From assembly GCA_964247055.1 (NCBI GenBank), contig OZ176055.1, positions 6,696,001-6,760,000 of the forward strand: DNA of 64,000 nucleotides. The letters run 5' to 3'. Under the pieces are notes generated by a model that saw only the letters and a list, made by a program, of their open reading frames with translations, was not told the origin of the DNA and ran no database searches. The position numbers and the translations under genes were made by a program. Positions 1 through 64,000 of the stretch are shown here, one piece after another; the stretch's first letter is position 1; each line of letters opens with the position of its first letter. The DNA is from Paragordius varius. Lineage: Eukaryota > Animalia > Nematomorpha.

Positions 1-47
1 ACCTCTCGCATGCTAAGCGAGCGCTCTACCATATGAGCTAATCCCCC
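1..47 (-). tRNA. tRNA-Ala(AGC), 5' part; 3' part lies beyond the left edge of the window
   Basis: Reverse complement reads GGGGGATTAGCTCATATGGTAGAGCGCTCGCTTAGCATGCGAGAGGT, the conserved eukaryotic tRNA-Ala acceptor/D-arm/anticodon arm with anticodon AGC. Confidence 0.93.
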
Positions 48-828
48 GATACACAAATGAGTAAAGATACCTGCATATAAATTCTAAATTAATATTGCAA
101 ACGATGTGGAGGTCGTAGCAAAATATTTTCCAATTTTCGTTTATGGTCACGAGATTCTGTGGATAAAAATTTTAATTGAATAAAAAATTTTCGATTTTAA
201 CTCATTTTACGACTATCTTACCATCGATTCTTGTCGTGATTCAAGCGAATAATAAAAATAATTCCCAAACGGCTAGCTGTGATAAGAGGCAATTTAAAAA
301 TACCATGCTCAAAAAATTTAAGTTTAGGCCAACAAATATTTATATTAAAATAAAAATATACCAGGTTTATTCATATAGTTGGAAACTTTATTATAATCGC
401 TACCTAGCTACGGATTTTAACCAAACTGGTTAAAACTATATTTAAAAAATTATTTAAACGACAACACTCCACACGAGACCACGTTGTCTCTAAAAACCAT
501 ATAAATTGACCCAGGTGTGAAAAATAAATAAATAAAAGTTTTTGTGGACCGTGGTGAGCGGAGTTTAGTCTAATACATTAAATTAAAAATAAATTTGACC
601 GTTTTATTATTTAAAAAAATTCATATAAAAATTTGGAAAAAAATATATTAATAATGTTAACATAGGGGTATCCAAAAAAGGGTGTCTTTGGCATGCCCTC
701 TACGGAGGTAGGGAAAATGATAAAAACATACTTAATATAAAATTTATTGATTATAATCATTACCGAAACAAGTTTAAAAGGTTAATATATTTTTTGCTGA
801 TTTTGTGCTTAATATAGTTCAAAATTAC

Positions 829-3800
829 TTTTGGGTCACCCGTCGTTCCTGAAGTGTACAATATATACAATGGGTGTTCGCCAGGTAATGGAATGCAATC
901 AATAGGTGGATGGCCAGAAACTTCGGTGGCCCAATCGGCATCAAATTTATTGTTGAATACATTTTTTTCTATTCCTTCAACCTGATGTTTATCCTAAAAA
1001 ATAATTATGAACCTATGTAAAATTACATGTAATAATATGATAAAGGGTCCCAACTGTTTATAAAAAACATACTTTAGGGGGATCTTTCCGTTGAAATATG
1101 AGACATTTAATGGGTGGCTGTTGGGAAAGTTTGATGGCTTGATCCATGATTGGTTTATAGGGGACAATGTGGGATGGTTCTATACCATACGTGGCGGTAA
1201 GTATAACTTTGGGCTAATTTCACAAATTTATATTGGGATGAGACATATTTTTTTAAATAATTATATATGGTTAAAATAAATACATTGGCATGCTTTATAC
1301 GGACTGAAAGTTCTTTAGCACCGAAACCGCCAAAAACTAGCGAGTGTATTGCACCGATCCTAGCACTAGCTAACATACCAATCACGGCCTGAGGAATCAT
1401 GGGCATGTATATGAGTATGCGATCGCCCGGTTCCACCCCACAACGTTTGAGGTAACCGGCAAGAGCACTTACCTTTAAACACATATTGATTTATATAATA
1501 CTCCCAGAGACTAAAATAGTACCGCCAAGACTTCAAATTAAAAATATATGTTTGTATCCTTGTTTTAAGTTTGAGTGTATAAATTTAATTAGTCCATAAA
1601 AATATGTTGTTTTACAAATGTTTTGAAAAAAAAAGGATTTGATTGTAAATAACAAATAATATCAGTCATTCGAACCGGGACCATTATTTGGTTTTGGGAA
1701 TTTTTCTAAACCTTTTGGTTTCTAAAAGTTAAAAAAAATTATTATCAATTAGCCTCGCTTTTTAGCATTTTTTTATTTTTTACATTAAAAAAAATATATT
1801 CCTTAGATGTTAAAATAATATTGGGTTTTTAATGATTCTTGTGCTTATCATTAGGCAATTTGTAGATTTAAAAAAATATAAACCAAATTAAAACGATTTG
1901 ACCAAAAAAGAGGCTAGACAGAAACCATTTTTCCTTAAAAAACCATAAGACTATTTTGTCTGAAACAGTTTTTTAGAAATATATGTTGGATCAGAACCGA
2001 TGAATTATAAAAAAATCAACTCGTATCAATAATTTGAACACTAAAATATTTTCAAATTTATGTGTCGTTTATTTTGTACACATTTGACACCTATTTTAGC
2101 GTGTTCTAAAATTAACTCATATGCATAAATAATATTTATATTTTGGTAAAAAATTTGCTTTTTAATTCATCCAAATAAAGTTATTAAATATTAGTAACAT
2201 CACCTACTTGAGTTAATAATTCACCATAACTCAAAGTTTTGACACGTTGAGTCATTGGACTATCATAGATAAGAGCTGGTTGATTTGAAAATCCTTGTTC
2301 ACAATGTACATCAAGCGTATTGTAACACATGTTAAATTTACCACCAACAAACCTGTATATTATTATATATAAGTCAGTAAGTATAAACAAGTATATAATA
2401 TATATACAGCCAGAGTAAGTATACATTGCTAAAAAGTTATTAATTCTTGTCAAGTAGCATATACAACAAAGGGCAGTAATATTGGCTTCTAGTTATTTTT
2501 TCACTTTTTACTATTATTAACCAATATTAATTCTCTTTGCTGCACATGCTTGGTAATAATTAAAAAATTTATAGCAAAATATACCTACTCATACTGTATA
2601 TATATCAAGTTTTATATATTTTGATGATTTATTAATGTAGCTTTTACAATAAAATCAAAAATACAGTTTTTAGTATAGTTAATTTCGAAAAAATGCTATG
2701 TATGACCTTGAAATGGTATCAGTAAGCTAAGGCCAAACTAATTTTAAAAATTATTTATAAATGATTAAATTGACTGTTTTAGTAATATTTAATTCTGGTA
2801 AAATTTACAACTAGAGATTATACAACAATTATAAAGTATGTACTGAAAAGTTTAATCAAAAGAAATCCAAAAATAAAATGCATATATGTTTTAATTTTTC
2901 AAAATGCAAAGTATATCGAATATAATAATTGTGATATAATAGATAAAATAACCAGCTATTTTTGGCTATGCGGCCTTGGAGTTATTAATTTATTTTTTTC
3001 GGAAAGCTTCGGAACAATAATTCAAAATTGTAACTAATTTCAATATTAATTTATTTTTCGGAATTTAAAACGCGTTTGATATGGTTATTTTTCAATTATA
3101 GAATTTATTAAATGACCAGAATTTCCAGCTTTCTTGGCTTCTGCTACGGTTTTACTAATATGCATTGAAGATTTTATCGCTTTATTTTAATTCCCAATTT
3201 AGAGAAATTTAATGTGCCAAATAAATTATGAAAAATTTAATAAATATATTTAAGTAAATGCTTTGTCCTAACTTACATCGAGGCGGCAAAAAATTTTGTT
3301 AGAAGACACAGGAATATGACATTGTATTAGCCTGTTATGATGACCAGATTTGTCAAAAATTATTGGTTTATACTTATTTATATTTATATATCCTTTTTAA
3401 ACAAGATTTGATTATCAAAATATTCGTGCATAACCTGCAAAAAATCTTGGTGTGTTCTCATGCTTGTATTGTATTGTCGCCTTGAAACAAAAAAGTCATT
3501 TTATTCGACACCTCAGAGTACCATTGGCTTAAATGAATTGGAAATCGTAAATTTAACAAATTTCTCCATTATCCAATAATAATTACTCAAACAAATTTAA
3601 AAGTTAATTGGTGGGCCATTCTATTTTTTATTAAAAATTTAAATTAAACCAATCGTGTTATTATTGTGTGACTATAAACTGTATTTGATATAGAATGGGA
3701 ATATATATTAAATTTTAGTTTTAATTACTCTATAAATAAATAGCATTTAAAGTTTTAAGCTATTTTTATTATTATCATTATAAAAACATGCTATAAAATA

Positions 3801-4396
3801 AATATAAAAGAATTTGATTCTAACATTCGATATGTTATTTCCAATTTTTTTACATAATATAATATTGTGTTACGCCGCAACTTTCTTCCGGCATATTATA
3901 TATGTTGTTTGAGTATTATTGTTATCAATTTTTATATTTATAATTTTTATTTTTATGTTTCACACTGATCGATTATATCATTTTTTTAAAATTATTATGA
4001 TGATTATTGACATTACATTATATTATGACATCAAAAAATATGATAACACTTTCACAAAAAATTGGTTAACAGCCAAATTTTAATATAGGTTGTTTTGAAT
4101 TTGCAGATTTTATTATCTTTAATAATATATATGTCATACCATTTTATAAAGGGGCTTTTAGATTGATCCAATGTTGTGTGCCACATTGAGTGCCAATAAA
4201 GATTTTTTGCCACAGATTCCCAAAAAAGATCGGGGTTTTCAATGCTAAACTTATATTGATAATTATAGTCTTTGTTTGATTTGTCAAAATTATAAAAGTC
4301 CCGTTCATCTTGAAATTTTTGAAAACTAACTGTTCGACATATCAAATCATTATTTATATATCTTTTAAGCTGATGTGGTTTTAAAAATTTAAGCAT
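829..4396 (-). CDS. ACSS3: Acyl-CoA synthetase short-chain family member 3-like (mitochondrial); five 5' exons, 3' half not found in the window
   Basis: Exons 4396-4140, 2352-2208, 1472-1284, 1213-1073 and 993-829 join in frame across GT-AG introns. They give [11 protein letters not shown]...[15 protein letters not shown]...[46 protein letters not shown] and the AMP-binding motif [16 protein letters not shown]. Confidence 0.88.
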
Positions 4397-5149
4397 TATA
4401 TGTTTAAAATTTAAATTTAAATAGCAATGAATGTATGGGAAAGATATATGATATATGATTAAATATAAAAATTAATAAAAATAGAATTGCGCGAAACAAA
4501 TAGATGAGCGTTAGAATTATTAAAATTTTTTTAAAAATCTTGAATGTTATAAATGTAAAAATCAAATTAATAATATGATAATTGAATGAACAAAAAATAA
4601 AGCTTAAAGGCAATAATTAATTAAGGTTTTCATAAAAATGCTTAGGTATGTGAGGTATTTATTTATTTGTGCAAGCGGGATAAATATTTTTTGTTGAGAG
4701 AGGCTTCAAGTTTAGCATATTATGTCTGTTCGTGCGAATATTTAAAATTAATATATTTCTTTCAAGAGTAGGCAGAACTCGTTTGGCTTTAACTGGTTTG
4801 GCTTTGTATACAACTTTATTGATTTGATTTAAATTGGGGAAACTAACCCTAGACAAAGTTGGTATTTTTAAAAACCTAATGAAAAAACGATTTAAATGTA
4901 AATTTATGCTTTTATCCCAATAAAGATTATATAAAGAAGCCAAATTATCTAAATAAAATTAATTTTAAAAAAAGTTACGTATCAAACTACTTCGAGGCTT
5001 TATTTAAAATATTTTAGCAAAATATCTGTTTATTTGATTCTAAGGCCTAAGGCCAAAATTAAGTGTACTTTTTTATTTGAATCACATTTAATTGATATAA
5101 ACACAGAAATTGGTATATTTTGCATTATTTATATATTTAGCTAATGCAC

Positions 5150-5335
5150 GGTTGGCATGTTGGCTAAGTAATATCAAGTATTTTTGAATAAATATTCTTT
5201 ATATTTCGGTTCATTGAAGTTGTATATGTGGAAACTTTTGCCATGGTTTCAATATATACCATATTTTTGAATTATTTAATTTTTAACAAGCCTTGGGTAT
5301 CCAACTACCCCAATTTGAATCGAAGGACTAAAATG
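5150..5335. mobile_element. Partial copy (one end) of the piggyBac-like MITE family also at 31582-32160 and ~43545-44119
   Basis: Shares TAATATCAAGTATTTTTGAATAAAT...TTTTGCCATGGTTTC...TACCCCAATTTGAATCGAAGGACTAAAATG with the other two copies. Confidence 0.7.
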
Positions 5336-5428
5336 GTTTTTAGTAATTTATTGCTATTACACTGAATAGTATTTCAGTAAAATTGTTGATAGTCATTAGA
5401 CTTATGAACAATTACATTTAATAATATA

Positions 5429-5762
5429 CCATTTTCAATTCAAATTCACCCTTAAACGATTCAAAGTCATCCTGGAACGATTTAAATTGTACCTAGAAAC
5501 AAATTAACCCTAAAAACAAATTATGTGTTTTCAGGATAATATAACTCATTAATATGAAATATATCTTAATGGCATAGTTTATTATTTTTTCACTATTATT
5601 CTTATTATAAACAAAATTTCATTTTTTTAAAAAAAATATAAGTAATTTTTTAATCTTAAACACTTAATTTATTGGAGGGTGAATTTGAATTGTTCAAAGG
5701 TAGATTTGAATTGCTCGAGGGTGAATTTGAATTGTTTAAAGGTGAGTTTGGACTGTAAATGG
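5429..5762. mobile_element. TA-flanked MITE with CCATTT termini and subterminal ~21-bp repeats
   Basis: TA|CCATTTTCAATTCAAATTCACCC ... GGTGAGTTTGGACTGTAAATGG|TA, with four ~21-bp AGGGTGAATTTGAATTG units at ~5677-5760. The interior is the reverse complement of 20346-20592. Confidence 0.75.
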
Positions 5763-6289
5763 TATGTGTTTTTTGTGGTTTCATTCAACGATGATTAATT
5801 ACTACATTAAAATAGCGTGTGTTAGATACAAAATTATACTAATCAAACCAATATTTGCTACACAGTGTACACAAATAAATATCTTGATATATATATATTC
5901 TGAAGGAAAATGTGTCAGCATTAGAATTTTTTTAGATTTTACCTTTACTAGTGATTTAAGAAAATTATTAAAAGTTTTATGTTAAGTGCTCCATATCAGA
6001 AAATGGCTAAATTTAGGCACTTAACAATAAATATATTTTTGTGGAAACTAAATAGTTTCAAATATTATCACTAAATATCATATATATATATATATATAAA
6101 GTAAGACATTATTTTTTTAATTTTAAGATGTGAAATTCCTAAATTTTTTTATTCTCCTTAAATGGGCCAATGATTTTTAAACCAATGCAAAAGTGCAGAG
6201 ATTGTGCGATTAAATAAATCCTAGCATGACCATAATATTTTTTTCAAAAATACATTTTTCAAATATGCAAAATGTTGTTGTAGCGTGGA

Positions 6290-6580
6290 TACTATTTGGA
6301 AGCATGATAGAAACGGTATAAAAACGCTTAAAATATTATACAAATACTTTGATAATTCGATAATTCTAAACATCTCTATAATTATTATTAAATTATTTGT
6401 TTGCCACCAAATTTTAATATAAATGGTTTAATAAAAATCAAAATTTAGAAGGAAACGAACCCTAATATTAAAATCAAGAGATAAAAATGTTCAGCATCCT
6501 CGTGTATGGAAAAAGTGTTTAATATCTCAAAGCGTTTATACCGTTACCATGCTTCAATTAGGAAGTATGTTTCAAAAAAT
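6290..6580. repeat. Degenerate foldback/MITE-like repeat; related sequence at ~15840-15950
   Basis: GGAAGCATGATAGAAACGGTATAAAAACGCTT (~6298-6329) is an imperfect inverted repeat of AAGCGTTTATACCGTTACCATGCTTC (~6530-6556). A similar ACGGTATAAAAGCGCT motif occurs at ~15912. Confidence 0.45.
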
Positions 6581-8121
6581 TTTTTGCTAAAAATTATATA
6601 TGTTAGGTATGCATTTTTTAATAAATGTTTTTAGTTGATATTAAAATATTATTTAGCATATGTTTAAAATTTTTATTGATCCACATCGGAATATTTGCGT
6701 TTATTTTCAAACTTCATGACCTTTTTGGGGTAATTTTCCAAGAGCGATTTGAAAATGTTATATTTTAAAGCATCCAAGACATTAATATGCTTTCTTTAAC
6801 CTTTTAGCGCATTATGTAAGAATTAAAATATTATATGGTAAAAAAATACTCATCTCAGAGTTTATCACCGCTATTCTTATCTTGAAATATTTTTAAACCC
6901 CTCATGTAACAAGCAAATAAATGTTTATTATGGTTATAGAAAATTATTAACTTTTAAAAACTCCCAAGCTACATTTTACCAGCAAACAGTTAATATATTT
7001 TTATCAGCTATTCGTTACAATCATGTTTTGGATCTGTCCCAATATTATCTACAAGTCACAAAACTGTAAAAATATAAGCTTGTTTATCTAATACATGAGA
7101 ACAATGTTTGATAATTTTTTAACTAAAATAATTTTCAAAGCAGTAGTTTATTTACAAAATTGAGCTCTGGGATCTAAAAATACCCCAAGTTGTCAACTAG
7201 GATCAAAAAGTGCAAAACCCAATGGTGAAAGATATTGAATTCTAAAATTTATCAACCAAATTTTACTGTCTACATTTACAGACTAATTATCTAATTATAA
7301 TGATTTTAATTAACACGATATTTATTTTAAGACTAAAAAATTGATATTATAAACAGTTAGCGGCAAAATTGATTTGGATACAAAGCGTGTGTTTACATAA
7401 TATTATTTTAAGTCCTTAGATTATGTGTGAACATTTTATAATAGCAAGAAAACCTTTTTAAAATTCGTATATAGATCATCAAGCTCTTATATTGAATTGA
7501 TTCCATATGGACCATTTCAACTTCAAGACGATTTTTATTTAATTACAGTTTTAGAACATCTTTTAGTATCGCTAATATTTTAAATCGTTAAAATATGAAA
7601 TATTCATATCATTTTTCAAACACTTGCGTATATCTCTTTTCAAAAAATTTTTTAATTTTTTTTCGGACTTAAAAAGTTTTTTCATTAAAATAATTCACGA
7701 TTAATTTAATAAGTTGGTTAAATTTTATGGAGTTACGATTAAATCAAAATCTGAAAATCGCAGATCCTCCTTATTCGGGCGCAAAAGCTCATTACAAGGG
7801 GGTCCTGATAATACATTTCCTATCAAAATGCATATTTTAGCATGGTAATATGCCATTCATAGTATTTCTTAGCGCTAATTAAAAATTGTTTGTGCTAGAT
7901 ATTTTAAGAAGAACATATATGGGAGTATGCATTTATCTACAAAGAATGCACATATTTTCATTGTATTTTATTTAAAATCGGCGCCCCCTATAATAACGTA
8001 AAAATTATAAAAGTTGCAATTAACCGAGAATAATATTTGGAGAAAATATTCCATAGATAATATGTCCTATATAATTAGATGGTTATTTATAAATATAATT
8101 TATTTGTAATCGTCACATTAA

Positions 8122-11100
8122 CTAAAAACGATAAACTGGGTGTTGTAAATCTTCAAAATTTAGGGGCCTAGTGTAATCACGAGTTTTGCTATTCATAAAT
8201 TCGGTATCTGTGTGGAAAGTTTCAATATTTGTTGCGTCAGGTAAAAAATTAAAAGTCACGGGTAATTTTGATAAAGCAGAGTTACCTAAAAAGTATTATA
8301 AAATGGATTAAAAACTATAAAAAATGTTTACATAAACATCAATTAACAATAATTAAACTTACCTAATTCGACTTCTAACCATTTTAACCAAAGTAGCAAT
8401 TCCTTTTGCTTTTTGGTATTATAGGCTTTTCGGGCTGCTTCGTTTTCATGTACCAAAAAATTGGGGATTTTAACTATTATGAAAATAAATAAAAATTTCA
8501 TATAAAATAAGATTAAAGTTCAAACGGAATATATAATTCTTTCCACACAGGAAATGTATTTGGATAAAGAAGTAGGCTAATTATGCGCAAAATTGTGAGA
8601 GATAAAAAAGATGTGCGGCAATTTAGTTATACATTTATATAACATATCTTATGTATCGGTTAATTCTAAACGATTTCATCCTTAAAATTTTTCCCAGTTG
8701 TTTTAAAAATTTTTCAGGGATATAAAATTAAATTATATTGGTATAAAATCCAAGTTATTTATATCCAAATTGTAGACGTATAAAAAGTTATGCACTTATA
8801 AAAAAACAATTTTGACCTGGTTCATCATAGAGGTGTTGAAATGTGTCCTTATTTTCACCAAAGGTTGTGATTTGAGATGCCTTTTTTGGCCCAAACAAAA
8901 TGATATCCCACTTATAAAAAGGATAACGGTCAAGATAAGATTTGCCCATTCGCATTTGCAATTTTTCTTTTTCCTGTTCCTTGATTAAATCATCTTTATT
9001 CATGAAAGCAATTGAGGGTAAATGGCTATTATTGTTATCTTCATTCTTACTTGGCAAATTTAAAGCGTTTCCTGACGCTGGTAAAGTTAGTTTGGATTGA
9101 TCTGGTAAAAAATCATTTCATATTTGATATTTTATAAGAATTTATAATATAGTAGGAAGAGTTGCGGTTTTTGACCGATCAAAAACTAATAACCGGTTTA
9201 ACATTGCTTATGACGAATACATTCGTTCATGGTTATAAGCAGTCATCAATAAATGTACTAAATTTATCCGTTAGGATAGTAATTGTGTGAAAATCTGATA
9301 AAATTTAGGTTTTATGCCATTAATTTACATTAAATTTAGGTTTCATAACATTTTTTTATATTTTCAGTCACATGATAAAAATTATTTCGAATTTTATGAT
9401 TGGTTATTTTTATAAACGTTTATAACCACACTTGTAGTAATAAACGGTCAGACCTAACCCTAATAGTTGTATAAAAATATAACCTTCTCCCGTGGCAATT
9501 AATTGTTGCTTTGATAATTCCTTTGGGTGGTCCTTTGAGGAAGGATTTCTTAAAAACGGAGGTAAAGTGTCTGGATCGTGTGAAAATTCTGTCATGATTA
9601 ACAGCAAAATTTAAAATTTATAAAGACAAATCATAGAAATTAAAAAACAAAACACAGCCATATGTTTTTGAACCTTAATTATATATCGGTTATATGATTA
9701 CAATCAAATATATAATAGAGTTTGTCACTAATTTACGCCCTTTACTCCTTATTCGCAACTTAAAATGATCGCTAACATTAAAAAATGTATTAACAAATTT
9801 TTCCAAAAAATAGTCGCCCATTAGTTCAATTTAAGTTTTGTTTAATAAAATTTTAATGTAATAATATAAATACTAAAAAATTTGAGATCAAATAAACCCA
9901 AAATATAATTAAAATTAAAGCGTTTAACAAAAAAATTGATACTACCATAGTTTTGGAAAAAACGTGTCCCAAACTCTGTAATAAAATTTCCCCTATTATT
10001 CATGGATAATTTTTCGTCAGCGACATCAATTTCCTTATTATCTTTGAATGTTTTCCCAAAATGACTAGTGTGGTTATTTTTCCAATCGTTATTATTATTA
10101 TTATTATCCAAGGTGGTTTTATTTTCATTATTTCCCTCATAACCAAAAGCGGAATCCAGATCTGAACGGAAACAAACAACGGCTAAAATTTTGGACATGT
10201 CTGGCGTTTGGATATAAGCCATCCCATTTGACTCCACACAGGGGAAGGCGGTCTGCGGTGTATCCAAAGTATTGAAATAGGGCAACAATTCCCTCGAATC
10301 TTTATATTAAAAATGCATAATATAAACTAGTGATGTTAAGGACGTAGCCCCCATGAAAACTTTAGAAAATTATTTAATATATATGAAACTCTAAATTTGA
10401 AAAACTATGATTTTTAAGTAATATAATACATCTTAAAATTTAAATATAATTGTGTCGTCATTCCTAATTTTGGCAACAAACAAGTAAAGATTGTGAAATA
10501 ACCAATAGTTATGTTCTTTTAGTATACAGTCTTATGTTTAAAATCTAATAAAATATATATATAATGCGGCCCACAAAACCATATATGTTAGGCATACCTG
10601 TTGTGAAAAATTTCTTTTTATTTTAATTTACAAACAAAAAATAAATCATACCATCAAAATTACGAGCGGTAAGACACATCTTTTCTTCAATTTCTTTACG
10701 TTCTGATTCATTAAGTTGTGCTTTCAAAATGAAATGTTTTATGGGTTTGGCATTAACCCAAATAATGTGTGGACCTTCAACCGATAAGGTTACCTACGCA
10801 AAAAAATTCATATAAAAGAGACAATAAAAAGATTTTTATGCATGAATAATAATTATTTTTGCTATATAAACCTTTTCGCAAGAAGCGCCATCTTTTTCTT
10901 GTTTCCCGCTTATGACTGCTAAATCGGCCAATAACTTTTTTTGATCAGGGCTTTGAGAAGTTACAAATAACCAATGGCGGTTTTTACCATCATTTCCAAT
11001 TTCTTGGAAATTTGGATTTTGTTTATCATTTTTATTATTGCTGATAATATGGTGATTGGGAAAATTGTCATTTGTGCCAACATTGTCAATATCATTGCAA

Positions 11101-14100
11101 TTCAAGGGTTGTGTATAAAATTCTGGTAAAAACGTGGATGATGAATTGCGCATTTGTTTGATCATTAATGCACTAGCGGTTATTTGAGGGGAATAAAAAT
11201 CTTTCGGTTTCTTTGCCATATAACTGTCATCAATCAAGTTACTGCTCTAAAAGATAGAATCATTATGATGTAATAATTTAAAAAATTAAATGGACAATAA
11301 TTTGTTTGTTGTAATTAAAAAACTTGATATTTTTGGAGTTGAGTAATACGTTGACGTATTTGTTTAGTGGTACTTGTATCACAACACAGTCGAGCAATTG
11401 AAAATGTAGAAAACTGATTCAAACAAGGGGTAGTAGAAAAAATAGGTTCATTTCCCACATTCATTTGTTCTGTTGTTTCAGTATTTGAATTATGCATATT
11501 TTTTTCGGTTTTATAGACAGGATTATTGGAATTTCTAATAACGTAGGGTATGTTGCCAGCATGATAATAGCAGGTATATATTTTAACTTGTCTATCCACT
11601 TCATCATGCATTCGACAAAGGGCGAATTGGACATGACTTAAAGTCATTATATCTGTGAGTAATTAATTAATTAAACATATAATAGATAAAAAAGGAATAG
11701 AAACGAAACGTATATTTTAGGGACATTGGCAATCGTTTTTGTGAAATCAAAATCATTAATTAACAAATAAAGGACATTAATCCCGTGATCTTAAAAAGGC
11801 AAACAAATAACCCACTAACCCGTAGTATGTTGACAAAACATTAAAAGATATAATTGATACCCTCGATGCTGTGTGTTAAAAACAAGTTTAATAATTTTAG
11901 AATAATATGATGTAATATCAGCAAATTAATATAATTTTATTAATGAATTTTCGTTAAATTCCTCAAACTTCTTCGAATCAACACAAAAATAAAATTAAAA
12001 TAAAGATACATATTATTATAAATAAAAATAAAGATGTATAGGTTAAAAAACAACAAACCTTTAAGCCTATCAGCATAAATTTTTTGTTTGCTATCCCTAC
12101 TGAATCGCGATTTATCGTGGTTTTCATTATTTGTGCCGCTTTGATTTGGAGAATTTTTTGCCGCCGCCCTAAAACCTCTTTGATCTTCATTACCGACGGC
12201 TAAATCAGCTGTAAAAGCCCTAAATATTTCATCCTCGAGGTAAGAAAGATTTTTTAGACCCAAGTAGGGATCAACCCATTTATATTTATTGAACCAATAC
12301 ATCATTCGACGAAATTTACGAAGTGTGTGAGTCCATTCCCCAAAACGTTCCCTTAGTATCTCATACATTTCTTCATCTGGCATTATTTCTGTATAAGAGG
12401 GCAATAATTATATTTGAAAGATCAAGGATTGTTACCCCGATGTAATGGGTTAAATAATAAGCCCATTATCTACACATAACCGCTTTTAAATAAAAAGGTT
12501 CAAAAAAACATTTTTGATTTTATTTTGTATTTTGTATGATATGAGGTAAGTATATTTATCGTTTTTGTTACACATAATAATTTAATACCTAGTAAATGTG
12601 TTTTTTTAATAATAGAAATGTTTTTAGAAAAATGAAAAAGTATTTACAATCAGAATGAGCTTATAAGTTAGCCATTTTTAAAAGGGACAATTATTTGTTA
12701 CACTCAAACATTTCTTTGTGTTATACACAAAGAAAATAAAATTACAAAAAATCACATTTTTAAATTAATATATTAATAAATGTCCTTGTCGGCATAAATC
12801 GTAAATAAACAAGCTTTGCATTATGTCGGTATAGTTTTATAGATTTGAGTGAATATGGATATTTGGATTCCATACTAATATTATATAAAAAATACCTTAC
12901 TATTTTATAATATCAAATTGTGTTACTCATAAAAAAATGATAAAATAAGAGGTTTGATTATTATATAATGGCGTTTATATGATATACTCAAATGATTCAT
13001 CTGATCCAATAGAGTTATTGCACAATGTTGTTGTTTGGGATAATGGAAAAATTCAATCTACAACAATAATCATGCTTAATATTAGTGTTTTTGCATAAAT
13101 ATTAAATTTTAATTTGCAATGAAACAGTTTGCATTTTAGGTGTTTTTACAATTAAAAATTAGTATATGGTCAAAATTTTACATTGGTCAAGTTTGCATGT
13201 ATAAATTTTTTTAGATTTAATTTTATGACTAAGATGTGGTCCTTACAATTAAACCATAAATTAATAATGATTTAGCTGGGACAAAATAATTTCCTTTTGA
13301 CGAAAATTTCAACTTAAAATCAAAAAAGCGATTCATATGTTTTTGAATAAACACATTTTAACTATATCACTTAAAAAAGGCGATATTTAATCTTCAAATA
13401 AAATAAGTATATTATTTCCAATAATAATGCTTTGTTAATGGGTATAATTGACAATATCCTATAAAAATAAATGTTAGTAGCATAAAAATAGCATTTTCAA
13501 CCTAACATCATTGTAATGTTCAAAAAACAAAAAAAATATTAAAAAAAATTACAACAATAATTCCAATACATATTATTCTCATATTAAAGATTGAATTTAG
13601 ATTAGTTTTGTCAGTAATAAATTATTCATGCATAAAAGATGTTATCTACGCTGAGTGGCACATTTTTTATGTAGCTAGTAATTATATTTATATACAATAT
13701 AGTTTGGCTTAAGAACTAAATTGCGAATACTACATGGGTGCTTAATTGGCATTATAACCTTTCAAACAATTTGCCCATGATCAATAATAAATTTATCAAA
13801 CTCCAAACGAAATTCTAGTTATATTCTCTCATTATCCATCCTGCGCATAGCGCTGAATGCTGGCCCATAATAAAGCCAAATCTTGGTAAAAACTCTGAAT
13901 CCGAAATACTCAAAACAAATCTTTTTTGTCATGATCCCAAACTCTATGATTTTGATTATCAACTCGATCTCCACAAAATGCTCAAAACACAGCACCTGAC
14001 CCCTTCGTAAGAGCCAAAAAGCAAAAATGGGCTGGTCACACCATCGTAACACCAGATACCTCCCAACAAGCTCAAATACTGAGAGGTTCAACTTCAGTAC

Positions 14101-14853
14101 TTAAAATGATGACCTTACTTAGTCCAAATTAAAAATAGCAGATGCAGAAAATAAGAACTATTGACAAACATAATAAAAAAATGTCTTAATTCAACTACCT
14201 TTGATTTTTAAACGACAGTTCTGATGATAATAATCTCAAAATTAACATTTATTATCGAAAAATTTTATTTATTTCGCTAGAAAATTTTCGTTAATTTTTT
14301 AAATAAGGTGGTATAAAAATAATGAAAAAGTAAAAATCAAATAAAATGTATGAAAAGATATATTATGTTTAAATTAATCATTTTAACTTAATATAAAAAA
14401 ATAAGCCAACCTGATAAGAATTAGTGGGGACCATTACACCAGTAGGAAATACACTAATTAATGCTTTATACGCTTTAGGGTCTCTGTGAACGCCCAAACT
14501 TCTCATCCGCTCCAGCATATAATAAATGAATTCGACAGCGCCTCGCCGATGTTGTCCTCGCTCCAAAAAAGCTTGGATTGACTCTAGAAACAACATTTGT
14601 AATTGTAAAAAATGTATCGTAAAATAATATTTAAAACTATTATTACGTACGATAAAAAGATTGCGCGGGTATAGGCGATCTGTTTTCATTTAAAATTAAT
14701 TCCCGATTTATAACTTTTAAATCTTCTTGCCTTCCATATTTTTCATGTGGAGATATATTTGCAGTAGAATATAACTGCTATATATAGTTAATAAATTACC
14801 TTTAAACCACTTCTTTTGTGTAATACATTTCTGAGCGGCAATCTATGAGACAT
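8122..14853 (-). CDS. ECSIT: ECSIT (complex I assembly / Toll pathway intermediate), multi-exon, with long low-complexity insertions
   Basis: Start exon 14853-14800 then a 22-nt intron. Conserved blocks appear in the expected order: QSIQAFLERGQHRRGAVEFIYYMLERMRSLGVHRDPKAYKALISVFP (~14410-14585), FHYPKQQHCAITLLDQM (~12990-13057), IMPDEEMYEILRERFG..KFRRMMYWFNKYKWVDPY (~12260-12400), VQFALCRM (~11620), VTSQSPDQKKLL (~10950), VEGPHIIWVNAKPIKHFILKA (~10720-10795), LLLWLKWLE (~8365-8395), NSALSKLPVTFNF; stop TAG at 8122-8124. Confidence 0.88.
13840..14115 (+). mobile_element. Degenerate non-LTR retrotransposon (RTE-like) C-terminal fragment inside an ECSIT intron
   Basis: Plus-strand frames give SAECWPIIKP (compare RTE YGxEcW) and, after a frameshift, KKQKWAGHTI...QILRG (compare RTE K/RWaGHxxR...iLxG). 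The tracked minus-strand ORF 13819-14091 is its antisense shadow. Confidence 0.55.
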
Positions 14854-17021
14854 TTTTCTATTATAATTTAAAAATAAGTTTAATTTCTGCAAAAAATGTT
14901 AAAAACATTTTATACCTTATCAACTCACATTTTTTACACATGGATTAAAACGCACATGGTACTATAGGTATGGTTAAAGTGAAGCTCAAGGGGCTCCATG
15001 CGGCATAAAAGTACTTTTTATGACCATGAATTATTTTTTTTGAATAAAACTATTTATTTACAAATGTTAAGTGATTTATTTTTAGAATTTAAAAATTCCG
15101 TTCATTTAGGTAATTTAATTGTAGAACTTTTTTATTGAAAAACTTCCAGTTTTTTGGACAAAATTTATGACCGGTTTTGATCATACTCTAAGTTTATCGA
15201 TGATGAGGATTCTAGTTTAGAAGAAACATTTTAAATAAAGAGCAAATAATGAGTTTGGCATGAGTGCTAAATAATATTACAACATAAAATCTAATGCTAT
15301 CCTGTTTTCGACATCATCAAATTATATAGAAAAGTATTATACCATTTCTATTCAAAATGCCATAACTGGATAACCCGGGCCAACTTAAAATTTATATTAA
15401 CTTATAACTACTAAAAAGCGCAATTTTTAAAAAAACATTGCTTCTAAAATCGGAAGATACAAAGAAATATTCTGTGAAATAGATAAATCCTGATAGGAAA
15501 ATGCATCCGGATTATCATGGGGCTTTTGGTGGCCCTTACAAATGATATAAGGAATTTATTATCACTTTTGTAGTAACTGCCCCATATCAGAAAATTGATA
15601 AATTTGATCACATTCTATTAAACGAAATTTTTTGGTGTAAGCTAAATGCTTCTTCCCAAAAAATAGCACTAATATGCATTATAAAAAGCAAAATATTATT
15701 TTAAAATTTATATATTAGATCTTAGCGCATGTCCCATTTTTTTGAACATAGGCTAATTCTCTTATAATAAACGCAATAATGCCGAGGTTGCGCGATAAAC
15801 TAACTATATGTTATTTTTTATATTAAGTAAAAATATTAAAAAATGCATGCTTTAAAAAATATTTTTTAGCAACGTTTTTTTGTACTAAATCCTATTTTAA
15901 AGCATCCTGGATACGGTATAAAAGCGCTCTAATATAAAATAAAAGTACTTTATATATATATCATGATAAAAAATTCTATTTTCCTATTTTCATATAATTC
16001 GGCTGCTTAAAATTTATAAAATATAAATTAATTTTGTGCAAAAATTCTTATTGTTAATAGCTTATGCGCTCATGGTGTCTAAGTATTTACCCTATTTTAT
16101 CCATAAAATAGCCAATCAAGTCAATTTGAATGTAACATTTTGGTGCGATCTTATTAATTTGCAAATTGAAATGGTATCAATACTATCGTAATTTTATAGC
16201 TACCTTATAAACAAGCCTAGAGTGGTCAACCATCCCAATTTAAACTATATGTAAGTGTTAATAAAAAATTAAAAACAGACAAACCATGCGTTTTACAAAT
16301 ATAACTATTTTGATATTCATAATAATAAAACATATATTAAAAATTATTTTCGTGCAATGGTTTTACGTGAATTTTAAGAAAATCTGCCCATACCCTAAAA
16401 GGAATTTTTAAGTCATATCTAAAAAATAAAATTATTTAAATTTTTGTATTTAAATATAGCCATATTTTTATATGAAAATATCTATAATGAATGTTTATAA
16501 AATAATTTTATTATTTAGGCTACTATTTAAAATAGAGCAATTAATAAAAAATTGTAAATTAAGTGACAACTACGTTCCAAAACCAAAAGCACAACTAAAA
16601 CCCCAATATATCAATCTCTTAGAATTTGCATATTTTTCATGATATTTCTTTAAACGTTCCGATATTGGGCGTTTCCTTATTTTAAAAAAAACTAGCTAAA
16701 TATGTTTTATATAAAAAAACTAAAAGTGAATTCAGCTTCTATTATACTATAATATAATTCAGTCGCAAAACTCTTTATATATTTTGTTATGCCCATATCT
16801 TAATTTATTATTGTATAATAAACAAAAACCCGAATACAGATTCTTCTTGTTATACTTTATACGACTCATATGTTTTCATTACCGCCAATTTTGAATTTCT
16901 GTGTTCCTCGTGGAAAAACCAACGACCAGCCCTCGTTCGCTTTCCACAAAAATCGTAATATGCAATTTTATTAGTTTTAAGCTCTAGAAAAGGCTTAAAT
17001 ATTCCGTAAACAGCCGAAAAT

Positions 17022-20000
17022 ATGAGTTTTACCTCCTGTGACTATAATTCACTATCCAATTATATTCAAGTTATAAGCGAAAGCGTTGGAATACCAATTA
17101 CAGATGGCATCCAATTAAATTTCTTAACAGACAACATTCTTTGGCAAATTGAGAATTTATTGCAAGTTAATATTAATTTTATACATAAAGGATGCCGAAA
17201 AATATTCCAGGCACGCAAAAAGGACTTTTATTATTGACTCTGATATAAATCGCGCTTTAATTGACAAAAATATTGAAGTAATTGTTTTGTTTATAAATTC
17301 TTTAGCCTCTATATGGATTTGGTAAGGCAGATTTACCTGCATTAAAGAATATAACTATTGGTAATCGTGAGTTTACATACACTGATGAAAATAAAACAGA
17401 AGTAGATTTAAATCAAGCAGTCCTTAATATACCCAAATTACCCCTAGATTCGCACATAAAGGGTACATTTTTATATTTTATAATAAAATACCGATTTGTA
17501 TTAAAAAACATTTTTTATTAAATTTTTGATTGATATCATAATTTTTTAGCTCATTGGTTATGTGTTGAAGGTGTTCAACCACTTATACCCGAAAATATTT
17601 CTCCAGGTACTTTTTTCAATTTAATTATGTTTTTATTTTATATAACTTTTAATTTAGAAAATATTTTCGGTTTTGGTTTTCTTGTCGCATTTTCAGGGTT
17701 TTTTTAGTTTTACGCTAATTTTTTATAACGAAAATCATCATTACTATATTTTTACAGCATCACAACAATACTTGCCATCAGCATACCCATCAAGGAATAA
17801 AAATCTTGGTAGCCAGCCAAAAACGAAAGATGATTTAATTACCGTTCCTGTTTCAAATGTATTTTCGGCATCTCGTCAAAGAATTTTACATCGCAAACAT
17901 GCACTCCGATCATCTAGACATAAAAGGAAACAACAACAGCATCCTTATCGAAATGTCATTTCAAAATCTCACATTAGCAGACAAAAATATGATTCCCATT
18001 TCAAATCAGATCTTTATTCGGATTTTAATACAAACCTAAATGAAGAATTACAACTATCCTCTCTTTCTATAGTATATTTGATTTACTTTGCATTTATAGA
18101 TTATAAATTTTTTGCATGCGTAAAATATTTTAGCGGACCCGCCCTTTGATGATACCCAATTTTGAGAATTCATTTAAAAATTAAGTAACATTATTAGGGA
18201 CTTAAAACTAAGTTTTTTTGGTAAGGAAAGGTACACTCAAGATCTATTGATTCTATAAATACCAGAACTTTTTTTAAATCGGAAAAAGATGATTTAACAA
18301 CTAGTTTGCATCAAAAACCATAAAACTTTTTTATAGTTTTACACGTATATAATTCATTTTTGTATAATCACACATTAGTTTAGTGCTTTTTAGCACTAAT
18401 CAGTCGAATCCCCACCAACTATAACCTAATAAGTTTTCTGTTAATTTCCCTTTACGGCTTATATCTACATAGTTGTACGGGATTTTACAAGATGATATTA
18501 CAAATTATACCATATATTTTTGCGCTTAGGAACAACAATTATATTACAAAGATATCACAGAAGCATGTGTCGGTTCTGAAGAATCAAAACGATCTCAATC
18601 ATTCCAAAGCTTGGCTTCAGACCCTGGATTACATGCGCTACTACCCCGGTATTATTTTTATTTTTTGAATAATTATCGATTCATTGATAATATATACAAT
18701 CGAGAAACAATAAGTTATACTTTATACATTTTTTTTTCTTGATTACTAATTTTACGGTTTGAGATACAGACAAAACCTTAAAACTAAGGACAATTTTTGT
18801 AAAAAGACAACACCCGTACTTTTTAAACCTAGATTTATTTTATTTAATCATTCTTTATATGTATAATTGGAAAATATATAATATAGTGTGTTACCAATTT
18901 ACATCTCTAATTTTGTCTCTATCTTTAGGTATATTTTAATGCGTTTGTCTTTATAACTTTAATTTTTACTTTATATAAATACTAGGTTTTAGACTAACCA
19001 GTAAATGTTTATAACTTGGTATAAACTGAAAATCAAAAAATGAAATTTTTATTATTAAATTTACTCTAACTATAATTGTAATACCATATCTTTCAAAAGC
19101 AATTAAATTTCGTTAAATTTGATCAGCTACACAATAATATAAATTTTCATTTGTGGTGACACAATTGATTGGTGTGGATGGTAATTGACTGCATTTATCT
19201 TATTTTTTACCAGTTAAAAACTAATCTTACTCTACCTTATCTAAGTTTTGGAAATTATAAAACATTGAATTGTAATAATTTGTTGCCTTATAGTGGTAAC
19301 GATATAAATATTTTATTAATATTTATTTGGGAAATTTTATTAAAATAAAATAATTTTATAAACATTATTATTATTTAACAACCAATCAATACTTTCCTAT
19401 ACGTATCATTTTATAAATACAGTCATGTATCCTTTATTTTACCAAAATTTATTTTTTTTCATTAAATGGCAATAAATATTTGGTAAAGAATGGAAAAAAC
19501 AAAAACTCTATGGTATTAACAATATCATATTCATCAAAAAGTATAAGAATTACCATAGAGCTCTTTCTTATTTTTTCCATTCTTTACCAAATATTTATAC
19601 TCATTTAACGTAAAAAATAAATACCTTTTTTGATAAAATAAAGGATAAGATGACTGTATTTTATCGTTAAAGCATTTCAAAAATATATATATATTGTAGC
19701 TTTATCAACTTTATTACACGGGGTGTTCGGGTTAATCTTATGCAAAGGAATCTCGCTGTCCTCATTTATTTGATGAGAATGGCCCGCGCGCTATTGGAAA
19801 ACCCGCATTTATTAACCCCTGCCCCTAATTATAATTCATTTCTCCTTTCTGTGGCCACCAATAGTAACAATAATAATGGTGGTGTTGAAACAAAAATGCC
19901 TTTGTCATCAATACATTCGACTAAAAGGTAAGTTGTGTTTATATGATATTTTTGTTGAATACGAGTTAAAAAATGTGACATTTTATGGTCTAAACACTAA

Positions 20001-23000
20001 TCAAGAAATTTTTATTATGAATATTCTATTAAATAGCACAATCATTTATGTTACGACATATTATTGATTCTCAAAAAAGTCATTCTTTTACTTTTTATAT
20101 ATACTTTATAATATTTTAACTTCAATCATTGGTCATCAGCCATCATACTATATTGCTTATTAATTGAAGGTAGCTGAATTCAAAATGGTTTTTATTTTTG
20201 TTTACAAATGCATCTATTTCTTTAATTTGGCCTCAGTAGTCATTTATAGCACTTGGGCAGTTTTTAAGGGCCTATAGGTTTTGGAATAGGATATCCTACT
20301 TTAATTTTTGTGTTAATTCCTTTATAAAATTTCCTTTAAACTATACCATTTACACTTCGAATTAACCCTCGAACAATTTGAATTCACCCTAAATTATGTC
20401 TTTTTTAAGATTAAAATTATCTATTTTTTAAAAAAAAATGAAATTTCGTTTAAAATTAAAACAATACCGAAATAAACTATGCCATAAAGATATATATATA
20501 TATATATATATATATATCATATTAATGATGAGTTATATTAGCCCGAACATTGATAATTTTTTTTAGGTAAATTTGAATTGAATTGTAAATGGTATATATT
20601 TTTCTTTAGTCATCAGCCACAATCACACAATATTGCTCAATTTAACGGGAGAAACGATCCTAATGAAAGTGATTCTAATCGTACTAACACACCTTGTAGT
20701 AACTTAATGTTAACTGGTCTTAAATCATACGCTCACTTAATTGCCCCAGCTATTGTTAGTTGCTGTATGTGTGATATAATGTGTCAAAGACCAGAATCCG
20801 ATAACCATTGGGCCCTGAGAGATTTTTCAGCAAAACAGCTTGGCCTACTGTGTAAAACGGTGTTAGAGGTATTTTTTTATTGTTAAAAATGTTGGTTCCC
20901 CCTTTAAAAGTATGAAATTATTATTTTATGTAAAAGCATGCAATATTTTTATTTCAGAAACATTCTGTAAAATCTTTTAGATCATGTTTTTAAAACTCTT
21001 GTTTTTGAATGAAAAAAAACGATGTTGTTTGTGAAGAATAATCCTATACAGTAAAATTTAAAATTATAAAGACAAAATATAAAGTGTACAATCAGCTTAT
21101 TAAAACTTTGAATTATAAAACCTATATGCTTTAAATGTGAAATATAAAATTGAGTGTTTACTAACTTTACATATCTCTTCCTCATGCTGCCACCTAAAAC
21201 GAAATGTTTTATTAAAAAATTAATGTTTCAAAAATATACACTATAAAAAAAATTTTTAATGCCTTTTATAATATTAGTTTTTACTGCCCAAAAGTGCATC
21301 TAAATACTTAGCGTTTTTATTAAAATTTAATTTTATCCCTTTCAATCAATGATTTTGGACCTTACTTTATGTTTTCTAATGACAAAAATATGTATATGCA
21401 AAAACTAATATATATTGCTAATTTATTTTGTAAGTACCATATATATTTAAATGCTTATAGCAAAAATATTTGGTCAATTATACATTATAAAAATTAATTA
21501 TTTTTTTATCTCTGTCCCACACATCTGTCTTAGCAATCCAAATCCGATATTGGTTTTGTAGAAACCTCTTCTGTCAATGCATCAAAATTAACTAAGGAAC
21601 CCCCAAATCCCAATGCAAAATCTCTAAATGATTCCATTGATGTTACAAAAAATGGAACTAAATCAATTAAAAAATTAGAAAATGTTAATATTAGTAGTAA
21701 TGGTAACCTAGCAAATTTACAGTACCGAGTTGGCCGACAAAGCATGAAAATGATTACAGATTTCGTCTTGCAGACCCAAAAAATTTTGGGAAACTCTAGT
21801 ATATATATAAATATGTTTTTATGAACAAATATTAATTTGTTTATCACATAGGTCAAATATTTTTTGAAAGTATTTGTTTTTTGGGTGTTGTTTTTGAAAC
21901 TAAATTATGCATATTTTAGTTTTATACACCCATTAAAGCTAATAAAAATATTCTAACTATATTTCCGATAGCTAGTGTATATTTTAATGCTTTCAACATT
22001 TTTTGTCCTAAATATTTTCTGAACAACCGTTCATATCTATAATTTTAATCCATTCGCTTTTCAACTCTTATTTATATGTTTTATTTGCACACAGCTACAA
22101 AAACTCAAAATCTCAACAAAGACGAAATCGTAATTTCAGACGATGATGAAAACTCTACTGATACGAATCAAAAAACAATGTCAATTAAAGTGGAAAATCC
22201 ACATTCTATTTCATCTCAGGATAATTTTGAAAAGAACAATCATCACAATGACATTGTTACAAATGCTGCAGTTGTTAAAACAGAAACCGAACAAGATTCA
22301 TCTGATAAGATTCGCCTGGAAAAGTTATGTAAAGACCTTGAAAGCGACAACGTGGAACAAAATCAATCACTATTTAAAGCAACAAGCCATCACGCTGTGA
22401 TTAGTTTAGCGTCAGTTTATGGGGCATTTATGATCTTGATGGAACTTGGTCCATCCGTTTTATCCACCTATTTTGCATCGGCAAACGCGTTATCAGAGTT
22501 TGATGCGCTCCTTAGTCAATATAAAATCCAATGTTTAGATACCCTTTCCAACCTACAAACTCTGTACACTGTATTGGGTTTAGTCAGTAGTACATCAGCT
22601 ACCATGACGACAAATATTACCGCTAAAAGTCCTTTTTTATCATCACAGGCTAACATGCAAAAAGCTGTACAATTTGTCAAACAACTTGCTACGCGTTTTA
22701 CCAATCCAACACCACCAAATTGCTACAATATGAATCATGGAGGTTTGGTTGTTTTCCAAAAGAGTTTTTTGACCTAATTTTTACCGTGTGTAACTAACTA
22801 TACATTGCTGTTTTTTTTTCATTAAATATTGATTGCCATTAGTAGTACTTAGCGGTTATATCGAATAAAGGGAAAACAAGCGTAAAAGTACACATTTTAT
22901 ATATGCACCAATCTCGTTTGACAATAATCAATGAAAAAATAGCAATATATGTTTACTCACACTTAAGTCAATATATTAGTTAAAATTTAGGCATAAGTAT

Positions 23001-25771
23001 CTAGGGTTTTTGGATTTTTACTGTATAAAAATACTAGCCTGTTAGTGCTGCTTGTAATAGTAGTCATTCACGATTTATTATGTATCATTATATACTTTAC
23101 TGGTGAAATTATATGGTAATAAAAACTATAGACAAAAATATAAATTTCAAATTACATAATATTGTTTAGTCATATTTCTATAAGAGGCGTATTAACTTAA
23201 ATATATATCCATTCAAACTATTAAAATTTTATTTTTTACCAATAATTCATTTAAGGTGTCAAATCCGGTTCTTTTTCTCAAACACGTCGTCCACAAACTA
23301 TCACACCAATCATCATCCATAAAGCTATATGTTATGAGCGAGTTTCCTGTGATTATGTACGTCAAGCCTTAATTAAATGTGCTGCCTCTTTGTTTTTGGC
23401 CAACTATTCCCTGAATAAAGGTAGTATTTCATACCTAGTCAAATTTACAAGACAGTATAATGTGATAAATATTAGTTAAGCTTTTAATTACTACAGACAA
23501 TCTTTCCAAGTCAATTTTATTGTAAAATGAAAGAATATTACATTTTTCCGAAATAAAATCTTCAAAAATTTGATAATACAAATTATTTTGTAAATAATAT
23601 CATGAATTTATTTATAAATTGCAGAGCATAAAACTAAAAGAGTAATATTTTTTGATATTGTTAACCATTTTTTTTAACACCTTAATTTTTTTATATAAGC
23701 TCTCGTGTAGGAATGCAAAATAAGAAAAATATAATTATATATTTCTAGGTAAAATTTATAATAAAATCAAGATTTAAAAAAGTATGGTTGTTTTTTTAAA
23801 AATTTCTTTTTATTTTTAAGTTTAATTTTTGCTTGTAAATTTTATATGTTGTCTTTATAATTTTAATTTCACGCAATTTTATAAAATGCAAAATTCTTAT
23901 ACCATACCATTCATATTTAATTTGAACATGTAAATAGGCATAACTATATCAAGCGGGGTGGTAGATCAACCTTCCTCAACAACCTACACCATGGATGAAT
24001 TAAAGGGCTTGTATGGGCCCAGTTTAGGCACCATGGTATACAATCAATTACGGAAACAACAACACCAAGCCAACATATTACAACATAATCAACAACAACA
24101 GCAAAACACAATAATTGGTTCATCTGGGACTTTACGGAGTGTTGCCACCCCAACCCCAACATTATTTCCACATGCGGCGACCACGTTTCTTTTAAATTCA
24201 TCCTCGTCAGCATCTAACTTATTGAATCATCCTGGGTCTTCGTTGTTAAATCAAACAACAGCTTTGATTGGTGGCATGAATGGTCCAACTTTATCATATC
24301 ATAATCAACAGTACCATCCTAATCAATTTTATCAGCAAAATCCACCACGCGTTACACATTTAAATGTCGTTTCTACGTTGGGTTTGACGGGCGGCCAACC
24401 ACCAAATTTAAGGTAAGTTATTGGTTAATACATAATATCATTCATAATAGATGATTGATATTTTAACCGCTAGAAAAACATATTAGCACAAGCTTCTAAT
24501 TAATAATAGGGGGAAAATTTATAGAGCATTAAAGTCCGTAAAAAATAATTTTGATAATTCAGCTTTAAGGTTGATTAAGCAGTTTAGAGGTTGAATGAAA
24601 GATTTTAAGATTACTGAAAAAGCTCTAAGTTTGATTGATAAAATGTATAAATCTAATAGAGAGTGTTGTGTTAAAAAAATTTATTTTCTACGATGTAATA
24701 TTTTTAAGCAATATTTTATAATAATATGAAAAAAAAATATTTTTCTCTAAAATCAGGTATATGCAAGGTGCTAACAACGTGGCATCATCCAATTTTCTCG
24801 CAACAAACACAAATGCAATGATGTTTTATCAAAACAAATCCGGTGCTGCTGCTTCATTACATCCACTCCGCTCATCACGGACGGTTTATATATTTATGTT
24901 TATTTCGAAATAAAATTTGTCTATTATTCACAAAAATACAGTTTGATTAATATATGATTATAAGGAAAAAATATTAAGTTAAATAAAAAAAAATGTGTTC
25001 AATAGCTTACTTTTATACAAAAGAAAATTATGATGGTAAATTGATTTGTAATGAAATAAATATCTATCATTGTTTTGCTATAATATGATGAGGTCCAAAA
25101 AACTTAGAAAAGGGTTTCTTTTCAAACATTTTCAACGTTAACAAGATCATGATTTCTTTCTTTTCTATCAAAGTTATCCATCGAACAAACCTATTTTTTA
25201 TAAATATCATTTTCCCTTTTAGATTGCATATAAATATGCTCAATTTTGCTTTTCAAAACCACCATAGTTTATTAAAAAAATACAATATATATATTATATG
25301 GTTGTCTTTTCAAAAAAAATTCCTTTTCAATTAAATTTTTATTTATGTATTTAGCCTCGCCCAGGGACCCCTACAAATTTTATATATCAACGGCAAAATA
25401 ATACAGGCTCATACCATCTCAGTAACCTTAGTTATAATAATAATACCATAATAAACAATAACAATACAAACATTGTACATCGGGGTATCACAAACGCCTC
25501 AAGTAGTGCCATAACCCTAAATATAAACCAAAATAATTATCAACAACAAAATACTGTCAATAATATAATTAACCACAGTAATATTTTGAATAAACCACTC
25601 ACTGGTAACGCCACATTTAATCGTATTGCAAATCCTATTAATCTCAACAATCTTAATAATAATAATAATATGATAATTGGCCGTGTTAATTCTCCCTCCA
25701 TACTCAAGGGTACTACTGTGTCAACCTCATCAACTATCCTACTAAATCACCATAACTCCCTTAATAAGTAA
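17022..25771 (+). CDS. TAF6: TFIID subunit 6, multi-exon, with large insertions and an N/Q-rich C-terminal extension
   Basis: Histone-fold exons 17022-17165 / 17191-17277 / 17306-17462 ([41 protein letters not shown]), then [15 protein letters not shown] (~17550-17605), [32 protein letters not shown] (~18530-18650), [28 protein letters not shown] (~19720-19805), [15 protein letters not shown] (~20790-20830) and [13 protein letters not shown] (~22410-22450). The last putative exon ends at TAA 25769-25771. Confidence 0.92.
19420..19656. mobile_element. Tc1/mariner-type foldback MITE in a TAF6 intron
   Basis: TA|CAGTCAT ... ATGACTG|TA. The arms are imperfect inverted repeats over ~100 bp (e.g. 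AAATATTTGGTAAAGAATGGAAAAAA vs TTTTTTCCATTCTTTACCAAATATTT). Confidence 0.8.
20346..20592. mobile_element. Second copy of the TA|CCATTT MITE family, with an internal (TA)n tract, ending ~17 bp upstream of a TAF6 3' splice site
   Basis: TA|CCATTTACAC ... TTGTAAATGG|TA; the interior matches 5429-5762 in reverse orientation. Confidence 0.75.
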
Positions 25772-27829
25772 TATGTTCGTTTGTTTGTGAAATAAAGACG
25801 TGTTTTGGAAAAATGAGTGAAGGTATGAAATAATAGGCACTCCCATCCTGCCATTGTTTACCTTTTGGTCGAAATCCATCATAACAATTTGATATATATT
25901 ATCAAAATTATTATTACCCGATTCTCCTTATTATATGCCATTGACTATCCTTAATTTAATAAATATCATAATAATTTATTTATTTTACAATCCGAGTCGT
26001 AAAAATATGAAATTGGAGCACCAAACAACATTTTGTGGTTATCATTAGTATTATATCAATTTACAAACATTGTAAATTAGTATGAAAATATAAATAAGCT
26101 ATACTATATAAAAGATATTTTGATGTAGAAATGCTAACTGACAGGTAGCTCAAAAAAATATTTATCGAATGTTAATCTTTTAGTTGGGAACTATTTAATT
26201 CGTGTCTTTTTATGAAACGCTCTTTTTTAAACCCAAATATTGGTTTTAAACCAATTTGGAAAACGTGTAAACGTATTTATTGATACTTAGATTTTTATCA
26301 TTTTAGTAACTGTAACGCCATCTTAAAAATTTTAATATCTAATATATTACGTTTAAAAAGTGAAATAATTTAATACAAAATTCGGCATGGATGTGAAAAC
26401 TGACTTTTTAAAGGGATAACGTAGTGCAAAATCAAAACTGTAATTTGAGCTATTCTTTAAATACATTCATTAATGGCTATTTTTGAACTCTTTAAATATT
26501 CAATACTTCACATTTACTTGTTTAATTTTAGGGGTTTAATAGATCATAAGCGGTTTTCAAAGTGAGTTTGCAAGAGTTTACGAATACTCTCTATTTTATA
26601 ATATACATATTTTAAAAAAAATGTTATAACCAAATTATACTTAAAATTGGCGGATTTACGATTTTTAAATATAAAAAAATATAATGGGATTTTTCAAATT
26701 AACTCATGGGACTTGAACGTATCAAGATTATCATTTTACAATTTAAATTATTTTTCAAACAGAGTCAATGAATGATAATAAGTTTTTAAAAAGAGAGGAA
26801 TACGCCATAATATATTGCAAACCAATACGCGATATACACCTAATATAAATATTTATAATTTTTATTAACTAACAGCGAATTTTAAACTTTAAAATATTGG
26901 TTGGCGAACTTAAGAAGAGAATTGGTCTTAATATTATGATTGATTTATAGGTTTTTAAAACTGATAATGATTTTATCGTAACAGTAAACTAATAGAAACA
27001 AACAATTTAGTTGACGGCAAGAATGGTTAACAAAGATACTGAATATTTTTAAAAAATGTAGAAAATTGCCAATAGTTTTTTCTATTCGTCCTTTATTTGG
27101 ACATAATGCTACAGTAATTAATTGTTAAATTATCATGACTTTTTCGCACAAAATTATTTTAACATTTTGGATTTTACAAATATGGTATTTTTAACTAAAA
27201 ACTCATAAAACTATAAAAATATTAATATGAAAAATTTTGTTAATTGAAGCACAATCGGTGGATAATCTGTTTTTAATAGCCAAATATTAAAACAAAGCAC
27301 GGGTTTTCAAAATAAAATTTTTAACTGCTTCCAAAAAATATAATTATATATCTCACAAAAGTTTGTTTATTTATTCCTCTATATCTATATTTTTTAGACA
27401 ATAGTTTATAAATACTATCTACCATTTTATTTTTTTAAACATTCTTTATTCCCAAGTAGCTTCAATACTTTTAGATTATGGCGACTTTGCAATTTTAGGG
27501 GAGGCAAAGTTCTTAATTAGTTTCTTAATCGACAAAATTTAATATTTTAATTAACATATTTTTTACCATGCCCTCTTTATAATCCATATCAAGCTTCATT
27601 ATTGGCCTTTAAAAAACAAAAAATAGAAAAACAATCGAAAAGGTAAATAATTTAAATGCAGGGTTCCAGATAGTGAAGAAATAATATATGTATAAATATT
27701 TGTTACATCTGAAAAACAGCAAATAATTGTTTAGATATGGTAATCAAGAAAATCTAAGTGTTCTAGAGAAACAGTCGATCGTTAAAATTGATGCGATAAA
27801 AGAACTAATTTTATTTTAATTTTAAAAAC

Positions 27830-28100
27830 GGCTTGTTATAAAAAAAGCAATACAAAATTAATGGACTTAATTTACAACTTTCGGCATTACATAATTTTTT
27901 TGATATTAGGTAATCATGGTCAAAGTAGCCCATTCAAAAATCTATAATACTAAAATTTTCCTTAAATTGACCCTATAAATTTCTTTAACCGTTTTTGGAC
28001 TTTACCTTGTGTGTGTTATTAGTCATCCTTATTTTATGGCCTGGTTTGTAATAAATGCATTTAACCAAATTAAGATATAATCAATCAAATTAAATATGTT
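27830..28100. repeat. Dispersed repeat; inverted copy at ~54960-55130
   Basis: TACAACTTTCGGCA...AACCGTTTTTGGAC..CCTTGTGTGT...GGCCTGG..AATGCATTTAACCAAATT...TTTTAGCACTATTTT is the reverse complement of 54960-55110, apart from an ~100-bp extra segment in this copy. Confidence 0.65.
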
Positions 28101-28404
28101 TTAGCACTATTTTAAGTGAAGCTTTTTATGTATTCTAATCCAAAAATGTTGCAAATAGGATTAGGTGTTTGACGAGTCTTATTATCTGTCACACCGCTTT
28201 TACGTGCAGTTATTTAGGGATATAGGCAGGCATTAATTTAAAAATAACACAATTCATAATTTCAATGAACAATAAAAAAATTGATATAAATCGAGAAATT
28301 TTTATAAAATACTAATTTCATATTGTTTTCATACTACGTGCTTAGGAAGTTTCTGACTGGCCACTAAAAAATGTCAAAAAGTTTTATATAATATCAAAAA
28401 AAAG

Positions 28405-28476
28405 TGCCGTGACCAGGATTCGAACCTGGGTTAATGCGGCCACAACGCAATGTACTAACCACTATACGATCACGGC
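28405..28476 (-). tRNA. tRNA-His(GTG)
   Basis: GCCGTGATCGTATAGTGGTTAGTACATTGCGTTGTGGCCGCATTAACCCAGGTTCGAATCCTGGTCACGGCA, followed by an oligo-T Pol III terminator. Confidence 0.97.
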
Positions 28477-28543
28477 AAAATGACCATAGGTTAAATAAAC
28501 AATTTATTTTCCAGCAAATAATTAATCTAAAAGCAAAAATAAT

Positions 28544-29098
28544 TTAATCCTTTTTGTATGGATTAGGTGATTTGACAAACTCATTCCAACGATGCGAAGC
28601 CATATCAGTAACTTTTTTACACTCCTTATTTACGTATTTAGCCATAAAATCTGGAAAACAAAAATAACTCATAACCCCCATCGCAACAAATGAATTAAAG
28701 GATTTTCGCGGTAGACTTTCTAAAATATTATAAAATATACTTTTGTATGACAAAACCAAACCGCCTAAACCAGCAAGACCGATAATGCCCAATCTGGGTA
28801 AAATTTGATAAACTCGTACTGGTTCGTCTGGATTCGTTGTATGAATATCATGATGTGTCTGGACGTAAATTATAATATACCTCTAAAAGCATTATGGCGA
28901 AGAGCGTTTCTCTAGCTTTCAAAATAGTGTTGCGTATTTTTTCGAGATTTATTAACTTTGGCTCTTTGTTTAAAACGATATTATCGCTATATATAGGCAG
29001 CTAAATTTATTATCAAATTAAACTTCCGAAACATATATGTATGGTTCTGAAACCTTCTTCTTATTTAGATGTAGCTTTTCGCGAATTTTTTCAAACAT
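28544..29098 (-). CDS. APOO: MICOS complex subunit MIC26/MIC27 (apolipoprotein O-like), 162 aa, four exons
   Basis: Exons 29098-29024, 29000-28881, 28858-28741 and 28719-28544 (489 nt) are separated by 23-, 22- and 21-nt GT-AG introns. Product: MFEKIREKL..YVSELPIYS..LEKIRNTI..ILPRLGIIGLAGLGGLVLSYKKSLPRKSFNSFVAMGVMSYFCFPD, matching the family motifs ELSLY and PRLGVIGxAGLxGL...K.K.......MG...S.CYP. Which paralog (APOO or APOOL) cannot be resolved. Confidence 0.8.
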
Positions 29099-29145
29099 TT
29101 TGTAAAAAATATAAAAACATATGTATTACTATATTTAATAAATCA

Positions 29146-29409
29146 ATGGGTGATCGTTATAATATTTTAAGCCAACTTGAACATTTACAATCAAAGTATG
29201 TGGGGACTGGACATTCAGATATATCAAAGTATGAATGGTTAACAAATCAACACCGCGATACTCTTGCATCTTTTATTGGTCATTATGACATGTTAAGCTA
29301 TTTAGCTATAGCCCAAAACGAATGCAAAGCACGTGTCAAATTTTCTCTTTTAAATAAAATGCTACAACCTTGTGGCGTGCCGCCTGAAGTCCCTAAATAC
29401 GAAGAATAA
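29146..29409 (+). CDS. SF3B5: Splicing factor 3B subunit 5, 87 aa, intronless
   Basis: MGDRYNILSQLEHLQSKYVGTGHSDISKYEWLTNQHRDTLASFIGHYDMLSYLAIAQNECKARVKFSLLNKMLQPCGVPPE. The true start is the internal Met at 29146; the 5' extension in the ORF track is antisense to MIC26/27 exon 1. Confidence 0.97.
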   Translation: MGDRYNILSQLEHLQSKYVGTGHSDISKYEWLTNQHRDTLASFIGHYDMLSYLAIAQNECKARVKFSLLNKMLQPCGVPPEVPKYEE

Positions 29410-29472
29410 TTGTATTCAATAATATTTATATATTTGATAATGAAAAATATTAATAAATTATATTATTTGAAC

Positions 29473-32456
29473 CAGTGCTACTCACCAAAAAAATTTGACG
29501 GGCCAAATAAAATACATTTTTTTTTCGAGGGCCATGAACCTTTTAATGGCAAATATTTCATAGCTATTTGACACATATGCACATTTTTATACTCTAAATC
29601 AGCACAACGAATTTTTTGTGGATCGTATGTAAATCCTAAAACTCGTTTGGACCATTTAGCTTAAAAAATTATATTTTTATACAGAATTTATTTTGATATT
29701 AACCAATAATTTTTGACAAATTTGGTTTCGCCTCATGACAGGCCAATCTTATACGCCACCCACATGATCATCGGTTAAGCGACTTCTTTATGTATTCTTC
29801 GCATACTTCATTTTTGAATGTGCCGTCTCACACGTGTAAGTTCAGGGAAAAATAGTTAGGATAATTTGAGCACATTTTTTTATATTATATTTATTTGGCA
29901 CATCTTGTCAAAAATCTACATATCTTTCTTCTCTACGATTCTCCATGAATATAGCCTCCAAATTGAAATCATTTTTAAAATCTACGAATTCTTCAATGAT
30001 ATGCGCCAGATCAAAACCAAAATGCATAAGTTGCTCAATATTTGATATATCCATAAGATGGATTTTACACCAGTTTTAAGCAATTTCTAATATTTCTTAA
30101 TTCTTGAAATCTAAATTTCATCTCATTAGATAAAAATGTTTAATAATTGTCCATTATTAAATTAATCTCCGCGGTAAATCCACATTTTCCTCATGAATCG
30201 TTTTAAGTGTAGGAAAATATAGGAAGTAAATCTTGTTTATATATTATTATTTTTTCTTCAATAGCAAATATTTAATTAAAAAATTGGGATTATTTTGCTC
30301 CCTTAAAGACTTGTATTAAAAATACAAGTTTATAAGGAATGTCGTAAAGGTAGGCTAATAAAACGCACCATTTGTCACTATTAATATCCTCGTCAAACTA
30401 TTTAGCATCTTTTATAAATAACATAATTTCATGTTGTAAAACAAAAATTATTTGATACCTTGCTAAGGCTTAGCCATCTCACAGCGGTGCACAAAAGAAT
30501 ATCATCAAACTCACTGTGGATATTTTTCAGAGGTTTTTATTTAGGGCGGTTGAATTCTCTGCCACGGATGTGGTTATATCCACAACCGTTTTAATTACTG
30601 AATTGAGTAATTCATCTTCACGCGAAGCCAAGTTTTGCTGATCAATAAAGCAATGAAAGGATAAAAATTTTTGAATATTATATTTGTTTTTCAATAGAGG
30701 AATAAATCCTTTGTTATTCCAATCATAGAGGGACAGCCATCTGTGCAGATCGAAACCAGATTTTTCACAGATATACCATTAAGTGTTTATTATTTCGAGG
30801 AAATTAAATCCTTTCATGGTATTTTTTATTGGTTTTGTATATGTTCCTCGGTGATTATGTTGTCGTTGCAAAATCTTACAAAGAGTGCACATTGATGTGT
30901 TGAACTAATAGTGCTAGAATCAATAGCAATATTGAAATATTTGCAGTTTTTTAGAGCCAAATAATTGTTAAAAATATATTTAGACATATCTTCAATTAGT
31001 GGAGCACATGTTGAATCAGAAAGTTAAATTTTTTAATTTACCTCATGATTCAATCCTCATTATGCAATTTATCAAAAAAACAACCATTTTTTAGACATTC
31101 TTTTATTAGTTGGGAATCAGTATACGGTTTCATGGTTCAGCTTTTTCCTGGGGGAAAGCTATGGACATAATAGATTTTCTTTCTGGCATGATTCCTTAAT
31201 CTTTTTATATTTTTCGTTTCTTTCCTCATGATTTTCTGGTAATTTATGAGAATGATGGATTGTAAAATATCTTGTTCCATTTTTTTATAATTATGTTGCC
31301 CTTACATATAAAGCAGGTAACAACATTTTTATTTCAAACGACAAAGAATTTTATTCCATTCTTTTTCAAAAAAGCGATTTTCCTCGGATAATTTTTAGCA
31401 TTAGATGTCATCCTTTGAATTTATGTTTAATATGTAATAATATAATTTGAATAATGCTATAAAAAACAGGTCGAAATCTAATAATGTTGATTTGAAAAAT
31501 ATTTTATGGGAATGTATAAAAAATGATGCAGGATAGCTATGAAAAGATGTATATGCAAGTTTGGGCGAAATGCTTGGTTAACACTTCAATTCAAATTGGG
31601 GTATCTAAATACTCCAAACTAAATTTGAGTTACGATTTTTAAAAAATTACTGAAGAAAACGGTCCAAATTTAAAATTATGCTTCAATCCTAATAATAATT
31701 ATATAAATATGCCAAAATATCCAAAGAAAATTTTGTTTTGAAAAAAAAGTTCCATGCCAAACTACTTGGACGCCATTTTTAGTTTACAAAATTATTGCAG
31801 AATATCGTCTTCATTTAATTTTAAGGAATATAAAGCTAATTTTTTATTTAAATTACATCTGATTTTAATGGTAATAGAAAAAGCGGTTTATTTTTTATTT
31901 TTATCCAATTTTACCATTGCACACATGTCACGTTGACTAAATTTTTACCTTTCGGTTTTAGCTTAAAATGCGTAATATCAAGTATTTTTGAATAAATTTT
32001 TTTATATATTTCGTTTTATTTATGTTATATAAGTGCAAAATTTTGCCATGGTTTCGATTCCTTCCATATTTTTTAAAGAATTTAATTTTAAACAGGCCTG
32101 GGGTTTTTAACTACCCCAATTTGAATCAAAGGACTAAAATGAATATGTTGTATCCAAGTGATAAATACAAAAAAGGAATGCAAAAAAAATTTCAAAATAG
32201 AATACAGAAACAGAAACATCGTGTGCCAAAATTTTGTATTTTAATGTAGGAAAATTTTTCTACATTTCAAATTCGGTAAAAAATAATAATTACCAAAATC
32301 TAAAGAAAATAAATTAAAAATAAGCGAAAATCGTTTATGTGTATTTTAAAAATTCATCAATAACAAAAATAATTTAATATCAATATGGTCATAGGGCAAT
32401 TTATAAGTACTCTTAGGGCCGCATGCGGCCCGCGGGCCGCGGTTTGAGTATCACTG
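29473..32456 (-). mobile_element. Decayed hAT DNA transposon (Charlie/Buster, GTF2IRD2-like transposase) with both TIRs and a perfect 8-bp TSD
   Basis: TSD ATTTGAAC at 29465-29472 and 32457-32464. TIRs are CAGTGCTACTCA / TGAGTATCACTG. Frameshifted transposase on the minus strand (~29730-31410): ENRFFEKEW, KPYTDSQLIKEC, CTDGCPSMIG, FHCFIDQQNLA, TAVRWLS, TYTCE..HSKMK..SRLTDDHV. Confidence 0.92.
31582..32160. mobile_element. piggyBac-like MITE nested in the hAT element
   Basis: TTAA|CACTT...AAGTG|ATAA termini, with subterminal inverted repeats TTCAAATTGGGGTA / TACCCCAATTTGAA. The homolog at ~43545-44119 ends AAGTG|TTAA. The superfamily is inferred from the TTAA site only. Confidence 0.7.
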
Positions 32457-33462
32457 ATTTGAACTAATATTCATATGATTTTTCTCTTTCTTAAATAAAA
32501 TAATTCTTTGTATCATGTATGTTTTTCGGACATACTGAATCCGCGGCTAATAGAAATTTCTGTAAACGTAAAATTCAACAATATATTATATAATTTTTAA
32601 GCACAGTCAGTAAGGCTTATTGCAAGGAAATAACAGCCACTTTGTTTTATTATTTAGGATTTAGAATATAATATAACTTTATTACATTTTTATTATTTGT
32701 ACGAAATGACAGTTGGGGGTAGTTTTCTATCCTAGTGCATAAAGTATTAAACAAACTAATGTTTTGTTAGGGTTTAAATTGAATTATCAAAACCTATTCC
32801 CATATATTAGATAAAAAACTTGGAATTTTTAGATTTTTTAACTTAGACTCACAGCCAGATAGGTCCAGAACACACGCTTAAAATGAACAGCTAATATTTA
32901 TCAATAATTATCAAATTTTGCTGGTAAAATGATTTCTAAATTTCAAAAATTATTTATTTATATTTCCCAATAAATAAATTTACCAGTATACATCAATAAT
33001 AAAAAAAATAATTAAAAATTGCAGCGAAAGTTTTGGATGAGGAATTAAAATTTTATATTTTTTAAAAAAATTTTTTTGTATCATGCATCTAAAAGACTTA
33101 ATTAAGGAAACATATTTTTAAATTTATGTTAATGCTAAAAATATTTTTTAAGATTTTTAAATCATAAATGGCCAACTAACGTCAAAAGGTTAAGAATTGT
33201 TAAAAACTCTTTATAACATTATAATCCTAGTTTAAAAAACATTTTTCTAGTCAATTAAAACAATTTCCCAAATAGCTAATCCAGTCAAACCAAACGTTTT
33301 TTCAGTCAATAGAAACTTTTTCCCAAACAATCGAATCGACCCAATCAAAGAAACAGTTTCCCCTTCAATAAAAACGATTTTTGTGATATTCACAAATAGC
33401 AAGAGAGTACGATATGAAAATCAACTAAAAAAACGCTATGATTAATAAATGATGCATCATAT

Positions 33463-35519
33463 TAGGGTTGTGCTGACCAAGTCATGACCCGGTGAATTGA
33501 CCAGTTCAGTGACTATTTATTTTTTAACCATGATCATTTCAGCTGATTTTTGAAAAATTGCTGGTAATTTTTTTGGAAGAAAAATAGTAAGTTATTTTTT
33601 AATATATTTCAAAAAAATATATAAATATTTAAATTTGCTTATTTAAAAATTTAACATGTTAAACATGCATCCTTAAAACATTAGCATTTAAGCATATCCA
33701 GTTATAAAAGAAAACATTTCAACTTTTTATAAAATACTAGCGTAAATCTCGTGCTGCTACGCAGCCCGAGGAAGTTCTTCGGACTTCTGGGGGGCATTTT
33801 TATTTTATAGGCAATTTTGGTATGCGGCACGAAGTTTAAAATGATTCACATTGTGTCATATTCTGAAATTTGACTCCAAAGACATGCTGTATGGATATGA
33901 ATGCGCAGTTGTAGGCGGGTAGCCCCCTACCCAGAGGCCAATATAAAAATGTAGTTAGGTAAAAATGCCTTTATACCTGGAATAATCGTTCAGTCCTAAT
34001 AGTTTATGGAAGAATGGTTTCAAAACTAAATAATAGTTCAATGATAGCGCATTTTTAGGGAGTAAAGGGCCTATTTAACGGTTAGTTCAAAAAATCCGCT
34101 CGACTAAAATTTTTGACTTTTTACGGGTAATACTTTAAGCAGCGATAGAACTCATATGGCCTGATAGGTTTTCTGAAATTAAGCCCCAAAAGCACGCTAT
34201 TTCGATATGACGGGTCAGTTTTTAGCGGGTAGCTCCTTACCCAGCAGCTATCATCAAAGAAACGGTGGACTAAATTTTTTGCCTTTTAACAGGGAATACG
34301 TGGAATCTTTATTGAATTTTTACGGTCTCATACCTTGGGCAATAAAACACAATAAAAATATTATTTTTGTGTTTTTTGAAAAAGGTGACATTTTACGGGG
34401 GGAGCGGGTAAAAAGAGGGCCTAAGTTAAAAAAGCGAGACGACTATGTTCGGCGCAATCGAAAACGTTCTCCGGAAAATTGTCTCAAAGACACCATTTTG
34501 TGAACTTGTGTTTTCAAAAAAAAGATTTTCATACGGGGTGGGCCCGAACTGGGGGCCTATTTCAAAAAAAGGGCGAAGCTATTGTCGGGGCATTCATTAA
34601 TGATTTTATTATTTCGAAATTTGGATTTGAATGGGTCTACCGTTTTTCCTGTACCAGATCACAAAGCTAGCATTTTCAATTTTTATAAATATATATATTA
34701 CCATAAATAATGTTTTATTATACATATATTTTTTAACATCCTATACATATGATAGATACTTTTTACTCAGCAGCTATCATCAAAGAAACGCTTGACTAAA
34801 TTTTTTGCCTTTTAAGAGGAATACTTGGAATCTTTATTGAATTTTTACAGTCTCATACCTTGGGCAAAAAAACACAATCAGAATATTATTTATGTGGACT
34901 TTGTTTTTTTGAAAAAAATGGCATTCTACGGGGGTAGCATGTAAAAAGAGGGCCTAAATCAAAAAAGTGAGTCGACTATGTTCGGCGCGATCAAAAATAA
35001 GTAAACAAAAACCATATTTGAAATTGAATGGTCCAACACGTTCTCCGGAAAATTGTCTCAACACGATTTTGTGGACTTGTGTTTTCAAAAAAAACCATTT
35101 TTCACACAGGGTGGACCCGAACTGGGGGCCTATTTCAAAAAAAGGGCGAAGCTATTGGCGGGGCACTCATTAATGATTAAATTATTTCGAAGTTTGGATT
35201 CGAATGGGTCTACCGTTTTTCCTGTACCAGATCCCAAAGCAGCATTTTCCATTTTTATAAATATATAGATTCAATTATTCCATATATGTGAACCAATAAA
35301 ATGAAAAAAAACATTTTATAATTGGATATTTCAATGATCAAAGAAAGTGTTAAAAAACAGGAAAAATTTTACTTGAAATATCCAGTATTAAAAGCGACGT
35401 ATTTGAAAATTCAGAAGTAATTTCATAATCCAATATCGCATGGTATTTACTTAGGTAAAGTGGTCATGACCATGGTCTGACCGGACTTTTTTGAAAGAGC
35501 AGTCAAATGCACAACCCTA
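33463..35519. mobile_element. hAT-type MITE (copy A), interrupted by a Helitron
   Basis: TIRs TAGGGTTGTGC / GCACAACCCTA. Segments 33463-33736 and 35270-35519 are colinear with copy B (43387-44617). No clean TSD at this copy. Confidence 0.8.
33737..35269 (-). mobile_element. Non-autonomous Helitron (copy 1)
   Basis: On the minus strand, A|TCTATATATTTATAAAAATGG is the 5' end. The 3' end is the hairpin CTCGGGCTGC-GTA-GCAGCACGAG, then 7 nt, then CTAG|T. Inserted between A and T with no TSD. Confidence 0.9.
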
Positions 35520-35669
35520 ATCTTGATATATCCGACATAACAAAACTTGAACAACCGGTTAGCTAGATGTTGAATACGGTAAAGGTTTACCTAACAATGC
35601 AGTTCTAAAAAGAATCAAGGAGTATTCAAGGCTACGAGCTTATGGATATATAAACATGTGAGTTTAGAG

Positions 35670-35705
35670 CAGTGATGCTTAAACCGAGGCCCACGATGGG
35701 ACCAT
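35670..35705. repeat. Isolated hAT-like terminus; similar solitary CAGGGG/CAGTGG termini at ~41828, ~43051, ~50185, ~54125 and ~59775
   Basis: CAGTGATGCTTAAACCGAGGCCC resembles the TIR and subterminal GGCCCGC motif of the 29473-32456 element. Matching partner ends were not identified. Confidence 0.5.
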
Positions 35706-36915
35706 ATGCATTTAAAAGGTCCTCAATTACATATAAAATTTTTGATTATAGGGTATAAATGTCTGCAAATAAGTTAAATATGAAATATTAACTGGTATTA
35801 TATGGTGCATAACCCTTTAATTGAAAAACAATATGTTGCTCTTCAATTTTTTGGGTTGAAAGCGTGACAAATAAAAAAATTTATATCTCAGCACCATAAT
35901 TTAAAAAATAAACCAGAACAGATTTTAACGGAGTTCGAGTGTTTGCCGGGTGATAACAATCAAAAAATCTAGCTTAAAATTTAAATTGTTGGTATATGAT
36001 GTGAGTTGTGAATCTCGCTATAACGGGCTTGATGTACTTAGGCGTCGATTGCGCCATTTATAACCTACCTCTGTTTGAAGGCGCTTAAATAATAAGTAAG
36101 CACCATTTTTAAAGTATAAACCGACATACGGGTGAATACAATGTTTTCAAAGCCTGTAGGCCTAAAAAAGGCATATTTAAAACGGTATCCAATGCGACTC
36201 GCAATTGTTTTAATTGAAAAATTAGGCTAATCTATTCGACTATATGAATTTACACACCTTTATAATTGGTAGTGTAGTAACATTACTAAGTTAATGGCAA
36301 ATCATCACACAACAGAGCAAATAGCTAATATAAAGTGCATCAAAATGATATAAACTAACTGTTTACTTGACTTAAAGATAACTAATAGCGTTAAAAACCT
36401 ATAAGTAAGTTCAAAATTCAATGAATAATTAAAGAGAATTATTCAATCATATCTCAGAGTTTATAAGTATTAACATTTTTTATAAGACGGTTTGAAATTT
36501 TTTTTAATGTTTAGATTTGTGATGCAAAAAACAATATCAAAAGTGTTTATTACAATTATTAACTAATTTGTATTTGTAAAAAAAAGTCGATGATATAGGC
36601 GGCAATAAAAAATCCATAGTTCTTTATTGAGCAAAAAATTTTAAATGAATCATGGTTGCATCTTGTAGTGCTAAAAATTTTGGTTCGCAATGCATATTTC
36701 AATTTAAGTATGTTAACTGTCGGCGGATTAAATGTATATATTTGAGCAAGGAATAAAATCAAATTATTAAAGAAACATAAAATTTAATTATAATGTTTAA
36801 AAGTGCATGTATTCTAATTATAAATCATAAAAAAATATCCAAACTCAATACCTGTGCCATAACGATAATAAAATCAATTTTATTATTAAAAATAATTTTT
36901 AATATTGTAAAATAG

Positions 36916-37437
36916 TTAACAAATTCTTTTTGGAGACTTTTGAGCTTCAAGATCTTTCAAAACTTGCTCTTTGATTTCTTCTGGCTGAATTTCACGTAAG
37001 CACGTTGCCTCTACAAACGTATATGGTGTAACAAGGTGTTCATGAAACGACTTCTTATGATTTTTGTACAAATTTTTGGTCCAGGCAGAAGCACAGTCTG
37101 GTACAAAAAGCATAAAAACTAGCCTTGTGTTAGGCAGATTCTTGACCGGACCCAAAAAATCAAAATCTATCAGGGCATATCGGCAATCTTTTACCTTTTC
37201 TATCCTAGTCAATTCGGTTACCAAATCTGCGTATGTGGCATTCAAACCACTCTCCTTGCCAACACAAATCCTAATTTTATTTGAGGCGCACGGATGAATT
37301 GTAAATAAAACGAATTTGCAATACCGGGTCCTTACCATAAGTTTAATAATATCACAACATTGGGGATCTGGTGTCGGAGTTCGTAGCAAACGCTCTCGTT
37401 CTGGACTGTTTTTGGGTGTAAGCAGTTTCGCAATCAT
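36916..37437 (-). CDS. ADF/cofilin-family (ADF-H domain) protein, divergent, intronless, 173 aa
   Basis: RYCKFVLFTI...I.VGK....ATYADLVTEL....CRYALIDFDF......RLVFMLFVPD.A....K.LY...K.SF...L.....VEAT...EI follows the ADF-H consensus pattern. Confidence 0.8.
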   Translation of the reverse strand: MIAKLLTPKNSPERERLLRTPTPDPQCCDIIKLMVRTRYCKFVLFTIHPCASNKIRICVGKESGLNATYADLVTELTRIEKVKDCRYALIDFDFLGPVKNLPNTRLVFMLFVPDCASAWTKNLYKNHKKSFHEHLVTPYTFVEATCLREIQPEEIKEQVLKDLEAQKSPKRIC

Positions 37438-37913
37438 TGTAGGATAAGTTCGAAAGGAATATATGGTTGATGAGAATTTTTGTAAGACTTAGAAGGAGGA
37501 CAAAAATAATATGAGTAAATAAAACTTTTTACACATAATATAATTGTTCAATTTATTTTACAGGGTCAACTGTCTACCTAACTGACAATGATGTTGCCTA
37601 AAGCATCAATTACTATTGTCCACAGTTACATTGTTAGATGTTAATATGGCCTGTATAAAACATTAATAATCTGTATTTATAAATTTTTATCAAATGCGTT
37701 TAAGCCTGGGATTTCCACCAGCCAGGGCGGAAAAATTGAGAACTAACCTGGATGTTTCGAAAAATTTGATGGTTTTGTAAAATTATTGGAAATAGAATGA
37801 ATCTCAGAAGAACAGCCCGGATGGTTCCAGTTTTTCAACATTTTTCTCAATTTTTTTTATTTTTTGCAACAATCGTTATTAGGTCAATATTTTGATATAT
37901 TTTGTAGTAAATA

Positions 37914-39015
37914 CCAGGTGTATTCATAAGAGTTGGGATTTCAGGTAAAATTTGAAAGGAAAATAATTATTTTATTTATATTAGCCATTGGTTTCTACAC
38001 ATTTTATCCATCTCTCAAATATTATATGAACGCTGTACTAGAAAAAGTTGCCTTATACAGAAAACTATTCGTTAAACCATTTTCCAACTGTTCCCAATTA
38101 TTGAAGGCTGCTTTAATATGCCTATTCAGGCATTGTATTAGTGAGATGCCCTAAAGTCAGAGCGGATGCGGAAAAATTTCCTATTGAAGCGTTGTCAGGG
38201 TGTTTTTCACCTGTTGCTGTGTGAGAAGAAGCATAGCATTGTCATGTAGCTAAATTATTTTGCCATCTTTTCTGGCTAATTCCAGTTGTTTATCGATTAA
38301 TGCAAGGTTTATTTGGGTATTTGTTAGCGATAGAGTTGTATGTTAACGATTTCACAGGACCTCAAAAGTTCATACCGCTTAGATACCACCAAATAGAGAG
38401 TATATTTTTTAACTGAAGGCATTTTGGTATGGTGTTGATGAACCGGCTTGGAAAGGTGAAAGTCACAAATATTCCGCTTTGGAATTATAAAAAAAACTAT
38501 TTTTTATCACTCGGAATTCAATGCAATGATTTCTTATCGTGACGTTGCCTGGCTTTCACTATTCAGTTTACAATTTTTTATTTGACAGTAGACATCTTTT
38601 GATTTTTTTGTTATGCATGTAATGTATCTGCCAATTCATGTTGAGTTTCAGTTGCGTCATTACCCAATAACTCTTCATTTTGAGAGTCTTTGCAGTAGAG
38701 CGGTCAGCCAGAGCGTCAACACTCTTCTACATGAAGGCACAATGTTTTACACGTGTTAAATATATCAAGTTTACCATATGTTCCTACTATCAATAATAAT
38801 TTTCAGGAATCTTTTTGTTCTGAGAGTGCATACCACAAATGTTTTTCAAGCACAAAATTTGACATGATAAATTATACAGTAACTAGCGTTTGGTGAACTC
38901 AAATTGTGGGTGTTTGTAGTTATGTTATATGAACAAAATACGGTCTGTAAAATTAATCGTATGTGTAGTTTTCGCTGACGTTTTATGTCTCGGTAAAGAC
39001 CAATTAATACACCTG
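37914..39015 (-). mobile_element. Mariner (Mos1-like) relic with a heavily degraded transposase
   Basis: Ends TA|CCAGGTGTATT (37914) and AATACACCTG|TA (39015). Minus-strand remnants LHDNA (~38240), EIFPHP (~38170) and RWIKCVETNG (~38000). Confidence 0.75.
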
Positions 39016-39593
39016 TAATGATTGACTCAATCAACATTAATTTTATATATAACAAATATTTTAACTCAAGCAAAATTTATTTAAAATATATTTGTACATT
39101 AGTTATATCTAATATAAAATATATTTTAGAAAATATAAATAGACTATGAAAGTTTCGTCACGGACATCTATATAAAAAGTAATCTTTTCTCACATCTGCA
39201 AAGGAGAAGGGATTTCAATCAAATTCGTATATAATATATAATGCTTGAAATTAATAATTATACTACGATGTAAAATTATGAGTACCCGTTAAACAATTGT
39301 CGATTAGAAAAAGAACATATAATAACTTAGCTCAGAGTTAGTTAGATATTAAGGGAGCAGCTTTGGGGACTAGAACTAAGCCCCTAAATTTAAAAACTCG
39401 AGAGAAACCAATTTTAGCCAAACACAAATTAGGATACCTTATGCTACAATATGTATACTAAATGATAGCTGATAGTTACAAATCAAAATCCATGTAAAAA
39501 TATATCGATATGGTAATTTATTTTGTTTCATATGAAAGAGAGAAAATGTAAAATAATATCTTCTGTGTGACTGTGGATCTTTTCTGCGTGATT

Positions 39594-40584
39594 TCAACAA
39601 TAGTCGCTGTAATATGGGTTATAGCCATACCCACCACCATACAAGCCACCTCCATAGTATCCTGGATATCCACCGTACCCGTAACCCCCATATCCTCCGT
39701 AACCGCCATAACCACCGTATCCGCCATAACTATTTGTTAAAATAAGCGATATGAAAAAGTGGAATTTTTTGTTGTGTTTTTTAGGTTGGCAAAATATTGA
39801 GTAGAAATGTAAATTGGTAATCACACTCAATTACGTATTTTATAAATCATAAAGGTTATAAACCAAGGTTTAATCAATAGTTTTTTTAATAAGTTGATGA
39901 TTTTATTTTAAAATTTATAATTAAGATCAATATATAAGGATAAATATATATATGTATACTATATATATGTATACTATACCCATATCTTCTTCGGTATCCT
40001 CCATAACCCCCATAATGCCTGTAAATTCATAATATATTTATTAATAAGATATATAGTTTAAAATTAATTTATTGAAAACGCATAAAATGTTCGTTCTCAT
40101 TGACAAAGAAAACCAGTGGTACTAATAAAAAAATTTTTAAGGACCCCAAAGATATTAATCTTGCGATAAAGATTTTATAATATACTCAAAATAAGTAACA
40201 GAAAAAACTTAATTAATCGATTCAGGGCCATAAAAGCACTTTTAGAGCCGATGTTTGATTATACCACTGATATAAACAAAAGTTAATAAAGGTTAAGTTA
40301 ATAAACTTCAACAAACGTTAAAAATTACCTACGACCGCCGTAGTAACCTCCATAACTGCGTCTGTGGCGACCCCAACCCCCACCCCAACTACGTCGTCCC
40401 CATCCGCCACCCCAACTACGTCGACCCCACCCTCGACCCCCACCCCATCCCCGTCTGCCGCCCCAACCACCTCTTCGAGCCAAGAGGCCTAAACCAAAAG
40501 TTTGAAGGAACCATGATGATGTAGATGATTGAGTTTTTTCAGTTTGTAGTACACCAAAATCATGGTTATTGCTGTTGATTGGAT
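39594..40584 (-). CDS. Orphan Gly/Trp/Arg- and Gly/Tyr-rich low-complexity protein; three 3' exons supported, 5' end unresolved (upstream of 40584)
   Basis: Exons 40584-40329, 40018-39980 and 39729-39594 have GT-AG boundaries and consistent phases. Product: ...SSWFLQTFGLGLLARRGGWGGRRGWGGGRGWGRRSWGGGWGRRSWGGGWGRHRRSYGGYYGGRRHYGGYGGYRRRYGYGGYGGYGGYGGYGGYGYGGYPGYYGGGLYGGGYGYNPYYSDYC*. Synonymous codon variation within the repeats argues for protein-level selection. Confidence 0.85.
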
Positions 40585-40766
40585 CTGAAAAACGATAAAT
40601 TAAAATTATGATTTTTTTCTACTGTTGTCTATGTAGATTTTTTGATATAGGAAATTTTAAAACTATAAAAACTAAAAGCTTTTCGACAGAAATTGTTAAA
40701 TTATACTTACAAAAGTATCTTTTTAAGTTTTTGGAATATATTTATAGGATATGGTGTTATATGAAA

Positions 40767-40772
<6 letters not shown>

Positions 40773-40798
<26 letters not shown>
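40773..40798. repeat. (TA)n microsatellite; others at ~6078-6097 and ~20490-20517
   Basis: Uninterrupted TA dinucleotide run. Confidence 0.85.
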
Positions 40799-40800
<2 letters not shown>

Positions 40801-42600
40801 AAACTTGATATAGGGCTGTAAGGGTTCTGTACAGCTAGGAGCTTATAATTAGCATTTAATTTGGGCAGAATATCGTCTATTATAAATTGTATCCCAATCA
40901 ATAGAATCTGTATATAAATATTGGATTATGAGTCATAAAATTATATTTGATATAAAAGATATACCTGAGTCTGAAGAATTGCTGATAATAATTTCATAAT
41001 GATTTTGAAACCAATGAAACAGAAAAATTAATTTATAAGAAAAATTTGCTCTTTATATACCTTTAAAAAATTTAATCTCTCGCCAACCCTAAAAACAATT
41101 AGCACACTTAACAGAAATTATATAACTTTTTTTATCATTATAATATTAAAAATTCTTCTATATACTATCCCCACTTGATAACTTTTACCTATGTTTATGT
41201 TGAAGTATTTCACTGTTATATATTTCTTTTTACCACAAACATAACGTTAATCAAAAATAAATTAAATTACCGATTTAAACCAGTTTTATAAATCAATTTA
41301 TCGTATCCATTACCTAAAACATAATTAGAAATTATTGTTAAAAAAATTAAGTCAAGTATACTTCTGCAAGATGAAATTTAACAAAAAAAATCAGTATCTA
41401 AAAAATATTGTAAGGATTTAATCTTTTAAAAAACTCTTAACATAAGTACATAATACTTTTAAATAAATGACTTCCATTATTAATTTTAATTTAATGTTAA
41501 TTAAAATAACTTTAATATTACACATTATTTTTTAGTAATAAAGTTTTAAAGGACAGAGTTTAAGAAAGAGATGTCCAACACAAATGCCTTTGCAGTCCGT
41601 ATTTAAAATAAATATATGGGCATTCATAGATAATTTAGTAGATTTCAAAATATTTAAGACGCAAATAAATATAACATTTTTTTTCCTGTTTTGCGAATGG
41701 AATAGACAAGTTTAGAAAATATTGATTCTAAGATTTCATGAGCATATTTTATACAAATTAAGGATATCCAGATTTTTCGCGGGCCGCATATAAAGACCGG
41801 ATGATTCCATGCGTACTGCGTTTTGGCGACCCCTGTTTAAGAGCATAGTATTTCGATTTAAATTTATAAATGCCATAATTTATAGTGATACCGTTTTAAA
41901 AATACATTCATTTTTATAAGTTTCTTATTACAATCTTAAAATATCATAATACATATCAGGAAATTATATTATTTTTGGTAATGAATAATAAATTATATAT
42001 AGGGTTATGATTTTTAGACGAGATTTTAGAATAATTTTAACAGCTGATGATTTCATTACATTCTTATAAAATAACTTTGTTATTAGATTTTGACCCAGTA
42101 TTTACAAAACATGAATATACTAGATTAATCGCTACAAAAATTTAATTAATGTTATAAGATGAATTTTTTTGCAAATGCCAAATAATAGCAATAAAATAGA
42201 ATTTTAAGACTCTTAATTTTCAAATCGCCTCAGATATTTTTTAAAAGGAAATGTTCCTGAGCTTAATATAAATGCTTATTTCGGTGGACAATTTCAAAAG
42301 GCCAAATACCTACCCTTATATAAAGTAATTTACTAAATTTCAATGTATTAATGGACCAGTATCTGAGTATGATAACACCATTGGAAAAATTAAAATTGAT
42401 TAAATAAACTGTCATAATGAGATTAAGTATAAACGATGGGTTCAATTAAGTGTCTGAAAATTCACCTATAATTTATTCGGTTTAAGACTTAATATATTAC
42501 TTCTATTTTCTCCATATTGACGCTAATTTATTATTTAAATTATATATTGGACTGGAGAGCTGTTATTTTAGAGCTTGCATAAATGTAGTCCATCAAGTTA

Positions 42601-42879
42601 CGGTAAAAATTGAAATTATACGGACAAATTGGATATAAAGACAATTTTTTATCAAAAGTCAACCATACTTTTTGAGACAATTTTTTCTATAAAAAACATT
42701 TGATTAAAATCGTAAAATACATAATTGATTGTGTTACCCATATACATTACTATACTATATTTTGCAGTTTAAAACAACGAGTTATATTTAAAAAACAAAA
42801 TTTAAAAAGTATGGTTGTCTTAGATAAAAATATTTGTCTTTAAATTTTCACATTTGTCCGTATAATTTCAATTTTACTG
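42601..42879. mobile_element. Tc1/mariner-type MITE
   Basis: TA|CGGTAAAAATTGAAATTATACGGACAAA ... TTTGTCCGTATAATTTCAATTTTACTG|TA, with imperfect ~75-bp inverted arms. Confidence 0.8.
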
Positions 42880-43386
42880 TAATTATAAACATTTAAGATT
42901 CGGCCTATTTTATTAATTATGTATTACAAAAAAATGTGGCCGGTGCAGCGTGATTGTAACTTTGTTGTATCATATACGCAGTAATTGTGAATAATAAAAT
43001 CGGGGGACTATATGAGACCAAACATAAATTATAAAAATGACCCTCCCGTACAGTGGCGTAGTTAGGGGGTAGGAAAAGGGGACTGATGCACCGGGCGCAT
43101 AGCTGAGGGGGCGCCGGACTTTTTTTTTAAAAAATATTTTTAAAAAATAGATATTTATAAAGTATTATTTTAAACAAATACATAAAAAATCTAGTGATAC
43201 TGTCAATTTTTATCAACTTCTCTTTAGTATTATCAATATTTTAAATCTAACCAAATGTTTCATATCCCTATTTATAAATCTCTTCATTTTAACTTCAAGC
43301 GCCTACCTTTCTTAACTCCAGCCTGTTCATGTCATTCATGTACCCTACCTTAAAATATTGGCTTTGAATCACCAAAGTGTTAGATG

Positions 43387-44617
43387 TAGGGTTGTGACCA
43401 AGTCAGTGACTATTTATTTTTTGACCATGGTCATTTAAAAAAACAGCGGTAAATTGCTGGTATATTTTTTTTGAAAGAGAGATAGTAAGATTTTATTGTT
43501 TTTTATATTTTTTAAAAAATATAAATTAAATATTCAAAGCTTATTCGTTTCGATTCAAATTGGGGTATTTAAATACCCCAGACTAAATATAAATTAATAT
43601 TTTTAAAAAACTACTGAAGGAAATGGTCCCAATTTAAATTTATGCTTCTATCCTGATAAAAATTATATAAATATGCCAAAATATTTTGCTAAAATTTTGT
43701 TTTGAAAAAAAAAGTTCCATCTGAAACTAGTTCGACGCCATTTTTATTTTACAAAATTTTTGCTAATTATCGTCATAATTGTATTTTAAGGGTAAAACTA
43801 TTTTTTATATAAATTACATCTAACATTGATAGAAATAGAAAAAGCGGTTTATTTGGTATTATTTTTTAATTTTAAAATTTGACACATGTCACGTTGACGA
43901 AATTTTTACCTTTCGGTTTTAGCTCAAATTAAGTAATATCAAGTATTTTTGAATAAATTTTTTTAATATATTTCGGTTTATTAATGTTATATAAATGCAA
44001 AATTTTGCCATGGTTTCGATTCCTTCCATACCTTTTAAAATATTTGATTTTAAACAGGCCTGGGGTATCCAACTACCCCAATAATCGAAGGACTAAAATG
44101 AGTGTGTTGTATCCAAGTGTTAACAATATAAAATTAATAAACATGCATCCTTATGACATTAGCATTTAGGCATGTTGAGTTATTTCGAAAAACAAAACAA
44201 TCAGGCACTTTGCAAAATATGCAATTCCATATATGTGAACCAATAAAATAAATCATTTTATAATTGGATATTTCAATGATGAAAGAAAGTGTGAAACAAA
44301 CTAGGTAAAATTTTATTTGAAATATCCAGTATTAAAAGCTATTTAGAAGATTCAGACCACAAACATGTGGCAAAATTTATTTAAAACCAAAATTCTTGAT
44401 TAAATTTGATTAAAAGTATTTGTAAATAAATAACAAAAAAATGTATAATACCAACCTTAAAGAAATAACATGACATTATTTGAGTGAAACGCAAGTGTCG
44501 TTTTAACATTATCTTCATCCAATATCGCATGGTATTTACTTAGGTAAAAAGTGGTCATGACCATGGTCTTGGGTCTGACCGGACTTTTTTGAAAAAGCAG
44601 TCAAATGCACAACTCTA
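43387..44617. mobile_element. hAT-type MITE (copy B), interrupted by a piggyBac-like MITE
   Basis: TIRs TAGGGTTGTG / CACAACTCTA. The 8-bp TSD is GTTAGATG / GTCAGATG (7 of 8 match). Confidence 0.85.
43545..44119. mobile_element. piggyBac-like MITE (same family as 31582-32160)
   Basis: Colinear with 31582-32160. The right end is CAAGTG|TTAA; the left end is degenerate, so the start coordinate is approximate. Confidence 0.7.
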
Positions 44618-45604
44618 GTCAGATGATAAGATCTTTATTAATTTTATGTTAATTTTCTTTCAAAATTATAATATTGCTAGCTCAATGTGACCCATTATGT
44701 TGAAATTCTTTAAATTTACAATATAAAATCTAATTTTGAAATAAATGCTGTTTATTTTTCTATCCCAATTTAGGACATGCTACACCATCTACATATATTC
44801 TGCCGTTCTTTTTTTGTTTTCCTTATTACCATTTTTTGCTGCTCAACAACTTTACTCTTTTCTTCTTGGAAAAATAATTCTTTTTTTATTACTCCACTAG
44901 CGTGAATCTCGTGCTGCTACGCAGCCCGAGGAAGTCCTTCGGACTTCTGGGGGGGGGGGGGGGGGGTTCGAAGTTTGGATTTGAATGGGTATAACGTTTT
45001 TCCTGTAGATCACAAAGCCAGCATTTTCCATTTTTATAAATATATAAATGAGGATAAATAATGTTTTAATATCCATATATCTTTTAACATGCTATACATA
45101 TGATAGATACTCCTTACTCAGCATATATCATTAAAGAAACGCTTGACTAAAATTTTTTTCTTTTAACAGGCAATACGAAAAAACCTTCTCGAATTTTTAG
45201 AGTCTCATACCGTGGACAAAAAAATACAATCAAAAAAATATTTTTGTGGACTTTGTTTTTTTTGAAAAAAATGGCATTTTACGGGGGTAGCGGGTAAAAA
45301 GAGGGCCTAAATCAAAAAAGTGACTCGACCATGTTCAGCGCGATCAAAAATAAGTAAACAAAAATCATATTTGAAATTGAATGGTCCAACACGTTCTCCA
45401 AAAAATTGACTTAACCCATTTTTCATACGGGGTGGGCCCGAACTGGGGGCCTATTTCAAAAAAAGGGCGAAGCTATTGTCGGGACATTTATTAATGATTA
45501 TATTTTTTCGATATTTGGATTTGATTGGGTCTACCGGTTTTCCTGTACCAGATCACAAAGCCAGCATTTTCCATTTTTATAAATATATAGATGATGATAA
45601 ATAA

Positions 45605-48160
45605 CACTAGACAACAAATTTTTTGGCCAAATGAGATTATTTTCGTTTTAGTTAGCTAATAGTATACTTATACCAAAAATTTAAAAAAAAAATGGGCTAC
45701 TTCAAAGGATTTTTCAAAAAATAAAATTTTCTGTTTTTTGAAAAAACGGTAATTTAACAAGTTAATCAAAGATATCAACTACAAAACTGCTTTATATGTA
45801 GACAAATTATATATCAATCGATAGAGAGTAATCGATTATATATAAAAAATATAAAGATAAATGATTTTAATTAATATGCTTATAAATTTTCAATTTAAAA
45901 TAGCAAAAATTAACGTTTTTTTGTGAGCGAAAATCTTAAACTGTAAAGTTTGCTAAAAAATTACGGTAAATAACAATTTTTAACTAATAAACATTGCTCT
46001 TTCAGAATAAAGAAATATTTTTTCTGTATAAAAAGTTTTTGTCGCTTTTATGAGGTGATTTTCATTTGCAGTGGTGTGTTAAATTTTATCAAAATATATA
46101 CAAAAATACTTTCCTAGTGCATTAAGGTATAAGTTTTTAAATCAAATCGTTGATACGAGCGAGATCCCGCAAGCAGGTATTTATCCTTATAATATAGAAC
46201 GCAACTGCAAAAATGATCCGAACAATTTTTGTATGTGCTGCGGAAGAACAATATTAATGGTTTAATGGAAGAAATTAACATAAATTATAATCCCGAGGAC
46301 TGGGCATTATTATAAGATTCCAACATGGTTAAAAAATATTCATAATTTTAGGTAAGCTTGAAATTCATATTGTTGAATATACAGGATAACAAGTATCTTT
46401 TAATAATTGGGTATGCCAGGGCTGCCAAAGAATCATATGAAATTCTCAAAAAAATTTTAGAGTGTGTGAATTATACAAGGGATAATTGGAACGTTATTGG
46501 TGACTTTAAAGTAGCTAAAAATTAACATTTAGGTTTTATTGATGATTGCCGGCTTGCAGGGTGGGTTACCTAAGTACCACTGTATATTTTGTCTGTGGAA
46601 CAGCAGGGAGCGTGACTTACACTATCGAACGAAAGACTGGGGTTCCAGAGTCTTCACAATTGGATTGCATAATTGTGTGAGGGAACCCCTCATTGATATA
46701 AAGAAAGTGTACATCCCCTGCCTACATATAGCACTGGGACTCTTTTCAATATTTATTAAAAACTTGGATAAAACATCCAAATCGTTTATTTATTTTCAAT
46801 CTAAACATAAACTCACCAAGGCTAAGGCAGAGGCCGGAGTGGTGACGGGGCCGGTGATGAAAAAAATATTTACAGATACATATTTTTTTGAACTACTTAA
46901 TGAGAAAGAGAGGCTAGCATTTGATGCTATGCAAAAATTTGATTCTGGGTTCTTAGGTTTGTATATTATAATATGTATAGGATCTTACAAATCGCCACGA
47001 TATCTAGAGTTGGCAGAAAATTTAATAAGAAGTTTTCAGGATATGGGTACCTCATTAAATTAAATATAGGTTGTCAAATGTCCATGAAAATGCACATGGT
47101 GGATGAACACCTCAAGAATTTTCCCTTTAACAATATATCTGACCAAATCGGGGAAAGAATGCATCAGGGCCTGAAGATATATGAAAAAAGATATAATAAT
47201 AAAAATACTATTAATATGATATCTGATTTTATTTGGAATCATACATAATTTTTATATATTTATATGCCACCTATATGTATTTACAATAAATAAATGTATT
47301 GAAATTGTATTTATTTTGAAATCGATTTATTTAGCGTAAATAAATTCCTCTGTACAATATGTGATAAAAATCTTAGCATTAATATGTTTCTCTGTTTGTG
47401 GTTAAGTTTATTGAATATAATCTATAGATATCCATCAATTTATTTGAACAATAAATAGGTTTGAGTTTTCAGATTTGTGTAAATTAAAAATTTCTTCACA
47501 TAAATAGGATACCATAATTAATAAGTTTACGTAATATATGTGATTAATCCATTTTCTATGATAATTACTCGGCCTATATATAAATGTTAATTTTACCATA
47601 TCCATCTCGTTCAAATTTAAAAAAATATAAATATACACAAGGAAAATAGATTTTGCATAAAATTGGATTGGGTTCTCCGTTACTGATGTACTCAAATTGG
47701 TTCATAACTTTAAGTTAAAATTAAAATTAAACAAAAAAATATATATATTCTAAAAGCTGATGCTTTAATCTATAAATTAAATACGTTATCATTACACTGA
47801 GACATATTTACAAACGTTTGGGATGAGCTTGTAAAAAAGCAAAAAGTTTAACTATTATTCTCTTAATTTAAGATTTTTAATAAAGGCTTTCATAATATAT
47901 TTAGATGTAAAAGATAGAGTTTTTTATGCTTTATTTAATGATATAAGTTTCATATTTTTAATATTTTTCTCTCTAATAAAATATTTTATAAAGCGTCCGA
48001 TTTATTGATTATTTTAAAATTTACAAAATATTAATTTTCTCAAAATCTATGCAAGCCAAGTCAAAAATTTTTTCGGATTCGGACTCTGAATAGTATACTT
48101 GATTAAATTTCTGATTTTTACAAATGGCTGTTAAAAAAAGTCAAAATTTGTTGTCTAGTG
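45605..48160 (+). mobile_element. Chapaev3-like (CMC superfamily) DNA transposon, 2556 bp
   Basis: 18-bp TIRs CACTAGACAACAAATTTT at both ends and a 3-bp TSD TAA (45602-45604, 48161-48163). CAC termini with a TWA 3-bp TSD and the transposase motifs fit Chapaev3 as I recall it; the family name needs a database check. Confidence 0.8.
46150..47248 (+). pseudogene. Intron-containing Chapaev3-like transposase, inactivated (internal deletion plus premature TAA)
   Basis: Removing GT-AG introns 46177-46197, 46328-46351, 46511-46532, 46957-46980 and 47047-47069 yields RNCKNDPNNFCMCCG / YNPEDWALL*DSNMVSLKFILL..KESYE..WNVIGDFKV..AGLQGGLPKYHCIFCLWNSR..PCLHIALGL..GVVTGP..FLGSYKS..QDMGCQMSMKMH..ISDQIGERMHQGLKIYEKRY..MISDFIWN. 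Confidence 0.85.
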
Positions 48161-51100
48161 TAATGTATTAATATCCATATATCTTTTAACATGCTATACA
48201 TATGATAGATACTCCTTACTCAGCAGTTATCATCAAAGAAACGCTTGACTAAAATTTTTTTCTTTTAACAGGCAATACGAAAAAACCTTCTCGAATTTTT
48301 AGAGTCTCATACCGTGGACAAAAAAATACAATCAAAAAAATATTTTTGTGGACTTTGTTTTTTGAAAAAGGTGGCATTTTACGGGGGTAGCGGGTAAAAA
48401 GAGGGCCTAAATCAAAAAAGTGACTCGACCATGTTCAGCGCGATCAAAAATAAGTAAACAAAAATCATATTTGAAATTGAATGGTCCAACACGTTCTCCA
48501 AAAAATTGACTTAACCCATTTTTCACACGGGGTGGGCCCAAACTGGGGACCTAATTCCAAAAAAGGGCGAAGCTATTGTCGGGGCATTTATTAATGATTA
48601 AATTTTTTCGATGTTTGGATTTGAATGGCTTCACCGGTTTTCCGGAAACAGATCACAAAGTTATATGAAAAATCAGTTTTTAGCGGGTAGCTCCTTACCA
48701 AGCAGCTATCATCAAATAAACGGTGGACTAAAATTTTTGCCTTTTAACAGGGAATACGTGGAATCCATATTGAATTTTTACGGTCTCATACCTAGGGCGA
48801 AAAATCGATATAAAAAATTATTTTTGTGGACTTTGTTTTTTGAAAAAGGTGGCATTTTACGGGGGGAGCGGGTAAAAAGAGGGCCTAAATCAAAAAAGTG
48901 GCTCGGCTATGTTCAGCGCAATCGAAAATAACTAAATAAAAATCATATTTAAAATTGAATGGTCCAACACGTTCTCCGGAAAATTGTCTCAAAAACACGA
49001 TTTTGTGGACTTCTGTTTTCAAAAAAACCCGTTTTTCATACGGGGTGGGCCCGAACTGGGGGCCTATTTCAAAAAAAGGGCGAAGCTATTGTCGGGACAT
49101 TTGTTAATGATTATATTTTTTCGATATTTGGATTTGATTGGGTCTACCGGTTTTCCTGTACCAGATCACAAAGCCAGCATTTTCCATTTTTATAAATATA
49201 TAGATTATCCATTAGAGATGTATCAATCGATTATATTGTTTCTTTTCATGGGCATTATTACATATAATTTCCTTATCTTGCCTCGAAAAAAAGAAAAATT
49301 AAGATTTTTGATCAAAATAGTGGAACCGTTTTGGAATAAAAAGTTCTTTTTTGAAAAATGGAACAGGGACCAAATTCAGATAAAAACAGACGAACAACCT
49401 GATCCTATTTTACTATATTAAAGCTTTAATATTATTAATTATTTTTTCCAATCAATCGTTTGCTCCCTAATAAAATCGAAAAGGATAGGCAAAATAATCA
49501 TTTTAAAAAAGTGTTATTATCATGCCTCATAATAAAACATCAAAATTAAAATAAAAATATACCTCACAAAAATTAAGAGAAAGATTGCAATAAAATTTGT
49601 TAAATTCTAATAAATCATGATACCAATTCCACCTCACCCTCATCGGGGCCGCAATATTTTTAGATAATTATAATTTAATAACACCCCTGCCTACCAACAA
49701 CGCCTTGATAATTTGAGATATACATAATAGAGAGGACCTTAATAATGACAATAATACGATAAAGAAATAAAAGTGGATTATATATATAATATTATATTTA
49801 TGTCTAGGGATGCGGTTTTTATGAAAATTTATATTTAACTTTTGAAACATTGTTTTGATGTTCTTAAATTGCCACTCTTTTCGAACGAAGCCACTCAAAA
49901 AAAATTTAGTCGGGCCACGCATTCGAATGCAGTTTGATTACTGCTTTTATACAACATATATATTTAACTAATCAAACTTTTCTCGCAGAAACTAATATTA
50001 TTTTTTTACTGATACATTTGTTAAACAACAATCGTTTTTAGAAAAGGGGTCAAATGTGTTTTTTTTTCACGCGTTCCAACGGTTTAAATTTAATATTTTT
50101 TTAAAATGAAAGGGGTTGAGTGGAAAGGGAAGGGGACGCCTTCGAGAATTCATGCACCCGGCGCCAGAAATGCAAGCTACGCCTCTGGGCCCATCCATCA
50201 ATGGAGTGCCATTATAAAAATGCGCTGATAATTTTATTGTTATGATAATAATAAATTTATTATCGGACTCCAAATCTAAAAAAAGCGTTTTTGACGAATG
50301 GGGATGCATGGAGGGGTAATGTATAAAAGCGGCTTAACTATCGGTCAATTTAATCAATAAAGATGCCTATAAGTTTTTAAAATATTTATATTTTATCGGA
50401 TATATAATAAAAATCTGAAAAACTTTTCATAAAAATGACGATATATCATTAAAAGATTTTTACTTCTTGACCAACTTTTTGCTATTAAAAGTGGTTTTAT
50501 AGTATCAGGGTAAACGAAAATTTAAAATAAAAGATGTAAATAACCAAACATTGACCTGACGCTTTTTTAATGTATTATTGAAAATCCGTCATTATGATCG
50601 GGCCTCTATAAGAATATGTACACGGCCATGTCATAAATATCAAGGTATGTTAATTAATGTGTATCTCATAGGTTTTCAAAATACATGTTGGCTTTTGCTA
50701 AAATCGCTGATTTCGAATGAGGTGAAAAGGCTAAAGTTGGTGTACCATATTTGGGGATTGTTAAATAAGGAAATATTTTTAATTGAATATATATTTTTAT
50801 TGGATTTCTTAATTTTCGGAAAACCTCATTGCAGGTAGCATTGAATTGAGAGTCTAATTGAAGAAATGGTTTGAGCCTAGTACATATACAAACAAATATC
50901 AATTGTTGCTTATAATGGTCTTACACTTCTTTAAGGAAATGTTTCAGACATTTGGTAAAGAAATCTATTTGCAATATGTTTTAATAAATATCATTTGATC
51001 ACTCCAAAAATCAGTCTATTTCTTTAGATAAATACCTTTATTTTAATGTGAACATATATTTTGAACTTTGACGAAGTACAAAATTAAAACATACTTGGCC

Positions 51101-51524
51101 TGTTTTTACACCATCGGTGTGGTGTTCCATAAAAAAAGGTGCGCAATTTTCGCAAATATATTTTTTGGACAAAAGGCTTTATTTAAAAAAATATCACTAA
51201 AATATAACATAAACTACAAATAATAAACAAAACAATATTTTTAAAAATTATAAATTATGAGATGTGGACTCTAATAAGCGTTACACCGTTTCCATCATCT
51301 TTCAAAATAGTTAGAAGTACATGTCAACAAAATATCCCAAATTTGTTTATGCAAAAAATAAGAAAACTGTTGAAAAATTAAGGTTTAGGAAAAATATTAA
51401 ATAATATCATACATCCCACCTAAGTATAAAAAACCTAAAAACTCCTAATTTTTACGATAATAGTTTATTTCGAATCATATGCCATATATAATAAATTTTA
51501 TATTATATGTTACAGGAATGACAA

Positions 51525-53152
51525 TCTATATATTTATAAAAATGGAAAGTAGTAGCTTTTTGATCTGTTTCCGGTAAACCGCTAGACCCATTCATATCCA
51601 AATATAGAAAATATATAATCATTAATGAATGCCCCGACAATAGCTTCATCTTTTTTGAATTAGGCCCCCAGTTCAGGCCCACCCCGTGTGAAAAATGGTT
51701 TTTTTTTTGAAAACACAAGTCAAAAAAATCGTGTCTTTGAGACCATTTTCCGGAAAACGTGCAGGACATCAAACATGATTTTTTTTACTTATTTTTGATT
51801 GCACAGAATATAGCCGGATGCTCTTTTAATTTAGGTCCTCTTTTTACCCGCTCCCCCCGCAAAATGCCATTTAAAAAAAGTAAAAAAAAATTTTTGAATC
51901 TATTTTTCGCCCAAGGTATGAGACCGTAAAAATTTAATAAGAATTCCAAATATTCCCTGTTAAAGGCAAATTTTAGATGTGCGTTTGTTTTATATTGGGT
52001 TCTGGGTAAGGAGATACCCGCTAAAACTGACTTATCATATCGAAATAGCGTGCGTGCCTTTGGGACTAAATTTCAAAAAACCTATCAGGCCATATGAGTC
52101 CAATCCGTGCTTAAAATATTACCCGTAAAATTCTAAAATTCGAGCGGATTTTTTAATTAGCGGTTAAATAGGCCCTTTATGCCCTGCAAAATGCGCCACC
52201 ATAGAATAATTTTTAGATTTTGTGGCCATTTTTCCAAAAACGAATGAGAGCATACGGAATAGATTATGATTCCAGGTATTCTTAGGAAAAGGCATAAATT
52301 TTAATTAAGCGCTTTTTTGTATCAGCCTCTGGATAAGAAGCTACCCATCTAAAGCTGCGCCACCTTATGAAAATTGCGTTGTTTAGGAGTTAATTTTTAG
52401 AAAACTATCAGGCCATAGAAGTTTTATAAGGGCCTGAAATATTTATTACCACTTAAAAAACAAATATTTTAGTATAAGGGGTTATATCAATGCGTCGCTA
52501 AGAAAAGTTTTACGCCTGAAAAATTCGCCGCCAGAGAACAATTTTTTGGCTTTCAAGCAATATTTCCAGTAACTTATAGGAACATATGACATTATAATTC
52601 CAGATATTCCCCATATAAAGACAAAAGTTTTGCCTGACGCTTTTTTATACCTCCCTTTGGGAAAGAAGCTCCCGCTAAAAACTGTGTCCTTATATAGAAA
52701 TTGCGTTGTTTTGGAACTAATTTAAATGCCATATGAGCTCATTTAAAGTTCGAAATATTACCCGTACTAGGTAAAGATTTAGGTCGGGCCTTTTTTTATT
52801 AGGAATAAATTTGGGACCTTTGCGTAAAAATACCCCATTTTTTCGAATAACTCATGAGACGATGGTCTCAAAGCCAAATATTTTCCATATAAAGGCAAAA
52901 AATTTAACTTAGCGCTTTTCCATATAGGCTTATGGGTAGGGGTCTACGGTTTAAAACAGAGATACAATAATGGCGTGGCTTTGGAGCTAATTTTCAATAA
53001 ACTTGAGACGCCATACGAGTTCAATAAATTTAAATATTACCCATAAAAAGGTAAAAATTGTAGTTATCCCTTTTTCAAACACCCCCCCCCCCCTCCCCCC
53101 AAAAGTCAGAAGGATTTCCTCGGGTTGCGTAGCAGCACAAGTTTTACGCTAG
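51525..53152 (+). mobile_element. Non-autonomous Helitron (copy 3) with four diverged ~280-330-bp internal tandem units
   Basis: A|TCTATATATTTATAAAAATGG at 51525. The hairpin CTCGGGTTGC-GTA-GCAGCACAAG is followed by CTAG|T at 53149-53152. Repeated motifs (CCA.ATATT..., AAGG.AAA, CTACCC/CTCCCGCTAAAA, TATCAGGCCATA) start near 51950, 52270, 52600 and 52875. Confidence 0.9.
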
Positions 53153-53982
53153 TTTTCTACATGATTTTCCGTCTGATAATTATAAAAAAAATACGCTTTC
53201 TAACCTGATCAATATTTATTAAAATATCATGAATTAATTTTGTTAATTTGAAATTTTGAGGCACCTCTTTTTGCGGAAGCCCTGAGTGAAAGAGCCATTG
53301 AATCTTACGGTGGAGTCCGAGATTTATAGTTTTGCCAATGTGCGAGAGGCTGAATCATAGTTTGAATAATTTCGGCAGAAAATAAAACATTAACCAATGA
53401 AAAATAGGCCAATCTTAGTTTTCAACGCAAAATGAACCATTTCTTTACAAATTATGGGGGTATATTTAAAGAGGGTACTATATTAAATTTAAAATAATTT
53501 TTTGAATAAATAAAAGGCAATTAATATATATTCATATATAATTAATTTTTTTTATTACAGAAAGTACAAAAGTGAGCTCAGTCCCAATTTCGCATCTTAT
53601 TTTACAACTACGCGTTTTCAAAAGAATTGTTTCGAAAATTGGTTAAAAAACCTATGCATATTGGAATTTTATAGAATATCATTCATGAATAGCTAAAAGT
53701 ATGGAAATATTTAAAAAAATTTTATTAGTCTGGTTTAAAAATAAAAAATATAATTTTGCCATAAGGTTGAGATTCGAATAATACCCACCGCCTTTCTGTG
53801 CAAAATATTTTATATTAAAGCTAACAGCGCTAACTAGGACTTACCAACCACATAATCCAAAAAGAGTATACCTTCACTTTGGAATATTTTTAAATTTATG
53901 ACAAAACTCCTATGGCGAGGACGTCGACATATATGTTTTGAATATCCAGGTTTATAAACCAACGAAAGGTAGTTTTATCATC

Positions 53983-54055
53983 GCCGAAATAGCTCAGTTG
54001 GGAGAGCGTTAGACTGAAGATCTAAAGGTCCCTGGTTCAATCCCGGGTTTCGGCA
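53983..54055 (+). tRNA. tRNA-Phe(GAA)
   Basis: GCCGAAATAGCTCAGTTGGGAGAGCGTTAGACTGAAGATCTAAAGGTCCCTGGTTCAATCCCGGGTTTCGGCA, followed by oligo-T. Confidence 0.98.
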
Positions 54056-56337
54056 TAATTTTTTTATTTTTTTATAAACAAATTGTCTCCATTGTTATAT
54101 AAATAGGTCAATATACTAATACTTTAGGGCAGGGGTTGCCAACACAAATAGCATCGCTGGCCACATTTTTCACTCAAAAAATCTGACGGCGCATTTGAAA
54201 TATCTATAGACCTTTGATTACTATTAGTAGATTTTTTAACATAAGACTGTAAAATGCATGCATAAAACAATATGTTCTCATCTTTGCTCTTCGAATATAT
54301 TTAATGAGAAAAATTTTTCTAGAACCATTTAACTAAAATTTTGTGAGCCTATTTTTAAAAATTTATGTATTACCAAATTTTTCGAGGTATGCGTAATGGA
54401 CACGCCTGGTTGCAAATGATTTAAATTGATAAAAATCATTAATTTTTAATTGGCCATTAGAACGCGAAAATAATTATTTCACACAATATTTTAGGAATGG
54501 CTCTATTTCCAATATATTTATTAACTTTATTTATTTTTTTAAATTATATATCATTGAAAAACAATTTTTTTTATCAATCTATAAATTTAATTACAAAAAT
54601 ATTAAAATCAGTTTCCAGCATTCTTGCGTTAATGCTACTTCTGATTGGTTTTCTTTCAAATTAAATATATTTTTTAAAGGAATAAAAAATGGAGTCAAAA
54701 TAAATAAAAGTAAATCGAAATTAATTGTGTGACAAAGTACTGCTAGTGTAATTCAAATTAAAGCAAATATATATTATATATGTAGAGTGATTCGGAAAAA
54801 ATAATGAGAGAAAGATTGCATTTTTAATAAAATTTGAATAACTTTACATTTTATAATTAAAAATATTTGCACGCTTTACTTTTAATACATTAAGCTCCAT
54901 ATTTTTTTATTAAATAATTTCTTAACCTTTAACCTTTCTTGATTACCTATGATTATACAAAAAATAGTGCCAAAACAATATTTAATTTAACTGAAGTTTA
55001 TATTTAAATTTGGTTAAATGCATTAACCAGGCTATAAAATATTACCATCAACACACAAGGTCACGTCCAAAAACGGTTGGTGCCGAAAGTTGTAATGAAA
55101 TTAAGGTCTTTTTGCGATTTAATACCTAATTTTAAGCATAGGAGCAGATATTAACCGTTTGGTATTTTAGTTTTTGAAAGCTACTTTGTAACCTAACACG
55201 TTTGAGATATCAAAAATATGTCACATGAGAGGATATTGTAATAAATAATGTTTTAAATTCATAAGTATATAAGAAAAGACAACAGTAATGTTATGACTGC
55301 AATGAAATTTAAATTTGCTAGATTTAAGTTTGACACTGAGGAAAAATTGAACATATTAAAATATGTATTTGATGTTTACAAATTCGGGCCCAATTTAATA
55401 TAATTTTTTCGTTAAATATTTTCTCAGATATTGTCAAATATTTAATGAGCGCAAAAAATTTAATCCTCAAATATACAAAGTCATTTAAATTAATATGTTA
55501 TATATTCAGTTTTATAAGGTTAAAATTTTCAACCAATTTAACGCTTCTAATAATTTATGGTAGTTTTAATGTACCAAAAATTTGATATTATTGTTAAAAA
55601 CGATTCAATATATATGTGCGCTTTATATAATCTCCTTGCTCAATGTTAATCAACATTTATTTAACAGCTATTATAATGTATAAGTGTTGTATTCATGGAA
55701 CGACCATCTTTTCGCTGAATTGACGCGTTATAAATTCAATATTAACAAATCAAAACATAAGTACTCTATGTATTTTAATGAGTTAATTCCAGGCCTTGGA
55801 ACCGGTTAAACAAAAGTGGAGCCGGAACTAGTAGTACTTAATGTAAATCATTCCAATATTAATATTATAAAATTACAAATGAGAATAATGAGGCAACTTC
55901 TTGCGAAAAAATACAGTGAATCATGCCATGATTACAATGGGAAAAATAAATGTCTCGTAGTTCGTTCATCACCATTTTTTAAGATTTTGAAATTATATTT
56001 AAAAATTTGATTCCGATTTACTTTCAGTTTTTTAATTTTAAATTTTTTGGATTATCCCAAATAAATTTAAACATACATTAAGATGGGATTCAATTTTTAT
56101 CGTTTGGCTTTTCATTAAGGCTCGCAATCTTAAAACCGGAACAATTTGGTTTGGGTCAATTTTTTGTCAAATATAGAGAAAAGGAAACGAAGAATTAATT
56201 TACATGTTAAACCAATCCCAATAATTGAGACACGATTAAATGCGCAAAATCTGACATAACTAACAATTTTTGAGAAAAATAGAGCACCTCTGTTTTTTTG
56301 AGCCATGCTGGTTCTAAAATGGAAAATTAAATAACAT

Positions 56338-58728
56338 ATGACTTTATCCAATGATGAAATATCACGCTTTTCTCGGCATCTCATTTTGCCTCATATTTCA
56401 TTGTCAGGTAATGTGAAATATATATTTTTGTAGGTCAAACCGAATTAAAACACAGCCATATTGCGATTGTGGGGGCAGGAGGAATTGGATCATCTATTAT
56501 TTTATATTTAGCTTCTGCTGGAATTGGTATTTTATATAAATATATTAAAGGAACCTTATCCATATTTGATGATGACATTGTGAGTTTACAAAATTTGCAC
56601 AGACAAGTACTTTACACGTTTCAGGACATTGGCAAGTCAAAAGCAGAAGTCGCCAAAATTGTGGCTCTAAGCCGTAATCCAAATCTCACCTGTCATGCAT
56701 ATCCTATCCGGTTAAATTACAAAAATGCATTTGAAATTTTCGATTATTTTAACGCAATTGATCCGGACAAACATCAAATAAATTTAATTATAGATGCAAC
56801 CGACAATTTTTCTGCTCGATATCTCATTAATGATTTATCAATTTATTATGATATACCATGGATATTTGGTAGTGCTATTGGTTTTGAAGGTCAAACATCC
56901 ACATTTAATTATAAATGCAAAAAAGAAGATAGTTTAAATTCGAATTATCCATGTTATAAATGTCTTTTCCCAACAGCCCCTCCCCAATTATCTGTGCGAT
57001 CTTGTGATGAGTTTGGTGTCTTAGGTTTTTATATTTTTTCTGTTAAAGTAAAATATTTTTCTATGAGCTATATAAATTTATAATATAAATATTTATAAAT
57101 TATATAAAAAAATCACTTTTATTGTATTTATTAGTGGCTGTTAAGTTTTAAGATATTATTGTTAATTTGTTATGTTTAACTATATAATTTGAAAATCAGA
57201 TCGATAGTGTATAATCTTATTTACTTTAGGTGTTATTCCAGGACTCATTGGAATGATACAAGCTTTAGAAGCACAAAAAATATTGATAAGCAGTTTGGAA
57301 CCAAGTTTTGCTGGAAAATTACTCATGTTTGATAGTTTATCAACTGATAATCCCTTTAAGATAGTTAATTTTCGCAAAAAACCGCGGACCGATTGCTCAT
57401 CATGTGGTTTGTTAAAAATGGACAGGTAGGTAACATAGTTAATAATAATTTACAAAAAAATAATTTATATTTATTTAATTATATTTTCAATTCTTTACTC
57501 TAAATTTACCATATTTTCTCCTCATTCAAGAGCTATTGGCACTTGCAATTACGAAAAAAATTTAATTAAAAGATAACCAAGATTAATATTAGTTTGAATT
57601 TGAAATAAAAGAAAGGTAAATACTTCAAATTAATATGAGATAGTTAAACAAGGTTAGGTGTATTTTCTGGACCCTTAAATTTTTTAAATAGATCTCTTCT
57701 AGCCGATATACAATTGGATCAGATATGTGCTAATAATGCCAATTTTATCGTTCCACAAATTGCAGTAAACGATGTTTTCCATACTATGATACAAAAACAA
57801 AGTATCGAAGATAAAAATTCAATTTATAATAATGGTAAATCGATCACACAATATGTTATTGATGTAAGAGAGGCACATGAGTTGGAAATTTGTAAATTAC
57901 AAACACCAGATCACATTACATTTTTGAGTAATTTCGCTTCTAAATTTATATTTATTTAATGGTATAATTTTATAATCTCTTATTGTAAGATCGTTTTTTA
58001 TAAATTAAACTTTTATAAATTTATCATTTGTTTTTAGTTTTTTGCCATTTATACATAATTTTTTGAATCATTTGTTTGTTTGGTGATAAAGTATCTTTCG
58101 ATTGGATATTTTTTATATCCTAATGTATAATATTGCATAAAAGAATTTTATCTAAACAATTTTAGATATTCCATATAGTAATTTTGTGAAACCCAGTGGA
58201 GTTAAACACATTCTGAATGTTTTGCTAAATCACTTTTCCCCCTCCGTGCTGGAAGCAGAGCGTTCCCCCATTGAAGGTATGTTAATAAAATTTTCATTTC
58301 CATTTAATTTGCCATTAATACAAAGCTTATTTAATCTTAAAAAAATTAAAAATAACACTAAATATTTGAAACTATTTCAAACATGATATTTTCTAATGAT
58401 CCTTTATTTAAAATCTAATATATTTATTGTAGTTTATGTCATTTGTCGCCGTGGTAAAGATTCTATTTTAGCTACTTATTATTTGCAACAATGTATCGAT
58501 CGGTTGTTAACTAAAACAACCATCCAAGAATCAAATAAGCTTAATGACTATTCTGATTTGGAAATCGAACTAAAACAAATTTTGAAGAAAACCGTTTCGG
58601 AACACACATCAATAAATGAAAATAATTGCAAGCAATATGCAATAGGCAAGCGAATAAAAGTTTTTAATGTTACAGGTGGATTACATGCTTGGGCATCTAA
58701 AGTCGACAAAAAATTTCCTGTATATTAA
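56338..58728 (+). CDS. MOCS3: Adenylyltransferase and sulfurtransferase MOCS3/UBA4, 491 aa, seven exons
   Basis: Exons 56338-56407, 56434-56526, 56551-57024, 57230-57425, 57692-57927, 58166-58276 and 58433-58728 (1476 nt, phases consistent). Motifs: RFSRHLILP, IVGAGGIG, NLHRQVL, DATDNF, SAIGFEGQ, CYKCLFP, SCDEFGVLG, CSSC, and rhodanese VIDVRE, ICRRGKDS and GGLHAWASKVDKKFPVY. Confidence 0.96.
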
Positions 58729-58871
58729 CATTAATATCTGGATTTATTAAAATAAATAAATCTATTTCACATATATATTTTTTTAAAAAAATTTTTGTTT
58801 TTTCGGCTTCAACATCTTCATAATAGAAAATCACAAATTTTTTAGCGGAAAACGCCATCTTTATAGTAAAT

Positions 58872-59081
58872 ATTTAACATATTATGGAGATTATTTCTCG
58901 TAGCCTACCTTTGCAATTAAGTCCACAACAAGGACGAAACGCGTCTCACACTATGACACGTGGTAAACACTGTCCCCTTTAAATTTTCGTTTCATAAAGC
59001 CACCTATTGCTTGATAGGAAGTACTATAACTTCTAATTGCAAAGGTAGGCTACGAGAAATAATCTCCATAATATGTTAAAT
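58872..59081. repeat. Perfect 48-bp inverted repeat enclosing a 114-bp spacer (young MITE-like or Penelope-derived element)
   Basis: ATTTAACATATTATGGAGATTATTTCTCGTAGCCTACCTTTGCAATTA (58872-58919) is the exact reverse complement of 59034-59081. Confidence 0.9.
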
Positions 59082-59114
59082 CTTCATAATAGGTTGTTTG
59101 GGTGTCATGCTTTT

Positions 59115-59415
59115 GTTTCTTCTTATTGTTATTTTGATCTTTGCCGAATTTATAATAATACCGTGTTTTATTAGGTACTTTTTCCATTTTATGAATATGT
59201 TGCTCAATTCGTCTTCGGAAGTGGGCATGGGCTGTAATGATAAGATCACCAACATAGATAAATTGATAGGGTGAGCGTACTGATATGTTTTTCTTCGAGA
59301 TGTAAACTAGTATTGCTATGAATAATAAAGCGCTCAGGGTAGAACCCTATTGTAGGAGGCCCATTTGTATTAAAAAACTGTTTGTATTTCCTACATTGGC
59401 ACTAACACAGCTGTG
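59115..59415 (-). mobile_element. Degenerate RTE-like LINE reverse transcriptase fragment
   Basis: Minus-strand frames: MGLLQ*GSTLSALLFI..VYISK..PYQFIYVGDLII (RT motifs QGSxLSPxLF and YADD), then after a frameshift KWKKYLIKHGIIINSAKIK (compare W...L...GL.IN..KT). Confidence 0.7.
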
Positions 59416-60927
59416 TTTGTATATAAATCAATTTTGAATTCAAATGTACTCATCAATATTATTTTATCTCGTTTGCTTGACTGAGTGACGGAGAGGATCA
59501 AAAGCTTGTTTTATCCGAGATTTTATGTTCGGCCCGCAAAAAATTCGGAATAATATGCAATATTCTCACAAATCTTAAAATTAATGTTTTTAAACAATTT
59601 TCTAATTATTTTTAATTGGAAAGTACTAAAAAAATGTTATATATGTTTCATTTTACCGTTTTAATTTTGTAAATTTGATTAATTAATTATGAATGTCCAT
59701 ATATATCTCAAATGCAGCCCGCCAGTTTTTTTGAGTCCAAAGGTGGCCCGCGAATCGATTTGTGATGTACACCCCTGTTTTAGATTGTCAGACATGTGGA
59801 TCTGACAGTTTTTCTTCGCAAAAGAGAGTTTTCTTATATAAAGAATAAAAATCGGCACAAAAGTACTTTTTGCTTTTTGGAAAAGCAGACGATGTTTTAA
59901 GACAAATCTGTTATTCTAATCGATTCCCTATTACTGTTTCTAATGATTTCATTTTGTGTTCAAAAATTATGAAGGATTAGAGTAAAAGCATACTAATCTA
60001 TCTTTTTTTATAAACTGGAATTATTATTTTTGTCCAAATGGGTATGGTATTAGGGTTAGAGTGACACTTTTTCAAGCAAACGCAAAATATTTTATTTATC
60101 TTTGCTGGAAAAAAGTAGCGTTTCATTGAAAAAATGTTGCTATTGACTGAAAAATGGTATATGTCTTCATCAAACGCCAAGAGATTATTTTTAACAATTT
60201 TTTTATAATAGCCTAGGTGCGACGGCATTGTTTCAATACAGAAAACAAACTGCTTTTAACTGCAGAAAAAAATATATAATTGGATAACATTCGTTATAAA
60301 CAATCCATTTGAAAAATAACGTTTTGGATAAATTATCAGGATGAAAATTATTTTTTACTGTGCAAATAATATAGGAAAAGAAGATAGTGGTTGTTTTTTT
60401 ATCATTTTTTTCCAAATCGACATCATATCAGAATGCAAATCGACATAATAATCCGAATGCATACTGTGTGAATGCCAAAAGTTCTAATAAACGCTTGAAT
60501 AATAAAAGTTATTTCCATATAGGGTGTCCTGTTTAAAATTTTTGGTGGATTGAAAACAGCCTTAAAATGATAATATTAACACTTACAAACCAATATCACT
60601 TTATATAATAATCCAATCAATGGACAAAATGAAGTATATATCAATATAAAAATGACTAAAATATTAAAATTTAACACTTATCTTAACATATATTTGTAAT
60701 CAAATCCAAAGCAATGAAAATTCTGAATAATTTAAGACATAAATACAAAAAAAATAATTTTCCAAAATATTCGCGGGGCACATGTTGGACACTTTTGATT
60801 CCAACCATATTATTATGCGATTTAAAATTTTTAGTTTAGCCATTATTCGCTCATTTTTGCCAATGAATAAATGTAGTTTCGGTTTTAATTAACGGTGGCG
60901 CTTTTATATTTGCTCGGAAGTAGTATA

Positions 60928-61123
60928 CCATTTTTCAATCAAAAGCAACTTTTTTTAATCCAAAAGCAACTTTTTATCAAACATACGCAATATTTTCTAT
61001 CTCACTTATATCAATTTTGGTCGCCTGTAATATATCGGTTATCCAATTAAAATATTGCGCGTGCTTGAAAAAATGTTGCGTTTAGTTGAAAAATTGCGTA
61101 ATTGCTTTTTGACTGAAAAGTGG
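60928..61123. mobile_element. TA-flanked MITE with CCA termini; partial related copy at ~60100-60162
   Basis: TA|CCATTTTTCAATCAAAAGCAA ... TTGCTTTTTGACTGAAAAGTGG|TA, with internal AAAAGCAAC repeats. Confidence 0.65.
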
Positions 61124-61356
61124 TATCTATCAATCAAGTTGTCGTTTTTCGTTATTTAGGTAGGTAAACTATGCTAATGTTCATTTAAAGTGTTTTAATA
61201 AGGTAAAATCGCATAATAACAAGTCTCCAACAGAAAATATTATAAATATGGGCAAATAAACGGGTACTTCAAGAGGCTGAAATTTTTTTTATTTTTGTTA
61301 CGTATGCAAATAAAATATCTCCAAAATATATAAAACACCAATTTATTGATTATTTT

Positions 61357-62025
61357 TTACAAACTATCAATCCATTCTTTCACGGAAATTAATGTTTGGG
61401 CAGGGTTCTCATTTGTTTGAGGAATATAGATTCGATTAAACGATTTTTCGCTAAGGGTACCGATTGAACGTTGATAAAATGATTTATCTTTACCTAATGT
61501 ATCTTGATATGAGAAAAGTAGTTTTTTTATCTGGTCCTTATTCAAAAATTTATCATCTTTATCCATATTATCGTAATTATTTTGTAACACAAAAATTGGT
61601 GGTTTATATTTGGTGCATGTTTCATCACATATTATATTATATAAAAATTCAATGGATTTATCGGAATGTAATTGATTTGGCCCAACTACGTATATTATTG
61701 CACGAGTTTTATCTTTGTAAAGATCAAAAATTAAATATTTTAGAGAATCATCCCCAGGTACATCCACAACAGTATAATTTACATTATCAGTCAAAAATGT
61801 TCCAATATTTTCTTTCATAGAAGTATATGAGTCTTTGGGCTCATTGTCTGACAAAAGTTTCATAAATAAATGGGTTTTTCCTGCAAAGGACGGACCCATT
61901 ATGAGAATATAATCACGTTTTTTGGTAAAAAACCATTTTTTCGTTAAGAATGTTGTAATTATCAAAATGGCAATCGATAAAATAATTTTTATAATTAAAT
62001 CCAAGTTTTCTGATAAAACAAACAT
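61357..62025 (-). CDS. SRPRB: Signal recognition particle receptor subunit beta, divergent, intronless
   Basis: N-terminal transmembrane helix, P-loop GPSFAGKT, YTSMKEN, VVDVPG, RAIIYVV, EFLYNII and terminal KEWI, in SR-beta order. Confidence 0.85.
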   Translation of the reverse strand: MFVLSENLDLIIKIILSIAILIITTFLTKKWFFTKKRDYILIMGPSFAGKTHLFMKLLSDNEPKDSYTSMKENIGTFLTDNVNYTVVDVPGDDSLKYLIFDLYKDKTRAIIYVVGPNQLHSDKSIEFLYNIICDETCTKYKPPIFVLQNNYDNMDKDDKFLNKDQIKKLLFSYQDTLGKDKSFYQRSIGTLSEKSFNRIYIPQTNENPAQTLISVKEWIDSL

Positions 62026-62067
62026 GTTTTTTTTTAATATAATTAACGCGTGAAACTCATATGGATA

Positions 62068-63217
62068 ATGACGGCTGATAAAACGAATGCTAATTCAACC
62101 AGCATTGGTATGAAGGAATTATGTTGCTTATTTTGTTGTCCACCCCTTCCATCGAGAATAGCCGCAAAACTTGCATTTTTACCACCCGAACCGACCTATG
62201 ATTTTGTTCCAATAGCCGAGCAAAAAATAAGTTTTGAAAAAATTAAATCTCCAAACTCCGTTAAATCTCCCCACCAAAGAATAATTGAAATTTCTAAAAC
62301 TCATGGAATTGAATCTCTTGCGCGGCCAATTATTGAGAAAGCTACATCTCTTACTTCACGTCTTATGAACAAAACTGTCGAACGAGGTTCTCCCATCCCT
62401 ACTTCGAATGATTCCGCTATTGTAGTTAAAAATGAACCAAGTGAAAATAAAGCCTTGTCAAGCAGTCCAGAAAATGTATTATGTTGTCCATGTTATAATT
62501 TATATCTTGGACTTCAAGCGGATTGGCATTTTTCTGCCAAAGATTTGGATCGTCTTGAAGCTTTTACCGTTACGAATAAACGGGGAACTGTCCTACCATG
62601 TATTATGGTACGCTCTGGTGTAATTTTATCATCAAAGCACATAGAAAATTATGATAATCATCATTTACATTTTAAAGCTGTTAATTCTGCCGATATTCCA
62701 TTTATAAACAGTATATTTTGATTTTTTTTATTGTTTTACATATACATTTCCCTTTTTGCTAACGGTGTTATTAGGAAAATTTTAGGAATTATTTAATATG
62801 ATACTACGATTAACGCTAAAAAGCAAAGACAAAAAATTTGGTTTTTATAGTTATTTCAAATATAACCTCAACCTATCGTTTGGGGGTGCAAAAAAGGAAT
62901 AGAAATGTAAATTAGTAACACATTTTATATTCCACACTCTAACTTGATGGCATAGAAAAAAATTTAGACTCTGAAATTATGGGTGCCCTTTGTAAAAAAT
63001 GTAATTAACCTTCTATAGTCTTAATATTCACTGTAATTAATATTTTTTGTATAAAAAAACTTTTTATTCATTTAAATCGATATTTAGTTCAAAATACGGC
63101 TTTGGCCTCTGTTTTATCGAAATCGCTGAAAGAAGGAATGGAAAGCGGTTCCCAGTTATATAAACAAGAGCAATACTTTAATGCAGTTTCAAATATCGCC
63201 GCAAACGGAACGGAAAA
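62068..63217 (+). CDS. ABHD17: ABHD17-family depalmitoylase, 5' part; gene continues beyond the window
   Basis: The [28 protein letters not shown] palmitoylation motif and [27 protein letters not shown]. Exon 1 is 62068-62617; a phase-compatible candidate exon lies at 63088-63217. The hydrolase core is not in the window. Confidence 0.9.
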
Positions 63218-64000
63218 GTAACTTTTTAGTGAAAATATATTAACTTAAATCAACTTATGTACTTTTTTAGAATCTAAAAAATGAAATAATATTGCAGTGA
63301 AGTCGACTTATAGTCTAAATTATTATATCATTATGATAAGTAATCCCATATTAAATCAGTATTAAATATTAGCTGAATCATAGTTAAATTCAGTGAGTAA
63401 TCTTAAAATCCAAAAAAGAAAACATAGAAAACACTAAATGCGATTTTAAAAGTTTGGTTTTGTCACAATTTTTTTCATCATTTTATTTTGTGTAAATGAC
63501 GATATAATAATGCTTTTTCATTTGGTATCCTGCCAGCCTTTTTTAGTCAGTTAATTTTTTGTATTCATTGACACATTATTTTGTGTTGAAGGTTTTCTTT
63601 GCGTTTTGGAATTAGTACAAGATGAAAAGATAAATTTCCTTTGACATCAAAAGCAGTATATTTTATCTATCTATCTATCTATCCTAAGTTTTTATCCTGA
63701 AAACATAAAAAAAATTGATTAGTTTTTTTACTGCTTTTTAGAATTAGCTAAAAAAGTGAAAAATTAGTTTTGGTAAAACCGTTTTTTTTTCAACGTGAAA
63801 AATCATCCTAAAGTCATATTATTGACATTTTATATTTATCCATAAAAACCAATATTTTTTGAACTCTATAATTTCAACGGAATTGTATTTGACTTGTCTT
63901 ATAAATTAATAAAAAAATATCTTGGTTATACTTGTCAATTAAATTTGCGGTATAATTCAAATTGACTGTGGTCAATTCAGATAAATATTAAACATTTTTA

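Follow-up and report, generated by a model that had tools for sequence, protein, structure and literature searches.

The 2,556-bp element at positions 45605-48160 of the window, by which we mean the whole 64,000-nucleotide stretch of Paragordius varius DNA that was analyzed, is very probably a recently moved, dead derivative of a Chapaev3-type transposon, whose transposase remnant carries putative micro-introns that seem to have been mostly gained within the host lineage and in some cases to have shrunk. A sequence-only reading of the same DNA had described a transposase gene with five introns of host size and had proposed that the transposon lineage co-evolved with an unusual spliceosome by shrinking or gaining introns. 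That observation is confirmed as a whole, and the interpretation is supported by comparison with relatives inside and outside this genome. All coordinates given here are window positions, and features lie on the forward strand unless stated otherwise.

The anatomy and the mobility of the element were observed directly, and the same holds for three points taken up below, namely that relatives lack the segments, that segment positions are conserved, and that the exons are under selection. Its ends are perfect 18-nt inverted repeats of the form CAC...GTG. The left terminal inverted repeat (TIR, 45605-45622) reads CACTAGACAACAAATTTT, and the right TIR (48143-48160, reverse strand) is its perfect reverse complement, as against 0.3 matches expected by chance. 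The element is flanked by two copies of a TAA target site duplication (TSD), one at 45602-45604 with A as the preceding base and one at 48161-48163 with T as the next base. A paralogous empty site in an adjoining repeat unit (45020-45100), 546 bp upstream of the element, holds a single TAA at 45059-45061 and has flanks that match the left side of the insertion in 37 of 39 positions and the right side in 38 of 39. This empty sister site confirms the TAA target duplication and bears out the earlier statement that TIRs and TSD are intact. Genome-wide, the TIR sequence has 493 + 493 matches (∼986), as against 0/1 for the control. These ends would correspond to roughly 490 elements, and no open gene bearing the exact TIR came to light. 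Three further near-identical copies (∼98% identity, on C10, C11, and C3) lie elsewhere in the genome with TSDs of TAA, TTA, and TAT, and among ten sampled 1.1-kb elements with the same TIR the TSD is TWA in nine and ATA in one. The 3′ noncoding part of the window element (47249-48142) is 66-85% conserved in related copies. Because the ends are intact, transposase supplied by another copy could mobilize even this non-autonomous internal-deletion derivative; such an enzyme could excise it at the CAC...GTG repeats and paste it into A-TWA-T, duplicating 3 bp.

As judged from its TIRs, its TWA TSD, its protein motifs, and the RAG1/Transib-like fold predicted for a homologue, the element belongs to Chapaev3 of the CMC superfamily. 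Chapaev3 is defined by invariable 5′-CAC...GTG-3′ TIR termini (PMC4079192); further hallmarks are insertion between A and T with a TWA TSD, and the protein motifs C(2)C, LH, and H(4)H (PMC4079192, PMC3014272). The window element has the CAC...GTG termini, an A-TAA...TAA-T insertion context, and DDE-type exons in which the motifs appear as DSNM, GDFK, HCIFC, CLHIA, and HMVDEH. Its TIR resembles those of the Chapaev3 group (Chapaev3-2_AC of Anolis, Merrow, Garfield, and Conan), which are ∼18 nt long, start with CACTAG or CACTAT, and terminate in a run of A/T; this likeness is seen with the Anolis Chapaev3-2_AC TIR, CACTAGGAAACACAATTT. The resemblance to animal Chapaev3 extends to a transposase of ∼550 residues and to many non-autonomous derivatives. 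The D255, D309, C328, C331, and L376-H377 columns are invariant in 40 outside homologues, and the putative catalytic Glu would lie in the region of the H(4)H motif. A model of the outside homologue P0006 (not of the window protein) has a predicted RNase H-like DDE fold with a pLDDT of 91 that matches RAG1, Transib, the P element, and Hermes; against the RAG1 core and HzTransib, Foldseek gives an E value of 7e-8 and a TM score of ∼0.45. RAG1/Transib also shares a zinc motif, made of a Cys pair and a His pair, as an insertion into the RNase H-like domain, but the sequence identity is ∼10%, and that separate superfamily has a TSD of 5 bp versus 3 bp for the window element. A Pfam search with the exon pieces and ten outside homologues found no catalytic-core family, and the N-terminus gave only subthreshold zf-AD-like matches. 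The named outside homologues are no more than "hypothetical protein" entries of arthropods. Look-alikes in the ESM Atlas fell into unnamed eukaryotic clusters, with weak RAG1-Zn and Plavaka hints that serve as leads only.

The coding remnant opens with what is left of exon 1 (46083-46176), an open frame without ATG in which the homologous part spans 46146-46176; the ATG of the related in-genome copy L036 is replaced by AAG in this copy. The start of exon 2, with a CxxC zinc-binding motif, follows at 46198-46255 and runs into a deletion junction at ∼46247-46258. The piece beyond it (46256-46327), which is not in frame with the CxxC part, is the end of an exon and bears the first catalytic Asp (DSNM). 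An in-frame TAA stop (46313-46315) stands directly 5′ of that Asp codon (46316-46318), where relatives have Val or Met, and it is common to the three ∼98% copies that cover the region. The following exon (46352-46510) ends in GDFK with the second catalytic Asp, and the largest exon (46533-46956, 141 codons + 1 nt) contains the C(2)C and LH motifs. A short exon of 21 codons plus split codons (46981-47046) precedes the last exon (47070-47248), which carries the H(4)H motif and ends in a stop codon at 47246-47248. Compared with L036, ∼630 nt (∼215 codons) are missing after the CxxC region: the CxxC part corresponds to outside-protein residues 5-20 and the next exon piece to ∼236, and DNA homology stops at query positions 643-651. 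Given this deletion with its frame change, the TAA, and the missing ATG, the complete open transposase gene of an autonomous element is absent; the copy is dead and is accordingly not expressed as a transposase. The sequence-only reading had named the deletion and the TAA and had surmised that intact relatives may exist, and L036 (62% identical, on C9 at ∼2,105,900-2,108,880) is such a relative, apparently open and with seven exons.

Five segments separate these exons, at 46177-46197 (21 nt, phase 1), 46328-46351 (24 nt, phase 0), 46511-46532 (22 nt, phase 0), 46957-46980 (24 nt, phase 1), and 47047-47069 (23 nt, phase 1). All of them start with GT and end with AG at exactly the coordinates first proposed, and every one stops at the first AG past nt 4. 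Their G+C content is 0.18 versus 0.35 in the exons. Segment 2 contains stops, segment 3 shifts the frame, and segment 5 does both; segments 1 and 4 neither shift the frame nor contain stops, so that the frame alone is no proof of either. Segments 2-5 sit exactly at reading-frame breaks or homology-defined boundaries. Their removal leaves a single frame from 46256 to the stop codon, with the TAA as the one internal stop, and the resulting exon peptides align without gaps on intron-free relatives; the motifs are restored as had been claimed. The joined exons served for this frame check alone, and all searches were run with single exons. We infer that the segments are removed by splicing. A window-wide statistic on the joining of ORFs gave no discrimination between GT-AG and control dinucleotides, and a search for transcript-derived proteins spanning the junctions returned one weak match only.

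The segments are absent from the coding sequences of outside relatives, as far as introns 2-5 are concerned. The exon peptides downstream of the deletion fall on P0006 residues 236-258, 260-311 (the GDFK exon), and 312-454 (the largest exon), and then, after exactly 23 residues, on 478-535. The same 23-residue spacing is present in 7/7 outside proteins checked, and the outside homologue genes are single ORFs (two of them judged from gene ranges). Outside protein sets are biased to uninterrupted ORFs, a bias from which a DNA-level check of loci is free; in this check, 44/45, 47/54, and 48/58 metagenome loci showed no interruption where the introns lie. In 48 of the 58, exactly 23 codons lie between the exons that flank intron 4, which leaves no room for an intron. 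Proteins, single-ORF genes, and metagenome DNA all contradict the notion that homologous transposases carry these segments as coding sequence. On this homology segment 4 is an intron, and its position and phase are the same in the L036, L052, and L055 families. Intron 1 is probable, less firmly so than the others, and the evidence for it is its conserved position: a GT-AG segment of 21 nt occupies the site in L036, and the L055 family has one of 29 nt within 1 nt of it. The N-terminus is not conserved, so that comparison with outside relatives covers introns 2-5.

Within this genome, families at 35-62% amino acid identity, as well as near-copies, share the positions and phases of the GT-AG segments, with differences in segment sequence and length (24/29/30/24, 22/23/27/24, 24/24/21/62, and 23/23/58/58 nt; 21-62 nt overall), the 58-62-nt versions occurring at positions 4 and 5 in sister families. 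Some families have no segment at a given position, and the set of occupied positions varies between clades, which also carry extra private introns. Chapaev3 genes are mostly single-exon, with two exons in Merrow and Garfield (PMC4079192), whereas the gene of the window lineage is split by six introns (21-29 nt), five of them kept here. These comparisons suggest that most of the introns arose within the host lineage, in a normally one-exon gene, and that some shrank from ∼60 to ∼23 nt, so that both of the routes offered by the sequence-only reading, gain and shrinkage, find some support. A stricter scenario, in which a one-exon transposase gained half a dozen introns in the host lineage that were then trimmed to a host optimum of 21-24 nt, is one we put forward tentatively, as possible though short of an even chance.

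It is unlikely that the introns, real as they may be, all go back to an intron-bearing Chapaev3 ancestor from outside the host lineage and have only shrunk since, with zero gains in the host. Such an account can point to two outside metagenome loci with ordinary GT-AG introns of 86 and 185 nt exactly at position 3, given which gain in this host is not required at every position, to the ∼60-nt versions in sister families as a sign that size does change, and to the two exons of Merrow and Garfield. However, almost no outside relative has an interruption at any of the four positions, and a tree of 141 residues, which does not separate one origin from several for the three in-genome clades, places the two intron-bearing loci as sisters of each other, distant from the window clade. 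The shifting occupancy of positions among in-genome clades, their private introns, and the single exon of most published Chapaev3 genes likewise argue against it. Gain mostly within the host lineage, with some shrinkage, is the history we favor, and the transposon lineage may have had a long vertical residence. In plant CACTA (En/Spm) elements of the same superfamily, the number of transposase introns also varies between families through gain and loss (PMC4158355); there, intron lengths are ordinary and loss is dominant, whereas in the window lineage most positions look gained and the introns are among the smallest known from animals.

Introns of this size are found in host genes as well. In a MOCS3/UBA4-like gene within the window, two introns measure 24 and 26 nt, as comparison with PDB entry 6YUB confirms, the 24-nt intron corresponding to an 8-residue gap relative to that entry; the description of the transposon segments as host-sized thus stands, and host introns of ∼70, ∼210, and ∼650 nt are also present. 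Introns below 30 nt, with medians of 22-27 nt, have been reported in two animal groups, the myxobolid myxozoans and Dicyema japonicum (PMC13644364). Their host introns are alike in size, in a reduced GTa...AG signal, and in A residues upstream of AG, and theirs are likewise AT-rich parasite genomes (G+C is 28% in the present one). That study covers host genes only and is silent on transposon introns, whereas the introns described here lie in a transposon.

In its complete form, the transposase gene of this lineage would comprise seven exons and six spliceosomal introns of 21-29 nt, of which this copy keeps five, the sixth having gone with the deletion. The removal of these introns in an intact relative would necessarily fall to the host spliceosome, which copes with such sizes in host genes. 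Three of the five shift the frame or hold stops, so without their removal the ∼555-residue DDE enzyme could not form. The P element of Drosophila is alike in the fold match of the homologue and in a transposase that needs the removal of several introns, as would be the case here; its introns have ordinary lengths, and one of them is under germline-specific control. The third P element intron is subject to tissue- or stage-specific retention. By analogy, the tiny introns might regulate the transposase, and introns 1 and 4 could indeed stay in without breaking the frame. Since host housekeeping genes bear introns of the same kind, no special regulation is needed as an explanation, and we consider splicing-based control of the transposase, which the sequence-only reading had also raised, distinctly improbable.

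It was not until 2026 that introns below 30 nt, which animals had long been believed to lack, were documented, in host genes. An independent, multicopy record of the same splicing system is provided by transposon families, with paralogues of known relative age in which the same intron position holds 0, ∼23, or ∼60 nt. Such material makes it possible to test at what rates introns are gained and shrink and which sequence features a minimal intron requires. ORF-based annotation takes these transposase genes as broken, though some are probably intact. Should host gain and trimming be true, the enzyme could be produced by only those very few animals that splice introns below 30 nt, the family would be locked into its host lineage, and its paralogues would form a dated series for measuring the speed of intron gain and shrinkage. 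This group of elements is known for frequent horizontal transfer; if ordinary animals cannot splice these introns, the horizontal spread of the elements would be limited, a barrier that may operate here.

That the segments are ordinary small insertions in a pseudogene, with GT-AG ends by chance in AT-rich DNA, is scarcely credible. The copy is certainly dead, and GT..AG pairs of 20-30 nt occur at ∼18 per kb in this DNA, so the dinucleotides alone mean little and the telling point is their exact placement at homology-defined boundaries. With a GT frequency of 0.043 and an AG frequency of 0.039, the chance is ∼0.002 per segment at fixed register, and ∼1e-10 for GT and AG at the four homology-defined boundaries. 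Chance decay is also contradicted by the recurrence of positions and phases in divergent families with unrelated segment sequence and by the exons themselves. Purifying selection has acted on the exons of two in-genome families with all five positions in common: between the window and L036 families, pS is 0.79 and pN is 0.27 (pN/pS 0.34), and identity at the three codon positions of the largest exon is 0.70/0.80/0.44. Other copies without GT or AG at these sites had been named as evidence that would speak against introns; divergent copies with open exons retain both, and decayed copies have lost GT or AG.

Least probable of all, and in our view negligible, is that the interruptions are handled by an alternative genetic code, programmed frameshifting, or ciliate-like DNA elimination: the G+C content and segment size seemed ciliate-like at first and more long frames appear under table 6, but host exons of 195-223 codons run without TAA or TAG, the boundaries are GT/AG and not TA/TA, the animal-type gene ABHD17 is present, and the 22- and 23-nt segments with several stops are beyond bypass by a single frameshift. 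A ciliate-type genetic code was rejected on the first three of these counts.

Somewhat at odds with the Chapaev3 reading, TSDs of TAT and ATA were found alongside TWA. Tandem Repeats Finder reported none in the flanking DNA, where the unit is larger than the 500-nt limit of the program; a repeat search showed the element to be flanked by an array of repeat units.

The apparent frameshifts and insertions in the transposase gene of the plus-strand transposon at 45605-48160 coincide with five GT-AG segments, found where the sequence-only reading had placed them (positions 1-5: 46177-46197, 46328-46351, 46511-46532, 46957-46980 and 47047-47069, of 21, 24, 22, 24 and 23 nt). Excision of the last four leaves a single frame between 46256 and the stop codon (47246-47248), and its sole break is a TAA at 46313-46315. 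Because local DNA holds ∼18 GT..AG pairs of this size per kb, the dinucleotides alone prove little, and location is what counts. In an AT-rich window (∼28% G+C), the segments of this copy have a G+C content of 18% vs 35% for the exons, and every segment ends at the first AG past its fourth base. The exons at 46352, 46533, and 47070 begin with GT, which places AG|GT, the classic proto-splice-site context, after three of the five introns. The assignment of these segments as putative spliceosomal micro-introns is well supported by the sequence comparisons described here.

Homology searches were done exon by exon. The protein search used the uninterrupted 272-codon frame of a distant in-genome paralogue against 1.84 billion representative proteins and returned 5,116 homologues; the named ones are arthropod hypothetical proteins, and no Pfam model was found for these homologues. 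The earlier reading had asked whether homologous transposases carry the segments as coding sequence, and for positions 2-5 they do not. The window exon peptides adjoin exactly on outside proteins (236-258, 260-311, and 312-454 of the homologue P0006), after which exactly 23 residues, equal to the 21-codon exon plus two split codons, precede the last exon (47070-47248), which starts at residue 478. This 23-residue spacing is kept in all seven outside proteins checked, and the genes for P0006 and a second homologue, P0019, are single ORFs of 1,683 and 1,680 nt. At the DNA level, we checked 80 metagenome loci of 33-45% identity, with 45-58 scorable per position; no extra base is present at position 2 in 44 of 45, at position 3 in 47 of 54, or at positions 4 and 5 jointly in 48 of 58. 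Frameshifts, two tandem duplications, and two sister loci with introns at position 3 account for the rest. These sisters, the soil metagenome loci L088 and L076, contain ordinary GT-AG introns (185 and 86 nt) that have pyrimidine tracts and coincide exactly with intron 3 in both position and phase (after the DLK/DFK lysine, context AAG|GT).

Within the genome, the largest exon (46533-46956) finds more than 90 places, which sort into three clades on a short alignment. Clade I comprises the window family and the family of locus L036, 62% identical to each other. In L036, each of the five positions is occupied by a GT-AG segment (21, 29, 23, 24, and 23 nt) that differs in sequence from its window counterpart, and a sixth, of 22 nt, lies in a part missing from the window copy. 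In clade II (∼35% identical), positions 2, 3, and 5 hold segments of 24, 24-27, and 58 nt; there is also a private 21-nt segment, and position 4 has none. Clade III (locus L055) is uninterrupted through positions 2, 3, and 5; it carries a 62-nt GT-AG segment in the same phase at position 4, a 29-nt segment at most 1 base from position 1, and a private 22-nt segment. Loss of the GT or AG in other copies, which had been named as evidence against introns, was checked and occurs in those with stop-riddled exons. For the window family compared with L036, pS is 0.79, with synonymous sites saturated, vs a pN of 0.27, so selection acted on the protein at a time when the segments were present; identity by codon position in the largest exon is 0.70/0.80/0.44. 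Because three of the segments cause a frame change or hold stops, these must, as judged from the alignments, have been absent from the mature message of the selected transposase.

It had been suggested that intact relatives may exist, and L036 (C9:2105614-2109036 of host assembly G000, with the 2,982-bp element at 287-3268) is open in all seven exons, with six 21-29-nt GT-AG introns between them. The TIR of L036 starts with CACTAGTCAACAAGG, like but not identical to the window TIR, its duplication is ATA, and its product can be aligned with outside proteins between residues 2-5 and 537; the gene looks intact. The genome search with the largest exon turned up no open copy of the window family itself.

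The sequence-only reading had offered shrinkage or gain as the source of the introns, and the clade comparison and outside loci hold signs of both. Gain within the host lineage is favoured by the near-universal absence of the introns outside and the differing occupied positions across the three in-genome clades. The 58-62-nt versions that sister clades have at positions 4 and 5, with the ordinary position-3 introns outside, show that apparent shrinkage also occurred and that position 3 is seemingly intron-prone.

The claim that the segments are host-sized holds, though longer host introns coexist. A MOCS3/UBA4-like host gene contains a 26-nt intron (56408-56433), a 24-nt GT-AG segment (56527-56550), and, further on, an intron of ∼210 nt. 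The 24-nt segment corresponds to an eight-residue gap vs the Uba4 structure 6YUB; because it is in frame and stop-free, an ORF scan reads eight extra residues. An acyl-CoA (acetyl/propionyl) synthetase-like gene (1-2500, minus strand) has visible introns of ∼70, ∼100, and ∼650 nt. With introns of ∼70, 210, and 650 nt also present, host intron sizes are mixed. Introns below 30 nt were reported in 2026 only in myxobolid myxozoans and Dicyema japonicum, which have the same reduced GTa...AG signals as seen here; transposon introns are not discussed in that report (PMC13644364). Hits to ABHD17 identify the host as an animal. The corresponding host gene (palmitoyl hydrolase, ABHD17-type) has its first large exon at 62068-62718, and most of this exon shares only ∼30% identity with other animals, as would fit fast evolution of the host.

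Published descriptions of Chapaev3 list CAC/GTG termini, a TWA duplication between A and T, mostly single-exon genes, and a DDE motif set with C(2)C, LH, and H(4)H (PMC4079192, PMC3014272). The window element has these termini, duplication, and motifs and is placed in Chapaev3 by those descriptions; its TIR closely resembles Anolis Chapaev3 TIRs. The fold modelled with high confidence for an outside homologue finds matches in RAG1, Transib, and P-element transposases. What is unusual is how exons and introns are arranged in the transposase gene of this lineage; the element is otherwise an ordinary dead member of a known group.

Its reported death is borne out by an internal deletion, a stop, and loss of the start codon (AAG at the L036 ATG site), with perfect TIRs and a TAA duplication present. 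The deletion does follow the CxxC region: the CxxC piece (46198-46255) covers residues 5-20 and the next begins at ∼236 of outside proteins, L036 has ∼630 nt extra between them, and the two differ in frame in the window copy. The TAA lies just before the first catalytic Asp, as described, where relatives have Val or Met. Three further ∼98% identical copies of the 2,556-bp element lie on other contigs of the 110.5-Mb assembly, one lacking its 5′ end. The stop and deletion are common to the three ∼98% copies covering the region, and therefore a defective element was mobilised in trans.

The perfect 18-nt inverted repeats (45605-45622 and 48143-48160) have CAC at the start and GTG at the end. A 3-bp duplication borders each complete copy (TAA in the window, TTA and TAT in the others), always with A before it and T after it. 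The surroundings are a short array of ∼480-575-nt units, and because the transposon landed inside one run of them, an unfilled sister site exists at 45020-45100, where the left flank (37/39) and right flank (38/39) match around a single TAA. This directly shows insertion with TAA target duplication. The array-type family (34230-35270, 44967-45604, 48161-49210, and 51520-52015, minus strand) forms short tandem runs, and its units carry ORF-like stretches. The exact 18-nt end has 493 + 493 genome matches (∼986), and a control pattern has 0/1. The genome yielded no open transposase gene bearing exactly this TIR; the majority of matches flank a 1.1-kb non-coding family that is abundant (L061-L070 among others, e.g., C1:3062124-3063226) and has TWA duplications in nine of ten sampled members. 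Its median pairwise identity is 94%, and only ∼45 nt per end are common with the window element. Several head-to-head (palindromic) pairs of partial copies occur among the Chapaev3 copies: L005-L008/L035/L040 (C6:4529414-4533106), L038/L039 (C1:6900786-6902466), and L041/L047 (C4:2228360-2229285).
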